This document shows positions 1 through 64,000 of a DNA stretch of 64,000 nucleotides, in pieces. Position 1 is the stretch's first letter; every line of letters starts with the position of its first letter. The stretch is from assembly GCA_963662285.2 (NCBI GenBank), contig CAXXMV010000001.1, forward strand, positions 768,001 to 832,000, read 5' to 3'. Source of the DNA: a bacterium (GTDB taxonomy: Bacteria > Hinthialibacterota > Hinthialibacteria > Hinthialibacterales > Hinthialibacteraceae). The notes below the pieces were generated by a model. The model was not told the DNA's origin. It made no database searches and saw nothing but the letters and a program-made list of their open reading frames with translations. The position numbers were made by a program, and so were the translations under genes.

Positions 1-10
1 CTAAATCCAT

Positions 11-172
11 GTATCAGTTCAGTTATACGCATTGATAAGATAAAAACTATGTTTTACACAAAATATAGATATTAGAATTCTCCCCCCAAGCCTGGGGGGA
101 GTTAGAGGGGGGTTGAGTTTCAACCTATCAACCCCCTCCTAACCTCCCCCAGGCTTGGGGGAGGGATAAGAC
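11..172. repeat. Dispersed REP/MITE-like element, family A, copy 1 (nested G/C-run hairpins)
   Basis: Starts GTATCAGTTCA and contains CCCCCCAAGCCTGGGGGGAG...CCTCCCCCAGGCTTGGGGGAGG. Clearly homologous to the reverse complement of about 32975-33135. Confidence 0.8.
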
Positions 173-198
173 TTTTCATTCAACAAACCATTGCTAAA

Positions 199-627
199 TC
201 ATGGTCCCTCAGGTTCCTCTGTGGGAAGCGCTGCGAAAGATACATTCCACACGCCGGATTTGGCGCAGACGTCCAGGATGCCGATGGCGTACTCTAAAGC
301 AGCTTCACGGTCGCCCCGGATAATAACCGACTGATCAGGGTATTGTTTAGCGATGCGAACCAGAAGCATTTGCAGTTGGTTCATAGAAACGCTTTTCTGA
401 TTCACCAGTAATGTTCCATCAGAGCGTAAATTCACAATCAATTCGCCCAAATCCCGCTTGGGAGTTGTCGCCGAATCCGCTGTTGGAACCGTGATTGACA
501 GTTCGTTTTCTAACCGTGCGAAAACTGATGTGGTAATAAAAAATATCAATAACAGAAAGATGATGTCAATCATCGGCATCATGGGGATGATCGGATCTTC
601 CTGGGCTGTACGGGACATAAAATTCAT
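199..627 (-). CDS. exbD: Biopolymer transporter ExbD/TolR
   Basis: PMIDIIFLLLIFF N-terminal TM motif and IIRGD motif. Lies downstream of an ExbB-like gene. Confidence 0.9.
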   Translation of the reverse strand: MNFMSRTAQEDPIIPMMPMIDIIFLLLIFFITTSVFARLENELSITVPTADSATTPKRDLGELIVNLRSDGTLLVNQKSVSMNQLQMLLVRIAKQYPDQSVIIRGDREAALEYAIGILDVCAKSGVWNVSFAALPTEEPEGP

Positions 628-677
628 TTGACAGACTCCCGGTCAAATCTTAAAAAAGTTTATTCTTCAAACTGACT

Positions 678-1529
678 CTACTCTTTGGTTTCCTTGGCGG
701 TCGTCTTACGCTTGGTGCGCCGCACTGGCATTTTCGGTTCGACTAATGTCATTTGATCGGAAATTTCAACCGCAATCTCTTCCATCTCGCCAATATGAGA
801 TTGTAATTTGCCGCGAAAATAGAAGAAAAATCCCATGCATGGTATGGCCACAATCAATCCCGCAGCAGTAGTGACCAGAGCTTGCGCCACCGCGCTGGCC
901 AAAGCCACCGGTTTGACAGCGCTGATATCGAACGCGATGAAATTGAAGGCCTGGATCATTCCCAATACTGTTCCCAGAATGCCCAGCATGGGCGCAACCG
1001 TTGCTATATCAGATAGATATCTAACCTTACGCATCAGTGCATCGGCCTCACGTCGGCCAATGGCTTCCATAGAAGCGGCCGCCGATGCGGGATCATCCAA
1101 TCCGCGAGTCAAACCCGCCAGGATCACTTTGGAAAACATCCCCGAAGACCGTCGGCACAACCGGGCGATATCTTCATAACGCTTGTCTCTAAGATAATGA
1201 CGTATTTGAACCACCATATCGCGTGGAACAAGATTCTTTTGCCGAAGAGTTAAACAAAAATAGAGCACTAAAGCCAGCGCTAAAATTGACAGACCCGCCA
1301 GGATATACATCACCCAACCACCGGCAATCAGCAAATCGTAGAGCGTCATGCCCTCTTGGGAATCCATTATATCCGCCACAATCTCGCTGGTAGCCTGTTC
1401 TATAGCCGGGTTGCCAGTTTTAGCCGGATTCTCCTGCGAAAATGCAGGAATGGCGGTTGCCATTAAGGCCGCAAATAAAAGCCATCTCATTCGCATCTTA
1501 TAAGTTACGCAACTTTTCACAGTAAACAT
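678..1529 (-). CDS. exbB: MotA/TolQ/ExbB proton channel protein
   Basis: APMLGILGTVLGMI and ALVTTAAGLIVAIP motifs. The true start may be a few codons downstream. Confidence 0.9.
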   Translation of the reverse strand: MFTVKSCVTYKMRMRWLLFAALMATAIPAFSQENPAKTGNPAIEQATSEIVADIMDSQEGMTLYDLLIAGGWVMYILAGLSILALALVLYFCLTLRQKNLVPRDMVVQIRHYLRDKRYEDIARLCRRSSGMFSKVILAGLTRGLDDPASAAASMEAIGRREADALMRKVRYLSDIATVAPMLGILGTVLGMIQAFNFIAFDISAVKPVALASAVAQALVTTAAGLIVAIPCMGFFFYFRGKLQSHIGEMEEIAVEISDQMTLVEPKMPVRRTKRKTTAKETKE

Positions 1530-2043
1530 TCAATACGTTCCTCCACGCTTGCCATAATCAGTACTCACTCTGTAAACGGCACAATACTCTTATCCGGAAT
1601 TAACTCTAATATAAAGAACAGCATTCGGCAACGTCGGATGCATATAATCGCTTTATTCATTTACAAGACGAGTATAATGAAAGACTTATTCAAATCATCC
1701 TAAAATAAGTTGTATATAGATAATAGATCATATCTGTTCAATAAAAAATGTTGAATAAGTGATTAAGACCGTATTCATATAATTAATAACAATTTTCAAG
1801 AGATCACCCAAGCCTAGCCTAACATAAACGATTAATAATACTTACGAGATAAACAGCATAAACGCCAACTTATAGTGTTCATTATCTTATACGATTCATT
1901 ATAAATGATAGTTGAGATTCTTTCCCGAAAAGAATAGAATAATCCCTGCTTGAATAATATGAGATACGATATATTAGTTTGAGTAGTATTATCTTGATAT
2001 TTTCCTAATATTTTCATAATATTTTCTATAAAGAGTACTCCGA

Positions 2044-3444
2044 ATGGCTAAAGTTCAACATCTTACTCCGTCTGACAAAAGCCTTCCTAACAATTTGGAA
2101 GCGGAGAAACACGTCCTGGGCGCAATGATCCGCGACACGGATGCCATATATAAATCACAGGGCATCCTGGGTAAAGAAGCATTTTATCAGCCGGGACACC
2201 AGAAAATCTACGACGCATTGGTCGAATTAGTCTCCAGCGGTACAGCTATCGACCTGATGACCTTATCTGATTTGCTGGAAAAAAGAGGAGAAATTGAACA
2301 GGTCGGAGGAGCATTCTATCTCGCCGATTTAGTAAGCAAAGTCGCCACCACTGTCAATATTGAGTATCACGCCGCCATCGTCCGCGAAAAAGCAGTGCGA
2401 CGCCGCCTGATCCGCCAATGCACTGAAATCATTCAGGATTCTTATGATAGCGGAGATCAAGCGACTGAAATTCTATCCCGCGCAGAATCCAGCATATTCA
2501 ATATATCTCAACAACGCACCGACCGCGCTTTCGACGCCATCGGCAAACATCTGGATGCGGCTATCGAGAAAGTCCAAAATGCTCACGCCCAGCAAGGCTC
2601 GTTGACAGGTTTGGCCAGCGGATTTACTGATTTCGATCAAATGACCGCTGGTCTGCAACCATCCGACTTGATCATCCTGGCGGCGCGTCCTTCAGTCGGT
2701 AAAACCAGCCTGGTTTTGAATATCGCCGAAAACGCGGCATTAACCGGAGCTCCGGTCGGGGTATTTTCGCTTGAAATGAGCAGTGAACAGATCGCCGAAC
2801 GCGTATTATGCTCTCAAGCGCGGGTCAATCTAAAACACTTGCGTTCCGGTTTTTTCACCAAAAGAGACGCGGCTCAATTATTGCAAACCGCCAGCCGTCT
2901 CCATAGCATGCCCCTGTATATCGACGATACGCCGAACCTGACGCCCACCGAAGTATTCAGCCGTGCGCGTCGATTGAAATCCCAACAACCCAAACTGGGA
3001 TTACTCGTAATCGACTACCTTCAATTGATGTCGGGTGGAGGGCGAACCGAGAGTCGTCAGCAGGAAGTTTCTGAAATTTCACGTTCGCTTAAAATTTTAG
3101 CCCGTGACCTCAATATTCCCATAATCGCCTGTTCGCAGCTCTCCCGTGCGGTGGAAAAGCGGGACGACCACATGCCCCGGCTATCTGATCTACGCGAATC
3201 AGGCTCCATCGAACAGGATGCCGATCTGGTGGTATTTCTACACCGCGATACGCTTAAATCCGATTTTGACGAGGGCGGAGATGATGATTTAGAGGCTGGC
3301 CGGCAAATCCATTATTCATATAAACTTATTATCGGAAAACACCGAAATGGACCTATTGGAGAAATGGATATCTATTTCGCGCGTGAATACACCCGCTTCT
3401 ACGACGCCGCCCGTGAAGCCCCCGACGAAGATGTGCCGTTTTAG
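2044..3444 (+). CDS. dnaB: Replicative DNA helicase
   Basis: AARPSVGKT Walker A, IDYLQLM, SQLSR and LSDLRESGSIEQDAD motifs. Confidence 0.98.
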   Translation: MAKVQHLTPSDKSLPNNLEAEKHVLGAMIRDTDAIYKSQGILGKEAFYQPGHQKIYDALVELVSSGTAIDLMTLSDLLEKRGEIEQVGGAFYLADLVSKVATTVNIEYHAAIVREKAVRRRLIRQCTEIIQDSYDSGDQATEILSRAESSIFNISQQRTDRAFDAIGKHLDAAIEKVQNAHAQQGSLTGLASGFTDFDQMTAGLQPSDLIILAARPSVGKTSLVLNIAENAALTGAPVGVFSLEMSSEQIAERVLCSQARVNLKHLRSGFFTKRDAAQLLQTASRLHSMPLYIDDTPNLTPTEVFSRARRLKSQQPKLGLLVIDYLQLMSGGGRTESRQQEVSEISRSLKILARDLNIPIIACSQLSRAVEKRDDHMPRLSDLRESGSIEQDADLVVFLHRDTLKSDFDEGGDDDLEAGRQIHYSYKLIIGKHRNGPIGEMDIYFAREYTRFYDAAREAPDEDVPF

Positions 3445-3456
3445 GTTTTGGATTTG

Positions 3457-3516
3457 AATTATTTCTTCCCGCCCCGTGGGTGATATTTCACATGCAGTTC
3501 CTTGAACTGGCGTTCG
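3457..3516. repeat. 60-bp exact direct repeat, copy 1 (identical to the xerD 3' end)
   Basis: AATTATTTCTTCCCGCCCCGTGGGTGATATTTCACATGCAGTTCCTTGAACTGGCGTTCG is identical to 5060-5119. Confidence 0.97.
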
Positions 3517-3806
3517 CCTTTTGATTCGAGCCACTTGCGAAATGATTTTTGGCTCTCACCAGAACGTCTTCCTGCAATAATACCTTCAATACTGATATCT
3601 TCATCAAGATCGGGCCAATGAATACCTTCTCCATCTCCGATCAGCTCATAATTCTGTAATTCTTTTTCTGTGGCGTGCAGCAAGCGTGGATACCAGGCAA
3701 GGGGAACCGAAATGCTTCGGCCATCATCAAGTAGAACACGGAAGGCATTTTCAGTGAATGTGACCTCTTGGGCGTTGCATGGGTGCTCAATCGGCAAAGT
3801 ACTCAT
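3459..3806 (-). CDS. DUF2442 family protein (putative TA component) with a XerD-derived C-terminal tail
   Basis: DGRSISVPLAWYPRL...GIHWPDLDEDIS motifs. The last 18 aa, ERQFKELHVKYHPRGGKK, are identical to the XerD end. Confidence 0.9.
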   Translation of the reverse strand: MSTLPIEHPCNAQEVTFTENAFRVLLDDGRSISVPLAWYPRLLHATEKELQNYELIGDGEGIHWPDLDEDISIEGIIAGRRSGESQKSFRKWLESKGERQFKELHVKYHPRGGKK

Positions 3807-4023
3807 TCCATAACTCCAAAAATCTTATTTTGTTAAATTCTACAATTTTTTGTATCTCGCGCAACTCGTGATCTCGAAAGTGCTTTGAACGCTGCAATCT
3901 TACCGGGTCCAACCAAAATTTGGCGGTTGCCCTTTCTTTTCTGATGTGAACGTGAGGAGGTTCTTCGTGATCCGAAGCATAAAAGAAAATACGATAAGGG
4001 CCAATGTCATCGATTTTTGGCAT
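3787..4023 (-). CDS. DUF4160 family protein (putative TA partner of DUF2442)
   Basis: FFYASDHEEPPHVHI...AKFWL motif. Overlaps the DUF2442 start. Confidence 0.9.
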   Translation of the reverse strand: MPKIDDIGPYRIFFYASDHEEPPHVHIRKERATAKFWLDPVRLQRSKHFRDHELREIQKIVEFNKIRFLELWNEYFAD

Positions 4024-4066
4024 TTCACCATGTTCTCTGAGTTGGGAAGATTATCAAATCTATAAT

Positions 4067-4141
4067 TTACATCGCTCCGCATAACTGGCTGGCAATGGAG
4101 CGCAGCGGAATTGCCAGTCCGAGTTGATGCGGTTGTTAGAC
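4067..4141 (-). other. Integron attC-like recombination site with a degenerate R' box
   Basis: Minus strand reads GTCTAAC (R'') AACC GCATCAAC (L'') TCGGA CTGGCAAT TCCGCTGCGCTCC ATTGCCAG CCA GTTATGC (L') GGAGC GATGTAA. The last box has GAT instead of GTT. Confidence 0.7.
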
Positions 4142-4289
4142 AATTTCATGTTTAATTGATTATTTCAAGGTCTAGTACCCTAAATTTGACTTTGGTTCGG
4201 GGACTCATTGTGTATAGCGCCGTTGTCAACTTCTGTACGCTACCATCAACCTTGCTTGTCACCCTCAAATCAAGAAGGAAAACAAATCA

Positions 4290-4480
4290 AAGGAAACGGT
4301 AACGTATGAACACAACGGCAAAGAATACACAGACGAATATATCATAGAGGATGGCACGGTAAAAGTATTTTTAAGGGGAAGAAAAAATCGGCTCAAGTCG
4401 GCAGTCACCGTGGTAATAAAAAAGTGTTAGATCACACGCTTTTATATGAGTTGGTGATGGCGGAAGAGTCCACCGTCTAA
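4290..4480 (+). pseudogene. Possible frameshifted small hypothetical gene
   Basis: KETVTYEHNGKEYTDEYIIEDGTVKVFLRG continues as KSAQVGSHRGNKKVLDHTLLYELVMAEESTV* after a shift at the A6 run (4382-4387). No clear start. Confidence 0.3.
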
Positions 4481-4968
4481 AGATTTTTCAAGATGATAAC
4501 GATTATAATGAACACCACCACGGCAACGATGCAACCAACGTTTGAGTCTTCCGATTGATACGCCTCAACACTCTCTTTAATGCCGTCCGTTTTCGGGTCA
4601 AAAATCAAATTGACTTTGTGCTCATTAAGTTCAATCCGTTGCGTGATGGATTGCGTAATGGTGTCACGGTCTCTAATCTCTCTGAAGATAGTTGGCAAAC
4701 GCATTCTCAAGCCATCCGCCACCAATTTCTTTTCGCGGCCCAAGAAATAGTTGAGTAGTTTTTGATAGGCCACAGAGTCACCCGCCGCCAACCAACGGAA
4801 ACGATTTTCCAACGGGCCGGGCACGGTGTACTCAACCACCTTCTCATTGAGCAAATCGGTCAAACGGCTCATAACCTCTTCCTCCGGCACATCCGGGCCT
4901 ATTCTATAGGTGGTGACAGACTTGTCCCCCACGCATTGATCAATAATATATAAATATTTAAGGATCAT
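4477..4968 (-). CDS. Hypothetical protein with C-terminal TM helix
   Basis: 163-aa ORF ending GCIVAVVVFIIIVIILKNL. No family recognised. Confidence 0.6.
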   Translation of the reverse strand: MILKYLYIIDQCVGDKSVTTYRIGPDVPEEEVMSRLTDLLNEKVVEYTVPGPLENRFRWLAAGDSVAYQKLLNYFLGREKKLVADGLRMRLPTIFREIRDRDTITQSITQRIELNEHKVNLIFDPKTDGIKESVEAYQSEDSNVGCIVAVVVFIIIVIILKNL

Positions 4969-5059
4969 AGATTATCATATCATTAATGCCATCTTTTGTA
5001 TTACCAGCACTTTAACGTCCAAGTGCCCATTTATTAGTACGGAGCGCCATGTCTTTCCA

Positions 5060-5119
5060 AATTATTTCTTCCCGCCCCGTGGGTGATATTTCACATGCAG
5101 TTCCTTGAACTGGCGTTCG
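5060..5119. repeat. 60-bp exact direct repeat, copy 2 (current xerD 3' end)
   Basis: Identical to 3457-3516. Confidence 0.97.
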
Positions 5120-6009
5120 TCGAAATGGGTGTAAATCTCAGTGGTATTGATGCTGGCATGCCCCAGTAGTTGTTGTAAAACCCGGAGGTCCACCCCATTG
5201 GCCAGCAGGTGAGTGGCGAATGAGTGGCGTAGAGTATGAGGCGATAGTTTAGAATTAATTCCAGCCAACAAACCATATTTACGCAAAATTTTCCAAAATC
5301 CCATACGGCTTAATGAACGACCGAACCGGTTGACGAACAGGAAATCGCAATTGCATTTGGTGGTTAATGAAGGACGGCCCTGCTCAATATATTCCATTAC
5401 CGCTTGTTCCGCCTGATCGTGGAAAGGAACCAGGCGCTCTTTGTCGCCCTTACCAACGGTGCGCAGATACTTGAATTGAAAATTAAAATCACCCGGTCTT
5501 AAGCCCAAAAGTTCAGAGACGCGCAATCCGGTTGCATATAGTAGTTCCAACATGGCGCGGTCACGCAAGCGGAAAGCGGTATTCTCTTCACTGCTGGTCG
5601 CCTCGATCAGACGCTCCACTTCATCAATTTTCAGCGCTCCCTTAAAACGCTTGGGTGGAGAGGGAGTTCGCATCAACCTCGCCGGATCGACCTCAATATA
5701 CCCCTCCTGAGAAAGATAATTATAAAAGCGCCTGAGCGAGGAGGATTTTCTGGCTAACGAATTCTGATGCAAGCCTTTATTGCGCAGTTCTTCAAAAAAT
5801 TCCAATAGCACATTGCCCGTCACATCTTTGGGGAAAATAACCGACTGCTCTTCCAGGTAATCAATATGCTGGGCTATATCCCGCCGGTAAGCGTCAAGCG
5901 TAGCGCGGGCTGCTCCCCGTTCTAGAGATAGATAATCCAGAAACTCACGCGCATATTGATGCGCCAGAGTCGGGGTCAAGTTCTTAGCGGGTGACCGGGT
6001 ATCAGCCAT
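5062..6009 (-). CDS. xerD: Site-specific tyrosine recombinase XerD
   Basis: RDRAMLELLYATGLRVSEL, GKGDKERLVP, SPHTLRHSFATHLL, LLGHASINTTEIYTH and a terminal HPR. No IntI-specific insertion. Confidence 0.9.
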   Translation of the reverse strand: MADTRSPAKNLTPTLAHQYAREFLDYLSLERGAARATLDAYRRDIAQHIDYLEEQSVIFPKDVTGNVLLEFFEELRNKGLHQNSLARKSSSLRRFYNYLSQEGYIEVDPARLMRTPSPPKRFKGALKIDEVERLIEATSSEENTAFRLRDRAMLELLYATGLRVSELLGLRPGDFNFQFKYLRTVGKGDKERLVPFHDQAEQAVMEYIEQGRPSLTTKCNCDFLFVNRFGRSLSRMGFWKILRKYGLLAGINSKLSPHTLRHSFATHLLANGVDLRVLQQLLGHASINTTEIYTHFDERQFKELHVKYHPRGGKK

Positions 6010-6659
6010 TACGCCATGATTTCCTGTAAATAGGGATTATTGCGCCGTTCTTCTCCAACCGTAGTAGTCGGTCCATGTCCGGGATAAACAATAATATCAT
6101 CATTCAACACCAGTATTTTATCGCGGATCGACTGAGTTAATTTAACATGCGAACCGCCGGGTAAATCGGTTCGCCCGACCGTATCCTTAAATAAGGCGTC
6201 ACCGGTAAAAAGATGGTTATCGAGTAAAAAAGATACGCTTCCGGGACTATGTCCGGGGGTATGTAGAACTTTTATGGTTAAACCTTCAAAATCAATCTCA
6301 TCGCCATCATCGAGCAATTTATCGGCAGGCGGCGCCAAAACCGGCTCCCCGAAAATGCCTGACAGATTGGCTCGCGCATCAGAGAGCATAAGTTCTTCAT
6401 CCCGGTGAATAGCGATTTTCAAGTCAAATTGATCCTTCATGAATCCAATTGCTCCAATATGATCGCCATGCCCATGAGTCAGGATAATCCATGAAGGTTT
6501 TAAATTAAGTTCCTTTATAGTTTTAACAATAGTCGGCCCTTGCTCTCCCGGATCGATAATCAGGGCTTTTTTACTCTCCTTGAGATATATGATATAACAG
6601 TTGGATTGCAGCTTTCCAACTGGAATTTGGATAATTTCTATTTGCGCGGCTTGTGACAT
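6009..6659 (-). CDS. MBL-fold metallo-hydrolase (glyoxalase II/YcbL-like)
   Basis: THGHGDH, HTPGHSPG, FTGD and PGHG motifs. Translationally coupled to xerD. Confidence 0.92.
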   Translation of the reverse strand: MSQAAQIEIIQIPVGKLQSNCYIIYLKESKKALIIDPGEQGPTIVKTIKELNLKPSWIILTHGHGDHIGAIGFMKDQFDLKIAIHRDEELMLSDARANLSGIFGEPVLAPPADKLLDDGDEIDFEGLTIKVLHTPGHSPGSVSFLLDNHLFTGDALFKDTVGRTDLPGGSHVKLTQSIRDKILVLNDDIIVYPGHGPTTTVGEERRNNPYLQEIMA

Positions 6660-6715
6660 TTAATTGATTACCTTTCAATAAAATAAATTGATGTTTGAAG
6701 TTGGTAAATACACTA

Positions 6716-6746
6716 TAAAAAACGCCGCTCTAAAATTAAAGCGGCG
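6716..6746 (-). terminator. Rho-independent terminator
   Basis: CGCCGCT/AGCGGCG stem with a T6 tract on the minus strand, after the pilin-like gene. Confidence 0.6.
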
Positions 6747-6778
6747 CTTGAAATATTATTAAATTAAATTCGGTTAGA

Positions 6779-7381
6779 TTACAGACTGCCATACCGGATA
6801 ATTTCACCCAGACTGAACACGCCGTTTGTAGGATCATACTCGACCATTCCCAGCCGGTTTTTCTTATTGGAATTTCTTTCACCGCCTTCATCATTCCAAT
6901 CAGTTTGATCTGGGCCAATGCTTTTTACATACCAATAACGATTCACTGAAACGTATCCGGTGTTACTGCCGGAGGAGGCTATCCCTATATCTTGGTTAAT
7001 TCGGTTGAGGGTCGGTTGAAATTCTTCCCGATCAGGAGTGAGGTGTCCATAACCTAAATATTGATCAGCATAATAACCGCCATATCCTCTTAAACCATCC
7101 TTAAAACGATCTACAGGATCAAAGTTTACCAGTTGAGTATTTACCAATCGTCTTAGAGGATTAGGAGAAACCGGAGAATAAGGAGGATCAAGGAAATGGT
7201 TATAATCAACTTTATATTGGACAAGCCCCATCTCGACCTGGCGCAGTAAAGAGGCTACGTCGGCTGTTTCAGCGCGTGCTTTAGCTTCCATATAGCCGGG
7301 CACAGCTATAGCTACAAGAATTGAAGCAATCCCAGCAACTAATAATAATTCCACAGCAGAAAATGCAGGTTTAATGGGCAT
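6779..7381 (-). CDS. Prepilin-type N-terminal cleavage/methylation domain protein (pilin/pseudopilin-like)
   Basis: AFSAVELLLVAGIASILVAIAVP, SIGPD and YDPTNG..S.G motifs. ATG at 7381 follows GGAGGT. Confidence 0.8.
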   Translation of the reverse strand: MPIKPAFSAVELLLVAGIASILVAIAVPGYMEAKARAETADVASLLRQVEMGLVQYKVDYNHFLDPPYSPVSPNPLRRLVNTQLVNFDPVDRFKDGLRGYGGYYADQYLGYGHLTPDREEFQPTLNRINQDIGIASSGSNTGYVSVNRYWYVKSIGPDQTDWNDEGGERNSNKKNRLGMVEYDPTNGVFSLGEIIRYGSL

Positions 7382-7738
7382 ACCTCCCCTCCCCGGGAAA
7401 GCTGATAAAAACACCTACAGCTAACCTACAGGGTTTAGCTTATAGAAAAAAACGCTGATGTCAAGAGTATTTTTTTCTATCCATTTACACAACCTACAGA
7501 AACATTATAGCAGATGATTGAATCATTTGGAATACATATCATAAAAATATCCAATCACTTATATCTATATAATGGTTTATATAATAATATTATGCATCCC
7601 TTAAAATCCGGAAAAAACGTTATTTCAGATTACAAAACATGATACTAAACTAACATAGTTTTAAGGACTACTCAAGTTTTTTCTTGAAATTTTCTTAAAT
7701 TTATTTAATTCTTCTTAAATTCAATACACTCATGTTCA

Positions 7739-8644
7739 CTATTCTTCTATAAAGCCAAAGTCGCGAAGACGATCTTTATGTTTTCTCCATTGGTCGCTAA
7801 CCTTAACCCATAATTTCAAAAACACCTTACTATCAAGTAATTTTTCAATTTCCAGCCGTGAATTAGTACTAATGGTTTTTATCATTTCTCCTTTTTTGCC
7901 AATGATAATTCTTTTCTGAGTCTCCCGCTCAACATGCAATACGGCTTCTATGGCATGCAGACCATCAGGGCGCTCTTTCATGCTTTCAATTTGAACGGCA
8001 AGCGAATAGGGGATTTCCTGCTTCAATTGGAGGAAGGCCTGTTCCCGGATGATCTCTTCGACAAAAAAGCGTTGCGTTCTATCACTTAGCTGATTGGATG
8101 GATAAAATTTAGGACCTTCTGAGAGTGAATCAATGATTTGTTCCAACAGGTGATCAACGCCGCCGCCGTCTAATGCAGAGATATAAAATAATTGTGAAAT
8201 GGCTGGTAAATCGATTCCCTCAAGCCCCTTATCCAAATCAGCGCGTAAATCGAGGGGAACGGCGTCCATTTTATTGAAAAGAACAAATAGCGGAACAGGT
8301 AAATCGTTAAGCACCTTCGAAGCGATTACCCGTTCTCTCTTGGTAACGCCTTTTATGCCATCAATTAACCAAACCACTACATCCGAATCAGCCAGCGCCC
8401 TTCCAGCTTCACGCATCATAAATTCATGCATAGCGTCATCGGGTTCAAGCAAACCGGGAGTATCTTGAAACACAATTTGCACATCATCCCGGTCATAGAT
8501 GCCGAAAATACGGTGCCGAGTGGTTTGAGGTCTTGGAGTGACCGCCACTAGTTTTGTTTCAAGTATCTTGTTTAAGAGAGTAGATTTACCCGCATTGGGT
8601 CTACCGATAAGCGCTACGTATCCTGATTTATGTCCTGGATTCAT
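7739..8644 (-). CDS. era: GTPase Era
   Basis: GRPNAGKSTL, PQTTR, DTPG, NKMD and KH-domain IIIGKKG motifs. Confidence 0.97.
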   Translation of the reverse strand: MNPGHKSGYVALIGRPNAGKSTLLNKILETKLVAVTPRPQTTRHRIFGIYDRDDVQIVFQDTPGLLEPDDAMHEFMMREAGRALADSDVVVWLIDGIKGVTKRERVIASKVLNDLPVPLFVLFNKMDAVPLDLRADLDKGLEGIDLPAISQLFYISALDGGGVDHLLEQIIDSLSEGPKFYPSNQLSDRTQRFFVEEIIREQAFLQLKQEIPYSLAVQIESMKERPDGLHAIEAVLHVERETQKRIIIGKKGEMIKTISTNSRLEIEKLLDSKVFLKLWVKVSDQWRKHKDRLRDFGFIEE

Positions 8645-8662
8645 TTGGTTTAATGGCCTTAA

Positions 8663-11600
8663 TTATCTTTCTGGTTTAGTAGATGGCGTTCTTCTTAATT
8701 GTACTTGAACCGATTCGCTTGACGCGGGAGATTCAAGACTTTGGTTGATAAAGAACATTATCTGATTTTTCACATTGTCCGATATTACCAGATCATCAAG
8801 GGAATCATTGTTTAAGTTAACAGTTGAAATTGAAAAACTCTGATTCAATGGAAAACTATCGGCTATCGGATTCACTACTGCATCATCATACCTCCCCGCA
8901 TCAGAACTGCAAACCATAAGCAGACTAGGTTTCTCTGATTCAATATCCTGCCCGGCCAATATAAATTCCCATTTACCATCTCCATCATAATCACCTCCGG
9001 TTATACCGCGCATTATAAAGTCAGGCGTAGAATAATGATCCCACATGATTTTTTGATCCACCAAACCATATCCAATAAACAATTCCCGGAAAAATGTATA
9101 TACCGCGATACAGGAAGGATATCCATCAACAAACCGTCCTTTCATCAATCCCAGAGGAATATTTCCTGAAACAGCCAAATCCATTTCTTTTGCCATAATT
9201 ATCCGTGGAATATTATTCTTGATTGAGCATACATAGATCATGTTTGGATTAACGCTGGTAAATACCATTTCATCAATACTATCTTCATCAATATCAACCG
9301 CAATAACATGAACCGGATTACCTTCAATATCTAATGAATTGCGCATTTCAATTGATCGATCTTTACCAATCGCCAAAACGCCAATTTCTTCATATCCAAG
9401 GCAAACCAGAGAACTTTCATGGAAATTCAGAAAATACCCTGGCGCCATATATTTATATTTTGCCGAGTGTCCTTGCTCCAAAGGCAGAGATACCCGAAAT
9501 GGTAAATCTATATCAGAATAATCATCCAGAGTTCCATCGCCGCATCCCCAATAAATGCGGATATGTGAATTGAAACCTGCCAAAAGCGCAATATCTTCAA
9601 AACCATCTACATCCAGGTCTCCCACACACGCCTCAAAACAACCTTCTCCACCGGCATCCAGCGATATCTTTTGATATTCTTCATGGGTAATACTCAACAA
9701 CAATGTCGCGGCATCGCCATCCCAATCCGCTGTCAGTAAATCGGTAATCCCATCTCCATTCAAATCCTCTGAGACCAGATCAATCGGAGACGATCCAGTA
9801 TGCTCAACTCTGGTTAATTTGAAGGACATTCTTTTTTCTTTGGATAAAATCAACAGATCCGACATGGGTGTTGGAGTTGGATTTGGCGTTTTTATTTCAA
9901 TTGGCGTAAATGTCGGGATTCTATTTGGAGAAATCTCTCGTGGTTCCACTGTTGGCTTTGGAACCGGAGTTAATCTACTTCCAGGCTCAACAACCAGCGG
10001 GAATGTAAGCGTAGGCGTTGCAGTAGACTTAATCCCAGGAGTACTACTTGGCGTATTAGTCGGTTCCGGCGTAGGTTCGATATATTTAGCAATCACAGGC
10101 AACTGAAAAAACTTATTCAACTGGAGTTCATTTGGTTTCATCCAAACCCGACCATCCGGCAATACCCTCGCTTCCTGGATATTCTCCGGCAAGGATTCCA
10201 GAATATCAAATACAATCCAGTTGCGAGGAATATCTTGCGGGATCACTTTGTCATACAAAGAAAATTCAGTAACTTTTCCATCATTCTCAGAAACCAAACT
10301 TACCGGATCGTAAAACACCTGTTCCAAAATTAAATGCGAAACTTTTATGAATATTCTTCGCGCTACTGATAAATAACCATCCGATGCGCGAATGACTGCT
10401 GAATAAAGGCCTACTGATTTTGGATTCTTGATGGACAATCGCGCATTTTCATCAATTACCAAGTCTGGAGAATCAATATTTGATTTATCGACTGTCCAAA
10501 CAAGATATTTTCTGGATTTTTCACTAGCGATCAAATAATCGTTTAAGTTCAATACTCCCTCTATAGACTGATTAATAATTACGCGAAGATCGGGAATTCT
10601 GTTCAACTGAATAAATGATGGGATATCTTCAAATCGTATCTGTGTTGGAGTTCTTGTTGGAGTTGCAGTAACTGTGGGCGTCTTTGTGGCCGTTATTGTT
10701 GGAGTATTGGTTGGCGTAAAACTTGGCTCTACTATTGGCGTCATGCTTGGCGTTGGACTGAATGTACTGGTCAGCGTCGCTGTACTGGTTGCTGTTCTGG
10801 TTGGAGAATTGATTGGTTCTAACGTTGGCGTCGCGCTTGGAGTTACATTAAATACGCTGGTCACTGTCGCTGTATTGGTTGCTGTACTCGTTGGAGACTT
10901 GGTAGGCGTAAATGTTGGTAAAGGGGTATAAGAAGGCGCTGGCGTGAAGGTTGGCGCAGACGTAAACGTTGGCTCAGGCGTGAAGGTTGATACGGGCGTA
11001 TAGGTTGGCGCAGGAGTAAAAGTGGGAACTGGCGTCGCCGTGTTTGTTGGTGTTCCGGTTGGTGTTCCGGTTGGTGTTCCGGTTGGTGTTCCGGTTTGCG
11101 TGTTGATTGGCGCCGCCGTCGGCGTTGCGCTTGGCGTTGGACTGAAGGTGCTGGTAACCGTCGCCGTGTTGGTTGGCGTATTGGTTGGTTCTACCGTCGG
11201 CGTTGCGCTTGGCGTTGGGCTGAAAGTGCTGGTGGCTGTCGCCGTGTTGGATGGCGTGTTGATTGGCTCTACCGTTGGCGTCGCGCTTGGCGTTGGACTG
11301 GAGGCGCTTGTCGCTGTTGCCGTATTTGTTGGCGTATTGGTTGGCTCCGCCGTTGGCGTCGCGCTTGGCGTTGGACTGGAGGCGCTTGTCGCTGTTGCCG
11401 TATTTGTTGGCGTATTGGTTGGCTCCGCCGTCGGCGTTGCGCTTGGCGTTGGGCTGAAAGTGCTTGTCGCTGTTGCCGTATTTGTTGGCGTATGGGTTGG
11501 CTCTACCGTCGGCGTTGCGCTTGGCATTGGACTGAAAGTGCTGGTGGCTGTTGCCGTATTTGTTGGCTTATTGGTTAGCGTCGCCGTCGGCGTTGCGCTT

Positions 11601-12589
11601 GGCTTTGGACTGAAAGTGCTGGTGGCTGTTGCCGTATTTGTTGGCTTATTGGTTAGCGTCGCCGTCGGCGTTGCGCTTGGCGTTGGGCTGAAAGTGCTGG
11701 TGGCTGTCGCCGTGTTGGATGGCGTGTTGATTGGCTCTACCGTTGGCGTCGCGCTTGGCGTTGGACTGGAGGCGCTTGTCGCTGTTGCCGTATTTGTTGG
11801 CGTATTGGTTGGCTCCGCCGTCGGCGTTGCGCTTGGCGTTGGGCTGAAAGTGCTGGTGGCTGTCGCCGTATTGGATGGCGTATGGGTTGGCTCTACCGTT
11901 GGCGTTGCGCTTGACGTTGGACTAAAGGTGCTGGTGGCTGTTGCCATGTTGGTTGGAGTATTGGTTAGAGCCGCCGTCGGCGTTGCGCTTGGCTTTGGAC
12001 TGAAAGTGCTGGTGGCTGTTGCCGTATTTGTTGGCTTATTGGTTAGCGTCGCCGTCGGCGTTGCGCTTGGCTTTGGACTGAAAGTGCTGGTGGCTGTTGC
12101 CGTATTTGTTGGCTTATTGGTTAGCGTCGCCGTCGGCGTTGCGCTTGGCGTTGGGCTGAAAGTGCTGGTGGCTGTTGCCGTGTTTGATGGCGTGTTGGTT
12201 AGCTCTACCGATGGTGTTGCGCTTGGCTTTGGACTGGAGGTGCTTGTCGCTGTTGCCGTATTTGTTGGCGTATTGGTTAGCGTCGCCGTCGGCGTTGCGC
12301 TTGGCGTTGGACTGAAAGTGCTGGTGGCTGTCGCCGTGTTGGTTGGCGTGCTGGTGGAAGTATTGGTTGGCGTAAAGGTTGGAGTTGCGCTTGGTGTTGG
12401 AGAAGAGGTTGGTGTTAGAGTATTAACCGGCGTTTTAATAACAGTTGGGGTTGGCGTATCTGTTGCTGTTGGAGTAAAAGTCATTGTGGGCGTTGCGTTT
12501 GGAGAAACGGCAAAGCTCTTAGTGACAAGAAAAACCAACCATAAAGTTAGAAGAACCTTTTGAAGATTCATTTTCCAAAAGTTTTTCAT
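8663..12589 (-). CDS. Secreted Thr/Pro-rich (mucin-like) repeat protein with C-terminal FG-GAP/VCBS repeats
   Basis: Signal peptide, about 620 aa of T/P/S/A repeats, then [32 protein letters not shown] and [10 protein letters not shown] repeats. Confidence 0.88.
11098..12349. repeat. Intragenic 78-bp tandem repeat, about 16 units
   Basis: 26-aa unit PTPSATPTA(T/E)(L/P)TN(T/K)[12 protein letters not shown]: 15 full copies plus partial ends. Adjacent 12-bp (TGTP) and 18-bp (PTFTPA) repeats. Confidence 0.95.
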
Positions 12590-12644
12590 CAGAGAACCTG
12601 AAAAAAAAGATGACTCTTCTACTATTTAATCTCACTAGAGCGAT

Positions 12645-12675
12645 TAGAGCGATTCTCAAAATAACGTGCGTTAAT
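12645..12675. repeat. MITE-like family B, left-end fragment
   Basis: AGAGCGATTCTCAAAATAACGTGCGT (26 bp) is identical to 38931-38956. Confidence 0.75.
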
Positions 12676-12881
12676 CTCGAAAAAGTACGCTATTTCTCAA
12701 ACCAGTGCATCTTACTTGCAGTAATAATACAAAATATCGTACAGATTATAATGGGACTCCATAATATATACCATATAATGCATCACGCCTAGCATATATA
12801 AATACATGTACTATTTCACAACTTATATATTAGTATTTATTAATGGTAAATTACATCGAAAGGTTTACGGGCACGGATAAT

Positions 12882-13640
12882 TCAATCCTGACCGAACCGT
12901 GACCGGCTGACCAATTCCAGCCCACGGAGATTGAGGTGAGTGTCGTGGATATCGAAGATATTTTCATCTGCGAAGATATTGCTTACGCCGCCTGTACCTA
13001 TAACGGTTGCCTTGCCTCCCAGTTTTTGCTTAATTCGTCGAATCATACCTTCAATCATGCTTAATGAACCGTAATAGATTCCCGATTTCATGTGATCAAG
13101 AGTATTTTTGGCGATTAGTTCTTTAGGTTTATCCCAAACGACGGGCGGTAGGAGGGCTGTGCGTTGAGTTAAGGCTTCGAGAGATATTTTGACGCCGGGC
13201 GCAATTGCGCCTCCCAGGTATTCTCCATCAGCGGATATGGCTTCAAAAGTGGTTGCCGTACCAAGGCTTACTACAATGGCGGGTAAATCATATAAACGGC
13301 TGACAGCAAAACAGTTAACAATTCGATCTACTCCCACGCTTTTAGGACGATCCACCAGTAACGGTAAAAGTTCAGTCTTAAAATCATCGACCATAAGTGG
13401 AGCAATATTACGCCGTTCAAAGATCAAGGTTTCAAGCAGGTCGCCTAAGGCGGGAACCACAGATCCAATCACTACGTGATCCAGGTTGGGAGTTAATGAT
13501 TCTACAATCCCATATATCTTCTCACTGTATTCAGAAGCGGAAGGAAGAAAATCATGTTGGAGGAGTGTGGAGTCCTCAAATAAACCGACATCGGTGGAAC
13601 TGTTGCCAATATCAATAGCAACGATGCGAATGGGATCCAT
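12882..13640 (-). CDS. coaX: Type III pantothenate kinase
   Basis: IDIGNSST, GVDR, LGTATT and GGAIAPG motifs. Confidence 0.95.
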   Translation of the reverse strand: MDPIRIVAIDIGNSSTDVGLFEDSTLLQHDFLPSASEYSEKIYGIVESLTPNLDHVVIGSVVPALGDLLETLIFERRNIAPLMVDDFKTELLPLLVDRPKSVGVDRIVNCFAVSRLYDLPAIVVSLGTATTFEAISADGEYLGGAIAPGVKISLEALTQRTALLPPVVWDKPKELIAKNTLDHMKSGIYYGSLSMIEGMIRRIKQKLGGKATVIGTGGVSNIFADENIFDIHDTHLNLRGLELVSRSRFGQD

Positions 13641-13643
13641 AAT

Positions 13644-14357
13644 TTATCGCGGTTCAGCGGCTTGGGCGTTAGAAGGAGAAAAACTGGAAGATGGCTTTTT
13701 ATTGGCGATATTTCTTCTTACCGATGGTGGAGGAACATCATTAATGAAGCCCATACGGGTTATTGGCCAATAGCGGAATACGGCTTTGCCCATAATATTC
13801 TCGACCGGAACACCGCCCCAGGCGCGGCTATCCCAGCTATTTCCACTATTATCGCCGAACACGTAAACCTGATCATCGGGAACATGAAAGCGGTTAGGCG
13901 AATTTCTACGCAATTTATAATACTCGTTCTCTACAAAGAAATGCGGATCATCCAGCAATTCACCATTACGGTAAATATTATTGTTGCGTACTTCTAATTC
14001 ATCACCGGGTAATCCTACTACCCGTTTGATGTAATAGGGTTTTTCCTCATAATCCAAACCCTCTATATTCTCTGTCTTGAATACAATAATATCACCTACC
14101 TCAACATCATGCAGTTGATAGGTGAACTTGCTGACAAATATCCGGTCGTTGATCTGCAAGGTATCCAACATGGATTCAGAAGGTATTTTATAGGCTTCTA
14201 TAATAAATGATTTTATTATCAGAGCCAAAATCAATGCGGTATAGAGCGCTTCGAAATTCTCATAAAAACGATAATGGTAACTGATATGGTCTACCAGCGC
14301 CCGTCCCCATGAGAAATAGCGTAATTTTGAAGCGACGTGAAAGTAAAATTTTCTCAT
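13644..14357 (-). CDS. lepB: Signal peptidase I
   Basis: IPSESM (Ser), YIKRVVGLPGD (Lys) and GDNSGNSWDSR motifs. Confidence 0.95.
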   Translation of the reverse strand: MRKFYFHVASKLRYFSWGRALVDHISYHYRFYENFEALYTALILALIIKSFIIEAYKIPSESMLDTLQINDRIFVSKFTYQLHDVEVGDIIVFKTENIEGLDYEEKPYYIKRVVGLPGDELEVRNNNIYRNGELLDDPHFFVENEYYKLRRNSPNRFHVPDDQVYVFGDNSGNSWDSRAWGGVPVENIMGKAVFRYWPITRMGFINDVPPPSVRRNIANKKPSSSFSPSNAQAAEPR

Positions 14358-14528
14358 ACTACCTCTTACGAAAACAATTCGACGATTATTTAAAATTCTT
14401 ACACAATATTCTAGCGTATTTAGACTGATTTGTATAATAACGTTCGTTTAAGCGTTTTATAAGAAGCCAAAAAACAAGGATTTTTTTACAATGTTTTTCA
14501 GAAAATGAACACTATTATGAGAACTACT

Positions 14529-15767
14529 CTAATCTAAAAAATTGACAAAAACCTCATTACTTACAGTGACTGCTCGATATGTAAGTCGGAGATAATCTCC
14601 ATTTTGTTCCAGTAAACCATTATCTTCAAGGCGGCTAATTGCTTTTCCCCATTTGTCAAAGGGACTGTAACCGAACCTTCTCTTGAAGCAAGAGGCGGAG
14701 ATTCCCTCCATCAGACGCAAGCCGAAAATCATGGCGTCAGATGCCATCTCATCATTTGATAATTCAACGCGCTCTTCGAGAAGTCCCGCAGTCCAGAAAT
14801 CATGGTTAAAACATTCACTGCGCAGAATCCCGACATAAGTTTCCGGATCACTGATCATAGCATAACTTAGGCGATTAATCATACCGTGAGAGGATGCTCC
14901 AACCGCCAGATAATCATTGCGCCGCCAATAAAGTTGGTTATGGAGGCTCTCTTTGCCAGAACGGCTCCAGTTCGATATTTCATACTGGTTCCAGCCATAA
15001 TCAGCCAGAAAATCCCTACTCCAATCATACATCTTAAGATACGTTTCATCCAGCACAGAGGTTATATCGCCTTGATCAATCAGCAGTTTTAACGGCGTAC
15101 CATCCTCATAGGTCAATCCATAGGCTGAGAGATGATCGGGTTGGCATTCCAGCGCTTTTTTTAATGTATCCTGCCAACTATACAACGTCTGTCCCGGAAG
15201 GGCGAAGATCAGGTCAAGCGAGATATTATCTAATCCCGCAGAGCGGGCGTAATCGATTGCTGTTCTGATATCATTGGACTTATGCACCCGTCCCAGTATT
15301 GCCAACTGGTCATCATCAAAAGATTGCGCTCCAAGACTTACCCGGTTCAATCCATAAGGGAGCAAGGCGGTAAACAGTTCTTCCGATGAACTTTCCGGAT
15401 TGGCTTCAAGGGTAATTTCTGCATCTGCATTTAGTTTAAAATTATTATTTATAGTATCAAAAATCCTGGATAAGCGTGCTATTCCTAAAAGACTGGGAGT
15501 TCCTCCGCCAAGATAGATCGAACATAACTTACGATCTGCAATTTCATTGGCGCCGCACTCAAGATGCTGGCATATTGCATCGACATAGTAATCCATTTGT
15601 TGATCATTATTTGGAACAGAAGAGACAAAGGTGCAGTAATTACATTTGCTGCGGCAAAAGGGAATATGCAGATATAGACCAAGATCAGCATCCGGTGGTG
15701 AAGATGAGTAACTCTCTACACTGTCAGAATTACAGGAATTTGGAAAATTTTTTGCTGATTCTGCCAT
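14529..15767 (-). CDS. hemW: Radical SAM heme chaperone HemW (HemN-like)
   Basis: LYLHIPFCRSKCNYC, GGGTPS, YEISNW and HNQLYW motifs. Confidence 0.92.
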   Translation of the reverse strand: MAESAKNFPNSCNSDSVESYSSSPPDADLGLYLHIPFCRSKCNYCTFVSSVPNNDQQMDYYVDAICQHLECGANEIADRKLCSIYLGGGTPSLLGIARLSRIFDTINNNFKLNADAEITLEANPESSSEELFTALLPYGLNRVSLGAQSFDDDQLAILGRVHKSNDIRTAIDYARSAGLDNISLDLIFALPGQTLYSWQDTLKKALECQPDHLSAYGLTYEDGTPLKLLIDQGDITSVLDETYLKMYDWSRDFLADYGWNQYEISNWSRSGKESLHNQLYWRRNDYLAVGASSHGMINRLSYAMISDPETYVGILRSECFNHDFWTAGLLEERVELSNDEMASDAMIFGLRLMEGISASCFKRRFGYSPFDKWGKAISRLEDNGLLEQNGDYLRLTYRAVTVSNEVFVNFLD

Positions 15768-15885
15768 TTCGGGGAAAAAAATTCCTGTTTCAGATTTGCA
15801 TATACAGATATGCAGCGCACTTTTAATCCTAGCAAGTATCGAAGATTAGGCAAGTTAGCAAGAGAATAGGTCACTCTTTTCAAAT

Positions 15886-15901
15886 TGGTACGGCGGTTGC
15901 A
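15886..15901 (+). promoter_or_regulatory. Putative sigma54 (-24/-12) promoter
   Basis: TGGTACGGCGGTTGCA matches TGGCACG-N4-TTGC(A/T) with exact GG-N10-GC spacing. Confidence 0.5.
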
Positions 15902-16270
15902 ATTGCCATTGATTGTATACGATTCTGGAAATCGCTTCAAACTAACGGATTTCAGATAGAACTGGCTCTGCACCATAAAATCGGTTAAAGCGCAAGTGCG
16001 GGTGTGGATCAAGCGCAAGTTGGGATTTATGCGAAAACGCAATATCTCTGTCTGAATGAAAAAACTTAATCTCAATTCAGCATCTTTCTGAATGAAAGGA
16101 GCACTGATATTTGAATAGATTTGGTTATTATCAGCCCCAATGGGGCAACGTTATTAAAAACCGTGGCATAGTCCTGGATAGGGACAAGTCTGACTCAATA
16201 TCATTTGTCTAATTTGGATATTTATGATTTTTAATGATTAGATTTATGTTATAAAACGAACTTAATTTAA

Positions 16271-16606
16271 TTATCCGGGGAATTGTCCCGGGGTAAATAT
16301 ATTTGAATATCGCCGGCGATAAATGCCGGAGAAGACACGGAGGTTTTCTCCGGCGTATAAACCGTATTACGCAACATGGGTTGAGGGAATCCATAGACGC
16401 CGACTACGGATTGTAATCGCCTCAGGCGCTTTATATTATCGCGATTGTCAGAATAGTGCGTTTAAACACAGTCTTTTGGCAACCGCATTAAGAGGGCGAA
16501 ACCCAAGTGGGATAGCTATGTCTGCGTAAATGCAACCAAATGATGAATGCGTGACGACGCATCAGCTTTTACATCATTTTTCGCTTATTTTCCACGGAGG
16601 GAAAAT
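16271..16606 (+). ncRNA. Candidate structured RNA or leader with CsrA/RsmA-type GGA hairpin loops
   Basis: Hairpins at 16323-16356 and 16587-16606 both display a C-ACGGAG-G loop. A third ACGGA lies at 16406, with several further stems. Confidence 0.4.
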
Positions 16607-16627
16607 CCGGATTGATGAGGAGAAATC

Positions 16628-17029
16628 ATGAGTAACATTCACAACCAGTTTTATGAGGAAGACCGGCTCAAAAGAAAAGAAGCCTATTTAATGGCCAAGG
16701 GGAATCCATGGCTATTATGGCGCTTACAGGCATTTCGCGCGGGGTATATTCCACCGTTATTGCCGGGAAGCATTCCAGCCGATATGATCGGAATTCCACT
16801 CGGTCCGCAGGATGATTACAATGCGGAACAGTTAGTTAAACACGCCAATAATGTTCGTGTTCGTGAGAAGAGTTATCTGGCCAAGATGTTCACCGTTCTG
16901 GTTATAACCGCGACGCTATTGTTCAGTTTGAGTTTCTTTTTGCATTATAAAACCGGCAGCAAATTCCGCATCCCTATGCTGGATTCCATGTCGCCGCTCA
17001 TGCAGACAAACCAAACATATTCACGTTAA
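16628..17029 (+). CDS. Hypothetical single-pass membrane protein
   Basis: GAGGAG RBS, 133-aa ORF with one TM segment, followed by a terminator. Confidence 0.75.
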   Translation: MSNIHNQFYEEDRLKRKEAYLMAKGNPWLLWRLQAFRAGYIPPLLPGSIPADMIGIPLGPQDDYNAEQLVKHANNVRVREKSYLAKMFTVLVITATLLFSLSFFLHYKTGSKFRIPMLDSMSPLMQTNQTYSR

Positions 17030-17054
17030 ACCAAGTACTTTCAATTAAAACATT

Positions 17055-17090
17055 AAATCCCCTGCTTTTTCACATGCGGGGGATTTTTTT
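17055..17090 (+). terminator. Rho-independent terminator
   Basis: AAATCCCCTGC/GCGGGGGATTT stem plus a T tract. Confidence 0.75.
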
Positions 17091-17134
17091 ATCAAACTGT
17101 TTTATGTACGACAGGATCGAATTATACCTGGGCC

Positions 17135-17467
17135 TTAACGATTGGCTGCTTTCAATGGTTTGAAGGTTATAGAATAACCAAATGTCTCCAGGATACGCTG
17201 AAGGTTCCTAAAACGAGGATTTCCTGATGAAGAAAGCGTCTTATACAAACTTTCCCGTGAAAGGTTGGTTTTTTTTGCCAATTCCGTCATCCCGCCATTG
17301 GCTTTGGCCACTTGGCGTAACGCCGAAAGCAATGCGCCTTCATCCGGGTCTTTTTCGTACTCTTCAAGGACTGTTTGCAGAAATCCTTCCACTTCTTCCG
17401 GGTGTTCTTTGAAGCGTTCTTCTACAACCTCGTCAAAAGTTCTGTATCTAATCTTCTTTTTGCTCAT
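17135..17467 (-). CDS. Addiction module antidote protein (HI1420-like HTH antitoxin)
   Basis: ALRQVAKANGGMTELAKKTNLSRESLYKTLSSSGNP motif. Confidence 0.9.
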   Translation of the reverse strand: MSKKKIRYRTFDEVVEERFKEHPEEVEGFLQTVLEEYEKDPDEGALLSALRQVAKANGGMTELAKKTNLSRESLYKTLSSSGNPRFRNLQRILETFGYSITFKPLKAANR

Positions 17468-17771
17468 GATACTGTCTCCAATATATTAACGCCTTTTCAA
17501 TGTCCCGTTTCTGACTGCTTTTGTCACCACCGCACAGTAAAATAACGATCTCGCCACCATCTCTACCAAAGTATACTCGTAATCCCCCATCAAAGAAAAA
17601 ACGTAGTTCAAAAACACCTGCTCCAACACGTTTATAATCACCGAAATTCCCTTTTTCAATACGATAAATTCGGTCGAAAACACGATCTTTCGTCTTTGGC
17701 GCAAGAGAGTTCAACCATTCTGTAAATGGTTCCTTTTTCCTTTCATCTTCAAAAACGCGAATATGAAACAT
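17448..17771 (-). CDS. Addiction module killer protein (HI1419-like RelE/ParE toxin)
   Basis: GNFGDYKRVGAGVFELR...RVYFG...ILLCGGDKSSQKRDI motif. Confidence 0.9.
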   Translation of the reverse strand: MFHIRVFEDERKKEPFTEWLNSLAPKTKDRVFDRIYRIEKGNFGDYKRVGAGVFELRFFFDGGLRVYFGRDGGEIVILLCGGDKSSQKRDIEKALIYWRQYHEQKED

Positions 17772-17776
17772 TCTAT

Positions 17777-17805
17777 AACGTAATCTATAAGATACGCGGT
17801 GTCAA
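17777..17805 (-). promoter_or_regulatory. Sigma70 promoter of the TA operon, probably leaderless
   Basis: TTGACA-17 bp-TACGTT, ending 5 nt before the toxin ATG. The imperfect palindrome GTATCTTATAGATTAC overlaps the spacer. Confidence 0.6.
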
Positions 17806-17849
17806 GTAAATTCTTTTGCGGTCTCAGTAATCTCAACGCGGTAGGTCAT
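17802..17849 (-). pseudogene. Truncated RelE/ParE toxin N-terminus
   Basis: MTYRVEITETAKEFT* overlaps the end of the Phd-like antitoxin. This is a typical RelE/ParE start. Confidence 0.6.
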
Positions 17850-18128
17850 TTTGATCCAACAATTCGTTGAACACGGATTCGATAGATTGGATTTTTCCTT
17901 CTTGGATATCTTTAAGACTAGCTCTTAAACTCTTTACTGCCCTGGCAAATTCTATAGAATCCAAAATTTCTTGATAAGATTTAACATCTTGTAGAACAAT
18001 CGCAGATTTACCTTTTACGGTTAAAACCACCGGTGCAGTCTGCCGGTTTCTTTAATTTTTTCCATAAACTCCGCTGTATAGCGCTTGAAATTTGATAAAG
18101 AATCTATGTCATCAGACAAGTTAATCAT
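17833..18128 (-). pseudogene. Frameshifted Phd/YefM family antitoxin
   Basis: MINLSDDIDSLSNFKRYTAEFMEKIKETGR, then a frameshift near 18034-18040, then PVVLTVKGKSAIVLQDVKSYQ. Confidence 0.8.
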
Positions 18129-18551
18129 GGGGATGCCTTGCATTAAATTTGATTCATATTTAACGCTATATGGTTTTCATAGATAAAGCAAGATTTATTT
18201 TTAATGGGCGTAATGCAATTCATCCATATTCTGTACTATAGGATTTATACATATTCAATTTTATCCAACGACTTGGCTAGAACATTTATTAAATAATAAG
18301 ATATGATTATTCAACTAAAAGGATATTAGGCGTATAGTATGATGAGCAGGTAAAAAGTGGATGAAAGACGAAACTCAGATTACATCTTGTATCCAATTCT
18401 TATAAATTTCCACGAGTATTGTGATCATGAAAACAGTTTTTGACTTTTCACCGTTTCGTCATAGTATATGTAGCGGTTGAACTGTGTGATTCGTTGGTTA
18501 AAAGAAGCCATTTAGTGAATAGCTCTAAATGCCAGGATTTTTTGGATAAAT

Positions 18552-20690
18552 ATGAAAAACCAAATATTAAGCCGGTATGCTGTATTCTCAATCATAGGAC
18601 TGTGCGCTTTCGCCTTGTTTTTCTCTGCATCTTGCTCGAGAAATCAAACGGGAGAGTTATCCGGCGTTGTGCAATTGAGTAAACTGACCAATTCAGAAGG
18701 CGTACTGGTTTTTATCCCCGGTACGGAATATCGCGCTTTGACTGATTCCAACGGAGCTTTTTTAATCACCAACATCCCGCCAGGCGAGTATGTCATGACG
18801 GCGCAATCTGATGGTTACACCGAAATTCGTGAAGACGTTATCATCACTGCCGGAAGCCGGGCATCCATAGGTCCGTTTATCCTGACCAAACCGCATCAAC
18901 CTGAGGGAACCCTATCTGGATTTGTTACTCTGGAGGGCGAAAGAACCCATGAAGATGTACTGCTGATTCTGGTTGGCGACAAATATACCACCACCAGCAA
19001 CACCACTGGTTATTATCAAATAACAGGAATAGAACCCGGCGAGTATCTATTACTGGCCTTGAAAGAGAATTGGCTGCCGGTTTATAAAAGTGATATCAAA
19101 ATTAACGACGGCCTTGAAACTCAGGTCGAAAAATTTGAATTAAAGAAGCCGATTCTTGGTCCTACTCCAACCCCGGCGCCGCCAACTTTGGGCGACAAAA
19201 TTCTCCAGGGAATGGTCTTTCTGGAAGATGAAACCGATCATACCGGCATCAGCGTCGTGTTGGAGGATACGCCAGGCATATTTGCTATCACCGACGCCAG
19301 CGGAGCTTTTCGTATAACCGGACTGGATGAAGAAAAGCATAATCTGGTTTTGTCACATAACGGCTTCCTTGATGAAGTAATCTCTAACGCTATCCCAGTT
19401 GCCGCCGATTCTACTCAATCATGCGGTTTTGTCACGCTCCAGAAAGAATACAGACCGGAAGGCGTTGGCGTGCTGCAAGGGCATGTATATTTGGATGACC
19501 AACTGCAACATGGCAACACCACGGTTCAATTGGAGGGAATTTTTCCTTCGGTTTGGACTGACGCTGAGGGACGCTACAAAATCGTCGGCGTTCCCGCAGG
19601 CGTATATAGATTAATAGCCGGGCATCCAGGTTATGCCACCGGAACTCTGAGCGATATCATTATCAGAGGAAACTATGTTGAACAAGCGCCGGAACTTACT
19701 CTTAATCCTTCAGAAGATAATAATTCCGACGCTAAAGGTGAAATTGTCGGCCTGGCTTTATTGGAAGGAAAAGACGATCAGGGCGGAATCCTAGTCGCCA
19801 TTGAAGGAACTTCATTAATTTCGGTAACCGGGCCGGAAGGGAACTTTGCTTTTCCGGAAGTCCCGGTCGGCGCATATACTTTGATTTATACCAAAGGTGA
19901 ATACAAAACCCAATACCTTGTTGGCGTTCCGGTCAATGCCAACCAGACCACTCCCTTGCAACCGATGATGCTTCCACGGGATATCGAGCCGCCTTATGTA
20001 ATTGAAACTTATCCCCGCAATGGCGCCCGTAGAATCCCCATCAATGAATTTATCGACCTGATAATCCGTTTTAGTGAACGGATGGATGGCGGTTCAGTAA
20101 AAAGAGCCGTAAATATTGATCCTCCCGCCGCATTCGAGGCGTTTTTTGACCGGGAAAGTCAACTTTCTGATATGGATGCTCTCCATATACGCTTATTCAA
20201 CACGCCTGATATGCCGCTTAATTTTGAAACGCGCTATCGCGTGGTTATTGATACCCGCGCCAAAACTCCAACCGGAGTTCCAATGGCTGAACCTTTCGCA
20301 TTCCTGTTTACTACTGATGGGGCGTTGATCGTTAATAGCATACCGCAAAGAAATGATTCTCAATTCACGCTCAATTTAACTCAACAACTGGTGATCGAAA
20401 CCAATGCCGCAGTTGATCAGAAGGTTTTTGAACGATCCATCCGTTTTCGTCCAATGCCGGATTCAAAGCCCGAATATCAATTTATTCCCATCGGCGCGGG
20501 AACCAGAATATTGATTAACGCCAATCTTCGACCAAATACCCGTTATCGCATTCAAATTACCAACTCGCTACGGACTTTAGATGGACATAAATTCACCAAC
20601 ACCCCTTATACGCTTAACTTCAGTACTGTAGACGCCCCGGATTTCGATGACCAACAGTCTTCGAGGCGCTCTTCACGAAGAAGGCGGTAA
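18552..20690 (+). CDS. Lipoprotein with repeated carboxypeptidase-regulatory-like domains and C-terminal Ig-like domains
   Basis: Lipobox-like FSASC, five G-x-V-x-L...TD..G.(F/Y) repeats, and DIEPPYVIETYP...FSERMD Ig-like motif. Confidence 0.8.
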   Translation: MKNQILSRYAVFSIIGLCAFALFFSASCSRNQTGELSGVVQLSKLTNSEGVLVFIPGTEYRALTDSNGAFLITNIPPGEYVMTAQSDGYTEIREDVIITAGSRASIGPFILTKPHQPEGTLSGFVTLEGERTHEDVLLILVGDKYTTTSNTTGYYQITGIEPGEYLLLALKENWLPVYKSDIKINDGLETQVEKFELKKPILGPTPTPAPPTLGDKILQGMVFLEDETDHTGISVVLEDTPGIFAITDASGAFRITGLDEEKHNLVLSHNGFLDEVISNAIPVAADSTQSCGFVTLQKEYRPEGVGVLQGHVYLDDQLQHGNTTVQLEGIFPSVWTDAEGRYKIVGVPAGVYRLIAGHPGYATGTLSDIIIRGNYVEQAPELTLNPSEDNNSDAKGEIVGLALLEGKDDQGGILVAIEGTSLISVTGPEGNFAFPEVPVGAYTLIYTKGEYKTQYLVGVPVNANQTTPLQPMMLPRDIEPPYVIETYPRNGARRIPINEFIDLIIRFSERMDGGSVKRAVNIDPPAAFEAFFDRESQLSDMDALHIRLFNTPDMPLNFETRYRVVIDTRAKTPTGVPMAEPFAFLFTTDGALIVNSIPQRNDSQFTLNLTQQLVIETNAAVDQKVFERSIRFRPMPDSKPEYQFIPIGAGTRILINANLRPNTRYRIQITNSLRTLDGHKFTNTPYTLNFSTVDAPDFDDQQSSRRSSRRRR

Positions 20691-20735
20691 ATTTCAAATA
20701 ATTGATTCAACTTACATCATCCTATTATCTGTATA

Positions 20736-20764
20736 TTGACGTCCCAATTCGATTCGGCTACTAT
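20736..20764 (+). promoter_or_regulatory. Sigma70 promoter of rpsU
   Basis: TTGACG-17 bp-TACTAT. Confidence 0.65.
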
Positions 20765-20854
20765 TTTAGATCACTCGACAGGGCGAATATCTTTTCACGT
20801 CTTAATTATCCCTGGCTATATGCCAGCATCTTATAAGTAAAGGTTGTGATATAA

Positions 20855-21046
20855 TTGGTCGCAGTTGATGTCAAAGACGATGAGGATATTCAGATTGCGT
20901 TAAAGCGGTTCAAACGGAAATGCATCAAAGAAAGCATCCCGCAAGATATCCGTAAAAATGCATATTACGAAAAGCCAAGTGTCCGTAAACGTAAAAAACA
21001 CCTTAAAGCTGTCAAACGACAAAAGAAAAATCGAAGAGATCGATAA
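20855..21046 (+). CDS. rpsU: 30S ribosomal protein S21
   Basis: ALKRFKRK...YYEKPSVRK motif, TTG start. Confidence 0.95.
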   Translation: MVAVDVKDDEDIQIALKRFKRKCIKESIPQDIRKNAYYEKPSVRKRKKHLKAVKRQKKNRRDR

Positions 21047-21102
21047 AATCCTTCGCCCATTAAAGTGTCGAGTATAAATAGGGAGCGTTTGCTCTCGTTA
21101 AA

Positions 21103-21129
21103 AAGAGGGAGGTATTTAACCTCCCTCTT
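21103..21129. terminator. Hairpin terminator after rpsU
   Basis: AAGAGGGAGGT/ACCTCCCTCTT 11-bp stem. Confidence 0.6.
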
Positions 21130-21318
21130 CCTATGTTTATGATTATTTCGAATATTTGGCGTTTCAACCCACTTTGTCATAACTGATCGTCTTTCTATAC
21201 TTATATAGGTTGCCAATCTCTTTTGATGCGTCTACCGCTTTATTGTATATAAATTATCCTGAAAATGACTGATCGATTATGATTTGAATGTCAATTGAGA
21301 AAAAAGAGGTTATTGATA

Positions 21319-21363
21319 ACAACCCCCTCTTGAATTCTCCCCCAACTTGGGGGAGAGGGTTGA
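21319..21363. repeat. REP-like hairpin related to family A
   Basis: CAACCCCCTCT...CTCCCCCAACTTGGGGGAGAGGGTTG. Confidence 0.65.
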
Positions 21364-21517
21364 TGTCGGCAATCTTCGTAGAAGAATAAACAACAATATC
21401 AAATTCACTTTTTAGATTATGAATGAATTAGGACAGATATAACTCAACTGCTGTTAGTAGAATTATGTAAACCACTATAGATTATTTATATCGAAGATCA
21501 CTGAGGAAAGAATACTT

Positions 21518-24175
21518 ATGGATATTGCAAAACGTTACGACCCCGCCGGATCACGCGAAAAATGGTATGATTTCTGGCAGGACAACAACCTGTTTCACGC
21601 CGATGAGAGTAATGACAAACCCGCTTATTCTATCGTAATCCCTCCACCCAATGTTACTGGAAAACTACACATTGGACACGCGCTCAATAATACCCTGCAA
21701 GATATTCTGTGCCGCTGGAAGCGTATGGAGGGCGAAGAAGTACTTTGGATGCCGGGTACCGATCATGCGGGCATCGCCACCCAGAACGTCGTTGAAAAAC
21801 AACTGGCTCAAGAAGGCCTGACCCGCCATGACCTGGGTCGGGATAAGATGCTGGAACGCATCTGGACATGGAAGAAGGAATACGGCGACGCCATTATCCA
21901 TCAGTTAAAATACCTCGGCTCTTCCTGCGACTGGGATCGTACGCGCTTTACTCTGGATGAAGGTTTATCTCATGCGGTGCGAGAAGTTTTCGTTCGTTTA
22001 TATGAAGACGGCAGCCTTTACCGAGGCAATTATCTGGTCAATTGGTGCCCGCGCTGCCACACCACGCTTTCGGACGATGAAGTGGAATACACCGACTCAA
22101 ATGGCTCATTTTACTATATAAAATATCCATTCGCCGACGGTTCGGGCGATATGACTATCGCTACCACCCGACCGGAAACCATGCTGGGCGACACGGCTGT
22201 GGCGGTGCATCCTGAAGACGAACGCTATCAACACCTGGTCGGCAAAGAGATTCTGCTGCCCCTAATGAACCGTAAAATCCCTATTATTGCGGATTCCTAC
22301 GTTGATCCTGAATTCGGCGTCGGCGCCCTCAAGATCACCCCGGCTCATGATATCAACGACTTCGAAGTGGGCAAACGTCATAACCTGGAACAGATCAACA
22401 TCTTCAACGAAGACGCCACCATCAATGGAAACGGCGGCGTCTATGAGGGAATGGAGCGTTACCAAGCCCGTAAAAAAATTGTTGCAGACCTTAAAGAGCA
22501 AGGCTTGCTGATCAAGGTTGAAGATCACCAGAACAGGATTGGCGGCTGCTACCGTTGTAATACTAACGTTGAACCTTATCTTTCCCTACAATGGTTCATC
22601 AAAATGAAACCGTTGATGGAAGAGCCTATCAAGGCGGTGCGCGACGGGCGGGTTAAATTTATCCCCAAACAATGGGAAAACACTTATTTCTCCTGGGTCG
22701 AAAACGTGCGCGACTGGCCTGTCTCCCGACAAATCTGGTGGGGACACCGCATCCCGGTCTGGTATTGCGACGACTGCGGCGAGATGACTGTTCCCCGCGA
22801 AGACCCTGACTGCTGCGCTCATTGCCAGAGCAAGAACATCCGTCAGGATGAAGACGTACTCGATACCTGGTTCTCTTCAGCGCTATGGCCTTTCTCTACA
22901 ATGGGATGGCCTGATAAAACCAAGGAATTGGCTAAATTTTATCCCACCACTACGCTGGTCACCGGACATGACATCATCTATTTCTGGGTGGCGCGTATGA
23001 TTATGATGGGATTGTACATCATGGATGAAGTTCCCTTCAGCGACGTCTATATCACAGCTTTGGTGCGTGATGCGCAGGGACGCAAGATGTCCAAATCCCT
23101 GGGAAACGCGATTAACCCCATAGATGTGATCGATAAATACGGCTGCGATTCGGTGCGCTTCACCCTGGCTATCATGGCCGCCCAGGGACGCAGCATTAAC
23201 CTGGATGAAGAACGCATTGAGGGATACCGCAACTTCACCAATAAAATATGGAACGCCACCCGCCTGATCCTGGCATCCATCGAAGAAGGCGAAGTTCTCT
23301 CCGGCGAGGCGCCGCAGGATAAACTGGAGTGGGCGGACCGCTGGATTCTATCGCGGCTGCAACACGCCATAGACGCCGTGCGCAAGGGGATGGAAGAATA
23401 TAAGTTCAACGATGCATCCGAAGCGCTCTATCATTTCGTGTGGCATGAGTACTGCGACTGGTATCTGGAACTGATTAAACCGCGCTTGTACGGCGATGAT
23501 CTGGAAGCCCGGCTGGTGGTGAAGAAAGTGGCCTTCCAGGTGCTGGAATGCGCCCTGCGTATGCTGCATCCCTTCATTCCATTTATAACCGAAGAATTAT
23601 GGCAGATACTCAAAACCCTGGGCATCCCCCATGAAGACGCTATCAGCATCATGAAGACCAGTTACCCCAAATCGGATCAATCGGCCATTGATGATGCGCT
23701 GGAAGCGGATGTCGAGAAATTCCAGAAGTTCATCTACGTAATCCGAAATATCCGCGGCGAGTTGAATATCGCTCCCGGACTGGAGACCAAGGTTGAATTC
23801 AAAATCTCTGATAGTGCTGATGAGGAATTTTTGAAGAGATACTATCCCCTCATCGCAACCCTGTGCAAAATAAACCAGGACCTCAGCGCCAGCGCCGATC
23901 TGGAACCCAATCCTGCATCATCAGTGGGTATGGTGGATGGCTGCGAACTGCGCGTGCTGTGGCCCGCCGAAGTGGAAGAGAAAGAGATCCAACGCCTGCA
24001 AAAACAGGTCGAGCAACTCAACAAAGTCATCATGGGACGCGAGAAGAAATTATCCAACAAAAATTACGTCGACCGCGCTCCCGAAAAAGTCGTGCAGATA
24101 GAACGCGACAAATGCCAAAGCGAAATGCAGGAATGCGAACGATTGAAGAAGCAACTGGAGATTTTGGCGAAGTGA
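21518..24175 (+). CDS. valS: Valine--tRNA ligase
   Basis: PPPNVTGKLHIGH, DHAGIATQ, SRQIWWGH and KMSKS motifs, plus a C-terminal coiled coil. Confidence 0.98.
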   Translation: MDIAKRYDPAGSREKWYDFWQDNNLFHADESNDKPAYSIVIPPPNVTGKLHIGHALNNTLQDILCRWKRMEGEEVLWMPGTDHAGIATQNVVEKQLAQEGLTRHDLGRDKMLERIWTWKKEYGDAIIHQLKYLGSSCDWDRTRFTLDEGLSHAVREVFVRLYEDGSLYRGNYLVNWCPRCHTTLSDDEVEYTDSNGSFYYIKYPFADGSGDMTIATTRPETMLGDTAVAVHPEDERYQHLVGKEILLPLMNRKIPIIADSYVDPEFGVGALKITPAHDINDFEVGKRHNLEQINIFNEDATINGNGGVYEGMERYQARKKIVADLKEQGLLIKVEDHQNRIGGCYRCNTNVEPYLSLQWFIKMKPLMEEPIKAVRDGRVKFIPKQWENTYFSWVENVRDWPVSRQIWWGHRIPVWYCDDCGEMTVPREDPDCCAHCQSKNIRQDEDVLDTWFSSALWPFSTMGWPDKTKELAKFYPTTTLVTGHDIIYFWVARMIMMGLYIMDEVPFSDVYITALVRDAQGRKMSKSLGNAINPIDVIDKYGCDSVRFTLAIMAAQGRSINLDEERIEGYRNFTNKIWNATRLILASIEEGEVLSGEAPQDKLEWADRWILSRLQHAIDAVRKGMEEYKFNDASEALYHFVWHEYCDWYLELIKPRLYGDDLEARLVVKKVAFQVLECALRMLHPFIPFITEELWQILKTLGIPHEDAISIMKTSYPKSDQSAIDDALEADVEKFQKFIYVIRNIRGELNIAPGLETKVEFKISDSADEEFLKRYYPLIATLCKINQDLSASADLEPNPASSVGMVDGCELRVLWPAEVEEKEIQRLQKQVEQLNKVIMGREKKLSNKNYVDRAPEKVVQIERDKCQSEMQECERLKKQLEILAK

Positions 24176-24216
24176 TGGATTGATTAAAGTGGAGAGATAT
24201 TAAAGGCGCGATGGGA

Positions 24217-24912
24217 TTAATCCTGTTGCGCTCTTTTTTCTAAAGTACTTTCCACTTTGTTTATGAGTTCACAACAAAAAGTGTTACAAGCAAGAACTAA
24301 TTCATTTATCGGAATTCTTGAATAATCAATTTCAACATTTCTCGCATCAATATACCATTTCTCACATAATTCTTCATTGATATTGTCACAAGGATTTTTT
24401 TTATTCAACTCATAACTCCCATTATTATGTTTAAAGGCATTGTTGAGTATCCGAATCGCGTTAACCGTATTAAGTTCTTTGATTTCATCCAGTTTGATAC
24501 CGACTTTTTTAAAATAATCTTTAATAACACAGGCTTTATGAAGTTTATCGTCACTTACTCCGTTTTTTAAATATTCTGAACATATTCTAATCAAACCTTT
24601 AAAAAAGAATTCTAATTCCGCCCACATGGATACAATAAGGGCAGCATACATGCTCTTCGTGATACGGGATAAACGATAATAATCTTCAGAATACCAATCA
24701 TCTGGGAAATTTTCATTTTTTGATTTCTCAATGAATTCAGATAGAATTTTTTCTTCATTATCGCGTCCCTTTTTAATTCGGTTTTCCCAAGCAGCCCATA
24801 TTGATCCATTGTATGAATTTGGGAAGGTGTTATCGATACTTATAATCTCCATGCCCTTCAAGTGATGTTTCCATCCAGTATGGAAAACCTTACTTCTTGA
24901 ATCATTTCCCAT
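24217..24912 (-). CDS. Hypothetical AT-rich protein, possibly HEPN-like
   Basis: GGAGG RBS. LIVSMWAELE helix and RILNNAFKHNNG resemble HEPN E...R-x-H motifs. Confidence 0.6.
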   Translation of the reverse strand: MGNDSRSKVFHTGWKHHLKGMEIISIDNTFPNSYNGSIWAAWENRIKKGRDNEEKILSEFIEKSKNENFPDDWYSEDYYRLSRITKSMYAALIVSMWAELEFFFKGLIRICSEYLKNGVSDDKLHKACVIKDYFKKVGIKLDEIKELNTVNAIRILNNAFKHNNGSYELNKKNPCDNINEELCEKWYIDARNVEIDYSRIPINELVLACNTFCCELINKVESTLEKRAQQD

Positions 24913-25165
24913 GCCACACCTCCATAATCTATATTAATTTGACATCTTAAGAATTAATTGTACTCCAGTGTTCGATTAAATAATAAAAACACTCTTTGAT
25001 TTTTTTAATTTAAACATGTATCATAATAGTAGCGACTAGATGCTCGTTCCAAAAAGCGAGTTTCTCTTTTTGAGACTAGTCGTTCCGAATTTTATGTCCT
25101 CGCTAACCGTTAAGCCATGTAGTGTGGTCACGTTTTACCGATCCACTAGTAATAAATTGTTGATT

Positions 25166-25196
25166 CGGTGGGTCATAAAACGCGACCCACCCTACG
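25166..25196 (-). repeat. GTAG-type REP palindrome
   Basis: Minus strand reads GTAG-GGTGGGTC-GCGTTTTAT-GACCCACC. Confidence 0.7.
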
Positions 25197-25215
25197 AGGC
25201 TGCAACTTTAATACA

Positions 25216-25941
25216 TCACAAAGGACGAATCCACACGCTGTAGTAGCGTACCGGATTGCCGTGATCCTGTAGGTATAGAGGTCCCTTGTCGGCGGCGCCT
25301 TTTAGTGGGGCGGCGGTGGTTGGTTCGATTCCAACGGGGATGTGATCCTGGATTAGTACGCCGTTATGCAGCACGGTGAATGATCCGGGGATGACTTTAC
25401 CATCGGCCTGTTGCTTGGGCGCGTGGAAGATGATGTCGTAGGTCTGTTTCTCTCCCGGTTTGCGGCATACGTTTACCAGTGGGGGATAGTGTCCATAGAA
25501 AGCGCCGCACTGGCCGTCCGGATAGGTTTTGTTATTGTAGTTATCGAGTATCTGGATTTCGTAGCGCCCCATAAGATAGACGCCGCTGTTGCCGCGTCCC
25601 TGATCCTTGCCTTCTACTTTTGAGGGAGACGACCATTCGACGTGCAATTGGCAATCGGTAAATTCCTCTTTAGAGAAAAGCCCTCCGTGGGGGGTGGTTT
25701 CCATAAAACCGTTGCCCAGATTCCATTTAGGTTCAGGGCTGTTTTGTCCACGGAACTTGGACATGTCCTTGCCGTCAAACAACACGATGGCATCCGCTGG
25801 CGGACCGCCGATTGGACCGGGATCAACCACGGTAGGCTCTGGCGCCTTGTCGGTTTCTGCGGCAAACGAGACTCCGGAGAAAAGTAATCCCATGAAAACG
25901 ACTGTACTTATTAATACTGTTAAACCAAATACTTTTTTCAT
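25216..25941 (-). CDS. DUF1080 (3-keto-disaccharide hydrolase-like) secreted protein
   Basis: PPADAIVLFDG, QGRGNSGV, YEIQILD and LQDHGNPVRY motifs. Signal peptide from MKKVF. Confidence 0.9.
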   Translation of the reverse strand: MKKVFGLTVLISTVVFMGLLFSGVSFAAETDKAPEPTVVDPGPIGGPPADAIVLFDGKDMSKFRGQNSPEPKWNLGNGFMETTPHGGLFSKEEFTDCQLHVEWSSPSKVEGKDQGRGNSGVYLMGRYEIQILDNYNNKTYPDGQCGAFYGHYPPLVNVCRKPGEKQTYDIIFHAPKQQADGKVIPGSFTVLHNGVLIQDHIPVGIEPTTAAPLKGAADKGPLYLQDHGNPVRYYSVWIRPL

Positions 25942-26216
25942 ATCCCAAACCTCAATTTCTATTAGATAAATACTCAGATTAATGTTAACATGTATTATCA
26001 TTACATCAATATCAAACCAAGTTATTTGGAGTTTCCTAAAATACTAATCTGGGCGCCAAGGTGAAGTCAAAGCCAATATACAAAATCATAAGTAATAAAA
26101 TCAAAGGCTGACCTCTTAACGGTCTTGCCATTGGTGTACACGCTGCATAGCACTGGTATACCTATTACATGTGAAATTAATATGTTATTTACTTTAATTT
26201 CACCTATTAAACATTT

Positions 26217-26489
26217 TCAATCTCCACCATCCCCTCCATCCCCTCCGAAATCAAACCAATCTACACCACCATCACCTCTATTGCTTTTATCTATTTTTTT
26301 TAATACTATAAGAACAGGTGCACAAACAACTACGATTAGAATTACGAATGCATAGAATGGGATATTATTATACAATAAAAGGTAATAATACCGATTATAA
26401 TAAAAACGATCATATATCCCGAAAATAAACACTATAAAAGCAACGGCAATATAGATTTGTAAGATTAGGTTAAATATAAAAGTTTTCAT
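26217..26489 (-). CDS. Small orphan 2-TM membrane protein with a Gly/Asp tail
   Basis: 90-aa AT-rich ORF ending DFGGDGGDGGD. Confidence 0.6.
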   Translation of the reverse strand: MKTFIFNLILQIYIAVAFIVFIFGIYDRFYYNRYYYLLLYNNIPFYAFVILIVVVCAPVLIVLKKIDKSNRGDGGVDWFDFGGDGGDGGD

Positions 26490-26860
26490 TTTTCAATATC
26501 CGTGGCGCTCACGCTCCGCATATACGTAACATTCAAAATTTATTATCAAAATCATGATTTGTTATAAGACTATTCATCTCATAGACCATCTACTATCTCA
26601 TATCTGACCAATCAAATCAATTAAAAATTGGCTATAATTATCCACTTATACATATAAAATTCCAGATCACGAATTTCATCATTAGAATTTTTGCACTACG
26701 CGACGCGCCTTGTTGAAACGCTTTGCTTTTAGACCGTCTACCTAACTGAATTTATTGTTTTTTCTAGACTAAAAAAAACTAATTCAAATAATTTTAAATA
26801 TTTTAAGCGGATGCCTCGTAATAGTATCGGCTAATTGCGTAAAATCGATTACTTAAGATA

Positions 26861-28639
26861 GTGGAATGGAGAAGTGTGATGCTACGTAGATTTATTACTC
26901 TTTTGTGCTTTGGATTTATTGCTGCCCTTCAAACAGCGAATGCTGACGAACCGCTTCCACCTGTTGCGCAATGGTTTCCCCAGGATGCGATTCTCACGCT
27001 TGAAATATCTAAAACCACGGATTTGCTGGACTTGGTTCTCAGCCCCATATTGATTAAGGCGGTTACATCTACGCCTGCTTATCAAAATGCGGCTTCTCAA
27101 ACAGGCTTTAAGGAATTCCAGGGAGTAATTCAATATTTAGAGACAATCCTGGGGATTGACTGGAAGTCGGCAGTACAAAAACTGCTGGGCAAAGGGGTGA
27201 CTTTAGCCTTTCTTCCAGATGAGGCTTTCTTGTTGGCAATAGATGCGGAAGACGAGGATTTACTAAAACAACTGCATGATACATTGCTTGGTTTTGCTAA
27301 GGATGATGCTATTAAAAAAGGGGAACCGGATAAAGTCGAATCCAAAGAGTATCAAGGAGTAACAGGTTGGACCTTGGATGGGAAAGAAGCCCACGTCATC
27401 ATTGGCAACCGCCTCCTGTATTCTAATAAATCGAAAGTTCTCAAAGATGTACTTGATAGACGTGCGGGACTGATTAACCAAAACCTTACAGAAAACCAGG
27501 TATATCAATCAGCAAAAAAAACCGTTAACGCCGATGCCGCGCTCTCGATTTTCCTTCGCCTGGATATCCTGAATAAACTGCCTCAAATGCAGAAGGCCTT
27601 AGCACAGAATATGAATCCTTTGTTAGCCTTGCTTCTTGCTGAAATACCTGAGGCCATACAAAAATCAAACTGGTTATCGCTTGCTTTGGATGTTAGTGAG
27701 GAGACATTATCTCTGAACGCTAGCATGGATGGTATGCTTAGCGATACTGCGGGGCCAATGACGTTCGCACGGCCAGATAAATCCAATAATGGAGCGCCGC
27801 CTATTCTAACAGTTCCCCGGCAGATCGCCGGCATCAGTTTCTACCGTGATTTATATAAATTCTATGCTGCTAAAGATGATTTATTCCCCGAGCGGACATC
27901 CGGCCTGATATTCTTTGAAAACATGATGGGGATATTCTTTACTGGCAGAGATTTGACTGAAGAAGTCTGGAAAGAAACAAAACCCGAAATCAGGATTGTC
28001 GCCGCCAAGCAGGAATATGATCCATCCATCGGGATCCCTGGTACTCAGTTTCCTGCATTCGCCGTCATCTTCAAACTCCATAATCCCCAAAAATTTGGCG
28101 AAGTCGTCGAAGAAGCATGGCAAAAAGCGATTGGTTTGATCAATTTTACCAGGGGACAGCAAGCACAACCCGGATTACTGATTGACAGACCGGTTTACAA
28201 TGATATAAAAATAACCTCGACCTATTTCTCCTCAGTTCAAGAGGAAAAGAAAACCAACCTGGACACGCGTTACAATTTTCAGCCCACGCTGGCGAGGATT
28301 GATGATAATTTGATCTTTAGTTCTACAGACCAGCTGGCGAAAGATTTGATCGACAGCCTGAAAAAGGAAAAAGAACAATCTGTGGAGTCATTAAAAAATA
28401 CTCATAGCGTCGTTGAACTTGATGCGGTTCAAATATCCTCGATCTTGAAAACCAACCGCGAGACTATGGTTCGTCAGAATATGGTTGAAAAAGGAATTTC
28501 AAGGGAAGACGCTGAAACGGAATTTGACTTGTTGACGTATGTAATAAATTACCTGGGACACGCCAGTCTAAATGTAGGAACCCAAAAGGCTCATACAAAT
28601 GCAAAATTGGAAATCAAACTTAATCTTCCTAACCAATAA
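26861..28639 (+). CDS. Secreted hypothetical protein (DUF3352-like) upstream of DUF1800/DUF1501
   Basis: Signal peptide, 592-aa ORF, operon-like position. Confidence 0.7.
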   Translation: MEWRSVMLRRFITLLCFGFIAALQTANADEPLPPVAQWFPQDAILTLEISKTTDLLDLVLSPILIKAVTSTPAYQNAASQTGFKEFQGVIQYLETILGIDWKSAVQKLLGKGVTLAFLPDEAFLLAIDAEDEDLLKQLHDTLLGFAKDDAIKKGEPDKVESKEYQGVTGWTLDGKEAHVIIGNRLLYSNKSKVLKDVLDRRAGLINQNLTENQVYQSAKKTVNADAALSIFLRLDILNKLPQMQKALAQNMNPLLALLLAEIPEAIQKSNWLSLALDVSEETLSLNASMDGMLSDTAGPMTFARPDKSNNGAPPILTVPRQIAGISFYRDLYKFYAAKDDLFPERTSGLIFFENMMGIFFTGRDLTEEVWKETKPEIRIVAAKQEYDPSIGIPGTQFPAFAVIFKLHNPQKFGEVVEEAWQKAIGLINFTRGQQAQPGLLIDRPVYNDIKITSTYFSSVQEEKKTNLDTRYNFQPTLARIDDNLIFSSTDQLAKDLIDSLKKEKEQSVESLKNTHSVVELDAVQISSILKTNRETMVRQNMVEKGISREDAETEFDLLTYVINYLGHASLNVGTQKAHTNAKLEIKLNLPNQ

Positions 28640-28734
28640 ATTTGTTAGTTTCAGCGGAGTAATTGAATTGCATGCAGTATATCAAGAGATCAGAACATTA
28701 TTATGAAAAACAATCTAGATAATGAGGTTAAGTA

Positions 28735-30162
28735 ATGCCTGTTCCTACTGCTGCACTAGTCAGTAATTCACAAATGGGAAAAAAATCTCCTACTGAATCA
28801 CATATTCAGGTAGATCCCCAATGGGCCTGGAAACCATATGAACCTTGTGCGGAGCAGCCCTGGAATTTGCGGTGGGCGGGGCACCTATACCGGCGAGCCG
28901 CTTTTGGCGCAACGTGGAAGCAACTGCAACAAGCATTAGCCGATGGACCACAGAAAACAGCAGACCACCTCCTACGTCCTCAGGTCGATATCAATGGTTT
29001 TGATCAAGAATTGGGCGAATACGAATCTTCGGCGGCCAAGTCAGAATCCGCCGAAGGGATACGGGCGTGGTGGTTACGCCGGATGATTCAGACTCCTCAC
29101 CCACTGTTGGAAAAGATGACTTTGTTCTGGCATGGCCATTTTGCCTTGAGTAATACCAGCGTAAAAAACGCCCAATTAATGTATCAATACATTTGCTTAT
29201 TACGCCAAAACGCAATGGGCAGTTATGAATCATTATTCGATGGAATTGCACACAATCCGGCGATGCTTATTGCTCTCGATTCTGAAAAGAATCGTAAAGC
29301 CCAACCCAATGAGAACTTCGCCCTCGAACTGCTTCAAGCATTTGGTCTGGGGCCATCCCATTTCACCGAAAATGACGTCAGGGAAACTGCCCGCGCTTTT
29401 ACCGGATGGTTCGTGATGAAGAATCAAAGCCGATTTATTCCCAGGGAACACGACGCAGGATCAAAAAAGATTCTCGGCGAAGAAGGAAATTTCACCAGTA
29501 AGGATGCTATACAAACCGTGCTCAGGCAACCAGCCGCTTCCCGGTTTGTGATTCGGAAACTCTACCGCTGGTTTATATCTGAAATTGAGTATCCACCTGA
29601 TCCTCTTATGGCGCCATTAGAGGAGTCATTCGCAAAAGATTATGATATTGAAAAACTGGTAAGCACGATGCTCCGTTCGAATATTTTCTTTTCACAAACC
29701 GCTTACCGGAAACGTATAAAAAGCCCTGTGGAATTTGCTTTAGGGATTATTCAGGGAATGGAAGCAAATGTATCAACCACCAAACTAGGTCAGGATTTGG
29801 CAGCGCTAGGCCAGAATTTATACCATCCTCCCACTATCAAAGGATGGCCGGGAGGACGTCATTGGATCAATAGCGCAACATTACTGAGCCGTTGCAATCT
29901 AGCCAATGCGCTGCTTTCGGATAAAAGTCTTTATGGCGGCAAACTCTCCCCGTTGGCGATTGCAAAGAAACATGGTTTTTCTAAACCTGATTCGACATGT
30001 AAATTCTTACTGGATTTGTACTTGCAGGGAGATTTGGATTCAGAGGCTCGCGAGAGTCTGCTGAAAAGAGTACCGCAATCGACGGAAGCGAACGATTATT
30101 CGTTGGAATTGAACCAGTATGCTCAGCAGATTTTTTCATTGCCCGAATATCAGTTAGTTTAA
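28735..30162 (+). CDS. DUF1800 family protein
   Basis: HLYRRAAFG, EKMTLFWHGHFA, PNENFALELL, ARAFTGW and PPTIKGW motifs. Confidence 0.92.
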   Translation: MPVPTAALVSNSQMGKKSPTESHIQVDPQWAWKPYEPCAEQPWNLRWAGHLYRRAAFGATWKQLQQALADGPQKTADHLLRPQVDINGFDQELGEYESSAAKSESAEGIRAWWLRRMIQTPHPLLEKMTLFWHGHFALSNTSVKNAQLMYQYICLLRQNAMGSYESLFDGIAHNPAMLIALDSEKNRKAQPNENFALELLQAFGLGPSHFTENDVRETARAFTGWFVMKNQSRFIPREHDAGSKKILGEEGNFTSKDAIQTVLRQPAASRFVIRKLYRWFISEIEYPPDPLMAPLEESFAKDYDIEKLVSTMLRSNIFFSQTAYRKRIKSPVEFALGIIQGMEANVSTTKLGQDLAALGQNLYHPPTIKGWPGGRHWINSATLLSRCNLANALLSDKSLYGGKLSPLAIAKKHGFSKPDSTCKFLLDLYLQGDLDSEARESLLKRVPQSTEANDYSLELNQYAQQIFSLPEYQLV

Positions 30163-30181
30163 CAATAGACTGGAGGACGCC

Positions 30182-31429
30182 ATGTCCAGTACAAGACGTA
30201 CATTTTTAAAATCATCCCTCGGCGCCGCAACGTTATTTTCACTTCATCCGTTTGTTCCAGCGTTTCTCAGCGGAACAGCCAATGCAGCGGTAAATCAAAA
30301 AACAAACTCAGATAAAGTTATGGTCGTGCTGCAACTTTCGGGGGGGAACGATGGATTGAACACAGTGGTTCCTTATGCCGACGATGAATATGCGCGTAGC
30401 CGGACAACGTTGCGCCTTTCTTCGACTGATGTTCACAAAATAGATTCTTACCTGGGCTTCCATCCTGAAATGAAAGCCCTTTCACAGCTTTATCAAGATG
30501 GTTTGCTGAGCATCATTCAGGGGGTGGGGTATCTCAATTCCAATCGTGATCATGCCATCGCCATAAGAGATTGGCATACTGGCCGACCTCATCAGGCCTC
30601 TTGTCAGACCGGATGGTTCGGGAGAGCGATTGATCATGCTTGCCATCGGGATGGTATTGATCTTCCTGGGATTTTAGTAGGAAATATCTCGCCGCCCCTG
30701 GGGATCAATGCGGAAAAAGCAATTGTTCCTTCGATCCGCTCTATCGATGAATTGACGCTCCATTTATCTAACAATGTAGATCAGCAATCATCTGTTAATG
30801 GCAGTATTTCTAATAGCGAAACAGATAATCCAATTTTAGATTTTTTAAGGCAAAGCAAGGTAAATGCTTTTAATAAAAGTAAAAAAATCGCGGCGATGGC
30901 CCAATCCCAAAAAATGAATGTGGAATATCCACCTTTTCAACTAGCTCATTCGTTACGAACCGTTGCTCAACTAATCCGTGCAGATGTTGGCATCAAAATG
31001 TATTACACTGAACTCGGTGGAGATGGATTTGGCGGCTTTGATAATCACGCCAGCCAACGCGATAACCATGCCGCTTTGCTTCGCCAGTTATCTGAATCGG
31101 TTGCTGCGTTTATGAAAGATCTACAATACGATAATATTCTTGATAACGTTTTATTAATCACTTTTTCCGAATTTGGACGGACTGTTAAAGAAAACGGAAG
31201 GCGTGGTACCGGACATGGAATAGCAGCACCTATGCTTATGGCAGGAGGAAATGTCAAAGGTGGGCTGATCGGTTCACATCCCAGCCTTACTGATCTTGAT
31301 AATGATGCATTAAAATTCCACACTGACTTTCGTCAAGTTTATGCATCAATTCTAGATCAATGGCTCGGTTTGGATTCTCAAGTAGTTTTAGGTGGTCAAT
31401 ATGAACCTCTGAATATCTTGAAAGCATAA
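30182..31429 (+). CDS. DUF1501 family protein with Tat signal
   Basis: TRRTFLK, LSGGNDGLNTVVPY, GFDNH, FSEFGR and DFRQVYA motifs. Confidence 0.92.
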   Translation: MSSTRRTFLKSSLGAATLFSLHPFVPAFLSGTANAAVNQKTNSDKVMVVLQLSGGNDGLNTVVPYADDEYARSRTTLRLSSTDVHKIDSYLGFHPEMKALSQLYQDGLLSIIQGVGYLNSNRDHAIAIRDWHTGRPHQASCQTGWFGRAIDHACHRDGIDLPGILVGNISPPLGINAEKAIVPSIRSIDELTLHLSNNVDQQSSVNGSISNSETDNPILDFLRQSKVNAFNKSKKIAAMAQSQKMNVEYPPFQLAHSLRTVAQLIRADVGIKMYYTELGGDGFGGFDNHASQRDNHAALLRQLSESVAAFMKDLQYDNILDNVLLITFSEFGRTVKENGRRGTGHGIAAPMLMAGGNVKGGLIGSHPSLTDLDNDALKFHTDFRQVYASILDQWLGLDSQVVLGGQYEPLNILKA

Positions 31430-31459
31430 ATGTATTTTCATCAATGGAGTTAATCAGAT

Positions 31460-32146
31460 ATGAAAGATCAAGACCGGCCTTTGGTCGCCGCCCATCTCTC
31501 TTTCCGAAAGTCACGCAATTCGTTTAAGGATTTAGATTTACGCCAGCGTTTCGAGAAGATTCACCAGACCAACTTATGGCAAGCGGAAACGTCGCGCTCC
31601 GGACCTGGATCGGAAGAAGAAACTACCGCCAAAATCCGTCAGGAACTGCCTCTTCTGCTTAAGAGCCTGGACGTTAAATCACTACTCGACGCGCCTTGCG
31701 GCGATGCTTCGTGGATCATGAAATGCAACCTCGGCATTGAATATACCGGATTGGATATCGTACCCGATTTGATTAACGATCTTAAACAGAAATCATCAGC
31801 GGATTTGATCAAAGGACGCTTTGATCTGGCCGACCTGACGGTTGATCCGCTCCCCAAAGCGGATGCTATTTTGTGCCGTGATTGTTTAGTGCATTTCTGT
31901 TTTTCTAACATCAAAAAAGCCATAACCAATTTCAAGCGATCCGGCGCGCAGTTTTTGATCACTACAACATTTACTGAATGGAATACCAACCATGAGATCG
32001 AAGACGGCGATTGGCGGGCGCTCAATTTCCAACGCCCTCCATTCACCTGGCCCGATCCGGTCGCTTTGCTCTATGAAGACTGCCGGGAAGTCGACGGAGC
32101 TTATCAAGATAAATGCCTGGGCGTTTGGAAACTGAGCGATTGTTGA
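31460..32146 (+). CDS. Class I SAM-dependent methyltransferase
   Basis: SGPGS, LLDAPCGD, YTGLDIV and LCRDCLVH motifs. Confidence 0.85.
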   Translation: MKDQDRPLVAAHLSFRKSRNSFKDLDLRQRFEKIHQTNLWQAETSRSGPGSEEETTAKIRQELPLLLKSLDVKSLLDAPCGDASWIMKCNLGIEYTGLDIVPDLINDLKQKSSADLIKGRFDLADLTVDPLPKADAILCRDCLVHFCFSNIKKAITNFKRSGAQFLITTTFTEWNTNHEIEDGDWRALNFQRPPFTWPDPVALLYEDCREVDGAYQDKCLGVWKLSDC

Positions 32147-32270
32147 ATGGACTAAAAAGTTTGCTTGACATAAGAGAGGATATGTGAGAAATTAAACAGT
32201 CTCAACACTGATAGAAGGTTAATATCCAAATAGATGTATGTTCATTTGCATCTTAAGGAGTGCAACTCTC

Positions 32271-32933
32271 ATGAAACCAACTGGAAGCAAACTATCGGGA
32301 TTCACATTGATCGAGTTGCTGATTGTCGTCGCCATAATCGGGATTCTGGCGGCGATCGCCGTGCCCAATTTTATGAATGCGCAAATTCGCGCTAAGATTG
32401 CGCGTTCACAAGCGGATATGAAATCAATGGGAACGGCCATTGCCGCGTTTCGCGTTGATCAGAATACCATGTTGGTCGATTTTTGGGATGAAGGTACTCC
32501 GCAAGCGTTAGAACGCTTAAAGAAATGGGGGCTTTGTTCGGTCGATAACCTGGATGATGCTGTGCGCAACCAGCCGTGTATATTAGCCAATTTAACCAGC
32601 CCGGTTTCGTATTTATCATCGATTCCGAAAGATCCATTTTTCGGCAAGGTAACCAGCACCAGCAACCGATTAGTGGAAGCCCTGGCGGGAACCTATTTTT
32701 ATGGCGACAACGATCCCGTCGTACCGGGCGAGGATCATGGCTTCGCCGCATTGAAAGTCGGTTTGGCGCAGCAATTCGATTTACAGCCGCTACTCGAAGG
32801 ACAATGGGCGTTATTGGGCGTTGGCCCGGATTCAACCGCTGAAGAGATCGGGGCGGGGGATAATCCACGCGGCATCCCCTATGAATCATCCAACGGGCTG
32901 CGCAGCACGGGCGACATCACCATGCGCGGGTGA
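32271..32933 (+). CDS. Prepilin-type N-terminal cleavage/methylation domain protein
   Basis: GFTLIELLIVVAIIGILAAIAVPNF. AAGGAG RBS before the ATG at 32271. Confidence 0.9.
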   Translation: MKPTGSKLSGFTLIELLIVVAIIGILAAIAVPNFMNAQIRAKIARSQADMKSMGTAIAAFRVDQNTMLVDFWDEGTPQALERLKKWGLCSVDNLDDAVRNQPCILANLTSPVSYLSSIPKDPFFGKVTSTSNRLVEALAGTYFYGDNDPVVPGEDHGFAALKVGLAQQFDLQPLLEGQWALLGVGPDSTAEEIGAGDNPRGIPYESSNGLRSTGDITMRG

Positions 32934-32944
32934 TATACATTCTT

Positions 32945-33135
32945 TCAGTTGTAAGAGGTCAGCCATTTGAAGTGTGTTATCCCTCCCCCAAGCTTGGGGG
33001 AGGTTAGGTGGGGGTTGATTCGTCGAAACGCAACCCCCCTCTAACTCCCCCCAAACTTGGGGGGAGGATTTGAGCATAAACGCTTTGTATAAAGCATAGT
33101 TATTACAGCATTACTTCATGTGGTTGAACTGATAC
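32945..33135. repeat. Dispersed REP/MITE-like element, family A, copy 2 (inverted)
   Basis: Reverse-complement homologue of 11-172, with short TCAGTT/AACTGA ends. Lies between convergent genes. Confidence 0.8.
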
Positions 33136-33151
33136 TTTCCGTTAATACATC

Positions 33152-33919
33152 TTACTTGATTGTATCCGGCTTATCTTTCACGCAACGGAATCCAACCGCA
33201 AAATCCACCCAGGTAGATGGCAGGCCTTTACGGTAAAAGACTTTCTTACACATGTTTCCCGAATGCCAGCTGCCGCTGCGTATGACCCGGTTATTATGGT
33301 CTGTCGGACCTTTTGGATTATCAACCGGGCTGGTTTTGTAGTAGTCTTCGGCGTACTGATCCGCCACCCATTCCCAGACATTGCCGCCCATGTCATACAG
33401 GCCGTATCCATTCGGCTGATATTTACCCACAGCTTCAATTCGATTGATCCATAGCCCGTTATCTTTTGCAGCGGATTTTTTGTCCCAGGTATTGCCATTA
33501 GGGAAATCATTATTCACTAATCCCCCACGAGCGGCGCGCTCCCATTCGGCCTCAGTGGGCAAGCGCTTCCCCGCCCATTCAGCGTACTTTTGCGCATCGC
33601 GCCAGCTGATCCCCACTACCGGGTGATTGGGATATTTCTCACCACTTCGGAAAACATCCACATTCCAAAACTCCGGCAATTTATACTTGGTTTCCCTACA
33701 GAACTTATGATATTCAGCATTGGTCACTTCATGCTTATCCATATAAAACGAACCAACAATCACTTTGTGAGACGGGCTGAAATCACGCCCTTTATCAGAA
33801 TCCTTACCCATCATATATTCCCCGCCGGGAACCAGCGCCATGCTGGATTCCATTTCTTGCGCGGGAAGCGTTTGAGTGAATAACATAATCATCCCGACAA
33901 TGAGTAGTCTTCTTATCAT
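33152..33919 (-). CDS. Formylglycine-generating enzyme (FGE/SUMF1) family protein
   Basis: HEVTN, HPVV, RLPTEAEWE, DMGGNVWEW and GFRC motifs, with a signal peptide. Confidence 0.88.
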   Translation of the reverse strand: MIRRLLIVGMIMLFTQTLPAQEMESSMALVPGGEYMMGKDSDKGRDFSPSHKVIVGSFYMDKHEVTNAEYHKFCRETKYKLPEFWNVDVFRSGEKYPNHPVVGISWRDAQKYAEWAGKRLPTEAEWERAARGGLVNNDFPNGNTWDKKSAAKDNGLWINRIEAVGKYQPNGYGLYDMGGNVWEWVADQYAEDYYKTSPVDNPKGPTDHNNRVIRSGSWHSGNMCKKVFYRKGLPSTWVDFAVGFRCVKDKPDTIK

Positions 33920-33937
33920 TACTCTGATCCTTTTCTT

Positions 33938-35491
33938 CTATTTGTCATTCAACCAAGCCTCATATTGCGATGCAAGTTCTTCCAGTTTATCCGGCTTGGC
34001 CTTAGCAAGGTTATTGAGTTCCGTAGGATCATTCTTGAGGTTGTATAATTCCCAGGGACCTTTATTTACCCTGACTATTTTCCAATCGCCGAAGCGCACC
34101 ATGCGGAACCTGTCCAGATATCCTGAGACGATAATCTCCGGTTGCTTGCGGGCTTCTCCTTTAAATAGCGGGGTGAGCGTCGAGCCATCCAGTTGGGGCA
34201 TCGGCTTTCCTTCGGCTTGGGCTGGATACATGGCGCCGGACAGTTCAAGCAGGGTGGGATAGATATCAACCAAGTGAGCTGGCGCATCGCATAATCCCGG
34301 CTTGATAACCTTGGGCCAGTTGGCGATGAAATGGGTATGCGACCCGCCTTCATGGCCATATTGTTTATAAAAGCGGAAAGGCGTGTCGCCCACATTAGCC
34401 CATGCCGCACATAGGGTGCGGTAGGAATCCGCACCGCCGGGGGGGATGGAGAAATCCTTATTGCTGTCATAGGGGCATGATCCATTGTCCGACAGGAACA
34501 TAATCAGGGTGTTGTCGCGTACTCCCATCTCATCAAGTTTCTGCAACACCCGTCCGATGTTCTGATCCAGACGGTCGACCATAGCGGCGAAGACCGCCAT
34601 TTCCAAATCAAGTTCATCCTGCTCGCTGGAGGAGAGTGAATCCCAGGGGCGGTATTTATATATATCATTACGATACGGCCCTCGGTGCTTGTTGATATTA
34701 TCTTCAGGAGGGCTGAGTTTACAATCCTGCGGGATCACGCCCAGTTCTTTCTGGCGCTCGAAACGTTCCTGACGGATTTTATCCCAGCCCTTTTTATACT
34801 TGCCGCGGTATTTGGCGATATCCTCTTTACGCGCTTGCAGGGGATAATGAGCTGGATGGTAGGGCAGATATAGGAAGAATGGATCATCGTTCTTCCCGGC
34901 TTTATCGAGAAAATCCAGGGCGTATGTGGTGACCACATCGGTTTTATAGAATGGCGGATCATGCACCGGCATCTCATCAATCTTCAGTTCTTTGCCGTTA
35001 AGTTTGAAAGGGCTTCTGAACTTGCCGTCAGGGGGGATGAAATAGGTATTGCCCACCGCATAGTTGAATACATCATCAAAGCATGATTCCGAGTAGCAGC
35101 GCCGGGGAACCCATTCATCAAAATGCTCCTTGCCGCACATGGCGGTGTAATACCCGGCGTCGCGCATCGGTTGGGTGAAGGGCTGGGCGTTCTGGGCATC
35201 CCTACGGGGCAGATACAATCCTGTAAACAAAGATGAGCGCGTCGGATTGCACTTGGCCATATTATAGAAATTGGTGAAACGAACGCCCTGGTTTCCCAGT
35301 TTATCCAAGTTGGGCGTATTGATCTCCGAGCCATAACACCCGATATCAGAGAATCCGACATCATCAGCCATAATCAAAACAACATTAGGCCGTTGATCTT
35401 TTGACGCTGCAGCCGAATAGCCCATCATCCCGGAAGAGAGCGCCGCCCCCGCCGCCGTCTTCAAAAATCCCCGCCTGGTTAGATTGCTCAT
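33938..35491 (-). CDS. Arylsulfatase (Cys-type, Tat-exported)
   Basis: TRRGFLK, PNVVLIMADD, CNPTR (CxPxR) and SDNG motifs. Confidence 0.93.
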   Translation of the reverse strand: MSNLTRRGFLKTAAGAALSSGMMGYSAAASKDQRPNVVLIMADDVGFSDIGCYGSEINTPNLDKLGNQGVRFTNFYNMAKCNPTRSSLFTGLYLPRRDAQNAQPFTQPMRDAGYYTAMCGKEHFDEWVPRRCYSESCFDDVFNYAVGNTYFIPPDGKFRSPFKLNGKELKIDEMPVHDPPFYKTDVVTTYALDFLDKAGKNDDPFFLYLPYHPAHYPLQARKEDIAKYRGKYKKGWDKIRQERFERQKELGVIPQDCKLSPPEDNINKHRGPYRNDIYKYRPWDSLSSSEQDELDLEMAVFAAMVDRLDQNIGRVLQKLDEMGVRDNTLIMFLSDNGSCPYDSNKDFSIPPGGADSYRTLCAAWANVGDTPFRFYKQYGHEGGSHTHFIANWPKVIKPGLCDAPAHLVDIYPTLLELSGAMYPAQAEGKPMPQLDGSTLTPLFKGEARKQPEIIVSGYLDRFRMVRFGDWKIVRVNKGPWELYNLKNDPTELNNLAKAKPDKLEELASQYEAWLNDK

Positions 35492-35668
35492 GGCATTCTC
35501 CTTCTTGCTGGATGATCAGATTTGGTTATGTAATTATACGAAATATCTGAACCATCTTATATGGCAATGTTCACCATTGAAGTGAACAAAAAATAAAAAT
35601 ACCGTATTAAAGTTAACGATAATATGGTAACATTATTCTAATATTACTCATGAAAGGTAAAGAGAATC

Positions 35669-38188
35669 ATGTTAAAGCGTTTTGGTAGTTATTTGTTTAT
35701 TGCACTTTTCGTTTTCACTAGTTCGGCTTTTGCTCAATCTGTTGGTATATTTGATACTCAGACTGATATCGGCGAACCGGATAATTTTGGTTATGCATCT
35801 TTCGATGATGACATCTATCAGGTTGAAGGCGTTGGCGCCACAGTCGGCAATGAAACATTATCTGACCAGTTCTTTTTCATCAGCAAGGAGATGAAAGGGA
35901 GTTTCGCCATTGAAGCGTATCCCGAACCGATTGATGCAGGTGAAGGCGGCTTGATGGTTCGTCAAAGCCTGGATGCTGATGCTCCTCATGTATCTATTTT
36001 AATGAATACCTCATTCGCTTCTTTTCCTCATATCCGAACTATCAAAGGCGGGGGTACTATTTTCGATGGAGACCCTGAGCCAGCCGAACAAGTTAAACTG
36101 CGGTTGGAACGATTGGGTAACAGCGTGCATATTTACACCATTGACGCTGCGGGCGCTGCAACGCTCCTGCAATCAGAGGTCGGATTGTTCGACGAAACAG
36201 TATTGGTCGGAATCGCCGCCACCGGAGGCTCTGCCGCTGGCATCAGCCTGTTCGATTTTTCTGAAGTTACACTTGAAGAATTTCCACTGAATGTGATCCG
36301 TGATGTTCCTACCGACGAATTACAACCGGGCGCGTCTTTAACTGGAATCACCGTAACCGCCAAAGTTATGGATGGCGAATCGGTTGATGCGACTGTGCGT
36401 GAAGTGATTCCTCCGGGATCATCCATATCCAACATCACAGTTTCCACTGGAGAGATGGTTGATAATGGCGATGGCACGGTCGATTGGACGTTGACCGGGC
36501 TTTCCGGGGAAGCGGTTATGACCTACGACCTGACATTGGGCAGCGACGATACCTCCGCCGTATGGCGTGGAACCTTCAATGACGGCGTTCGTCCTGAAAG
36601 TTATATCGGCGCTGATATCATGTTACCTAAAACACCCACCTTCACACCCAAAGGACCTTTTGACGTCGATACCCATTTCCTCACTATCATCCAATCGGAA
36701 TGGGCGACTCCTACGGAAATGGCGTTAAATGAAGATTTCGGTCTATTCTTCGATCCTACCGCTGACAATGGAATTGCGGTAATCGCCATTGATGAACCCA
36801 ATACGGAAGCACTGCTTCAATATACGCTGAATATTCCTGAAGATGGAACATACTATCTATTCGCAAACGCGCGTGAAGAAGATGGTAACAGCGACTCCCT
36901 TCATGTCGATATGGATAATATTCCTGCGGCAGATGATACTAGTCGATGGAATATATCTGCGGACAAAACTTATGAAGTTCAGTGGGTTAGCCAGGAAAGC
37001 CCCTTGAACGATCCTCGTCCATTTGTACTGACCGCTGGCGAACACGTTTTCAACATTATGTCCCGTGAAGACAGCGTCAGCGTGGATTGGATCGGCGTGA
37101 CCAGCAATGCCAGTTTAGATCTGGCTAATCTGGACATGAACGCCCGCGCCATTGTTTCGCGTATTATCTCGGATGATTTCCTGGAAGAAGGAGAGAACAG
37201 CGTCTCGGTTGAATTATCGCTCTTCTTAAAATCAGGCGTCACCGATTCGGCTATTGTCACTGAGATGCCTCCAGCCAACTACGGTATAGAAAATGTCAGC
37301 GCTACTGAAGGAACAGTAACTCAGAATGCAGATGGTTCGATCACCTGGGACATGACTGGCGTCACTGGCAAAGATGGCGCTATGACTTACACAGTCGTTA
37401 TTCCTACAGATAGAAATAATTATTCAACAGGCGGCTTCTTCCAGGGAGAGTTTGTGCTTGGTTCAGACGCGCCAGTTGAGTTTGGCGATACCATCGCCGT
37501 ATTAGGAACGCCTGTCGATCCTATCGGAAAGACGGTTTATTTCTTTGGCAACATAGATGCTGAAGAATTAGGAGACCTCATCTTTATTTCCGAAATGAGA
37601 ACCATGTTCGGACTGGACGTAATACTCTATGACGATGGCAACAATGCAGGATTGGATGATATGCCTGCTGATCTATCTGGATCAGACATGTCATTTATAA
37701 GCGGCTCGGTAGGTTCGACCAACATGGTTGATATGAACTATCACATCAACGATGAGACGCCAATCGTCTTTAACGAAAGTTACATCGCCGACGATTACGT
37801 ATTCCAACCCGGAACCAACGGTGGATCATCTGGAACCGAAATTGAGATCGTTGATAACGGCCATCCCATCATGGAAGGATTCGAACTGGGGCTGTTGCAA
37901 GTCTATAATGAATCTCACGGTATGGGTGGAGTGAACAATCCTCCCGAAGGCCTGCGGGTATTGGCCATTGAACCGGGCAACCCCGACCTGGCGGTGCTAT
38001 ATATCTTCGAAAAAGGCGCATCAGCCAACGGCTCATCAACACCGGGCGACCGTATCTCCATTTTCTATGGAGGCGACAGTTTAATCGATATGACCGCAGC
38101 CGGTCGTAAGTTACACAACCAGATTTTCGCCTACTCACTTGGCATCGAAGCGCCCGACGTAGGCGTGCATGATTTCATGCTGTATTAA
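35669..38188 (+). CDS. Large acidic secreted beta-rich protein (possible CBM/Ig-like domains)
   Basis: Signal peptide. Two internal repeats (V.E..P....I.N....G......DG...W...G..G...MTY). Ends VGVHDFMLY. Confidence 0.75.
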   Translation: MLKRFGSYLFIALFVFTSSAFAQSVGIFDTQTDIGEPDNFGYASFDDDIYQVEGVGATVGNETLSDQFFFISKEMKGSFAIEAYPEPIDAGEGGLMVRQSLDADAPHVSILMNTSFASFPHIRTIKGGGTIFDGDPEPAEQVKLRLERLGNSVHIYTIDAAGAATLLQSEVGLFDETVLVGIAATGGSAAGISLFDFSEVTLEEFPLNVIRDVPTDELQPGASLTGITVTAKVMDGESVDATVREVIPPGSSISNITVSTGEMVDNGDGTVDWTLTGLSGEAVMTYDLTLGSDDTSAVWRGTFNDGVRPESYIGADIMLPKTPTFTPKGPFDVDTHFLTIIQSEWATPTEMALNEDFGLFFDPTADNGIAVIAIDEPNTEALLQYTLNIPEDGTYYLFANAREEDGNSDSLHVDMDNIPAADDTSRWNISADKTYEVQWVSQESPLNDPRPFVLTAGEHVFNIMSREDSVSVDWIGVTSNASLDLANLDMNARAIVSRIISDDFLEEGENSVSVELSLFLKSGVTDSAIVTEMPPANYGIENVSATEGTVTQNADGSITWDMTGVTGKDGAMTYTVVIPTDRNNYSTGGFFQGEFVLGSDAPVEFGDTIAVLGTPVDPIGKTVYFFGNIDAEELGDLIFISEMRTMFGLDVILYDDGNNAGLDDMPADLSGSDMSFISGSVGSTNMVDMNYHINDETPIVFNESYIADDYVFQPGTNGGSSGTEIEIVDNGHPIMEGFELGLLQVYNESHGMGGVNNPPEGLRVLAIEPGNPDLAVLYIFEKGASANGSSTPGDRISIFYGGDSLIDMTAAGRKLHNQIFAYSLGIEAPDVGVHDFMLY

Positions 38189-38217
38189 AATTACAAAGTT
38201 TCTTGGAATTAATGGAT

Positions 38218-38257
38218 AAAGGAGTTGCGGCAAAGAAAATTGTCGCAACTCCTTTTT
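38218..38257 (+). terminator. Rho-independent terminator
   Basis: AAAGGAGTTGCGGCAA/TTGTCGCAACTCCTTT stem plus a T tract. Confidence 0.8.
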
Positions 38258-38414
38258 ATTAGTTTAGAACTTTCTATCAAGCACCTGAACAGATATATAA
38301 CCTAAAAACAGGCTTGACAATAAATCTTAAACATGTTTCCTTTAAACCTAACCAAGACCAATTTTGCATTATTGGCATTATTGACTGAGATAGATTCATG
38401 AAAGGTAAAATACT

Positions 38415-38915
38415 ATGAGTACCAACGATAATTTACAGGACGCCTTTGCTGGTGAAAGCCAGGCCAACCGCCGTTATCTCGCATTTGCGCAAAAAGCTGA
38501 TAGCGATGGTTTCGCGCAGGTCGCCAAGTTGTTCCGCGCCGCCGCCGATGCTGAAACCATTCATGCCCACGCCCACTTAAGAGCCTTGGGCGGCATAAAA
38601 AGCACAGAAGAAAACTTAACAGAAGCAGTAGAAGGTGAACGGCACGAATATCAGGAAATGTACCCGGGATTCCTTAAGACCGCTCTAGAAGAATCCAACA
38701 AACGAGCCGAAGGCAGTTTTAAGAATGCTTTGGCAGCGGAAGAAATCCACCATAACCTATACAAACAAGCCCTGGAAGCAGTTAAAGCAGGTAAAGACCT
38801 TGATTCCATGTCAATTTATCTTTGCCCTGTTTGCGGTAACCTGGAATTGGGAGAAGCCCCCGAAAAATGCCCCATTTGTAATGTACCTGGATCGAAATTT
38901 GTTGAAGTAAACTAA
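38415..38915 (+). CDS. rbr: Rubrerythrin
   Basis: AFAGESQANRRY, ETIHA, EEIH and C-terminal CPVCG...CPIC motifs. Confidence 0.93.
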   Translation: MSTNDNLQDAFAGESQANRRYLAFAQKADSDGFAQVAKLFRAAADAETIHAHAHLRALGGIKSTEENLTEAVEGERHEYQEMYPGFLKTALEESNKRAEGSFKNALAAEEIHHNLYKQALEAVKAGKDLDSMSIYLCPVCGNLELGEAPEKCPICNVPGSKFVEVN

Positions 38916-38930
38916 ACGGTTTTTGATTAC

Positions 38931-39041
38931 AGAGCGATTCTCAAAATAACGTGCGTCAATGTGGTTGTTAAAAGTTCCCAAAAGAAGGAACTTTTAACAA
39001 CTCTAACGTTTTTAATACGCATATATTTTTTTTAACGGCTA
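38931..39041. repeat. MITE-like family B, full copy
   Basis: Central hairpin GTTGTTAAAAGTTCC/GGAACTTTTAACAAC and imperfect terminal inverted repeats. Homologous to 60138-60246. Confidence 0.75.
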
Positions 39042-39067
39042 TTACGCAATTTTCATTTTTGTAACCA

Positions 39068-39286
39068 TTATCCCACTTGATAGAAAACAGGGCGATACTT
39101 AGGCGGCGGTATTGATCGACCATTTTCTTTCGCCGCATCTAGCCATGCCTCTTTGGCGAGAAGAGCCTCCGCCAAAGCCTCCATTGGAGTCCCGCCAAAA
39201 GCAGAGCAATGACTCAGATCGGGGATATCAGCGATGCAGCCTTCATCTTCATCACTATAAAAAATATTAATGTGGTAATCTTTCAC
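39068..39286 (-). CDS. HicB family antitoxin
   Basis: YSDEDEGCIADIPDL..CSAFGGTP.EAL...AWL......G..IPPP motif. Confidence 0.88.
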   Translation of the reverse strand: MKDYHINIFYSDEDEGCIADIPDLSHCSAFGGTPMEALAEALLAKEAWLDAAKENGRSIPPPKYRPVFYQVG

Positions 39287-39336
39287 AATTCATCCTCAAG
39301 TTTCATGTTTTCTTTCTCTATTATCTTTAAGAATTC
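39283..39336 (-). pseudogene. C-terminal remnant of a HicA-like toxin
   Basis: EFLKIIEKENMKLEDEL* overlaps the HicB start (GTGA). The upstream part is missing. Confidence 0.5.
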
Positions 39337-39397
39337 GCATACCCTTTATCGACCGCAATGCCTTTTATTATAGAGGTAATATTTGCTTACCAACATG

Positions 39398-40936
39398 TCA
39401 TTTCACTTCCGCAGGAACATTGCCATACGACCAGGGAGCGCGGAATTCACCCGCTTTTTTTGGCGTGGGGATTTCATCCGGTTTCATGTCGCTGGCTAGA
39501 TTCAAGAGGGTTTCAATCATTGTAACTCCTGCGGAAATTTCCAGATTGCTATAACTGGTCAACCGCGTCTCATATCCGCCGCCATGTTCTCCGAGGGCGT
39601 CCAAGGTTGGAACATAGCCTACGCAATCATTGGCCAATTCAACCGGGAAGGTAAATGCAAAATTGCTCTTTTTCTTCAAATCCAAACCATATTGACAGAA
39701 CATTTCTCCCGGCGTAGTCAAGAAAACCGCTGGCCCGACTTGTATAGCCTGAACTTCCACGCCCGATGTCTTGCGTTGCGAAAGAAGAGCATCGAGCATA
39801 ACGATCTCCTTAGCGAAAGTCCACTCGGTATGGCCGACATCTTTCGGATCTTGTTTAGCCAGCGCCGTACATTGTTTGACGCGCTCTGGATCGGGTATGC
39901 GATGCCCTATGCTTAATATTTGTGATTTTGCGGATAACTTAACCGAAGCGCTCTTCTGCATCCCCAGCAGAGTCTTGACTGCTTCAGCGCCAATACGTCC
40001 ACCCACCAGTTTGGCATACTCATCTCCCGATGGTCTGACATAAGGGCTTAGATTATCAACCTGGGTTACATCGCCGCTGAAGCCTTGCAGAAACACAACT
40101 ATAACATCATCACCGAAACTACCGAGAATAATGCGTTCCATATAATAAATCCAGTTGGCCGAAATTCCATTAGGGCTAGTCGTGGCGTGGCAGGCGTAGT
40201 TGACGACGCATCCTGTTAATTTATCTTCATTATCCCACACCCCGATAACTCCAACCTCCGGATCGATCGGACCGGCTGGGTCAATAATGTCTGGATTGCC
40301 CGAACCGGGATGGGTAAAAACTAAACCATTCTTCATATTGAATCGACGATTAAAGGCAACGGTATCTTCAATTCCCTTACCTACGCCGCATAGAGAGGCG
40401 ACGCGATTGGAATCCGCTTCGCATACTGCGCTGATAATGGCGCCCCTGACGTTATTTAAGTAATCCGCATCGGCGCAGGATGATTTCTGATACGCCAAAT
40501 CCTGCACGAAGGGAGCAGCAAAATCGTATTGACCGGGTTGCACCATTCCCAGTGGACCCGATGAGTGAGAATGCGACGCGCCGATAAGAACCGCTTCCGG
40601 GGTAATTCCGCATCTTTGCTCGATCTCCTTGCGCGCATCTTCAACCAGCTGTTTTGGAACCATAAGAGCATCGACGCCAATTAACACGACTTTCTTACCG
40701 CCATCATCAAATAACGCCGCTCTTACTTTACATGGATCATGCAATTTTTTGAGATACGCCTTCCCGTATCCACCCGGCTGCTCCATCCCGATGGCGGGAG
40801 TAATATCCCATTCGGCGAAACCAACTTTGAGCACTGCTGCATCAGTATTATCGGCAGCATGAGAAATGACGGAACAACCAAGAACCCATACAAATAAAAA
40901 TACAGCAAAGCAAATCAACGCGTGTTTATATTTCAT
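39398..40936 (-). CDS. Neutral/alkaline ceramidase-like secreted hydrolase
   Basis: DITP, HDP, ASHSHSGP, FNRR, NYACH, GDV and ELANDCVGYVPT motifs. Confidence 0.75.
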   Translation of the reverse strand: MKYKHALICFAVFLFVWVLGCSVISHAADNTDAAVLKVGFAEWDITPAIGMEQPGGYGKAYLKKLHDPCKVRAALFDDGGKKVVLIGVDALMVPKQLVEDARKEIEQRCGITPEAVLIGASHSHSSGPLGMVQPGQYDFAAPFVQDLAYQKSSCADADYLNNVRGAIISAVCEADSNRVASLCGVGKGIEDTVAFNRRFNMKNGLVFTHPGSGNPDIIDPAGPIDPEVGVIGVWDNEDKLTGCVVNYACHATTSPNGISANWIYYMERIILGSFGDDVIVVFLQGFSGDVTQVDNLSPYVRPSGDEYAKLVGGRIGAEAVKTLLGMQKSASVKLSAKSQILSIGHRIPDPERVKQCTALAKQDPKDVGHTEWTFAKEIVMLDALLSQRKTSGVEVQAIQVGPAVFLTTPGEMFCQYGLDLKKKSNFAFTFPVELANDCVGYVPTLDALGEHGGGYETRLTSYSNLEISAGVTMIETLLNLASDMKPDEIPTPKKAGEFRAPWSYGNVPAEVK

Positions 40937-41155
40937 GATTACGCCTTTCGGTCATTTATAATACTTCATGACTTTTAATCGGATAATACATCAAAGCAAT
41001 CCGTTTACGACATGATTCTATTAGCATATCAAAATTTATAGTCCTAATCAAATCCATATCAAAAATATCTGCTCTATTATTTATTTCCTTTCTCAACACC
41101 TTCAAATTTCCATGCAAATACTAGACAATCACATTATATAAAACTCTGTCATACA

Positions 41156-42556
41156 TTGGATATTATCATGAAAAAAATCTCTTCAATCTTATTGGCGGCC
41201 TGCATAATCCAAGCGTCGCTTTTCGTAACTACACATAATGCGGTAAGTGAAGAAATCATGTTACCTCCGCAATGCTCAATTAAACTAGGTTTAGGTTGGT
41301 CCAATAACACGGTTAACACCGTGATTTTCCGTCATCATGGCATTGTCACTCGTGGAGACTACCAAATCACAGCCTACTATGATGACCAAAAACGTATGGT
41401 TTTCGTTAAGAGAAATATTGCAACCGGACAAACCGAATCTTTTTCTCTATCTGGCGAATACAATACCCGCGACGCGCACAACAGCATCAGCCTGGGCATT
41501 GACTCCGATAGTTTCATTCATGCCTCGTATGATCATCATGGAAGCCCTTTGCATTACCGCCGTTCGTTGCGTCCAATGGATATAACCGCTTGGAGCGAAC
41601 CGCTCTCCATGACAGGGACATTAGAAGACCGGGTCACATATCCCTATTTCGTTATGTCTCCTCAAGACAAAAACGATCATGAATCCAAAGGCGAATTACT
41701 CTTTCTCTACCGCCATGGTTCTTCCGGAAATGGCGACCTATGTATGAAAGCCTATGATGTAAAAACGCAAACCTGGACAGATCGAGCTATGCGTTTCCTC
41801 AAAGGCATGGATCAATCCCCCTGGACCAGCAACGCCTACTGGAATCACCCCGCCTTTGATAATAAGGGAAACATGCATCTTTCGTTTGTCTGGCGCGCCA
41901 ATCGCGGGGGGCCGCCCGATCTGGTCAACAACATAAATATTGGTTATGCCTGTACCCCAGACTCAGGCCAGACATGGCTAACCTCTCGCGGCTTGCCCTT
42001 GCCGCTGCCCATGACCCAGGTCACATCAGAAGTGATCTGGCCCATTCCACCAGGCAGCAACCTGATCAATCAATGCAGCAGCGCGATTGATAATGATGGC
42101 TGGCTGCATATTGTCTACTATGCGGATGATATAAGAGGAATACCGCAATATCATCACTTGTGGTTTGATGGTCAGGCGTGGCAATGTAAGGCTATCAGTC
42201 GTCGAACCGATGATTTCCAACTCAGCGGCGGAGGCGCTCTGCGTCTTCCAATCAGCCGACCGGAGATTGTGATCGATAAACAGAATCGCGTCTTCGTCAT
42301 CTATCGCGGAGATATATCTGAGGACCGAATGACGGCTCAACAACTTGATCCACCATACTATGCTCCGGGAAAAACTTTGCTTCTGTTTGACAAGAACCTG
42401 GATCACGCAGAACCAATCATTGACCGCATCCGCTGGGAGCGTGACGGAATCCTCAGCATGTTGATCCAAAAGAACCATCAGCCTAATCATGACCGCCCCG
42501 AAGACGTTCCCTTTGAACCAGTCTATATTGTCGATTGGGATATCGCGGCTGAGTAA
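41156..42556 (+). CDS. BNR-4 repeat (beta-propeller) secreted protein
   Basis: DAHNSISLGID...HASYDHH, TYPYF, YRHGSSGNG and LINQ motifs. Confidence 0.8.
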   Translation: MDIIMKKISSILLAACIIQASLFVTTHNAVSEEIMLPPQCSIKLGLGWSNNTVNTVIFRHHGIVTRGDYQITAYYDDQKRMVFVKRNIATGQTESFSLSGEYNTRDAHNSISLGIDSDSFIHASYDHHGSPLHYRRSLRPMDITAWSEPLSMTGTLEDRVTYPYFVMSPQDKNDHESKGELLFLYRHGSSGNGDLCMKAYDVKTQTWTDRAMRFLKGMDQSPWTSNAYWNHPAFDNKGNMHLSFVWRANRGGPPDLVNNINIGYACTPDSGQTWLTSRGLPLPLPMTQVTSEVIWPIPPGSNLINQCSSAIDNDGWLHIVYYADDIRGIPQYHHLWFDGQAWQCKAISRRTDDFQLSGGGALRLPISRPEIVIDKQNRVFVIYRGDISEDRMTAQQLDPPYYAPGKTLLLFDKNLDHAEPIIDRIRWERDGILSMLIQKNHQPNHDRPEDVPFEPVYIVDWDIAAE

Positions 42557-42566
42557 TCACCAATAA

Positions 42567-42824
42567 TTGAGGTTTTCAATGTCCGATAAGCCTAATGTTG
42601 TAATTGTAAAAGTGCAGGATGATTCCGTACTGTTTCCTGTGATGACCTTGATTTGTTATTTCGTTTTCTTTCCTCTAGGGATTCTGCTCAACATAATCGG
42701 GCTATTCACCGGACCTAAAAGAGGCTGCTTCGCCATCATGCTTTTCCTGGTGTTGCTTCCAGCGTTGATATGTTTCATGCTAATGTTAAGTTGGATGGGA
42801 TTCATAGCCTTCAGCATATTTTAA
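42567..42824 (+). CDS. Small membrane protein
   Basis: 85-aa hydrophobic ORF in an operon-like position. Confidence 0.65.
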   Translation: MRFSMSDKPNVVIVKVQDDSVLFPVMTLICYFVFFPLGILLNIIGLFTGPKRGCFAIMLFLVLLPALICFMLMLSWMGFIAFSIF

Positions 42825-42834
42825 GAGCATCTCT

Positions 42835-44679
42835 ATGAAGAATGTAAATGTTTACAAAACAAATATGGATGCGCTTAAAAACAGAGAACCAGAACTGGCG
42901 CGGCTTTTACTAGCACGCCATTTCAATGAACAACGATATGTAATAAAACAGTCGGTTAACCAAAGCCCCATCATAAACCTATGCGGTAAAAACGGCCAAC
43001 ACATGCCGCTGATCAATCCAAACTCCCCCCAAGCCGAGGCGGATCAATGGGTGCGTGATCTGGGCGAAGAGAACCTGAAGCATTCCCACGTCATGATTCT
43101 AGGCATCGGTTCCGGCTACCATTCATTATCGTTCTACCATCTTTCTGATGAGAACTCTTATTTATGGATCGTCGAACCGGACTTGGATTTGATGAATGCA
43201 GTTTTCTATGCCATCGATCTATCTGAGATTATTCTCTCCACCCGCGTCCGCATCATCGGCGGTATGCCCGAGACCTATATCGCCCGGCAATTATTTACTG
43301 GAGAAATCGCAAATCGAACCAGGACACAGGGCGTTACGCTGGCGCCAACGCCTTTTGCGCGTCGCTTCTATGCCGAATATATCAAGCGATTATCCAGCGC
43401 CATTCAGCAAGCCATACAAACCGAACAACTCTCTTTTCGCACCGAAACCATTCAAGGGAAAGAAATTCTGAGCAATGTAATAGACAACCTCCCTTATATA
43501 ATAAACAGCGCAGGTATAAATCAGCTGCAAAGCCAAGCGGCGGGTATTCCCGCATTCGTTATATCGCCGGGGCCAAGCCTAGAAGCAGCCTTAGATTTCA
43601 TGCCCGACCTGCGCCAATGCGGCTATATTATCGCGGTTGACACAGCCTATGGCATCTTGCAGCGTAATAACATACCGGCTGATATTGTGGTAAGTCTTGA
43701 TTTCACCAAACTGAACGCCCGGCATTTCGAATTGATTAATAATGATGAGGCCTATCTCGTTGCATCAGTCGGGATTGATTGCCGGATAGTGCAAAAATAC
43801 ATCGAACGAAGTTTCTTCTTCACTACCGGAACCAACAAAATTATTCAAGCCCTGCCCTCTATCGGTTCGAGGGGAGAACTGGTGGCAACCGGTTCGACGG
43901 CGCATAGCGCTTATATGCTGGCGCGATTAATGGGCTGTTCACCCATTGTATTGATCGGGCAGGACCTGGCTTTTGATCAGGGAAAAATGTACGCCGATGG
44001 CGCCATGCAGAACGACTTGGATCTACCCAAGCCAAATCCGGCGGATATGGTAGAGGTAATTTCAAACTCCGGCAAAACAGTTTTAACCAACCGTTTGTAT
44101 AAAATGTATTTAGATAAGTTTGTCGAGATTATTTATACTTCGGCGGGCAATGTGATTAACACATCTGCTGAAGGCGCTAAAATTGTTGGAGCGAATGTTG
44201 TTCCTCTCCAACAGGTAATGGCCGAAATCCCGACGAGAGATATTGACAGGAAAATCCTCTCCAATATTTTCAAGCAAAGACGCCATATAAAACAAGATTC
44301 GGTGCAACGCGATATCGATAAACTTATATCACGAAGCCGCAATATCCAGCAGCATCTTAACAAACTCAAAGACGCATGTGAATCATTGCCAATAAAATCC
44401 AGTCTATTTCAATCTGAATTCAATACTATATACCGTCAACTACAAATCCTTCTTCAACAAGATCCCCAGGTTTTCATGCTCTGCACTCCCCTATGCCCAG
44501 GCAGCACTATTTCATTTATGAGTCAAATGAGCTCCGCCGGATTAATCAAAAACGGTTCAGAGTCAGAAAACCAGAAGATACAAAAAAAATCGCTCCTGTT
44601 TTTTAAAGATTTCATCGATGCCTTAGAGTTAAATATCAAGTCATTATCAAAGGCCTCTTTATCAACCACAGCCAAATAA
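42835..44679 (+). CDS. Motility-associated factor (Maf/DUF115, MptE-like) glycosyltransferase family protein
   Basis: LGIGSGYH, PGPSL, IAVDTA, VSLD, GCSPIVLIGQDLAF and INTSAEGAKI motifs. Confidence 0.85.
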   Translation: MKNVNVYKTNMDALKNREPELARLLLARHFNEQRYVIKQSVNQSPIINLCGKNGQHMPLINPNSPQAEADQWVRDLGEENLKHSHVMILGIGSGYHSLSFYHLSDENSYLWIVEPDLDLMNAVFYAIDLSEIILSTRVRIIGGMPETYIARQLFTGEIANRTRTQGVTLAPTPFARRFYAEYIKRLSSAIQQAIQTEQLSFRTETIQGKEILSNVIDNLPYIINSAGINQLQSQAAGIPAFVISPGPSLEAALDFMPDLRQCGYIIAVDTAYGILQRNNIPADIVVSLDFTKLNARHFELINNDEAYLVASVGIDCRIVQKYIERSFFFTTGTNKIIQALPSIGSRGELVATGSTAHSAYMLARLMGCSPIVLIGQDLAFDQGKMYADGAMQNDLDLPKPNPADMVEVISNSGKTVLTNRLYKMYLDKFVEIIYTSAGNVINTSAEGAKIVGANVVPLQQVMAEIPTRDIDRKILSNIFKQRRHIKQDSVQRDIDKLISRSRNIQQHLNKLKDACESLPIKSSLFQSEFNTIYRQLQILLQQDPQVFMLCTPLCPGSTISFMSQMSSAGLIKNGSESENQKIQKKSLLFFKDFIDALELNIKSLSKASLSTTAK

Positions 44680-44704
44680 CCGGTATATTTCTAAATAAAC
44701 AAAA

Positions 44705-47700
44705 TCAATTCTCTTTTATGTTGATCGGTAATTGAATGGTAAACTTAGCGCCATTGCCAGGTGATGATTCAACTGACATAGCGCCATTGTGATTCTCTGT
44801 GATAATGAAATAAGAGACCGACAGGCCTAAACCCGTACCAATTCCAGGGGCTTTAGTGGTATAAAACGGTTCAAAAACACGCTTCCGGATTTCTTCCGTC
44901 ATGCCAGGCCCGTTATCTTCAACTTCCATACAGGCGTTATCGCCTTGTTGAAGAAGTCGGAGAGTTATACAAGGCGCTTCAGTTTTATCTTCTTCTTCAT
45001 TCATTGCTTGAGCGGCATTCTTCAACAGGTTAAGAATTACTTGTTGAATCTTGATGCCTTCACACAACACCTCCGGCATATTCTCATCATAACCACGGAT
45101 GATATTGATCTTCCGGAAATCATATTTCTTTTTCAGATCATAATCGTTAGACGCCAGTTCAATTGCTTTATCAAGCATTTCGCTTAGATTATGATAAGAG
45201 AAATCTGAGTCGCTTCTACGGCTGAAACTAAGCATATTACCTACAATCTTTGATGCTCTTAGACCAGATTCAGTAATAGTTTCAATCATGTCGAACAAGC
45301 CGCGCTTATTCATATATTTTTCTATTGCTTTTATATCCGTACCGCACTCTTCGGCAATAATTTGATTTTTAGGTATTGCCCCGGTGATGCGGTTACGCAG
45401 AACCTGGGTATTTTGGATGATGCCAGCCAAAGGATTATTGATTTCATGGGCCATACCTGCCGCCAGTCCACCGACAGAGAGCATCTTTTCCGATTGGATC
45501 ATCATCTCTTCCAACCGTACATGCTCAGTCACATCGTCGACGCGAATCACTGCGCCTTCAACGCCATTTGCAACGAGAGGATAGATGGTGACATTCTCAT
45601 AACGAATCTCTCCACCAACTTGCCGAGCGACTTTGGCGTCTTCGCAGGTTTGGCGTTCACGGATAGCTGATTTAATTTTCTCAATCTGGTTCTGGAGATT
45701 AGGAAAGACATCTTCCAGTATACGCCCGGCAGCCTGGGCGGCGTTGATGCCGGTCTCTTTTTCGGCTTGTTGATTCCATTGCGTCACATTGCCATCTAAA
45801 TCAACTCCAATAAGCACTGAAGGCATAGAATTAATTATGTTGCTCAAATAGTTACGCAGATGATGAAGTTCCTCTTCAGCCCTCTTGCGTGCAGTGATAT
45901 CACGGATAACCGCCATAACTCTATCCTGCCCACCCAGCACTACCCGCTTAAGAGTAACGTCTCCCCAGTACAATTCCCCGTTCTTTCTCAGGAATAACCA
46001 TTCAAATGTCTGCACTCCTTCCTCTGCGGTTTTTTGAATCAAATTCTCTGCATCTTTATTTGAGTATGGAGGCTGACCTTCACTGATGTCTCCAACATTA
46101 AAGTTAAGAATATCTTCCCGCTTATATCCTGTCATTCTGCATACAGAATCGTTTACATCCAGGAAATCGCCGGTTTCTAAATTATGAATAATAATACCAT
46201 CGTTACTGGCATTGAATATCTCCCGGTAACTAATTTCGCTTTTGTTTAATGCCTCCGCTGCTTGCTGACGCTCAAGCGCCAGTTTTCGCTCATACTCAAC
46301 CTCCCGTAATCGCAACCGGGAACGCCAACTCGAAACAATCCAACCGATGCCTAGCAGTCCGATGATAATCCCCCAGCGAAATAACTTAGTCTGCCACCAC
46401 ATGGGTAGGATGATCAAGTCTAAATCAATGTCTTGTTTATCCCACACACCATCATTATTTGTAGCCTTGACGTGTAATTTATAATTCCCTGGATTCAAAT
46501 TCGTATAAGTCGCTTTTCTTTCCGGACCGGCCATACGCCAATCAGACTCAAAACCTTCAAGCATATATTGATATTGGTTTCTAGAAGACGAGCGGTAATT
46601 CAATAGCGCGAATTGGAAACTGATCATGGAATGGATTGAAGAAATCTCGATACGGTCGGTTTCCGTGATGCTTTTTTGCAGAGGAGAGTCCTCTCGACCT
46701 GGAAGCATTGCTTGATTGAATATTTCAAAACAGGTAAAAACTAATGAAGAGGCTACATCATTAGGATGAATATCCCGTGGATTATAAATTATAAGCCCTT
46801 CTGTTGATCCAATAAACAATTCACCTGAACGACCGCAATAACGGGCGTTTCCATTTGAAAATGTCCCCGGTATATTTTCATCATAGGTGCGGCATTGATT
46901 AGCCTCGTAATCAAACCGGCAGAGTCCTTTGTTAGTTAATAACCACAGAAATCCATCTTGGTCTTCCACAAAGCCCCGTATCATATTACTAGGCAATCCA
47001 TTTTCAATAGTGAAAGCCTCAAATTTTTCCGTAGATTTATCAAACCGGTTTATACCTCCACCTGCGGTTGCTATCCATAAATTACCATCCTTATCCTCCA
47101 GCATATCTGTAATCATGTTGAAACTTAAAGATTGCGGATCATTGGCATCGTGGTAGTAATTCGTCCAACTATCAGTTGATGGTTCCCATCGGCAAATACC
47201 ATCCGACGTCCCGGCCCACAAAGTTCCATCTTGCATGATTTGTACGCTCCAGACAGAATCATGGCTGATACTGCCGGGATCATCTGGATCATGACGATAT
47301 GTAATAAAACCATCTTCTTCAGGTAAATACCGGGAGATGCCTCCATCAACCGTTGCCACCCAAAGCTGTTTTTCATGATCTTCAACGATGCGCCATATAT
47401 GAGGGCTGTGGAGTGAATTGCTGCGCTTGCGCTCAGGTAGATACCTGCGAAATGTTCCTGTTTCCGGATCAAATTTATTCAGCCCTCCATTCCAGACGCC
47501 TACCCACAGTTGTTTATTGTGATCTTTCAGTAAACAAACAGCAGCTCTTCCTCCCAGGCTGCTTTCATCATTAGGATCATGTTTATAATTTGTCCACTGT
47601 CCGGAAGCACGATCAAAATAATTCAATCCTCCCCTATCCGTACCTACCCACAAATTACCGGACTCTTCTTCTATAACAGAAAGCACTCTATCATCAGACA

Positions 47701-48880
47701 GCGAATTATCTTCTCCTGGAATATTACGGTACACACGGAATGGAGCATTCAATTTATTGGCGTAACTTACGCCAGACGGGAAATGCCCCATCCAGAAATC
47801 GCCATTACTATCCTGGTAAATTGATCGAATAACATTGCTAACTAGCGTTCTCTCGTCATATTTATTGTGGAGGATATTTATCGCTTGTTTTTTTAGTAAA
47901 TTATAAAAATAAAGCCCACCTCCATCGGTCCCCGCCAACACATTTCCCTTATGGTCGACAAACAATGATTCAATTGTGGGATTCTGAAGCGCATTCGGGT
48001 CATTGGGATCATAATCAAAACGTTCAACAGACCCGCTTTGGGGATCAAAAGAACATAATCCTTGCTCAGTCCCCAACCATAGAATTCCATCAGTTCCTTC
48101 CCCAATAGAATCAATTCGGTTATGACTTATACTGCCCGGGTCATCGGGATTATGTTCATAATATCGAAAATTCCGTGTTTGGGGATCAAATTTATTCAAG
48201 CCGCCAAAATTCATCCCAAGCCAGATTATCCCTGTACGGCTGCGTATCATTACCCGAATCAGATTATCATTTGGCGAATCGTGATCTATAGAACCGGCTT
48301 CATAAGGTTTGGAGACTAATCTTTCAAATCTACCCGTCTTGGGATCAAAAAGATTCAATCCTCCACCGATGGTCGACACCCATATCGTTCCATCATCATT
48401 AATCAGTAAATCACTGACTGCATTATCACTCAAACTAGCCTCATCATTTGGATCATGAAAATAATGACTGAATTTCTCGGTTTCACGATGCCAAAGATTC
48501 AAGCCGCCTTCATCAGTTCCAACCCAGATATTACTGTTGACATCCTCTTTAAGACATAATATTGAATTATGAGATATGCTATTTGGATCATCGGAATCCG
48601 GTCTGAATATATTGAATTCATGACCATCATATCGCACCAGGCCATCACCTGTTCCAAACCACATGAATCCCCGGCTATCTTCTAGAATAATGTTAACCGA
48701 AGAAGCCGGCATCCCCTCCTTTGTTGTCAGGCGCTTAAAACTAAGAGAATCAGTTGTATTAGTTTGTACTCCCCAGGCAGAAAAGCCCAAAACAGATGAT
48801 AGGAATAACAAAAAAATCATATATTGGGTTATGAAAATCCCGTTGTTTTGCTTCATAGTTCTATCCATTATAAAAATCAA
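44705..48880 (-). CDS. Sensor histidine kinase: beta-propeller repeats, Y_Y_Y, TM, 2 PAS, HisKA, HATPase
   Basis: Repeated ED..G.LW.GT..GL motifs, YQYMLEG...ATYTNL.PG.Y, AHEINNPL, DNGPG and GTGLGL. Confidence 0.92.
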   Translation of the reverse strand: MIFIMDRTMKQNNGIFITQYMIFLLFLSSVLGFSAWGVQTNTTDSLSFKRLTTKEGMPASSVNIILEDSRGFMWFGTGDGLVRYDGHEFNIFRPDSDDPNSISHNSILCLKEDVNSNIWVGTDEGGLNLWHRETEKFSHYFHDPNDEASLSDNAVSDLLINDDGTIWVSTIGGGLNLFDPKTGRFERLVSKPYEAGSIDHDSPNDNLIRVMIRSRTGIIWLGMNFGGLNKFDPQTRNFRYYEHNPDDPGSISHNRIDSIGEGTDGILWLGTEQGLCSFDPQSGSVERFDYDPNDPNALQNPTIESLFVDHKGNVLAGTDGGGLYFYNLLKKQAINILHNKYDERTLVSNVIRSIYQDSNGDFWMGHFPSGVSYANKLNAPFRVYRNIPGEDNSLSDDRVLSVIEEESGNLWVGTDRGGLNYFDRASGQWTNYKHDPNDESSLGGRAAVCLLKDHNKQLWVGVWNGGLNKFDPETGTFRRYLPERKRSNSLHSPHIWRIVEDHEKQLWVATVDGGISRYLPEEDGFITYRHDPDDPGSISHDSVWSVQIMQDGTLWAGTSDGICRWEPSTDSWTNYYHDANDPQSLSFNMITDMLEDKDGNLWIATAGGGINRFDKSTEKFEAFTIENGLPSNMIRGFVEDQDGFLWLLTNKGLCRFDYEANQCRTYDENIPGTFSNGNARYCGRSGELFIGSTEGLIIYNPRDIHPNDVASSLVFTCFEIFNQAMLPGREDSPLQKSITETDRIEISSIHSMISFQFALLNYRSSSRNQYQYMLEGFESDWRMAGPERKATYTNLNPGNYKLHVKATNNDGVWDKQDIDLDLIILPMWWQTKLFRWGIIIGLLGIGWIVSSWRSRLRLREVEYERKLALERQQAAEALNKSEISYREIFNASNDGIIIHNLETGDFLDVNDSVCRMTGYKREDILNFNVGDISEGQPPYSNKDAENLIQKTAEEGVQTFEWLFLRKNGELYWGDVTLKRVVLGGQDRVMAVIRDITARKRAEEELHHLRNYLSNIINSMPSVLIGVDLDGNVTQWNQQAEKETGINAAQAAGRILEDVFPNLQNQIEKIKSAIRERQTCEDAKVARQVGGEIRYENVTIYPLVANGVEGAVIRVDDVTEHVRLEEMMIQSEKMLSVGGLAAGMAHEINNPLAGIIQNTQVLRNRITGAIPKNQIIAEECGTDIKAIEKYMNKRGLFDMIETITESGLRASKIVGNMLSFSRRSDSDFSYHNLSEMLDKAIELASNDYDLKKKYDFRKINIIRGYDENMPEVLCEGIKIQQVILNLLKNAAQAMNEEEDKTEAPCITLRLLQQGDNACMEVEDNGPGMTEEIRKRVFEPFYTTKAPGIGTGLGLSVSYFIITENHNGAMSVESSPGNGAKFTIQLPINIKEN

Positions 48881-49086
48881 AAGTTATTTACATATTGTAT
48901 CTTATATAAATCAAGAATAACGGGCAAAGCGCATTTCTTTAAATTGCAATGCTTTCCAGGTATTCAAACCAACATAGCAAGTAACGTAATGATACAATTC
49001 ACCCTAATTGTTTCATTGTTCTCGTTTGAAATACTCAACGGATGTAGAATAAAAATTATTGAGACTACATTTATAACGAGGAAACT

Positions 49087-50358
49087 ATGTTAAAAAAAGT
49101 TTTTGCATCAATATTTTTCACTCTTTTGATCATTTCCAAATCAGGTTTTACCGCTACTGAAATAAATCCCTCACAAGTGGATGTCTCTACCCTGACGGGA
49201 AAAATTATGTGCGGCTACCAGGGCTGGTTCGCCTGCCCGGGAGATGGCGCTGACCGTGGATGGGTTCACTATGGAAAACGTGGAGAATTTAAACCCGGCC
49301 AATGCTCTATAGATTTATGGCCCGATGTCAGCGAACTTGACGAAGATGAAAAATATCCCACGTCACTCAAACATGCTGATGGCAGTATTGCTCAAGTTTT
49401 TAGTTCATTGAACCGTAAAACCGTCGTCCGTCATTTCAAATGGATGAGCGATTATGGCATCGACGGCGCCTTCGTTCAGCGCTTCGCAGTTGAGACCTTC
49501 AACAAGAAAAATCTCAATCACTGCAACACCGTGCTGCGTCATTGCCGTGAAGGCGCCAATAAATATGGCCGCGCCTACGCTGTGATGTACGACCTATCCG
49601 GATTACGCGAGGGGCAAATTGATCGCGTTATCGACGACTGGAAAAATCTGGTTGATCAAATGGGTATCACCAAAGATAAAAATGATAAAAGTTATCTGCA
49701 CCATAACGGCAAACCAGTGGTCTCCATTTGGGGCGTCGGTTTTAACGATAACCGCAAATACACCCTGCAAGAATGCGCCAAATTAATCGACTTCATGAAG
49801 AACGATCCAAAATACGGCGGTTGCACTGTCATGCTTGGCGTTCCCACATATTGGAGAACCCAAACTCGCGATACGGTGAATGACCCATACCTGCATGAAG
49901 TCATACTGAAAGCCGACATTATCAGCCCCTGGACCATAGGCCGTTTCGGAACTTTTGAGAATGTTGAACAACATGCCATTAAATGCTTAAAACCAGATAT
50001 GGAATGGTGTAAAAAAAATGACAAAGAATATCTCCCGGTGGTTTTCCCCGGATTCAGTTGGCATAACATGAAGCCCGACGCTCCCTTAAATGCCATCCCC
50101 AGAAGAAGAGGAGCATTTCTCTGGAAACAAATCACTGAAGCCAAAAAATCCGGCGCCACAATGATATACCAGGCCATGTTCGATGAGGTCGATGAAGGAA
50201 CCGCCATTTTCAAATGCACTAATAATCCACCAGTGGGAGACAGTAAATTCTTAACCTATGAAGATATGCCCAGTGATCATTATTTATGGCTGGTTGGCAA
50301 AGGAGGTCAACTAATACGAGGAGAAATACCTCTAACCAATGCAATACCCGATAGATAA
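49087..50358 (+). CDS. Glycoside hydrolase, family 71/99-like
   Basis: CGYQGWF, HFKWMSDYGIDG, YDLSG, FPGFSW and AMFDEVDEGTAIFK motifs, with a signal peptide. Confidence 0.8.
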   Translation: MLKKVFASIFFTLLIISKSGFTATEINPSQVDVSTLTGKIMCGYQGWFACPGDGADRGWVHYGKRGEFKPGQCSIDLWPDVSELDEDEKYPTSLKHADGSIAQVFSSLNRKTVVRHFKWMSDYGIDGAFVQRFAVETFNKKNLNHCNTVLRHCREGANKYGRAYAVMYDLSGLREGQIDRVIDDWKNLVDQMGITKDKNDKSYLHHNGKPVVSIWGVGFNDNRKYTLQECAKLIDFMKNDPKYGGCTVMLGVPTYWRTQTRDTVNDPYLHEVILKADIISPWTIGRFGTFENVEQHAIKCLKPDMEWCKKNDKEYLPVVFPGFSWHNMKPDAPLNAIPRRRGAFLWKQITEAKKSGATMIYQAMFDEVDEGTAIFKCTNNPPVGDSKFLTYEDMPSDHYLWLVGKGGQLIRGEIPLTNAIPDR

Positions 50359-50474
50359 ATAAATTTCCGGAAATATGAATAAACTAAGGCAACAAGCTCA
50401 CTCTGTATTTACTATTCTATTTGAAATTGTTAACATAATATTGTATTTATTCAATCCCATCAGGAGAATGTGAA

Positions 50475-51239
50475 ATGGCTGATTATATAACTCGTAGACA
50501 ATACAATGATTGGATTTCCGACGCTCGCGCAGCTGCGCTTCTCTGCGGCTATCCGGTAGATGATTCAATGGTTAACGACAACACCGGGCTGATTTTCGGC
50601 GATTACGAAGGTCTGGATAACGGGCTGTGGGCTGGTAATAATGAATCTCACGAAAGATTCGTTATTTTTCAAAGCGTCAACAACCCGGCTATCGAAGGTA
50701 TGCCCAAAAGCGCTTTTGTCGGCGCCCAGTATGGCGGTTTGTGCGATAAATGCATGGTTCTTTTCCCGGGTCAGTTTTGTTCAGTGCATTATCATGTCCG
50801 TAAAACTGAATATTACATCGTCATGGGCGGCGAAATGGTGGTTCTCTACAGCCAGGATCGCGCTCCGGGCGGCGAGTATGAAGATGGAACCAACGCTGAC
50901 CTTATCGATACCGCGAAACTACCGGCTGGTACTCCACTTCCCGCTGGAACCCCGCTTCCTAAGGGACGGGAAAAAAGTTATGAAGTAGTTCAGGATAACA
51001 CCCTCGTCCTTAAACCGGGCGATCCCAGATTCCTGCTTCCCCGTAAAACTCCACATGCGTTCTTCTGCCCGCATGACGCCAAAGTCCCGACTGTAATTCA
51101 TGAAGTATCCTGTTATTCCCACGAACCAACCTCTAGCGGTAAAGATTCCTTGCTTAAAGATTGGCAGCATATTCACGACAACGTCTTTCTCCATCCTGGC
51201 ATCAAGGAAGCGCGTCTGGCCAATAATATTAAAGAATAA
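50475..51239 (+). CDS. Cupin, D-lyxose/D-mannose isomerase-like
   Basis: CDK...PGQFCSVHYHVRKTE, PHAF, EVS and DNVF motifs. Confidence 0.72.
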   Translation: MADYITRRQYNDWISDARAAALLCGYPVDDSMVNDNTGLIFGDYEGLDNGLWAGNNESHERFVIFQSVNNPAIEGMPKSAFVGAQYGGLCDKCMVLFPGQFCSVHYHVRKTEYYIVMGGEMVVLYSQDRAPGGEYEDGTNADLIDTAKLPAGTPLPAGTPLPKGREKSYEVVQDNTLVLKPGDPRFLLPRKTPHAFFCPHDAKVPTVIHEVSCYSHEPTSSGKDSLLKDWQHIHDNVFLHPGIKEARLANNIKE

Positions 51240-51276
51240 GTATATAAGATATCATGGTTTATGTTATTTGAATTTC

Positions 51277-51326
51277 AAAACGCCCGTTTCTATTTCAACT
51301 GCGATGAAGAAACGGGCGTTTTTTTT
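51277..51326 (+). terminator. Rho-independent terminator
   Basis: AAAACGCCCGTTTCT/AGAAACGGGCGTTTT stem plus a T tract. Confidence 0.8.
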
Positions 51327-51427
51327 CGCAATTTCCATAAAACCAAGTATACTTTATATTAAAGAAATAATACTTTACGTACCACATCGCAAAACATTGT
51401 ATTACATCACCTCACTTCAGGGAAAAA

Positions 51428-54400
51428 ATGATCCTATCATTCATAAATAATATTGCATTACTCCTGGCATTATGTATTTGTCATTCTTTCATTTTGCAGC
51501 GCTGGAAACCAAATACCTTACTCTATCAAATCAGTACCGGGCTTTTATTCGGAGGAATATGTATTGCTGGAATGATGAATCCCTTTGTTTTAACCGAAGG
51601 GATTATTTTTGATGGACGTTCCTTTGTCGCCAGTATAGCAGGTCTCATGGGGGGACCGCTTACCGCCATTTTTGTGGTTCTGATAGGTGGGGCTTACCGC
51701 ATATGGGGAGTAGGCGGCAGCGGGGCTTTTGTGGGCGTCTGCGTGTTAACCTCTTCCGCCGTCTTAGGCGTTTTATTTCGTTATTGGAAAAAAGGTAAAA
51801 CTGAATTAATTAATCCTATATATCTCTACGGTTTTGGCGTAATTGTTCACATAAATATGCTTCTATGGATGTTCACCTTACCTTCTTCTCAGGTTTGGAA
51901 CGCAATTTCGCATATTTCTTTACCGGTAATGATCTTTTTTCCGATAGCCACTGTTTTGCTTGGCAAAATGCTCCAACAACAAATCAACAATCTTTTAATG
52001 TCTTCAGCTATAAAAAAAGTGAGACGAAATACCGTGAACTGGTGGAAAATGCCAACAGCATTATTCTACGAGTTGACATTAATGGTAACATCATCTTCTT
52101 CAATGAATTCGCTCAAACTTTCTTTGGATACTCCGAAGAAGAGATAATAGGACGTTCAGTTATAGGGACAATCATTCCTGAAATAGAAAGCAGTGGTCGC
52201 GACTTAAGCAATATTGCACAAGAAATTTTCAACAATCCATCTGAATATACAAAATATATCAATGAAAATATAAAGAGCAACGGTGAACGGGTATGGGTAT
52301 CATGGACCAACAGAGTTTTATTCGACGCTGATGGCGCCCCCATAGAAATCCTTTGCATCGGGACTGATATTACTGAACAAAAACGCGCCGAAGAAAATTT
52401 GCGTCTTGATGAATCACGCTTGGAGACATTGCATGAATTAGGACAAATGACTGACGCCTCTTTAAGCGAACTCACAGAATTTTCATTGGAAAAAGCAGTG
52501 CAACTAACCAAGAGTTCAATCGGTTACTTAGCTTTTGCAAATGAAAATGAATCGGTTCTGACTATGCATAGTTGGTCAAAAAATGCTATGAACCAATGCG
52601 CTATAATTGATAAACCCACCGAATTTCAAGTCAAAGATACAGGGCTTTGGGGTGAAGCAGTACGCCAAAGAAAACCAATCATCACTAATGACTATACGGC
52701 GCTGCATCCCACTAAAAAAGGTTATCCTGGAGGTCATATTTCCATCATGCGCCACATGAATATCCCGGTATTTGACCTTGGGAAGATTGTAGTTATTGCA
52801 GGCGTTGGAAACAAGGAAACCGATTATGATCAAACCGATGTCCGACAATTACAACTTTTGATGGAGGGGATGTGGAAACTGATTCAGCGCAAGCACGCTG
52901 AAGAGGCCTTGCGGGAAAGCGAGGAACGCTTCCGTACCCTGGTACAGAATATCCCCGGAGTATGCTATCGCTGCGCATGCGACAATGATTGGACTATGGA
53001 ATACATCAGCGATGATATTGAAATGCTGAGCGGCTATGCGTCCCGTGAATTTATTGCTAACCAAGTACGATCCTATGCATCTATTATCCATCCAGATGAC
53101 GCTCAACTAGTTGAAAAAACCATCATAGACTCGAGAAACACAACCAATGCTTTCACCATTGAATACCGCATCATCCGGTCAGATGATGACATTCGCTGGG
53201 TGTTCGAGAAAGGGCAATTCGTCTTTGATGCAGAGGACAATGTTCGTTGTCTAGATGGAGTAATTGAAGATATTACTGAACATAAAAAAACCTTGGAAGA
53301 CTTAGAAAACTCAGAGGCGCTCTATTCTTCACTAGTTGAAAATCTACCCCAGAACATCTTACGCAAGGATTTGAAAGGTGAATTCACCTTTGTTAATGAG
53401 TATTTTTGCAAAACAATCGGCAAATCCAAGAGCGAATTAATTGGCAAAACCGATTTCGACTTCTACCCCATTGAATTGGCCGAGAAATATAAGCAAGATG
53501 ATCAACAAGTAATCAAAACAGGCCAATTTTTCGAAACTGTCGAAATTAACCAATCAATAAATGGACAAGATAATTACGTCCATGTCTTAAAAACCCCGCT
53601 TAGAGACTCAACCGGGGAAATAATCGGTTTACAGGCTATTTTCTGGGACATAACCAAGCAGCGCCGCCTGGAACAAGAATATAAGACGCTTTTCTGTGAG
53701 ATGCTCGACGGATTCTCTCTACACGAGATACTCTGCAACTCACAAGGCGAGCCTTCTGACTACCGCTTCCTGGCCGTCAATCCGGCCTTCGAACGTATGA
53801 CTGGTTTGAAGGCTAAAGACATAATCGGTAAGACGGTTCTGGAGGTTATGCCTGATACCGAAAAGCATTGGATCGAAACCTACGGTCGCGTGGCGTTGAC
53901 TGGCGAACCAGCCCTGTTCGAAAACTATGCGAAAGAACTGGATAAGCATTTTGAAGTAACAGCCTTCCGCCCCTCGCCAAACCAGTTCGCCTGCATCTTC
54001 GCAGATATCACCAAACGTAAAAAATCCGAGGAAGCATTAAAACAAAGCGAGATGCAACTTGCAGAATCTCAACGAATCGCCCATTTAGGTAATTGGTTTT
54101 GGGATATTCAAACAAATATTATACATTGGTCAGATGAAACTTACCGTATTTTTGGTTTAATTCCAAATGAATCACCCATAACAAATCAAAACTTCTTGAA
54201 CTTTGTTCATCCCTATGATAGTCAGACTCTACAAAACGCCGTTAAAAATGCTTTAGATAATAAGTCTTCTTACAAACTCGATCATAGAATCATACGCAAA
54301 GACGGAGAAACCCGTTTTGTACACGAAGAAGCAGAAGTTATTTTCGATTACGACAACAATCCCATTAAAATGGTTGGCACGGTTCAAGATATAACTGAGC

Positions 54401-55569
54401 GTAAGCATTTAGAAGATCAGCTGTTCCAATCCCAGAAAATGGAAGCAATCGGACATCTGGCAGGTGGAGTGGCGCATGATTTTAACAATATACTAATGGT
54501 CATATCGGGTTATGTGAGTTTTATTATTGAGAAAGAAGATATAGATGCCGGAATTCGCGGCGATGCCATTGAAATAAGAACCGCCGCAGAACGGGCTGAA
54601 TCTCTCACCCGGCAACTGCTCGCATTCAGCCGCAAGCAGGTTATGCAATCTAAAGTCATTAACTTAAACAAATTAGTCATAAATCTAGAGAAGATGCTCC
54701 GGCGTTTGATAGGTGAAGATGTTCAACTCACCACCCATCTATCTCCCGAACTTGGGCAAATATTTGCCGATCCGGGGCAAATTGAGCAAGTAATCATGAA
54801 CCTGGCCATCAATGCCCGTGACGCCATGCCGAATGGAGGCGTACTTGTTATCGAAACATCCAATGTTTACTTGGATCAAACATACGCCAAGATTCATCCT
54901 GATATTCAACCGGGTAATTTCATCATGCTTGCTATCAGCGATACCGGCCAGGGGATGACGCATGAAATTCAGGAAAAAATATTCAATCCCTTCTTTACCA
55001 CTAAAGAAAAAGGCAAAGGAACGGGTTTAGGGCTGGCCACTGTTTATGGAATCGTTAAACAAAGCGGCGGCAACATCTGGGTATACAGCGAACCGGGCAA
55101 AGGCGCCACTTTCAAAGTCTATTTCCGCCAAACTGATAAAAGCGTTGAATCATACGCAAAAGATATAAATATTTCCGGTTCTTCCCAAGTTTCAGAAACA
55201 ATCCTGGTAGTTGAGGATGAAACCGGGGTCAGGAAGATTGTTATTCGTTTATTAGAAAAACTTGGTTATAAAATTCTAGAATCGAGTAATGGAGAAGAAG
55301 CCATTCTGGAATGCGAGAAACATCAAGGCAAAATAGATTTACTCTTAACCGATGTTATAATGCCTAAAATGAGCGGCAAAGAGTTATCCGGTATTATTTC
55401 AGCGAAATACCCTAATATCAAAACTCTATTCATGTCAGGTTATACAGACAATATCATAGTACATCATGGCGTATTAGATGAAGGATTTGAATTAATTCAA
55501 AAACCGATTGCTCCTGAAGAATTATCACGCAAGGTACGCGAGGTTTTAGATACTAAAATATTCATATAA
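51428..55569 (+). pseudogene. 5TM-5TMR_LYT, multi-PAS/GAF hybrid histidine kinase with receiver domain, split by a frameshift at A7 (52012-52018)
   Basis: ORF 51428-52147 encodes the LytS-type membrane domain (IFDGRS...GGP). The -1 frame continues SETKYRELVENANS into PAS/GAF, AHDFNN and LLLTDVIMP. Confidence 0.8.
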
Positions 55570-55665
55570 GTCATATTTATCTGTTCAAACAATGAATTCT
55601 GGCAAAACTTTTGGGTAAAGATCAACTCAGTGGGAGAGGGGATGCATAGAACATGTGTGGTTGGA

Positions 55666-56400
55666 TCAAGGTATAAAACGCAGTCTAATGGTTAACCATA
55701 GAAACTTGATATTGCCAATCAGGTAACGCTGCCACATGCGTCTTGGCTCCATGCATAAACGGTGCAGCCATTCGAGTCCGGTTTTGCGGAGGATCATCGG
55801 GGCGCGGGGGATATTTCCCGAATAGAAGTTGAATAATCCTCCGACGCCCATGCCGATTTTGGCGCCGGTTTTCTCCAAGTTCTGATTAATCCATTTTTCC
55901 TGAAGGGGGACGCCCATCGCCGCTAGAAGTAGATCGGCTTTGGATTGGCGTATCTGCCGCACAATATCTTCATTATTTTCGGGGGTAATAAATCCATGAT
56001 GCGTTCCACAGAATATTAAACCAGGGTGGGTCTCCAAAGCGCGTCGCTGCATCTCTTCAGCAGTTCCCGGTTCGGCGCCTAGCAGGTAGATGCGGTAACC
56101 GGTTCCTTCAAGCGCATCGAGCAGCAAGGGATACAAATCGGTGCCATTGACATTATCAACTAATGGACGGCCATGAATGTTGGCGGCGATTTTCATTCCC
56201 ACGCCGTCGGCGAAGGTATAATCTGCATTCTGTAGTAGTTCAAGGTATCCCGAATCGGTTCGGGAGATGTTAACGCAATGCGCGTTGACAAAATACATCT
56301 GAACGGATTTTTGGCCAGCTAGAGTATTGAGGATCAGGTCTATCGTTTCCTGAAGCGTGATATTGGTTATGGGGATATCGAAAAGCGTCATCACATTCAT
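55666..56400 (-). CDS. WecB/TagA/CpsF family glycosyltransferase
   Basis: ADGVG, GTDL, MGVPLQEKW and RAP...GLEWLHRL..EPRRMW.RY motifs. Confidence 0.93.
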   Translation of the reverse strand: MNVMTLFDIPITNITLQETIDLILNTLAGQKSVQMYFVNAHCVNISRTDSGYLELLQNADYTFADGVGMKIAANIHGRPLVDNVNGTDLYPLLLDALEGTGYRIYLLGAEPGTAEEMQRRALETHPGLIFCGTHHGFITPENNEDIVRQIRQSKADLLLAAMGVPLQEKWINQNLEKTGAKIGMGVGGLFNFYSGNIPRAPMILRKTGLEWLHRLCMEPRRMWQRYLIGNIKFLWLTIRLRFIP

Positions 56401-56424
56401 ATCAGATACAGTTCCCCGAATATT

Positions 56425-57615
56425 CTAAACCAATTCTTTCAACATGTTAAAAAATGGCGGCAAAATGGCGCCGGGACGAAATTGCTGCATTGATGCAGCG
56501 CAAGCCTCGCGATTATATTTTTGCGGATTATCAATCACGCCGCAAAGGGCATGGGCTAATTGTTCGGGCGTTGATTGTTCCACAATAAGCCCGGTTACAC
56601 AGTGCTGAACCAAAGCGCGTATCTCGCCCACATTGGTTGATACGACCGGCAAACCGCAGGCCAGCGCTTCCATCACGCCTATAGGCATCCCCTCGAATTT
56701 AGATGACATCAGGAACACATCGCTAATGCGCAATGCATTAGCTAGATCAGGCGCAGATAACGAGCCAAGCATACAGACCTTATCGCATATATTAAGGCTT
56801 TCGATGGTTTGCTCCATGCGAAGCCTCATACCGCCTCCGCCAGCCAGCGCGAGACGTATATCAGGATTTTGCGCCGCTGCCAGGGCGAAGGATTGCAGCG
56901 CCAATATGGGGTCTTTCTGCTCTTCCCATCGGCAGGCGAAAAGAATCAAACAGGTGGAATCGGAAAAATTGTGTTGCTGGAGAAACTGTTGACGAAGTTG
57001 TTCTCTTGGATGATCGCTGATTGGCGAGAAAACATCATCGCTATACCAGGTTGATAAAAAAGATATTTGGTCATGATGCGATGGATAATTTTGCTGTAAG
57101 TATGCCACGCCCTCGCGTTGGACGGAATAAATAAATCGGCTGCGGCGCACCGCTCGCGCTTCGGCCATCCGGTAGAGCCACGGAGCATGACGCCAACGTA
57201 CTTCTGACCGGGGGCTAACGATCTCTCTTGGGTCGCCATGAACGCAGAGGATATTGCTCTTGGCTGGCACAGAGGAAAGAGCGAGCGGCTCGACTCGATG
57301 ATAGATGACCATGTGATCCTGCAAGTCAAAATTCTTAAATCTTAGCGCCAGGGGGAAACGTAGAAACAATGGTATTCTAGTGCGTTTATTGGGTTGTTGG
57401 TCAGCCAAGACGGGATAGAAGCGAATCGGTCTGCCACAGAATTCCAGCGTGCTCCATTGCCCGATGGGGCGCTGCGCTGGATATTCGGAAACGCCTATTA
57501 GAGATAGTTCGAAATCTTCTGGAGCATGTTGCAGCATAGAACGGATAACGGATTCGATGCCGCCGATTTTACTACCCCACGGATCAAAAGGGTGGATGGT
57601 TGTGAGTTTCAGCAT
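56425..57615 (-). CDS. Glycosyltransferase family 4
   Basis: SKFEGMPIGVMEALACGLPVVST motif. Confidence 0.9.
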   Translation of the reverse strand: MLKLTTIHPFDPWGSKIGGIESVIRSMLQHAPEDFELSLIGVSEYPAQRPIGQWSTLEFCGRPIRFYPVLADQQPNKRTRIPLFLRFPLALRFKNFDLQDHMVIYHRVEPLALSSVPAKSNILCVHGDPREIVSPRSEVRWRHAPWLYRMAEARAVRRSRFIYSVQREGVAYLQQNYPSHHDQISFLSTWYSDDVFSPISDHPREQLRQQFLQQHNFSDSTCLILFACRWEEQKDPILALQSFALAAAQNPDIRLALAGGGGMRLRMEQTIESLNICDKVCMLGSLSAPDLANALRISDVFLMSSKFEGMPIGVMEALACGLPVVSTNVGEIRALVQHCVTGLIVEQSTPEQLAHALCGVIDNPQKYNREACAASMQQFRPGAILPPFFNMLKELV

Positions 57616-58916
57616 GGGGCTCGATCATCTTCTGGTTGAATTTCATGAGATTGTCTACCGGGTATTCGTCCAGACGCAGCCCACCCCAAAGCGAGCGCAA
57701 AAATTAACCACAGGCAATACTGATAGGCCGTTGCGATTATCAGGTTATCATTGGCGCTTCCGGCCAGCCATGAAGCATAAATGGCGATAGCCGCCCAGAT
57801 AAAATGACGCACCGGAGGCGCATTGGCTCTTCGATGCGCCCTGAATAAGACCCATCCAAGACCTAGCAGCATCCCGATGTTTATTACAAAACCGATCACG
57901 CCGCCATCAATCATAAAACGGACATAGTCGTTATGCGGTTCCTGCCCCGGCCCGGTTCCATTCAAAACTTTGTTGGGATTGACATAGGGTGCACTATCAA
58001 GCCCATAACCATAATAGGGGCTTTGGGTCCAGGAGCGGTATAGAAAACGCCAATTAAGCAGACGCCAGACCAGCGATGAAGTTTCCCGGCCAGTGCGCTC
58101 GATCTCATCCAGGTTATCCCATTGGGTGATGACGCGGATGCGTTCCCGTCCGGTTGGCGTGGTGACGAATAAGATTACGAAAATCATCATAAAACAGAGG
58201 ATGCTGTAGCGCAACCAGCGGTTTTCTCCGATAGCGATAATCATAATCAAGACGCCCAGCATTCCCGCGCCGGTAAAGCTGAAAGTAGCTATCAAAAGCC
58301 CCAGGATTAACAATAAAAGCAGAATCCAGCCCGTGCGCCGTTCAGCCCAACGGCATTTCCAATAGGCCGCGCCAGCCATCAACACCAGGTAGAAAGAGAA
58401 CGGATTGGGATGCACGAAAGTACTTTGAATGCGATGGGCTTCCTGCACCTGCATACCCTGATGAAATGCGATTTGGTATAATCCGGTCAGGGCGGGAACT
58501 ATCATAGATAGAAACAGAACAGCCAGAATGCGCTTGCCCTGGCCTTGCATCGTCATATTCAAGATAACGATAAAAAAGACAACGATGGATAACAGGCGCA
58601 GCCATTCGCGCACCGAAGCGATGCGCGATGCGCCATGAACCAGAACTGGACCAACCGCCCAGGGGATCATGAGAACTATCCAGATCAACAAAATTTTAAC
58701 TATGGGCTGCCCAAACATTAGGCGACGCTGAGAAGGTTGCAGCACGACCATCCACCAGACGCCCAGTGCGATAACCGCCATACTGCATAATCCCGCAGGA
58801 TTAAGCGATGCTGGACCAATAGACAACGTTAAATCCGTCGTGGCATCAAGAGATGGACGAATTATTATCAGCGCCAGGAAAAAACCTTCAATCCAACTTC
58901 GCATCCGGTCGGTCAT
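57609..58916 (-). CDS. O-antigen ligase/polymerase (Wzy_C) family protein
   Basis: Multi-TM, with STFVHPN, WR...W, GYG and PHNDY motifs. Confidence 0.88.
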   Translation of the reverse strand: MTDRMRSWIEGFFLALIIIRPSLDATTDLTLSIGPASLNPAGLCSMAVIALGVWWMVVLQPSQRRLMFGQPIVKILLIWIVLMIPWAVGPVLVHGASRIASVREWLRLLSIVVFFIVILNMTMQGQGKRILAVLFLSMIVPALTGLYQIAFHQGMQVQEAHRIQSTFVHPNPFSFYLVLMAGAAYWKCRWAERRTGWILLLLLILGLLIATFSFTGAGMLGVLIMIIAIGENRWLRYSILCFMMIFVILFVTTPTGRERIRVITQWDNLDEIERTGRETSSLVWRLLNWRFLYRSWTQSPYYGYGLDSAPYVNPNKVLNGTGPGQEPHNDYVRFMIDGGVIGFVINIGMLLGLGWVLFRAHRRANAPPVRHFIWAAIAIYASWLAGSANDNLIIATAYQYCLWLIFALALGWAASGRIPGRQSHEIQPEDDRAPC

Positions 58917-60064
58917 ATCAACGCTTCCATAATGGTTTGAGCGATAATGTCGGAAACGGTAATCGGATTGCCCGACATGCTGTTTCCCATAGACATTTTA
59001 ACCAATAAAGGAATTTCGTCCTTAGGAATCTTAAATTCGCTCAAATCTGAGGGAATATTAAATTGCTTATTAAGATCAAACATATAATTGATGATCAAAT
59101 CGGCGTACTCGCCTTTTTTAAGTGATTGATCATCAGTAATCAAGCGGCCTAACCTAGCAATTTTATCATGTTCGGCGCATCGGTTGAACTTTAATGCATG
59201 AGGCGTGAGGATGGCGCACGCTTTGCCGTGGGGAATATCGTACAGCGCTCCCAGTCCGGCAGCGAATCCATGGGCCAGACCCAAACCAGCGTTAGCGAGG
59301 CATATACCACTGATAGTGCTGGCCAAGAGCATCTTCTCGCGCTGCTCAATTTGAGAACCATCCTGGAAAACCTCCTTGATAACTGGCAGCGCCAACTCCA
59401 AGCCATAAAAGGCCAAAGCGTCGGTGATAGGAACCGCGCGTTTACTGATATAAGACTCGATCAGCTGAGTTATAGCGTCCATCCCGCTGTAAGCTGTCTG
59501 CTCAGCGGGGAGAGACAAACTCAGTTCGGCATCAAGAATGGCTACTGACGGGTAAAGATGAGGGCTGCGGAAACTCTTTTTGAAGCGTCCTTTAGGCGAA
59601 CGGATAACGGCGTTGCGCGTCACTTCGGCGCCAGCGCCCGCAGTAGTTGGCATGGCTATATGGGGCAGGCCGGGTTTGGTGACAGGTTTTCCGGCGCCGA
59701 CGCCTTCGAGATAATCCTCTATCACGCCGCCATTGGTTACTAATCCAGCCACAGCTTTAGCCAGATCGATCACCGAACCGCCGCCCAGTGATATAACCAT
59801 ATCGCATTGCGCCGCTTTGGCGGTTTGGGTCGCGCTGCCAGTCATCTCGACCGATGGTTCACCGTAAGGCTTAATATATTCGACGACCTGTATGTTTTTC
59901 GATGCCAGGGAATGCAAGGCTTTTTCAGCGCATCCACTTTTGCTAACCGATGCGCTCAGTGCAACGAATGCTTTGTTCCCCATTGAAGATGCAATATCCC
60001 CGACACGGGAAACGGCGCCTTGGCTGACAATCAATTGCGTAGGACTAAAGTATTGAAAATCCAT
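58913..60064 (-). CDS. Iron-containing alcohol dehydrogenase
   Basis: GGGSVIDLAK, PTTAGAGAEVT, GMDA and GLAH...PHG motifs. Confidence 0.92.
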   Translation of the reverse strand: MDFQYFSPTQLIVSQGAVSRVGDIASSMGNKAFVALSASVSKSGCAEKALHSLASKNIQVVEYIKPYGEPSVEMTGSATQTAKAAQCDMVISLGGGSVIDLAKAVAGLVTNGGVIEDYLEGVGAGKPVTKPGLPHIAMPTTAGAGAEVTRNAVIRSPKGRFKKSFRSPHLYPSVAILDAELSLSLPAEQTAYSGMDAITQLIESYISKRAVPITDALAFYGLELALPVIKEVFQDGSQIEQREKMLLASTISGICLANAGLGLAHGFAAGLGALYDIPHGKACAILTPHALKFNRCAEHDKIARLGRLITDDQSLKKGEYADLIINYMFDLNKQFNIPSDLSEFKIPKDEIPLLVKMSMGNSMSGNPITVSDIIAQTIMEALI

Positions 60065-60137
60065 GATTCCCCTTAAAAACCTGCAGTAATGTATCATTCA
60101 TTTTATACAACACTTAACTTAGATATAGTGCATGTTA

Positions 60138-60246
60138 TAGCGATAATTAAAATAACGTGCGTTAATGAGGTTGTAAAAGTTCTCAAAAGATGGGACTTTT
60201 CACGAATCCAACGTTTTCAATACACATACATCTTCGATAACCACTA
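60138..60246. repeat. MITE-like family B, diverged copy
   Basis: Aligns end to end with 38931-39041 and is bounded by TAG...CTA. Confidence 0.7.
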
Positions 60247-60374
60247 TATAAGATATAATTAAATATGGCCTGTTACTAGATTCCACGGAGATCGTTCTTC
60301 CTCTGGACGAAGAGTACTGACTAAACTACCATCATTAGTTCGATATAACTATATATTGCGTGGATATCATAAAC

Positions 60375-61544
60375 ATGAAAACCATTTATTTTGACGTATT
60401 CGCAGGAATCAGCGGTGATATGTGCCTGGGAGCGCTGATTGACGCAGGCTGCCCGGGAGAAGAGATTAGATCACTACTCAGCGGAATGAATATTCCCGGA
60501 TTTGATTTGCAGTGGGAACGCGTCATGCGCGGCCCGCTTTCTGGAACCAAAGCCCATGTTATTGTAGAAGAAGAGGCGCATTCGCATAGAAAACTATCCG
60601 GCGTGCTGGATATTGTTGATAGCATCAAGTGGCCTGGTGACGTCCGCAACCGGATCGAAGAAGTTTTCACTACTTTAGCACATGCGGAAGGCCAGGTTCA
60701 CAATAAGCCATACGACCAGATTCATTTTCATGAAGTGGGCTGCTATGACGCCATAGTGGATATCAGCGGAACGCTGCTGGGATTGCACCTGTTGGGCGTT
60801 GAGTCATGCGCCAGTTCTCGCGTCCACGTAGGCGAGGGATTTGTCCAGACGCGCCATGGAGCGCTGCCCCTGCCTGCGCCCGCTACAGCCAACCTGCTCA
60901 AAGGTTTCACTCTTTTCGGCACGGGCATAGATATGGAATTGGTCACGCCGACCGGAGCGGCGCTGTTACGCGTTTTGACCGGCGGCTCATCCACTATGCC
61001 GACCATGAATCTGGAAACCATCGGTTATGGCGCCGGGACGCGCAATTCCAAAGAGTTGCCCGGTATGCTGCGCATTTTCATTGGTGAAAGCGGCCAAAAC
61101 GGCGCCGATAGCGTGACCGTCATCGAAACCAATATAGATGATATGAATCCGGAGTTTTTTAATCCGATGATGGATAGCCTTTTTAAGGCCGGAGCGTTGG
61201 ATGTCTGCTTAACGCCATCTATGATGAAAAAAGGCCGCCCTGGAACTATAGTAAGCGTAGTCGCGCCTCCGGCTCTACGTGAAACCATCGCTCAGGCCAT
61301 GATGCAGAACAGTTCATCTATCGGCGTTCGCATGTATGATTGCGAGCGCAGGATCATGAAACGTACAAGTTGCGAAGTCCAAACCCAATGGGGCGCAGTA
61401 CGGGGCAAGGTTTGCTGTGGACATGGTGTGGAAAAGCGCTTTACGCCTGAATATGATGATTGCCTGCGAATTCACAAAGAGCAGAAGACTCCTATTGCCC
61501 AAGTATATCAGGCGGCGGCGACGGCTTTTGAGAAACAACAATAG
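60375..61544 (+). CDS. larC: Nickel pincer cofactor biosynthesis protein LarC
   Basis: GISGDM.LGAL, IHFHEVG, PAPAT, ELVTPTGAA, ETNIDD, MKKGRPG and PEYDD motifs. Confidence 0.93.
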   Translation: MKTIYFDVFAGISGDMCLGALIDAGCPGEEIRSLLSGMNIPGFDLQWERVMRGPLSGTKAHVIVEEEAHSHRKLSGVLDIVDSIKWPGDVRNRIEEVFTTLAHAEGQVHNKPYDQIHFHEVGCYDAIVDISGTLLGLHLLGVESCASSRVHVGEGFVQTRHGALPLPAPATANLLKGFTLFGTGIDMELVTPTGAALLRVLTGGSSTMPTMNLETIGYGAGTRNSKELPGMLRIFIGESGQNGADSVTVIETNIDDMNPEFFNPMMDSLFKAGALDVCLTPSMMKKGRPGTIVSVVAPPALRETIAQAMMQNSSSIGVRMYDCERRIMKRTSCEVQTQWGAVRGKVCCGHGVEKRFTPEYDDCLRIHKEQKTPIAQVYQAAATAFEKQQ

Positions 61545-61583
61545 TTTTGTTTGAGTACACAATATCTTTTCATCAGAGGAAAT

Positions 61584-62681
61584 ATGAAATCAAAAAAATT
61601 GCAAATCATTATTGCATTGACGATTGGTCTGGGCTGTCTATACCTGTTTGCCAAAGACCAGAACTGGTCAGAAGTCTGGCTGGCGATGAAAAGCGCAAAC
61701 CTGGGATGGGTATTGCTGGCAATTATATTATCCATCAATTCGATCTTGATTCGCGCTTTCCGCTGGCGCATGTTATTAGGAGAACCCAAGGTTCCGGTTA
61801 TAAAACTTTTTTTGATTGCGAATATTGGTTTCATGGGAAACGGGATTTTCCCGGCCCGTATGGGAGAATTATTACGGCCATTTCTAGTATGGAAAATGAC
61901 GCCCCATGCATTTTCGACCGCGCTGGCGACCATTATTGTGGAACGCATCTATGACCTGATGGGCTTATTGCTGATTCTGGCTTTCGTATTTATGGTTTTT
62001 CCCTTCCCGGCAATGCAGGGTCAGCCAGCCGAACTGGCGGCATCTGCACAAGGCGGTCAATTAACACAGGATATCATGAATACCGATCCTAGAGCGTATA
62101 TCCAGGGATTGGCGAAGTTGGGCGTGTTAGTCTTCATTACAATGTTCGGCGCAATAGCCGTTATGAGTTATGCGCCACAGTGGAGTCTAAAAGTCGCCCG
62201 TATTATATTTAAACCATTGCCAACAGGCATCTCAGGCAAATTGTTAAAAGCCATAGAATCATTCGAGAAAGGCGCCGTGACCTTCCGCAAACCACTGCAT
62301 TTTTTATATTGCGTAATGTGGACCATCCTTCTCTGGGTATCAATTGCTTTCAGCGAACTCTTAATATTATGGGCGCTAGGCGTTGATACGGTTGGAATGA
62401 CCGGCGCACTGTTTTTAATGGCGGGATTATGCTTCGCGGTGATGTTTCCCCAAGCTCCGGGCTATATCGGGGTATACCATTTCGCAGTGCAATTGATTCT
62501 GGTAAAAACATTTCTGATCGATTCAACCACCGCCACTGCGGCGGCGTGGATCATGTGGTTATCGCAAGTGCCGCCAGTGATTGCAGCGGGCTTTACGTCT
62601 TTGTTAATAATGGGAATTTCGTTTAAGGAAATCAGTCATGTCCGGGAAGAGATTCCTGAAGATATGCCGGAAAATTCTTAA
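61584..62681 (+). CDS. Lysylphosphatidylglycerol synthase TM / flippase-like (UPF0104) protein
   Basis: RAFRW, PARMGELLR, ERIYD and PQAPGYIG motifs. Confidence 0.88.
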   Translation: MKSKKLQIIIALTIGLGCLYLFAKDQNWSEVWLAMKSANLGWVLLAIILSINSILIRAFRWRMLLGEPKVPVIKLFLIANIGFMGNGIFPARMGELLRPFLVWKMTPHAFSTALATIIVERIYDLMGLLLILAFVFMVFPFPAMQGQPAELAASAQGGQLTQDIMNTDPRAYIQGLAKLGVLVFITMFGAIAVMSYAPQWSLKVARIIFKPLPTGISGKLLKAIESFEKGAVTFRKPLHFLYCVMWTILLWVSIAFSELLILWALGVDTVGMTGALFLMAGLCFAVMFPQAPGYIGVYHFAVQLILVKTFLIDSTTATAAAWIMWLSQVPPVIAAGFTSLLIMGISFKEISHVREEIPEDMPENS

Positions 62682-62691
62682 TGAAAAAACA

Positions 62692-63144
62692 ATGAAGTTA
62701 CCCTTAGACCTCGACTTATGCACTCAAGAAAGTTTACTCGAATGGATCAATGGCCTGGATGTTACGCTGGATATCCAGGAACTTGACCGTTATCCATCAC
62801 GCCCGTTAATCTTCTCTGATTATCGTAACGATCCACCCGTCATTACGATCTACCGCTATCTTCCTATGGAAAACTGGCTTAATTTAATGAGTCAACGCAG
62901 CGTGGGCTACTATGGCCCCTGGTATTGCCTGCATATCGCATATCGTTTATATTTTTATCTGGAATTTAATGGTTTGTTTGAAATAGAACGTAAATGGTAT
63001 CATAACCTTTTCGGTGGATTAGATACCACCGAAGCGCGGGCTTATCGCTTCACCAAAGAAATCCTGGGGACATTACGCCATCCCTCCCGCTTCGATGCAC
63101 ACGTCAGACTGGCCTTTCAACCGGGAGTGACGCCATTGTCATGA
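62692..63144 (+). CDS. Hypothetical protein
   Basis: Co-oriented ORF starting just after the preceding stop. Confidence 0.65.
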   Translation: MKLPLDLDLCTQESLLEWINGLDVTLDIQELDRYPSRPLIFSDYRNDPPVITIYRYLPMENWLNLMSQRSVGYYGPWYCLHIAYRLYFYLEFNGLFEIERKWYHNLFGGLDTTEARAYRFTKEILGTLRHPSRFDAHVRLAFQPGVTPLS

Positions 63145-63285
63145 TTTCTTGTTATTTCATAAAATTTATATGAATAGGAATCTTTTATTCTAGTAACCAT
63201 GGTCTGGATCAATCAACTTATCTTTTTGTGATTAAGAATAAATAGAAATCGAGTTAAATTGTCAAAAAATTGTAAAAATGTTCGT

Positions 63286-63445
63286 TCAGATAATCTCAAT
63301 CTGTGAAAAAGATTGGAGGGCTTTTCTTTTTTCTTCCTCTAATACATTCAAATACCGGTTAGTAGTAACGATAGTTGTATGACCGAATATTTCCTTGACG
63401 ACCGCAATTCGGAGAGTTCCCATTTCTCCATGAGTTATGTGATAG
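63286..63445 (-). pseudogene. Tyrosine integrase C-terminal remnant
   Basis: Minus strand reads IAVVKEIFGHTTIVTTNRYLNVLEEEKRKAL (LGH...TT..Y box II-like), preceded by a frameshifted IT*LMEK. Confidence 0.65.
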
Positions 63446-63655
63446 ATAATTTACTGTATTATGGTATTATCAACATAAATATTGAATTATATATTAGATG
63501 GTATTGAGAAGAGTACACCGCTTTTGCATCCGCTTACCAAAAGAATATTCTATAATCTTTTGCCATAAATTTATGTGATAACTTTCCTTGAAAATTCGAA
63601 ATGATAGGAAAATATGTGGCGCAAAAGAAATAAAAATTCATTTTGCGCGTTTTCT

Positions 63656-64000
63656 TCATTCACCAGGATTCATCGTATTTATCCAGTTCAAGATTTCCTG
63701 GCTGGCAATTTGGTGACCTAATTCAGTAAAATGGCCGTCGATGGGGTAATATATTGCATGGTTACTTTCTCTGGCTGCTTTTTGAAGCGGCTTTGTTAAA
63801 GAAATGAAGGGGATATTATTCTCACTAGACCAGCTTGATAGATAATAACCAGTATTATACCGGAGACCATCTAATGAAGGGATATAAACCAAAACCATTG
63901 GAATTTTATTTTTTTGGCATAATTTGTTAGACAGCAATATGTATTGCAATGATTTTTCATAATCCTGTTTGGATGCATTTGGATGAAATAGAATTTCTTG
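63656..64000 (-). CDS. SGNH/GDSL-like protein, C-terminal part (runs off the window)
   Basis: Frame is open to 64000. DGHFTELGHQIA contains the DxH motif. Confidence 0.7.
   Translation of the reverse strand, partial: QEILFHPNASKQDYEKSLQYILLSNKLCQKNKIPMVLVYIPSLDGLRYNTGYYLSSWSSENNIPFISLTKPLQKAARESNHAIYYPIDGHFTELGHQIASQEILNWINTMNPGE

Follow-up and report, generated by a model that had tools for sequence, protein, structure and literature searches.

In the 64,000-nucleotide stretch of bacterial DNA analysed here (the window), dnaB and the recombinase gene xerD are held apart by a 1543-nt insert (3517-5059) that sits between two copies of the xerD 3' end and carries a predicted toxin-antitoxin pair amid remains of an integron-type cassette array. 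We tentatively prefer, with somewhat less than even confidence, to read this islet as non-autonomous, partly decayed foreign DNA whose 60-nt repeat is a long target duplication, generated by homologous plus microhomology-based import, and not an att site targeting xerD. This reading builds on the anatomy of the islet, the empty site seen in relatives, the decay of the cargo and the recurrence of the layout at other loci. The islet and its neighbours comprise the following features:

2044..3444, plus strand: dnaB, replicative helicase (DnaB_C 5.3e-101, DnaB N-terminal domain 3e-30), convergent with xerD and one flank of the ancestral empty site.
3457..3516, minus strand: R1, repeat copy; an orphan xerD tail (18 codons, stop, 2 nt), now the C-terminus of the DUF2442 ORF.
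3459..3806, minus strand: DUF2442 gene (DhiA-type antitoxin, predicted), chimeric (PF10387 3.8e-24, residues 13-81).
3507..3516, also 5110-5119, minus strand: the innermost 10 nt of each repeat copy, CGAACGCCAG, where insert and xerD tail probably joined by microhomology.
3787..4023, minus strand: DUF4160 gene (DhiT-type toxin, predicted), intact and first in the operon (PF13711 9.8e-17).
4056..4152, plus strand, which is the bottom (recombining) strand: intact integron-type attC (covariance model 86.2 bits, E 8e-26), downstream of the truncated gene.
4477..4968, minus strand: orf163, what is left of a 5'-truncated gene once about 270 codons long; the encoded protein has a C-terminal membrane anchor.
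5010..5059, plus strand: attC remnant of the same family and orientation as the intact attC, its centre deleted (about 17 nt against about 41 in relatives), abutting R2.
5060..5119, minus strand: R2, repeat copy; the working 3' end of xerD.
5062..6009, minus strand: xerD, intact, 315 aa (TIGR02225, 330.7 bits against a cut-off of 329.6).
6009..6659, minus strand: MBL-fold hydrolase gene upstream of xerD, a synteny marker.

The two repeat copies, 3457-3516 and 5060-5119, whose starts lie 1603 nt apart, are identical at 60/60 positions, and the sequence occurs exactly twice across the 7,286,025-base (7.29-Mb) assembly, which rules out a chance origin. As the earlier note on this DNA had stated, the duplication encodes the last 18 XerD codons and the stop; at 5060-5119 these, with 2 further nt, end the 315-aa ORF, so that the 3' end of xerD is rebuilt. 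The consequence for xerD is benign, the gene being intact. Because the motif ..IYTHxDxRxxxELHxx[FY]HPR.. is present in the XerD orthologues of 19/19 relatives examined, the tail is native xerD sequence. The perfect identity had been taken as a sign of recency, and the event as recent or still active; sixty identical bases, however, bound divergence to only roughly 1% or less, and the cargo has decayed, with a 5'-truncated gene, a gutted attC and a 3'-truncated antitoxin. Rfam and tRNA/tmRNA scans of 3300-5300 returned zero matches, and no second copy of the islet was found in the genome, bar a 50-nt attC match on contig C6. A dif-like site (as of an IMEX element) was considered and rejected: by eye, one segment of the repeat agrees with the XerD arm of E. 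coli dif at 8/11 positions, without a XerC arm, a likeness taken as chance.

Removal of one repeat copy and the interior leaves intact xerD convergent with dnaB, as proposed previously, the dnaB stop lying 12 nt short of the repeat and 14 nt from the xerD stop. R1 is followed by the original 12-nt spacer and then dnaB, and this spacer resembles, by eye, that of the closest relative, G005. The proposed empty site is indeed plausible: dnaB orthologues (65-83% identity) are found in 18/19 same-family genomes, and dnaB and xerD are adjacent and convergent in four (G005, G009, G011 and G015) of the seven same-family genomes with both genes on one contig. These empty-site relatives belong to other genera, with XerD identities of 63-72%. 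Moreover, the MBL-fold gene adjoins xerD in 18/19 relatives' loci (the exception being L005, a 1.9-kb contig fragment), which marks this xerD as the resident gene. A comparison of relatives for varied cargo with the same repeat had also been proposed; it bore fruit in part, as G010 holds other cargo (2.6 kb, without the repeat) in its dnaB-xerD interval, and the same repeat with other cargo was found in no relative. Likewise, neither attC sites nor xerD-tail duplications were found in 30 relatives' stretches (L004-L022, L025-L035), the narrow attC HMM being one that would miss other attC families.

Could the assembly itself mislead, with the chromosome bearing an empty dnaB-xerD site and the 1603-bp unit existing as a free circle or integrated in part of the population? 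The Logan contigs of X3 and X4 (one sample, both with the stretch) break inside the repeat, and their graph fits the integrated form as well as an empty site plus a circle; all four public runs consist of short-word contigs that break in the repeat and are blind to linkage across 60 nt, so that the absence among them of a contig crossing either junction, of a 1603-nt skip and of an excision joint speaks for neither arrangement. We nevertheless regard this arrangement as very improbable. In X4, the 60-nt repeat contig has a depth of 10.2, the islet 5.3 and 5.2 and the chromosome flanks 5.3 and 6.3, meaning that the islet is as deep as the chromosome and that the repeat, at about twice flank depth, is present in two copies per genome. 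Furthermore, the assembly comprises 8 contigs for 7.3 Mb, suggesting that its reads probably span 60 nt, and a free circle would in any case have to share 60 identical nt with xerD.

The cargo nearest dnaB consists of the co-oriented DUF4160 and DUF2442 genes, which overlap by 20 nt at 3787-3806. DhiTA of Dickeya dadantii, described in the available part of PMC8198452, is an experimentally validated toxin-antitoxin type with the same DUF4160/DUF2442 composition, toxin gene first and overlapping genes. By Pfam domains and gene order, the window pair would be of DhiTA type and is a predicted toxin-antitoxin pair, in line with the toxin-antitoxin carriage claimed earlier; it differs in that its antitoxin bears a foreign 18-residue tail, and its sequences are probably only distantly similar to those of Dickeya. 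The DUF4160 protein retains 10/10 invariant family residues, among them E21, H24, H26, Y10 and K35, and its structure model is confident (pLDDT 91.4). Its H-V-H motif was tried as a candidate HUH nuclease signature, for which the model gives no support, the best Foldseek E being 0.72 and the best VIA-align Z, 6.2, lying within stated noise. Searches of the three cargo proteins against PADLOC and NCBIfam gave no match.

The antitoxin gene records the junction. R1, at 3457-3516, continues the reading frame of the DUF2442 ORF (3459-3806) and supplies its C-terminus, a point that the earlier note had missed: residues 1-97 are native and residues 98-115 are the xerD tail. Among 17 aligned DUF2442 homologues, all but two longer ones end 4-9 residues past the KWL motif, and none has a xerD-like tail. 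The gene has thus been 3'-truncated at the junction, losing its own last codons and stop, and now ends in the orphan xerD tail. Its closest homologue, P0001 (101 aa, 92-93% identical), ends in ..KWLESKVGRQG*, where the window reads ..KWLESKGERQF..., and the R-Q of P0001's native C-terminus occupies the same positions as the repeat's inner end. Some 10 nt of the '60-nt repeat' were therefore probably already in the cargo, as in a microhomology join. This candidate join at CGAACGCCAG rests on two residues of one protein, P0001. A metagenome scan for P0001 gave 80 loci, all at 67% identity or less, with the P0001 contig absent among them. The second DUF4160/DUF2442 pair of the genome, on contig C8, has no flanking repeat.

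The islet was described earlier as a mini-element, and a coherent element of this kind does not survive closer inspection: its interior amounts to a scrap from an array of integron-type cassettes. The intact attC at 4056-4152 had been overlooked. On the minus (cassette top) strand it has an R'' box GTCTAAC (4141-4135) and an R' box GATGTAA (4073-4067), the latter a GAT variant that visual inspection also picked out in a handful of the 99 aligned family members (e.g., L037 and L130) on which the covariance model was built. At least 119 stretches, drawn from many phyla, share its 25-nt core letter for letter, in every case between RYYYAAC...GTTRRRY boxes. The site folds into a hairpin of -29.7 kcal/mol with an extra T and G on the 3' arm. 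The remnant at 5010-5059 lies below detection by the covariance model, so that the insert counts one intact attC plus a remnant known by pattern: a two-part attC family pattern matches once in the window (the remnant) and in 0/100 shuffles, and genome-wide it matches twice, at the remnant and at an intact attC on C6. Between the two sites, orf163 shows homology only from residue 16 (about 4923), its first 15 codons, including the start codon, being new. It has two homologues only among 5.8 billion clusters, of 269 aa (P0121, 97% identity) and 272 aa (70%), lacks about 120 of their N-terminal residues, and has no match in Pfam, NCBIfam or PADLOC. All three insert ORFs lie on the cassette top strand, as in the cassette arrays L109, L210, L223 and C6. 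None of them is a recombinase, integrase, transposase or prophage gene, so the earlier statement that the islet has no mobility gene is correct at the protein level. No integron integrase scores over cut-off in the genome (92.5% complete); the best genome match to TIGR02249 is xerD itself, at 73.6 bits against a cut-off of 265, and the 315-aa ORF of the window gives 109.5 bits on the integron-integrase model.

CALINs, in the IntegronFinder definition, are groups of at least two attC sites in one orientation and close together. The islet shares with CALINs and SALINs an attC of a widespread family with R''/R' boxes, hairpin and extrahelical bases, top-strand ORFs, the lack of intI, the small size of a cluster outside any integron, and attC decay by internal deletion; it differs in having a single intact attC and a truncated cassette gene.

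Both islet ends hint at integrase involvement, a hint that the preferred import model leaves unused. The xerD-proximal end nearly coincides with the R'' box of the gutted attC, while the distal end, GGCGAAC, resembles an R'' box and aligns with those of the DUF2442 cassettes L210 and L223; the junction motif GTTCGCC matches R' variants of this attC family (e.g., L121). An integron integrase acting in trans might thus have placed cassettes into a GTT/AAC site inside xerD by attC x attG-type recombination, a second step then duplicating the xerD tail. The minus-strand site would be GACGAA/C, and the folded top strand may be used, yielding the observed orientation with a junction at the R'' box. 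In the available part of the attG preprint (bioRxiv 10.1101/2022.09.11.507474), cassettes insert at genomic 5'-GWT-3' sites, small CALINs/SALINs may arise in this way, and attC sites are easily lost by slippage; the presence of an intact attC and an attC remnant within the insert agrees with this, as does the metagenome contig X1, where this cassette junction recurs and attC1 has lost 82 nt. Still, we judge this route improbable. The expected product, host G / TTRRRY cassette ... attC ... G / WT host without target duplication, is not the geometry found: the distal junction lacks an attC R' site, the predicted proximal junction GACGAA/CATGGCG... is absent, with 56 nt of xerD tail and 8 unexplained nt intervening, and such insertion is not described as producing target duplications of 56-60 nt, the word 'duplication' being absent from the available part of bioRxiv 10.1101/2022.09.11.507474. 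In addition, no intI exceeds cut-off in the genome, P0001 suggests that GGCGAAC belongs to the coding sequence and that the real R'' box lies downstream of it, and the four clear parallel cases, to which we now turn, have no attC.

The layout recurs in metagenomes. In a screen of DUF4160/DUF2442 pairs with full 500-nt flanks, which sees repeats up to 500 nt from the pair, 7/33 pairs had flanking direct repeats above the null maximum, against 1/80 shifted pseudo-units on the same contigs. In four of these the repeat is clearly a second copy of the 3' end of the co-oriented gene upstream: L172 (repeat of 68 nt, target tRNA-Gln) and L194 (102 nt), L215 (41 nt) and L241 (144 nt), whose targets are three different protein genes. 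The 580-680 nt between their repeats are too short for a recombinase gene. The other positives are L164 and L167, near-identical loci with 20-21-nt repeats, and L197, a hairpin with three occurrences in its locus. Two further candidates fell away: larger repeat-bounded islets ending in DUF2442 (L207, L239, L189, L193) proved to be bounded by terminator-like hairpins or paralogous coding sequence, not target duplications, and TGGAAAG, which follows the upstream repeat here and in L172, is absent in L194, L197, L215 and L241 and was dropped as a conserved terminal motif. In the literature on DUF4160 with DUF2442, as covered by titles, abstracts and passages, flanking repeats are not a subject.

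This recurrence bears on the claim that xerD is the integration target of a dedicated element, which is hard to uphold when the same architecture occurs at tRNA-Gln and three protein genes with repeats of 41-144 nt. Integrative elements can rebuild the 3' end of a target protein gene or tRNA gene, and their integrase-less derivatives include the cis-mobilisable elements (CIMEs) that remain beside integrative conjugative elements. The islet could accordingly be a tiny element of this sort, its 60-nt repeats serving as attL and attR, either moved by a tyrosine integrase in trans or left as the last remnant of a larger element whose addictive toxin-antitoxin pair survived. Its direct repeats are the gene's 3' end and leave the target gene intact after insertion, as for elements in icd, fda, guaA and tRNA genes; the gene with this layout in L172 is that for tRNA-Gln, a classical target of integrases; the replacement gene end of L241 is under purifying selection; decay of the non-toxin-antitoxin cargo suits a last survivor; and, not counting xerC and xerD, the genome encodes at least five tyrosine recombinases. 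We nonetheless hold this origin to be unlikely, if a serious contender. No integrase lies in or adjoins the islet, there is no sign of defined ends, the junction cuts the antitoxin gene, which would be odd for a functional attP, and relatives have nothing at the same xerD position, with no tail duplication in the 30 stretches scanned. Moreover, the parallel cases vary so much in target and repeat length that many integrases would be needed, each leaving only this toxin-antitoxin pair. The copies of the L241 repeat, which differ at 21 synonymous versus 6 non-synonymous codons, suggest that one was imported with the cargo from a diverged orthologue, as homology-anchored import predicts; the same divergence is also compatible with an integrative element bearing a replacement gene end.

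We also entertained, as distinctly improbable, the notion that DUF4160/DUF2442 (DhiTA) modules are selfish mobile units that lodge behind genes with a long, variable 3'-end duplication, the DUF4160 toxin perhaps making the initiating DNA break; the xerD islet would then be one such event that dragged integron scrap along. The DUF4160 protein has no recognisable fold.

Under the preferred import model, the donor would have been conspecific DNA already bearing the cargo directly behind xerD, although no locus with the cargo in that place and lacking the duplication was found. The first end would have been resolved by ordinary homologous recombination within xerD, while the second may have arisen from breakage at the 3' end of the antitoxin gene, the broken end joining illegitimately at the 10-nt microhomology CGAACGCCAG in the recipient xerD, 18 codons before its stop. 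In the product, a complete xerD ending in the donor-side copy (R2) would precede the cargo, and beyond it would lie the recipient's tail (R1), orphaned and continuing the reading frame of the antitoxin gene. An insertion that leaves xerD whole would survive, and the toxin-antitoxin pair would presumably resist later loss while the remaining cargo decays. Homology-facilitated illegitimate recombination is an established mechanism; we found no report in the literature of duplication, as opposed to deletion, as its outcome, and it is this outcome that we infer here. ComEC and DprA homologues are present in the genome, which is weak evidence, because both also match in 10/14 control genomes. A circle with 60 nt of xerD entering by a single crossover, or a site-specific integrase in trans, leads to an identical final structure.

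Among known phenomena, the closest is the 'insertion with long target duplication' of restriction-modification gene complexes, reportedly described by Nobusato et al. in 2000. In the available portion of PMC2853133 (Furuta et al., 2010), such insertions have repeats of more than 30 bp that often span a stop codon, lack a mobility gene and come mostly from naturally competent species; the screen there asked for a unique flanking direct repeat of >30 bp, an insert of <20 kb without integrase, transposase or prophage genes, an empty site in a related genome, and restriction-modification cargo. The islet has such a repeat (60 nt, two copies) and such an insert (1543 nt, no mobility gene) and does not carry restriction-modification cargo, which, in that portion of PMC2853133, is a criterion of the screen and not of the rearrangement type. 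What the two share is a small addiction module with tens of unique host bases duplicated, no transposase or integrase, a repeat that runs over the stop codon and keeps the target gene whole, and an empty site in related genomes. They differ in that the cargo here is a toxin-antitoxin pair plus integron scrap (the word 'toxin' does not occur in the available portion of PMC2853133), the empty site is seen in other genera and not in a conspecific strain, and one cargo gene is fused to the orphan repeat. A literature search joining 'long target duplication' with 'antitoxin' led to PMC2654758, in which the match is merely a reference-list entry.

At the xerD locus and in the parallel cases, a toxin-antitoxin pair follows a gene that has stayed whole through the long duplication enclosing the pair. 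The pattern bears on how small addiction modules, whether toxin-antitoxin or restriction-modification, enter chromosomes without a mobility gene. The junction at the xerD locus points to homology and microhomology, not a recombinase, and we propose transformation with one-sided homology as a testable route. Should complete genomes with matched empty sites bear it out, 'insertion with long target duplication' would extend from restriction-modification to toxin-antitoxin genes, and DhiTA modules, if mobile, would lead a toxin-antitoxin version of the 'virus-like life cycle' that has been proposed for restriction-modification genes.

The 1.6-kb islet between dnaB and xerD, flanked by a duplicated xerD end, is a real feature of this genome. 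Positions 3457–3516 and 5060–5119 are identical over 60 nt, and this repeat has just two copies in the whole assembly (7,286,025 bases, 8 contigs). The minus strand is the sense of xerD and of every cargo gene.

Features of the dnaB–xerD interval, in minus-strand order
5062–6009, minus strand: xerD, 315-aa ORF, its 3' end formed by the repeat copy 5060–5119 (R2)
5059–5010, minus-strand reading: attC remnant, 50 nt, next after R2
4968–4477, minus strand: orf163
4152–4056, minus-strand reading: intact attC, between orf163 and DUF4160
4023–3787, minus strand: DUF4160 gene
3806–3459, minus strand: DUF2442 gene, its last 18 codons being the orphan xerD tail in the copy 3457–3516 (R1)
12-nt spacer
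2044–3444: dnaB, stopping 12 nt short of R1

The xerD ORF clears the XerD equivalog model (330.7 bits, cut-off 329.6). On the integron-integrase model it reaches only 109.5 bits, far short of the cut-off of 265. Since the XerD tail motif is kept in orthologues at 19/19 relatives' loci examined, the repeat is native xerD sequence. Sequence identity, copy count, XerD score and conserved tail thus confirm the exact duplication beside dnaB that the earlier note had described, and its anatomy of the islet was right. Elsewhere in the window, upstream of the ExbD/TolR-like and MotA/ExbB-like genes with which the window opens sits a G/C-rich inverted repeat of 34 nt (83–161; 88% complementary, 11-nt loop). 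In a 1308-aa ORF (8663–12589), about 600 N-terminal residues form near-perfect tandem repeats rich in Pro, Thr, Ser and Ala, and the sequence after them resembles FG-GAP/VCBS, as judged by eye on the translated ORF.

The insert is, for the most part, a decayed fragment of an integron-type cassette array, given its attC, attC remnant, truncated orf163 and a genome with no integron integrase over the cut-off. The intact attC folds as a long imperfect hairpin and scores 86.2 bits against a covariance model built from 99 family sites. Its 25-nt centre (4091–4115) recurs letter for letter in at least 119 genome stretches, bracketed in every one by RYYYAAC...GTTRRRY boxes, with hosts among Deltaproteobacteria, Nitrospirota, Planctomycetota, Cyanobacteria, Chlorobi, Spirochaetes, Actinomycetes and other groups; within the family, the arms come in two subtypes. 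As attC sites are usually said to share structure, not sequence, such conservation across phyla is out of the ordinary. The strand location of unpaired bases marks the recombining bottom strand of an attC site; here two such bases (T, G) lie in the 3' arm of the plus strand, so plus would be the recombining bottom strand and minus the cassette top strand. ORFs run opposite to the attC model strand in every array inspected (loci L109, L210 and L223, and this genome's own array of four cassettes on contig C6), which bears this orientation out. The remnant (5010–5059) retains both ends of the family sequence around a middle of about 17 nt, versus about 41 in relatives, and this two-part pattern occurs at only two places in the genome, the other being the intact C6 site. 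From a protein of about 270 residues, orf163 retains the C-terminal 148; a search of 5.8 billion clusters gave just two homologues, both full length, at 97% and 70% identity. The C6 array itself (1800700–1804500; L247 6699–10430) is integrase-less, with four minus-strand ORFs (142, 416, 218 and 166 aa), three family attC sites between them (94, 36 and 22 bits) and, around the whole, a 44-nt hairpin repeat (89% identity) whose copies may be attC sites of another family.

Public sequencing runs bear on the integrity of the locus. X3 and X4, from one sample, contain 97% of the window's sampled words, and their public contigs end 30 nt inside each repeat copy. The repeat stands apart as a 60-nt contig of its own, covered about twice as deeply (X4: 10.2 versus 5.3, 5.3, 5.2 and 6.3 for flanking contigs; X3: 14 versus 4.0, 6.9, 7.0 and 10.2), which shows two copies per genome equivalent and an islet at chromosome depth; where the assembly words are shorter than the repeat (31 letters, we presume), contigs of an integrated form and of an empty site plus circle look the same. 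We regard an assembly ambiguity, to which these contig ends would be pertinent, as very improbable. Two marine metagenome runs, X1 and X2, hold cargo fragments. An X2 contig matches 4339–4569 with 4 differences and one inserted base, and a near-identical X1 contig fuses 3870–4038 to 4121–4178, lacking 82 nt of the attC site. At this X1 joint (4039–4120 missing, most of attC) the DUF4160 upstream region meets sequence past attC1 with a 6-nt overlap, as if slippage had removed the attC in a natural population. In all four runs, contigs with many differing flanks pile up at 4073–4139.

A high-scoring xerD orthologue and dnaB share a contig in 7 of 19 same-family genomes. Four of these (G005, G009, G011, G015) have the genes convergent with a gap of about 20–50 nt; in G007 they lie 39 kb apart and in G012 16 kb apart in the same orientation, while the remaining 10 genomes with both genes have them on separate contigs. 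In G010 the gap is 2.6 kb without a repeat, with cytidine-deaminase-like, 432-aa HD-type and 187-aa ORFs, so named from their translations. This interval (L025 2069–4606, contig G010:C2), in which the 187-aa gene overlaps and no repeat flanks the cargo, could be a small defence-type islet. The expectation that relatives would carry different cargo here with the same repeat was thus borne out for cargo in G010 and not for the repeat, as neither a duplicated xerD tail nor an attC of the 25-nt-centre family was found in relatives' stretches L004–L022 and L025–L035.

The junctions were compared with those expected from the canonical reaction of integrons, in which attC recombines with attG at G|WT (bioRxiv 10.1101/2022.09.11.507474, accessible text). 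That reaction reproduces neither islet junction and predicts no duplication; the word 'duplication' is absent from that preprint. The distal junction and the orientation could be accounted for by an event on the top strand at GACGAA|C, which also predicts a truncated xerD fused straight to the attC remnant, where 56 nt of xerD tail and 8 unexplained nt (TGGAAAGA) in fact intervene. An integron-integrase event followed by a second, duplicating step seems improbable.

The distal junction cuts the antitoxin gene. DUF4160 and DUF2442 form the DhiTA domain pair, experimentally a type II toxin–antitoxin with the toxin gene first (PMC8198452, accessible text). The window's DUF4160 (3790–4023) is intact and preserves each of the 10 residues that are invariant across 46 aligned homologues (G8, Y10, E21, H24, H26, K35, W37, P40, W72, F76); its confidently predicted fold (pLDDT 91), a five-stranded sheet with two C-terminal helices, clearly matches no PDB structure. 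In DUF2442 the domain is preserved. The nearest homologue of this protein (101 aa, 92–93% identical) ends ..KWLESKVGRQG*; at that point the window ORF has ..KWLESKGERQF and continues through the tail derived from xerD, so the junction cost the antitoxin gene its own last codons and stop. R-Q at identical positions in both suggests that the repeat's inner 10 nt (CGAACGCCAG) pre-existed in the cargo as microhomology with xerD (GAC GAA CGC CAG).

Similar duplications recur around such pairs. Across 80 metagenome loci that carry a relative of DUF2442, two 500-nt flanks were compared, one preceding DUF4160 and the other following DUF2442, the threshold being the maximum score of 400 mismatched-locus comparisons; the screen sees tight units only. 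Direct repeats exceeded it at 7 of 33 pairs with full flanks, against 1/80 pseudo-units (shifted 1.1–1.6 kb on the same contigs), marginally. At four of the seven, the 3' end of the co-oriented gene lying upstream has unambiguously been duplicated.

Duplicated gene ends around DUF4160/DUF2442 pairs
L172: tRNA-Gln, repeat 68 nt, 50 nt exact
L194: protein gene, repeat 102 nt, 38 nt exact, in-frame stop in the orphan copy
L215: protein gene, repeat 41 nt, stop codon included
L241: protein gene, repeat 144 nt

The others were counted ambiguous: L197 (a hairpin, three copies in the locus) and the near-identical L164 and L167 (20–21 nt). The four loci hold 580–680 nt between repeats, the pair and promoter region only, with no attC of the window's family; recognisable cassettes (narrow attC model) occur in about 3/80 loci, L210, L223 and, from another set, L109. 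A separate metagenome contig (L195 3001–4332) carries three tandem DUF4160/DUF2442-like units, one DUF4160 in two pieces. It is unlikely that the islet was placed by an integrase acting in trans, or that it is a decayed integrative element of which the toxin–antitoxin pair is the last survivor. The note's idea of a possibly active mini-element that targets xerD is not supported. Between the L241 copies 30/153 nt differ, and the codon differences split into 21 synonymous and 6 non-synonymous; each copy has therefore been a functional gene end in a lineage of its own, and one arrived with the cargo.

We tentatively favour homology-anchored import, at somewhat less than an even chance. Same-species donor DNA with cargo directly behind xerD would pair via xerD, and its other end, left by a break at the 3' end of the antitoxin gene, would join the resident strand at the 10-nt microhomology, 18 codons upstream of the xerD stop, giving exactly the observed order with xerD intact. 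Import would need no recombinase and would explain the varying repeat length among parallel cases, the cut cargo gene and the divergence of the L241 copies under selection. It leaves the origin of the donor's own cargo unexplained, and no donor arrangement was seen among the sequences compared.

The architecture matches 'insertion with long target duplication', known for restriction-modification genes, orphan methylases and mcrA, with repeats >30 bp often across a start or stop codon, without a mobility gene, mostly in naturally competent species and by an unknown mechanism (PMC2853133, accessible text, where toxins are not mentioned). A word-match literature search, thin on subscription journals, returned no report of it for toxin–antitoxin pairs. 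The locus is a fresh variant of a known, poorly understood kind of rearrangement, and its main value is that the pattern recurs around the DUF4160/DUF2442 toxin–antitoxin family.
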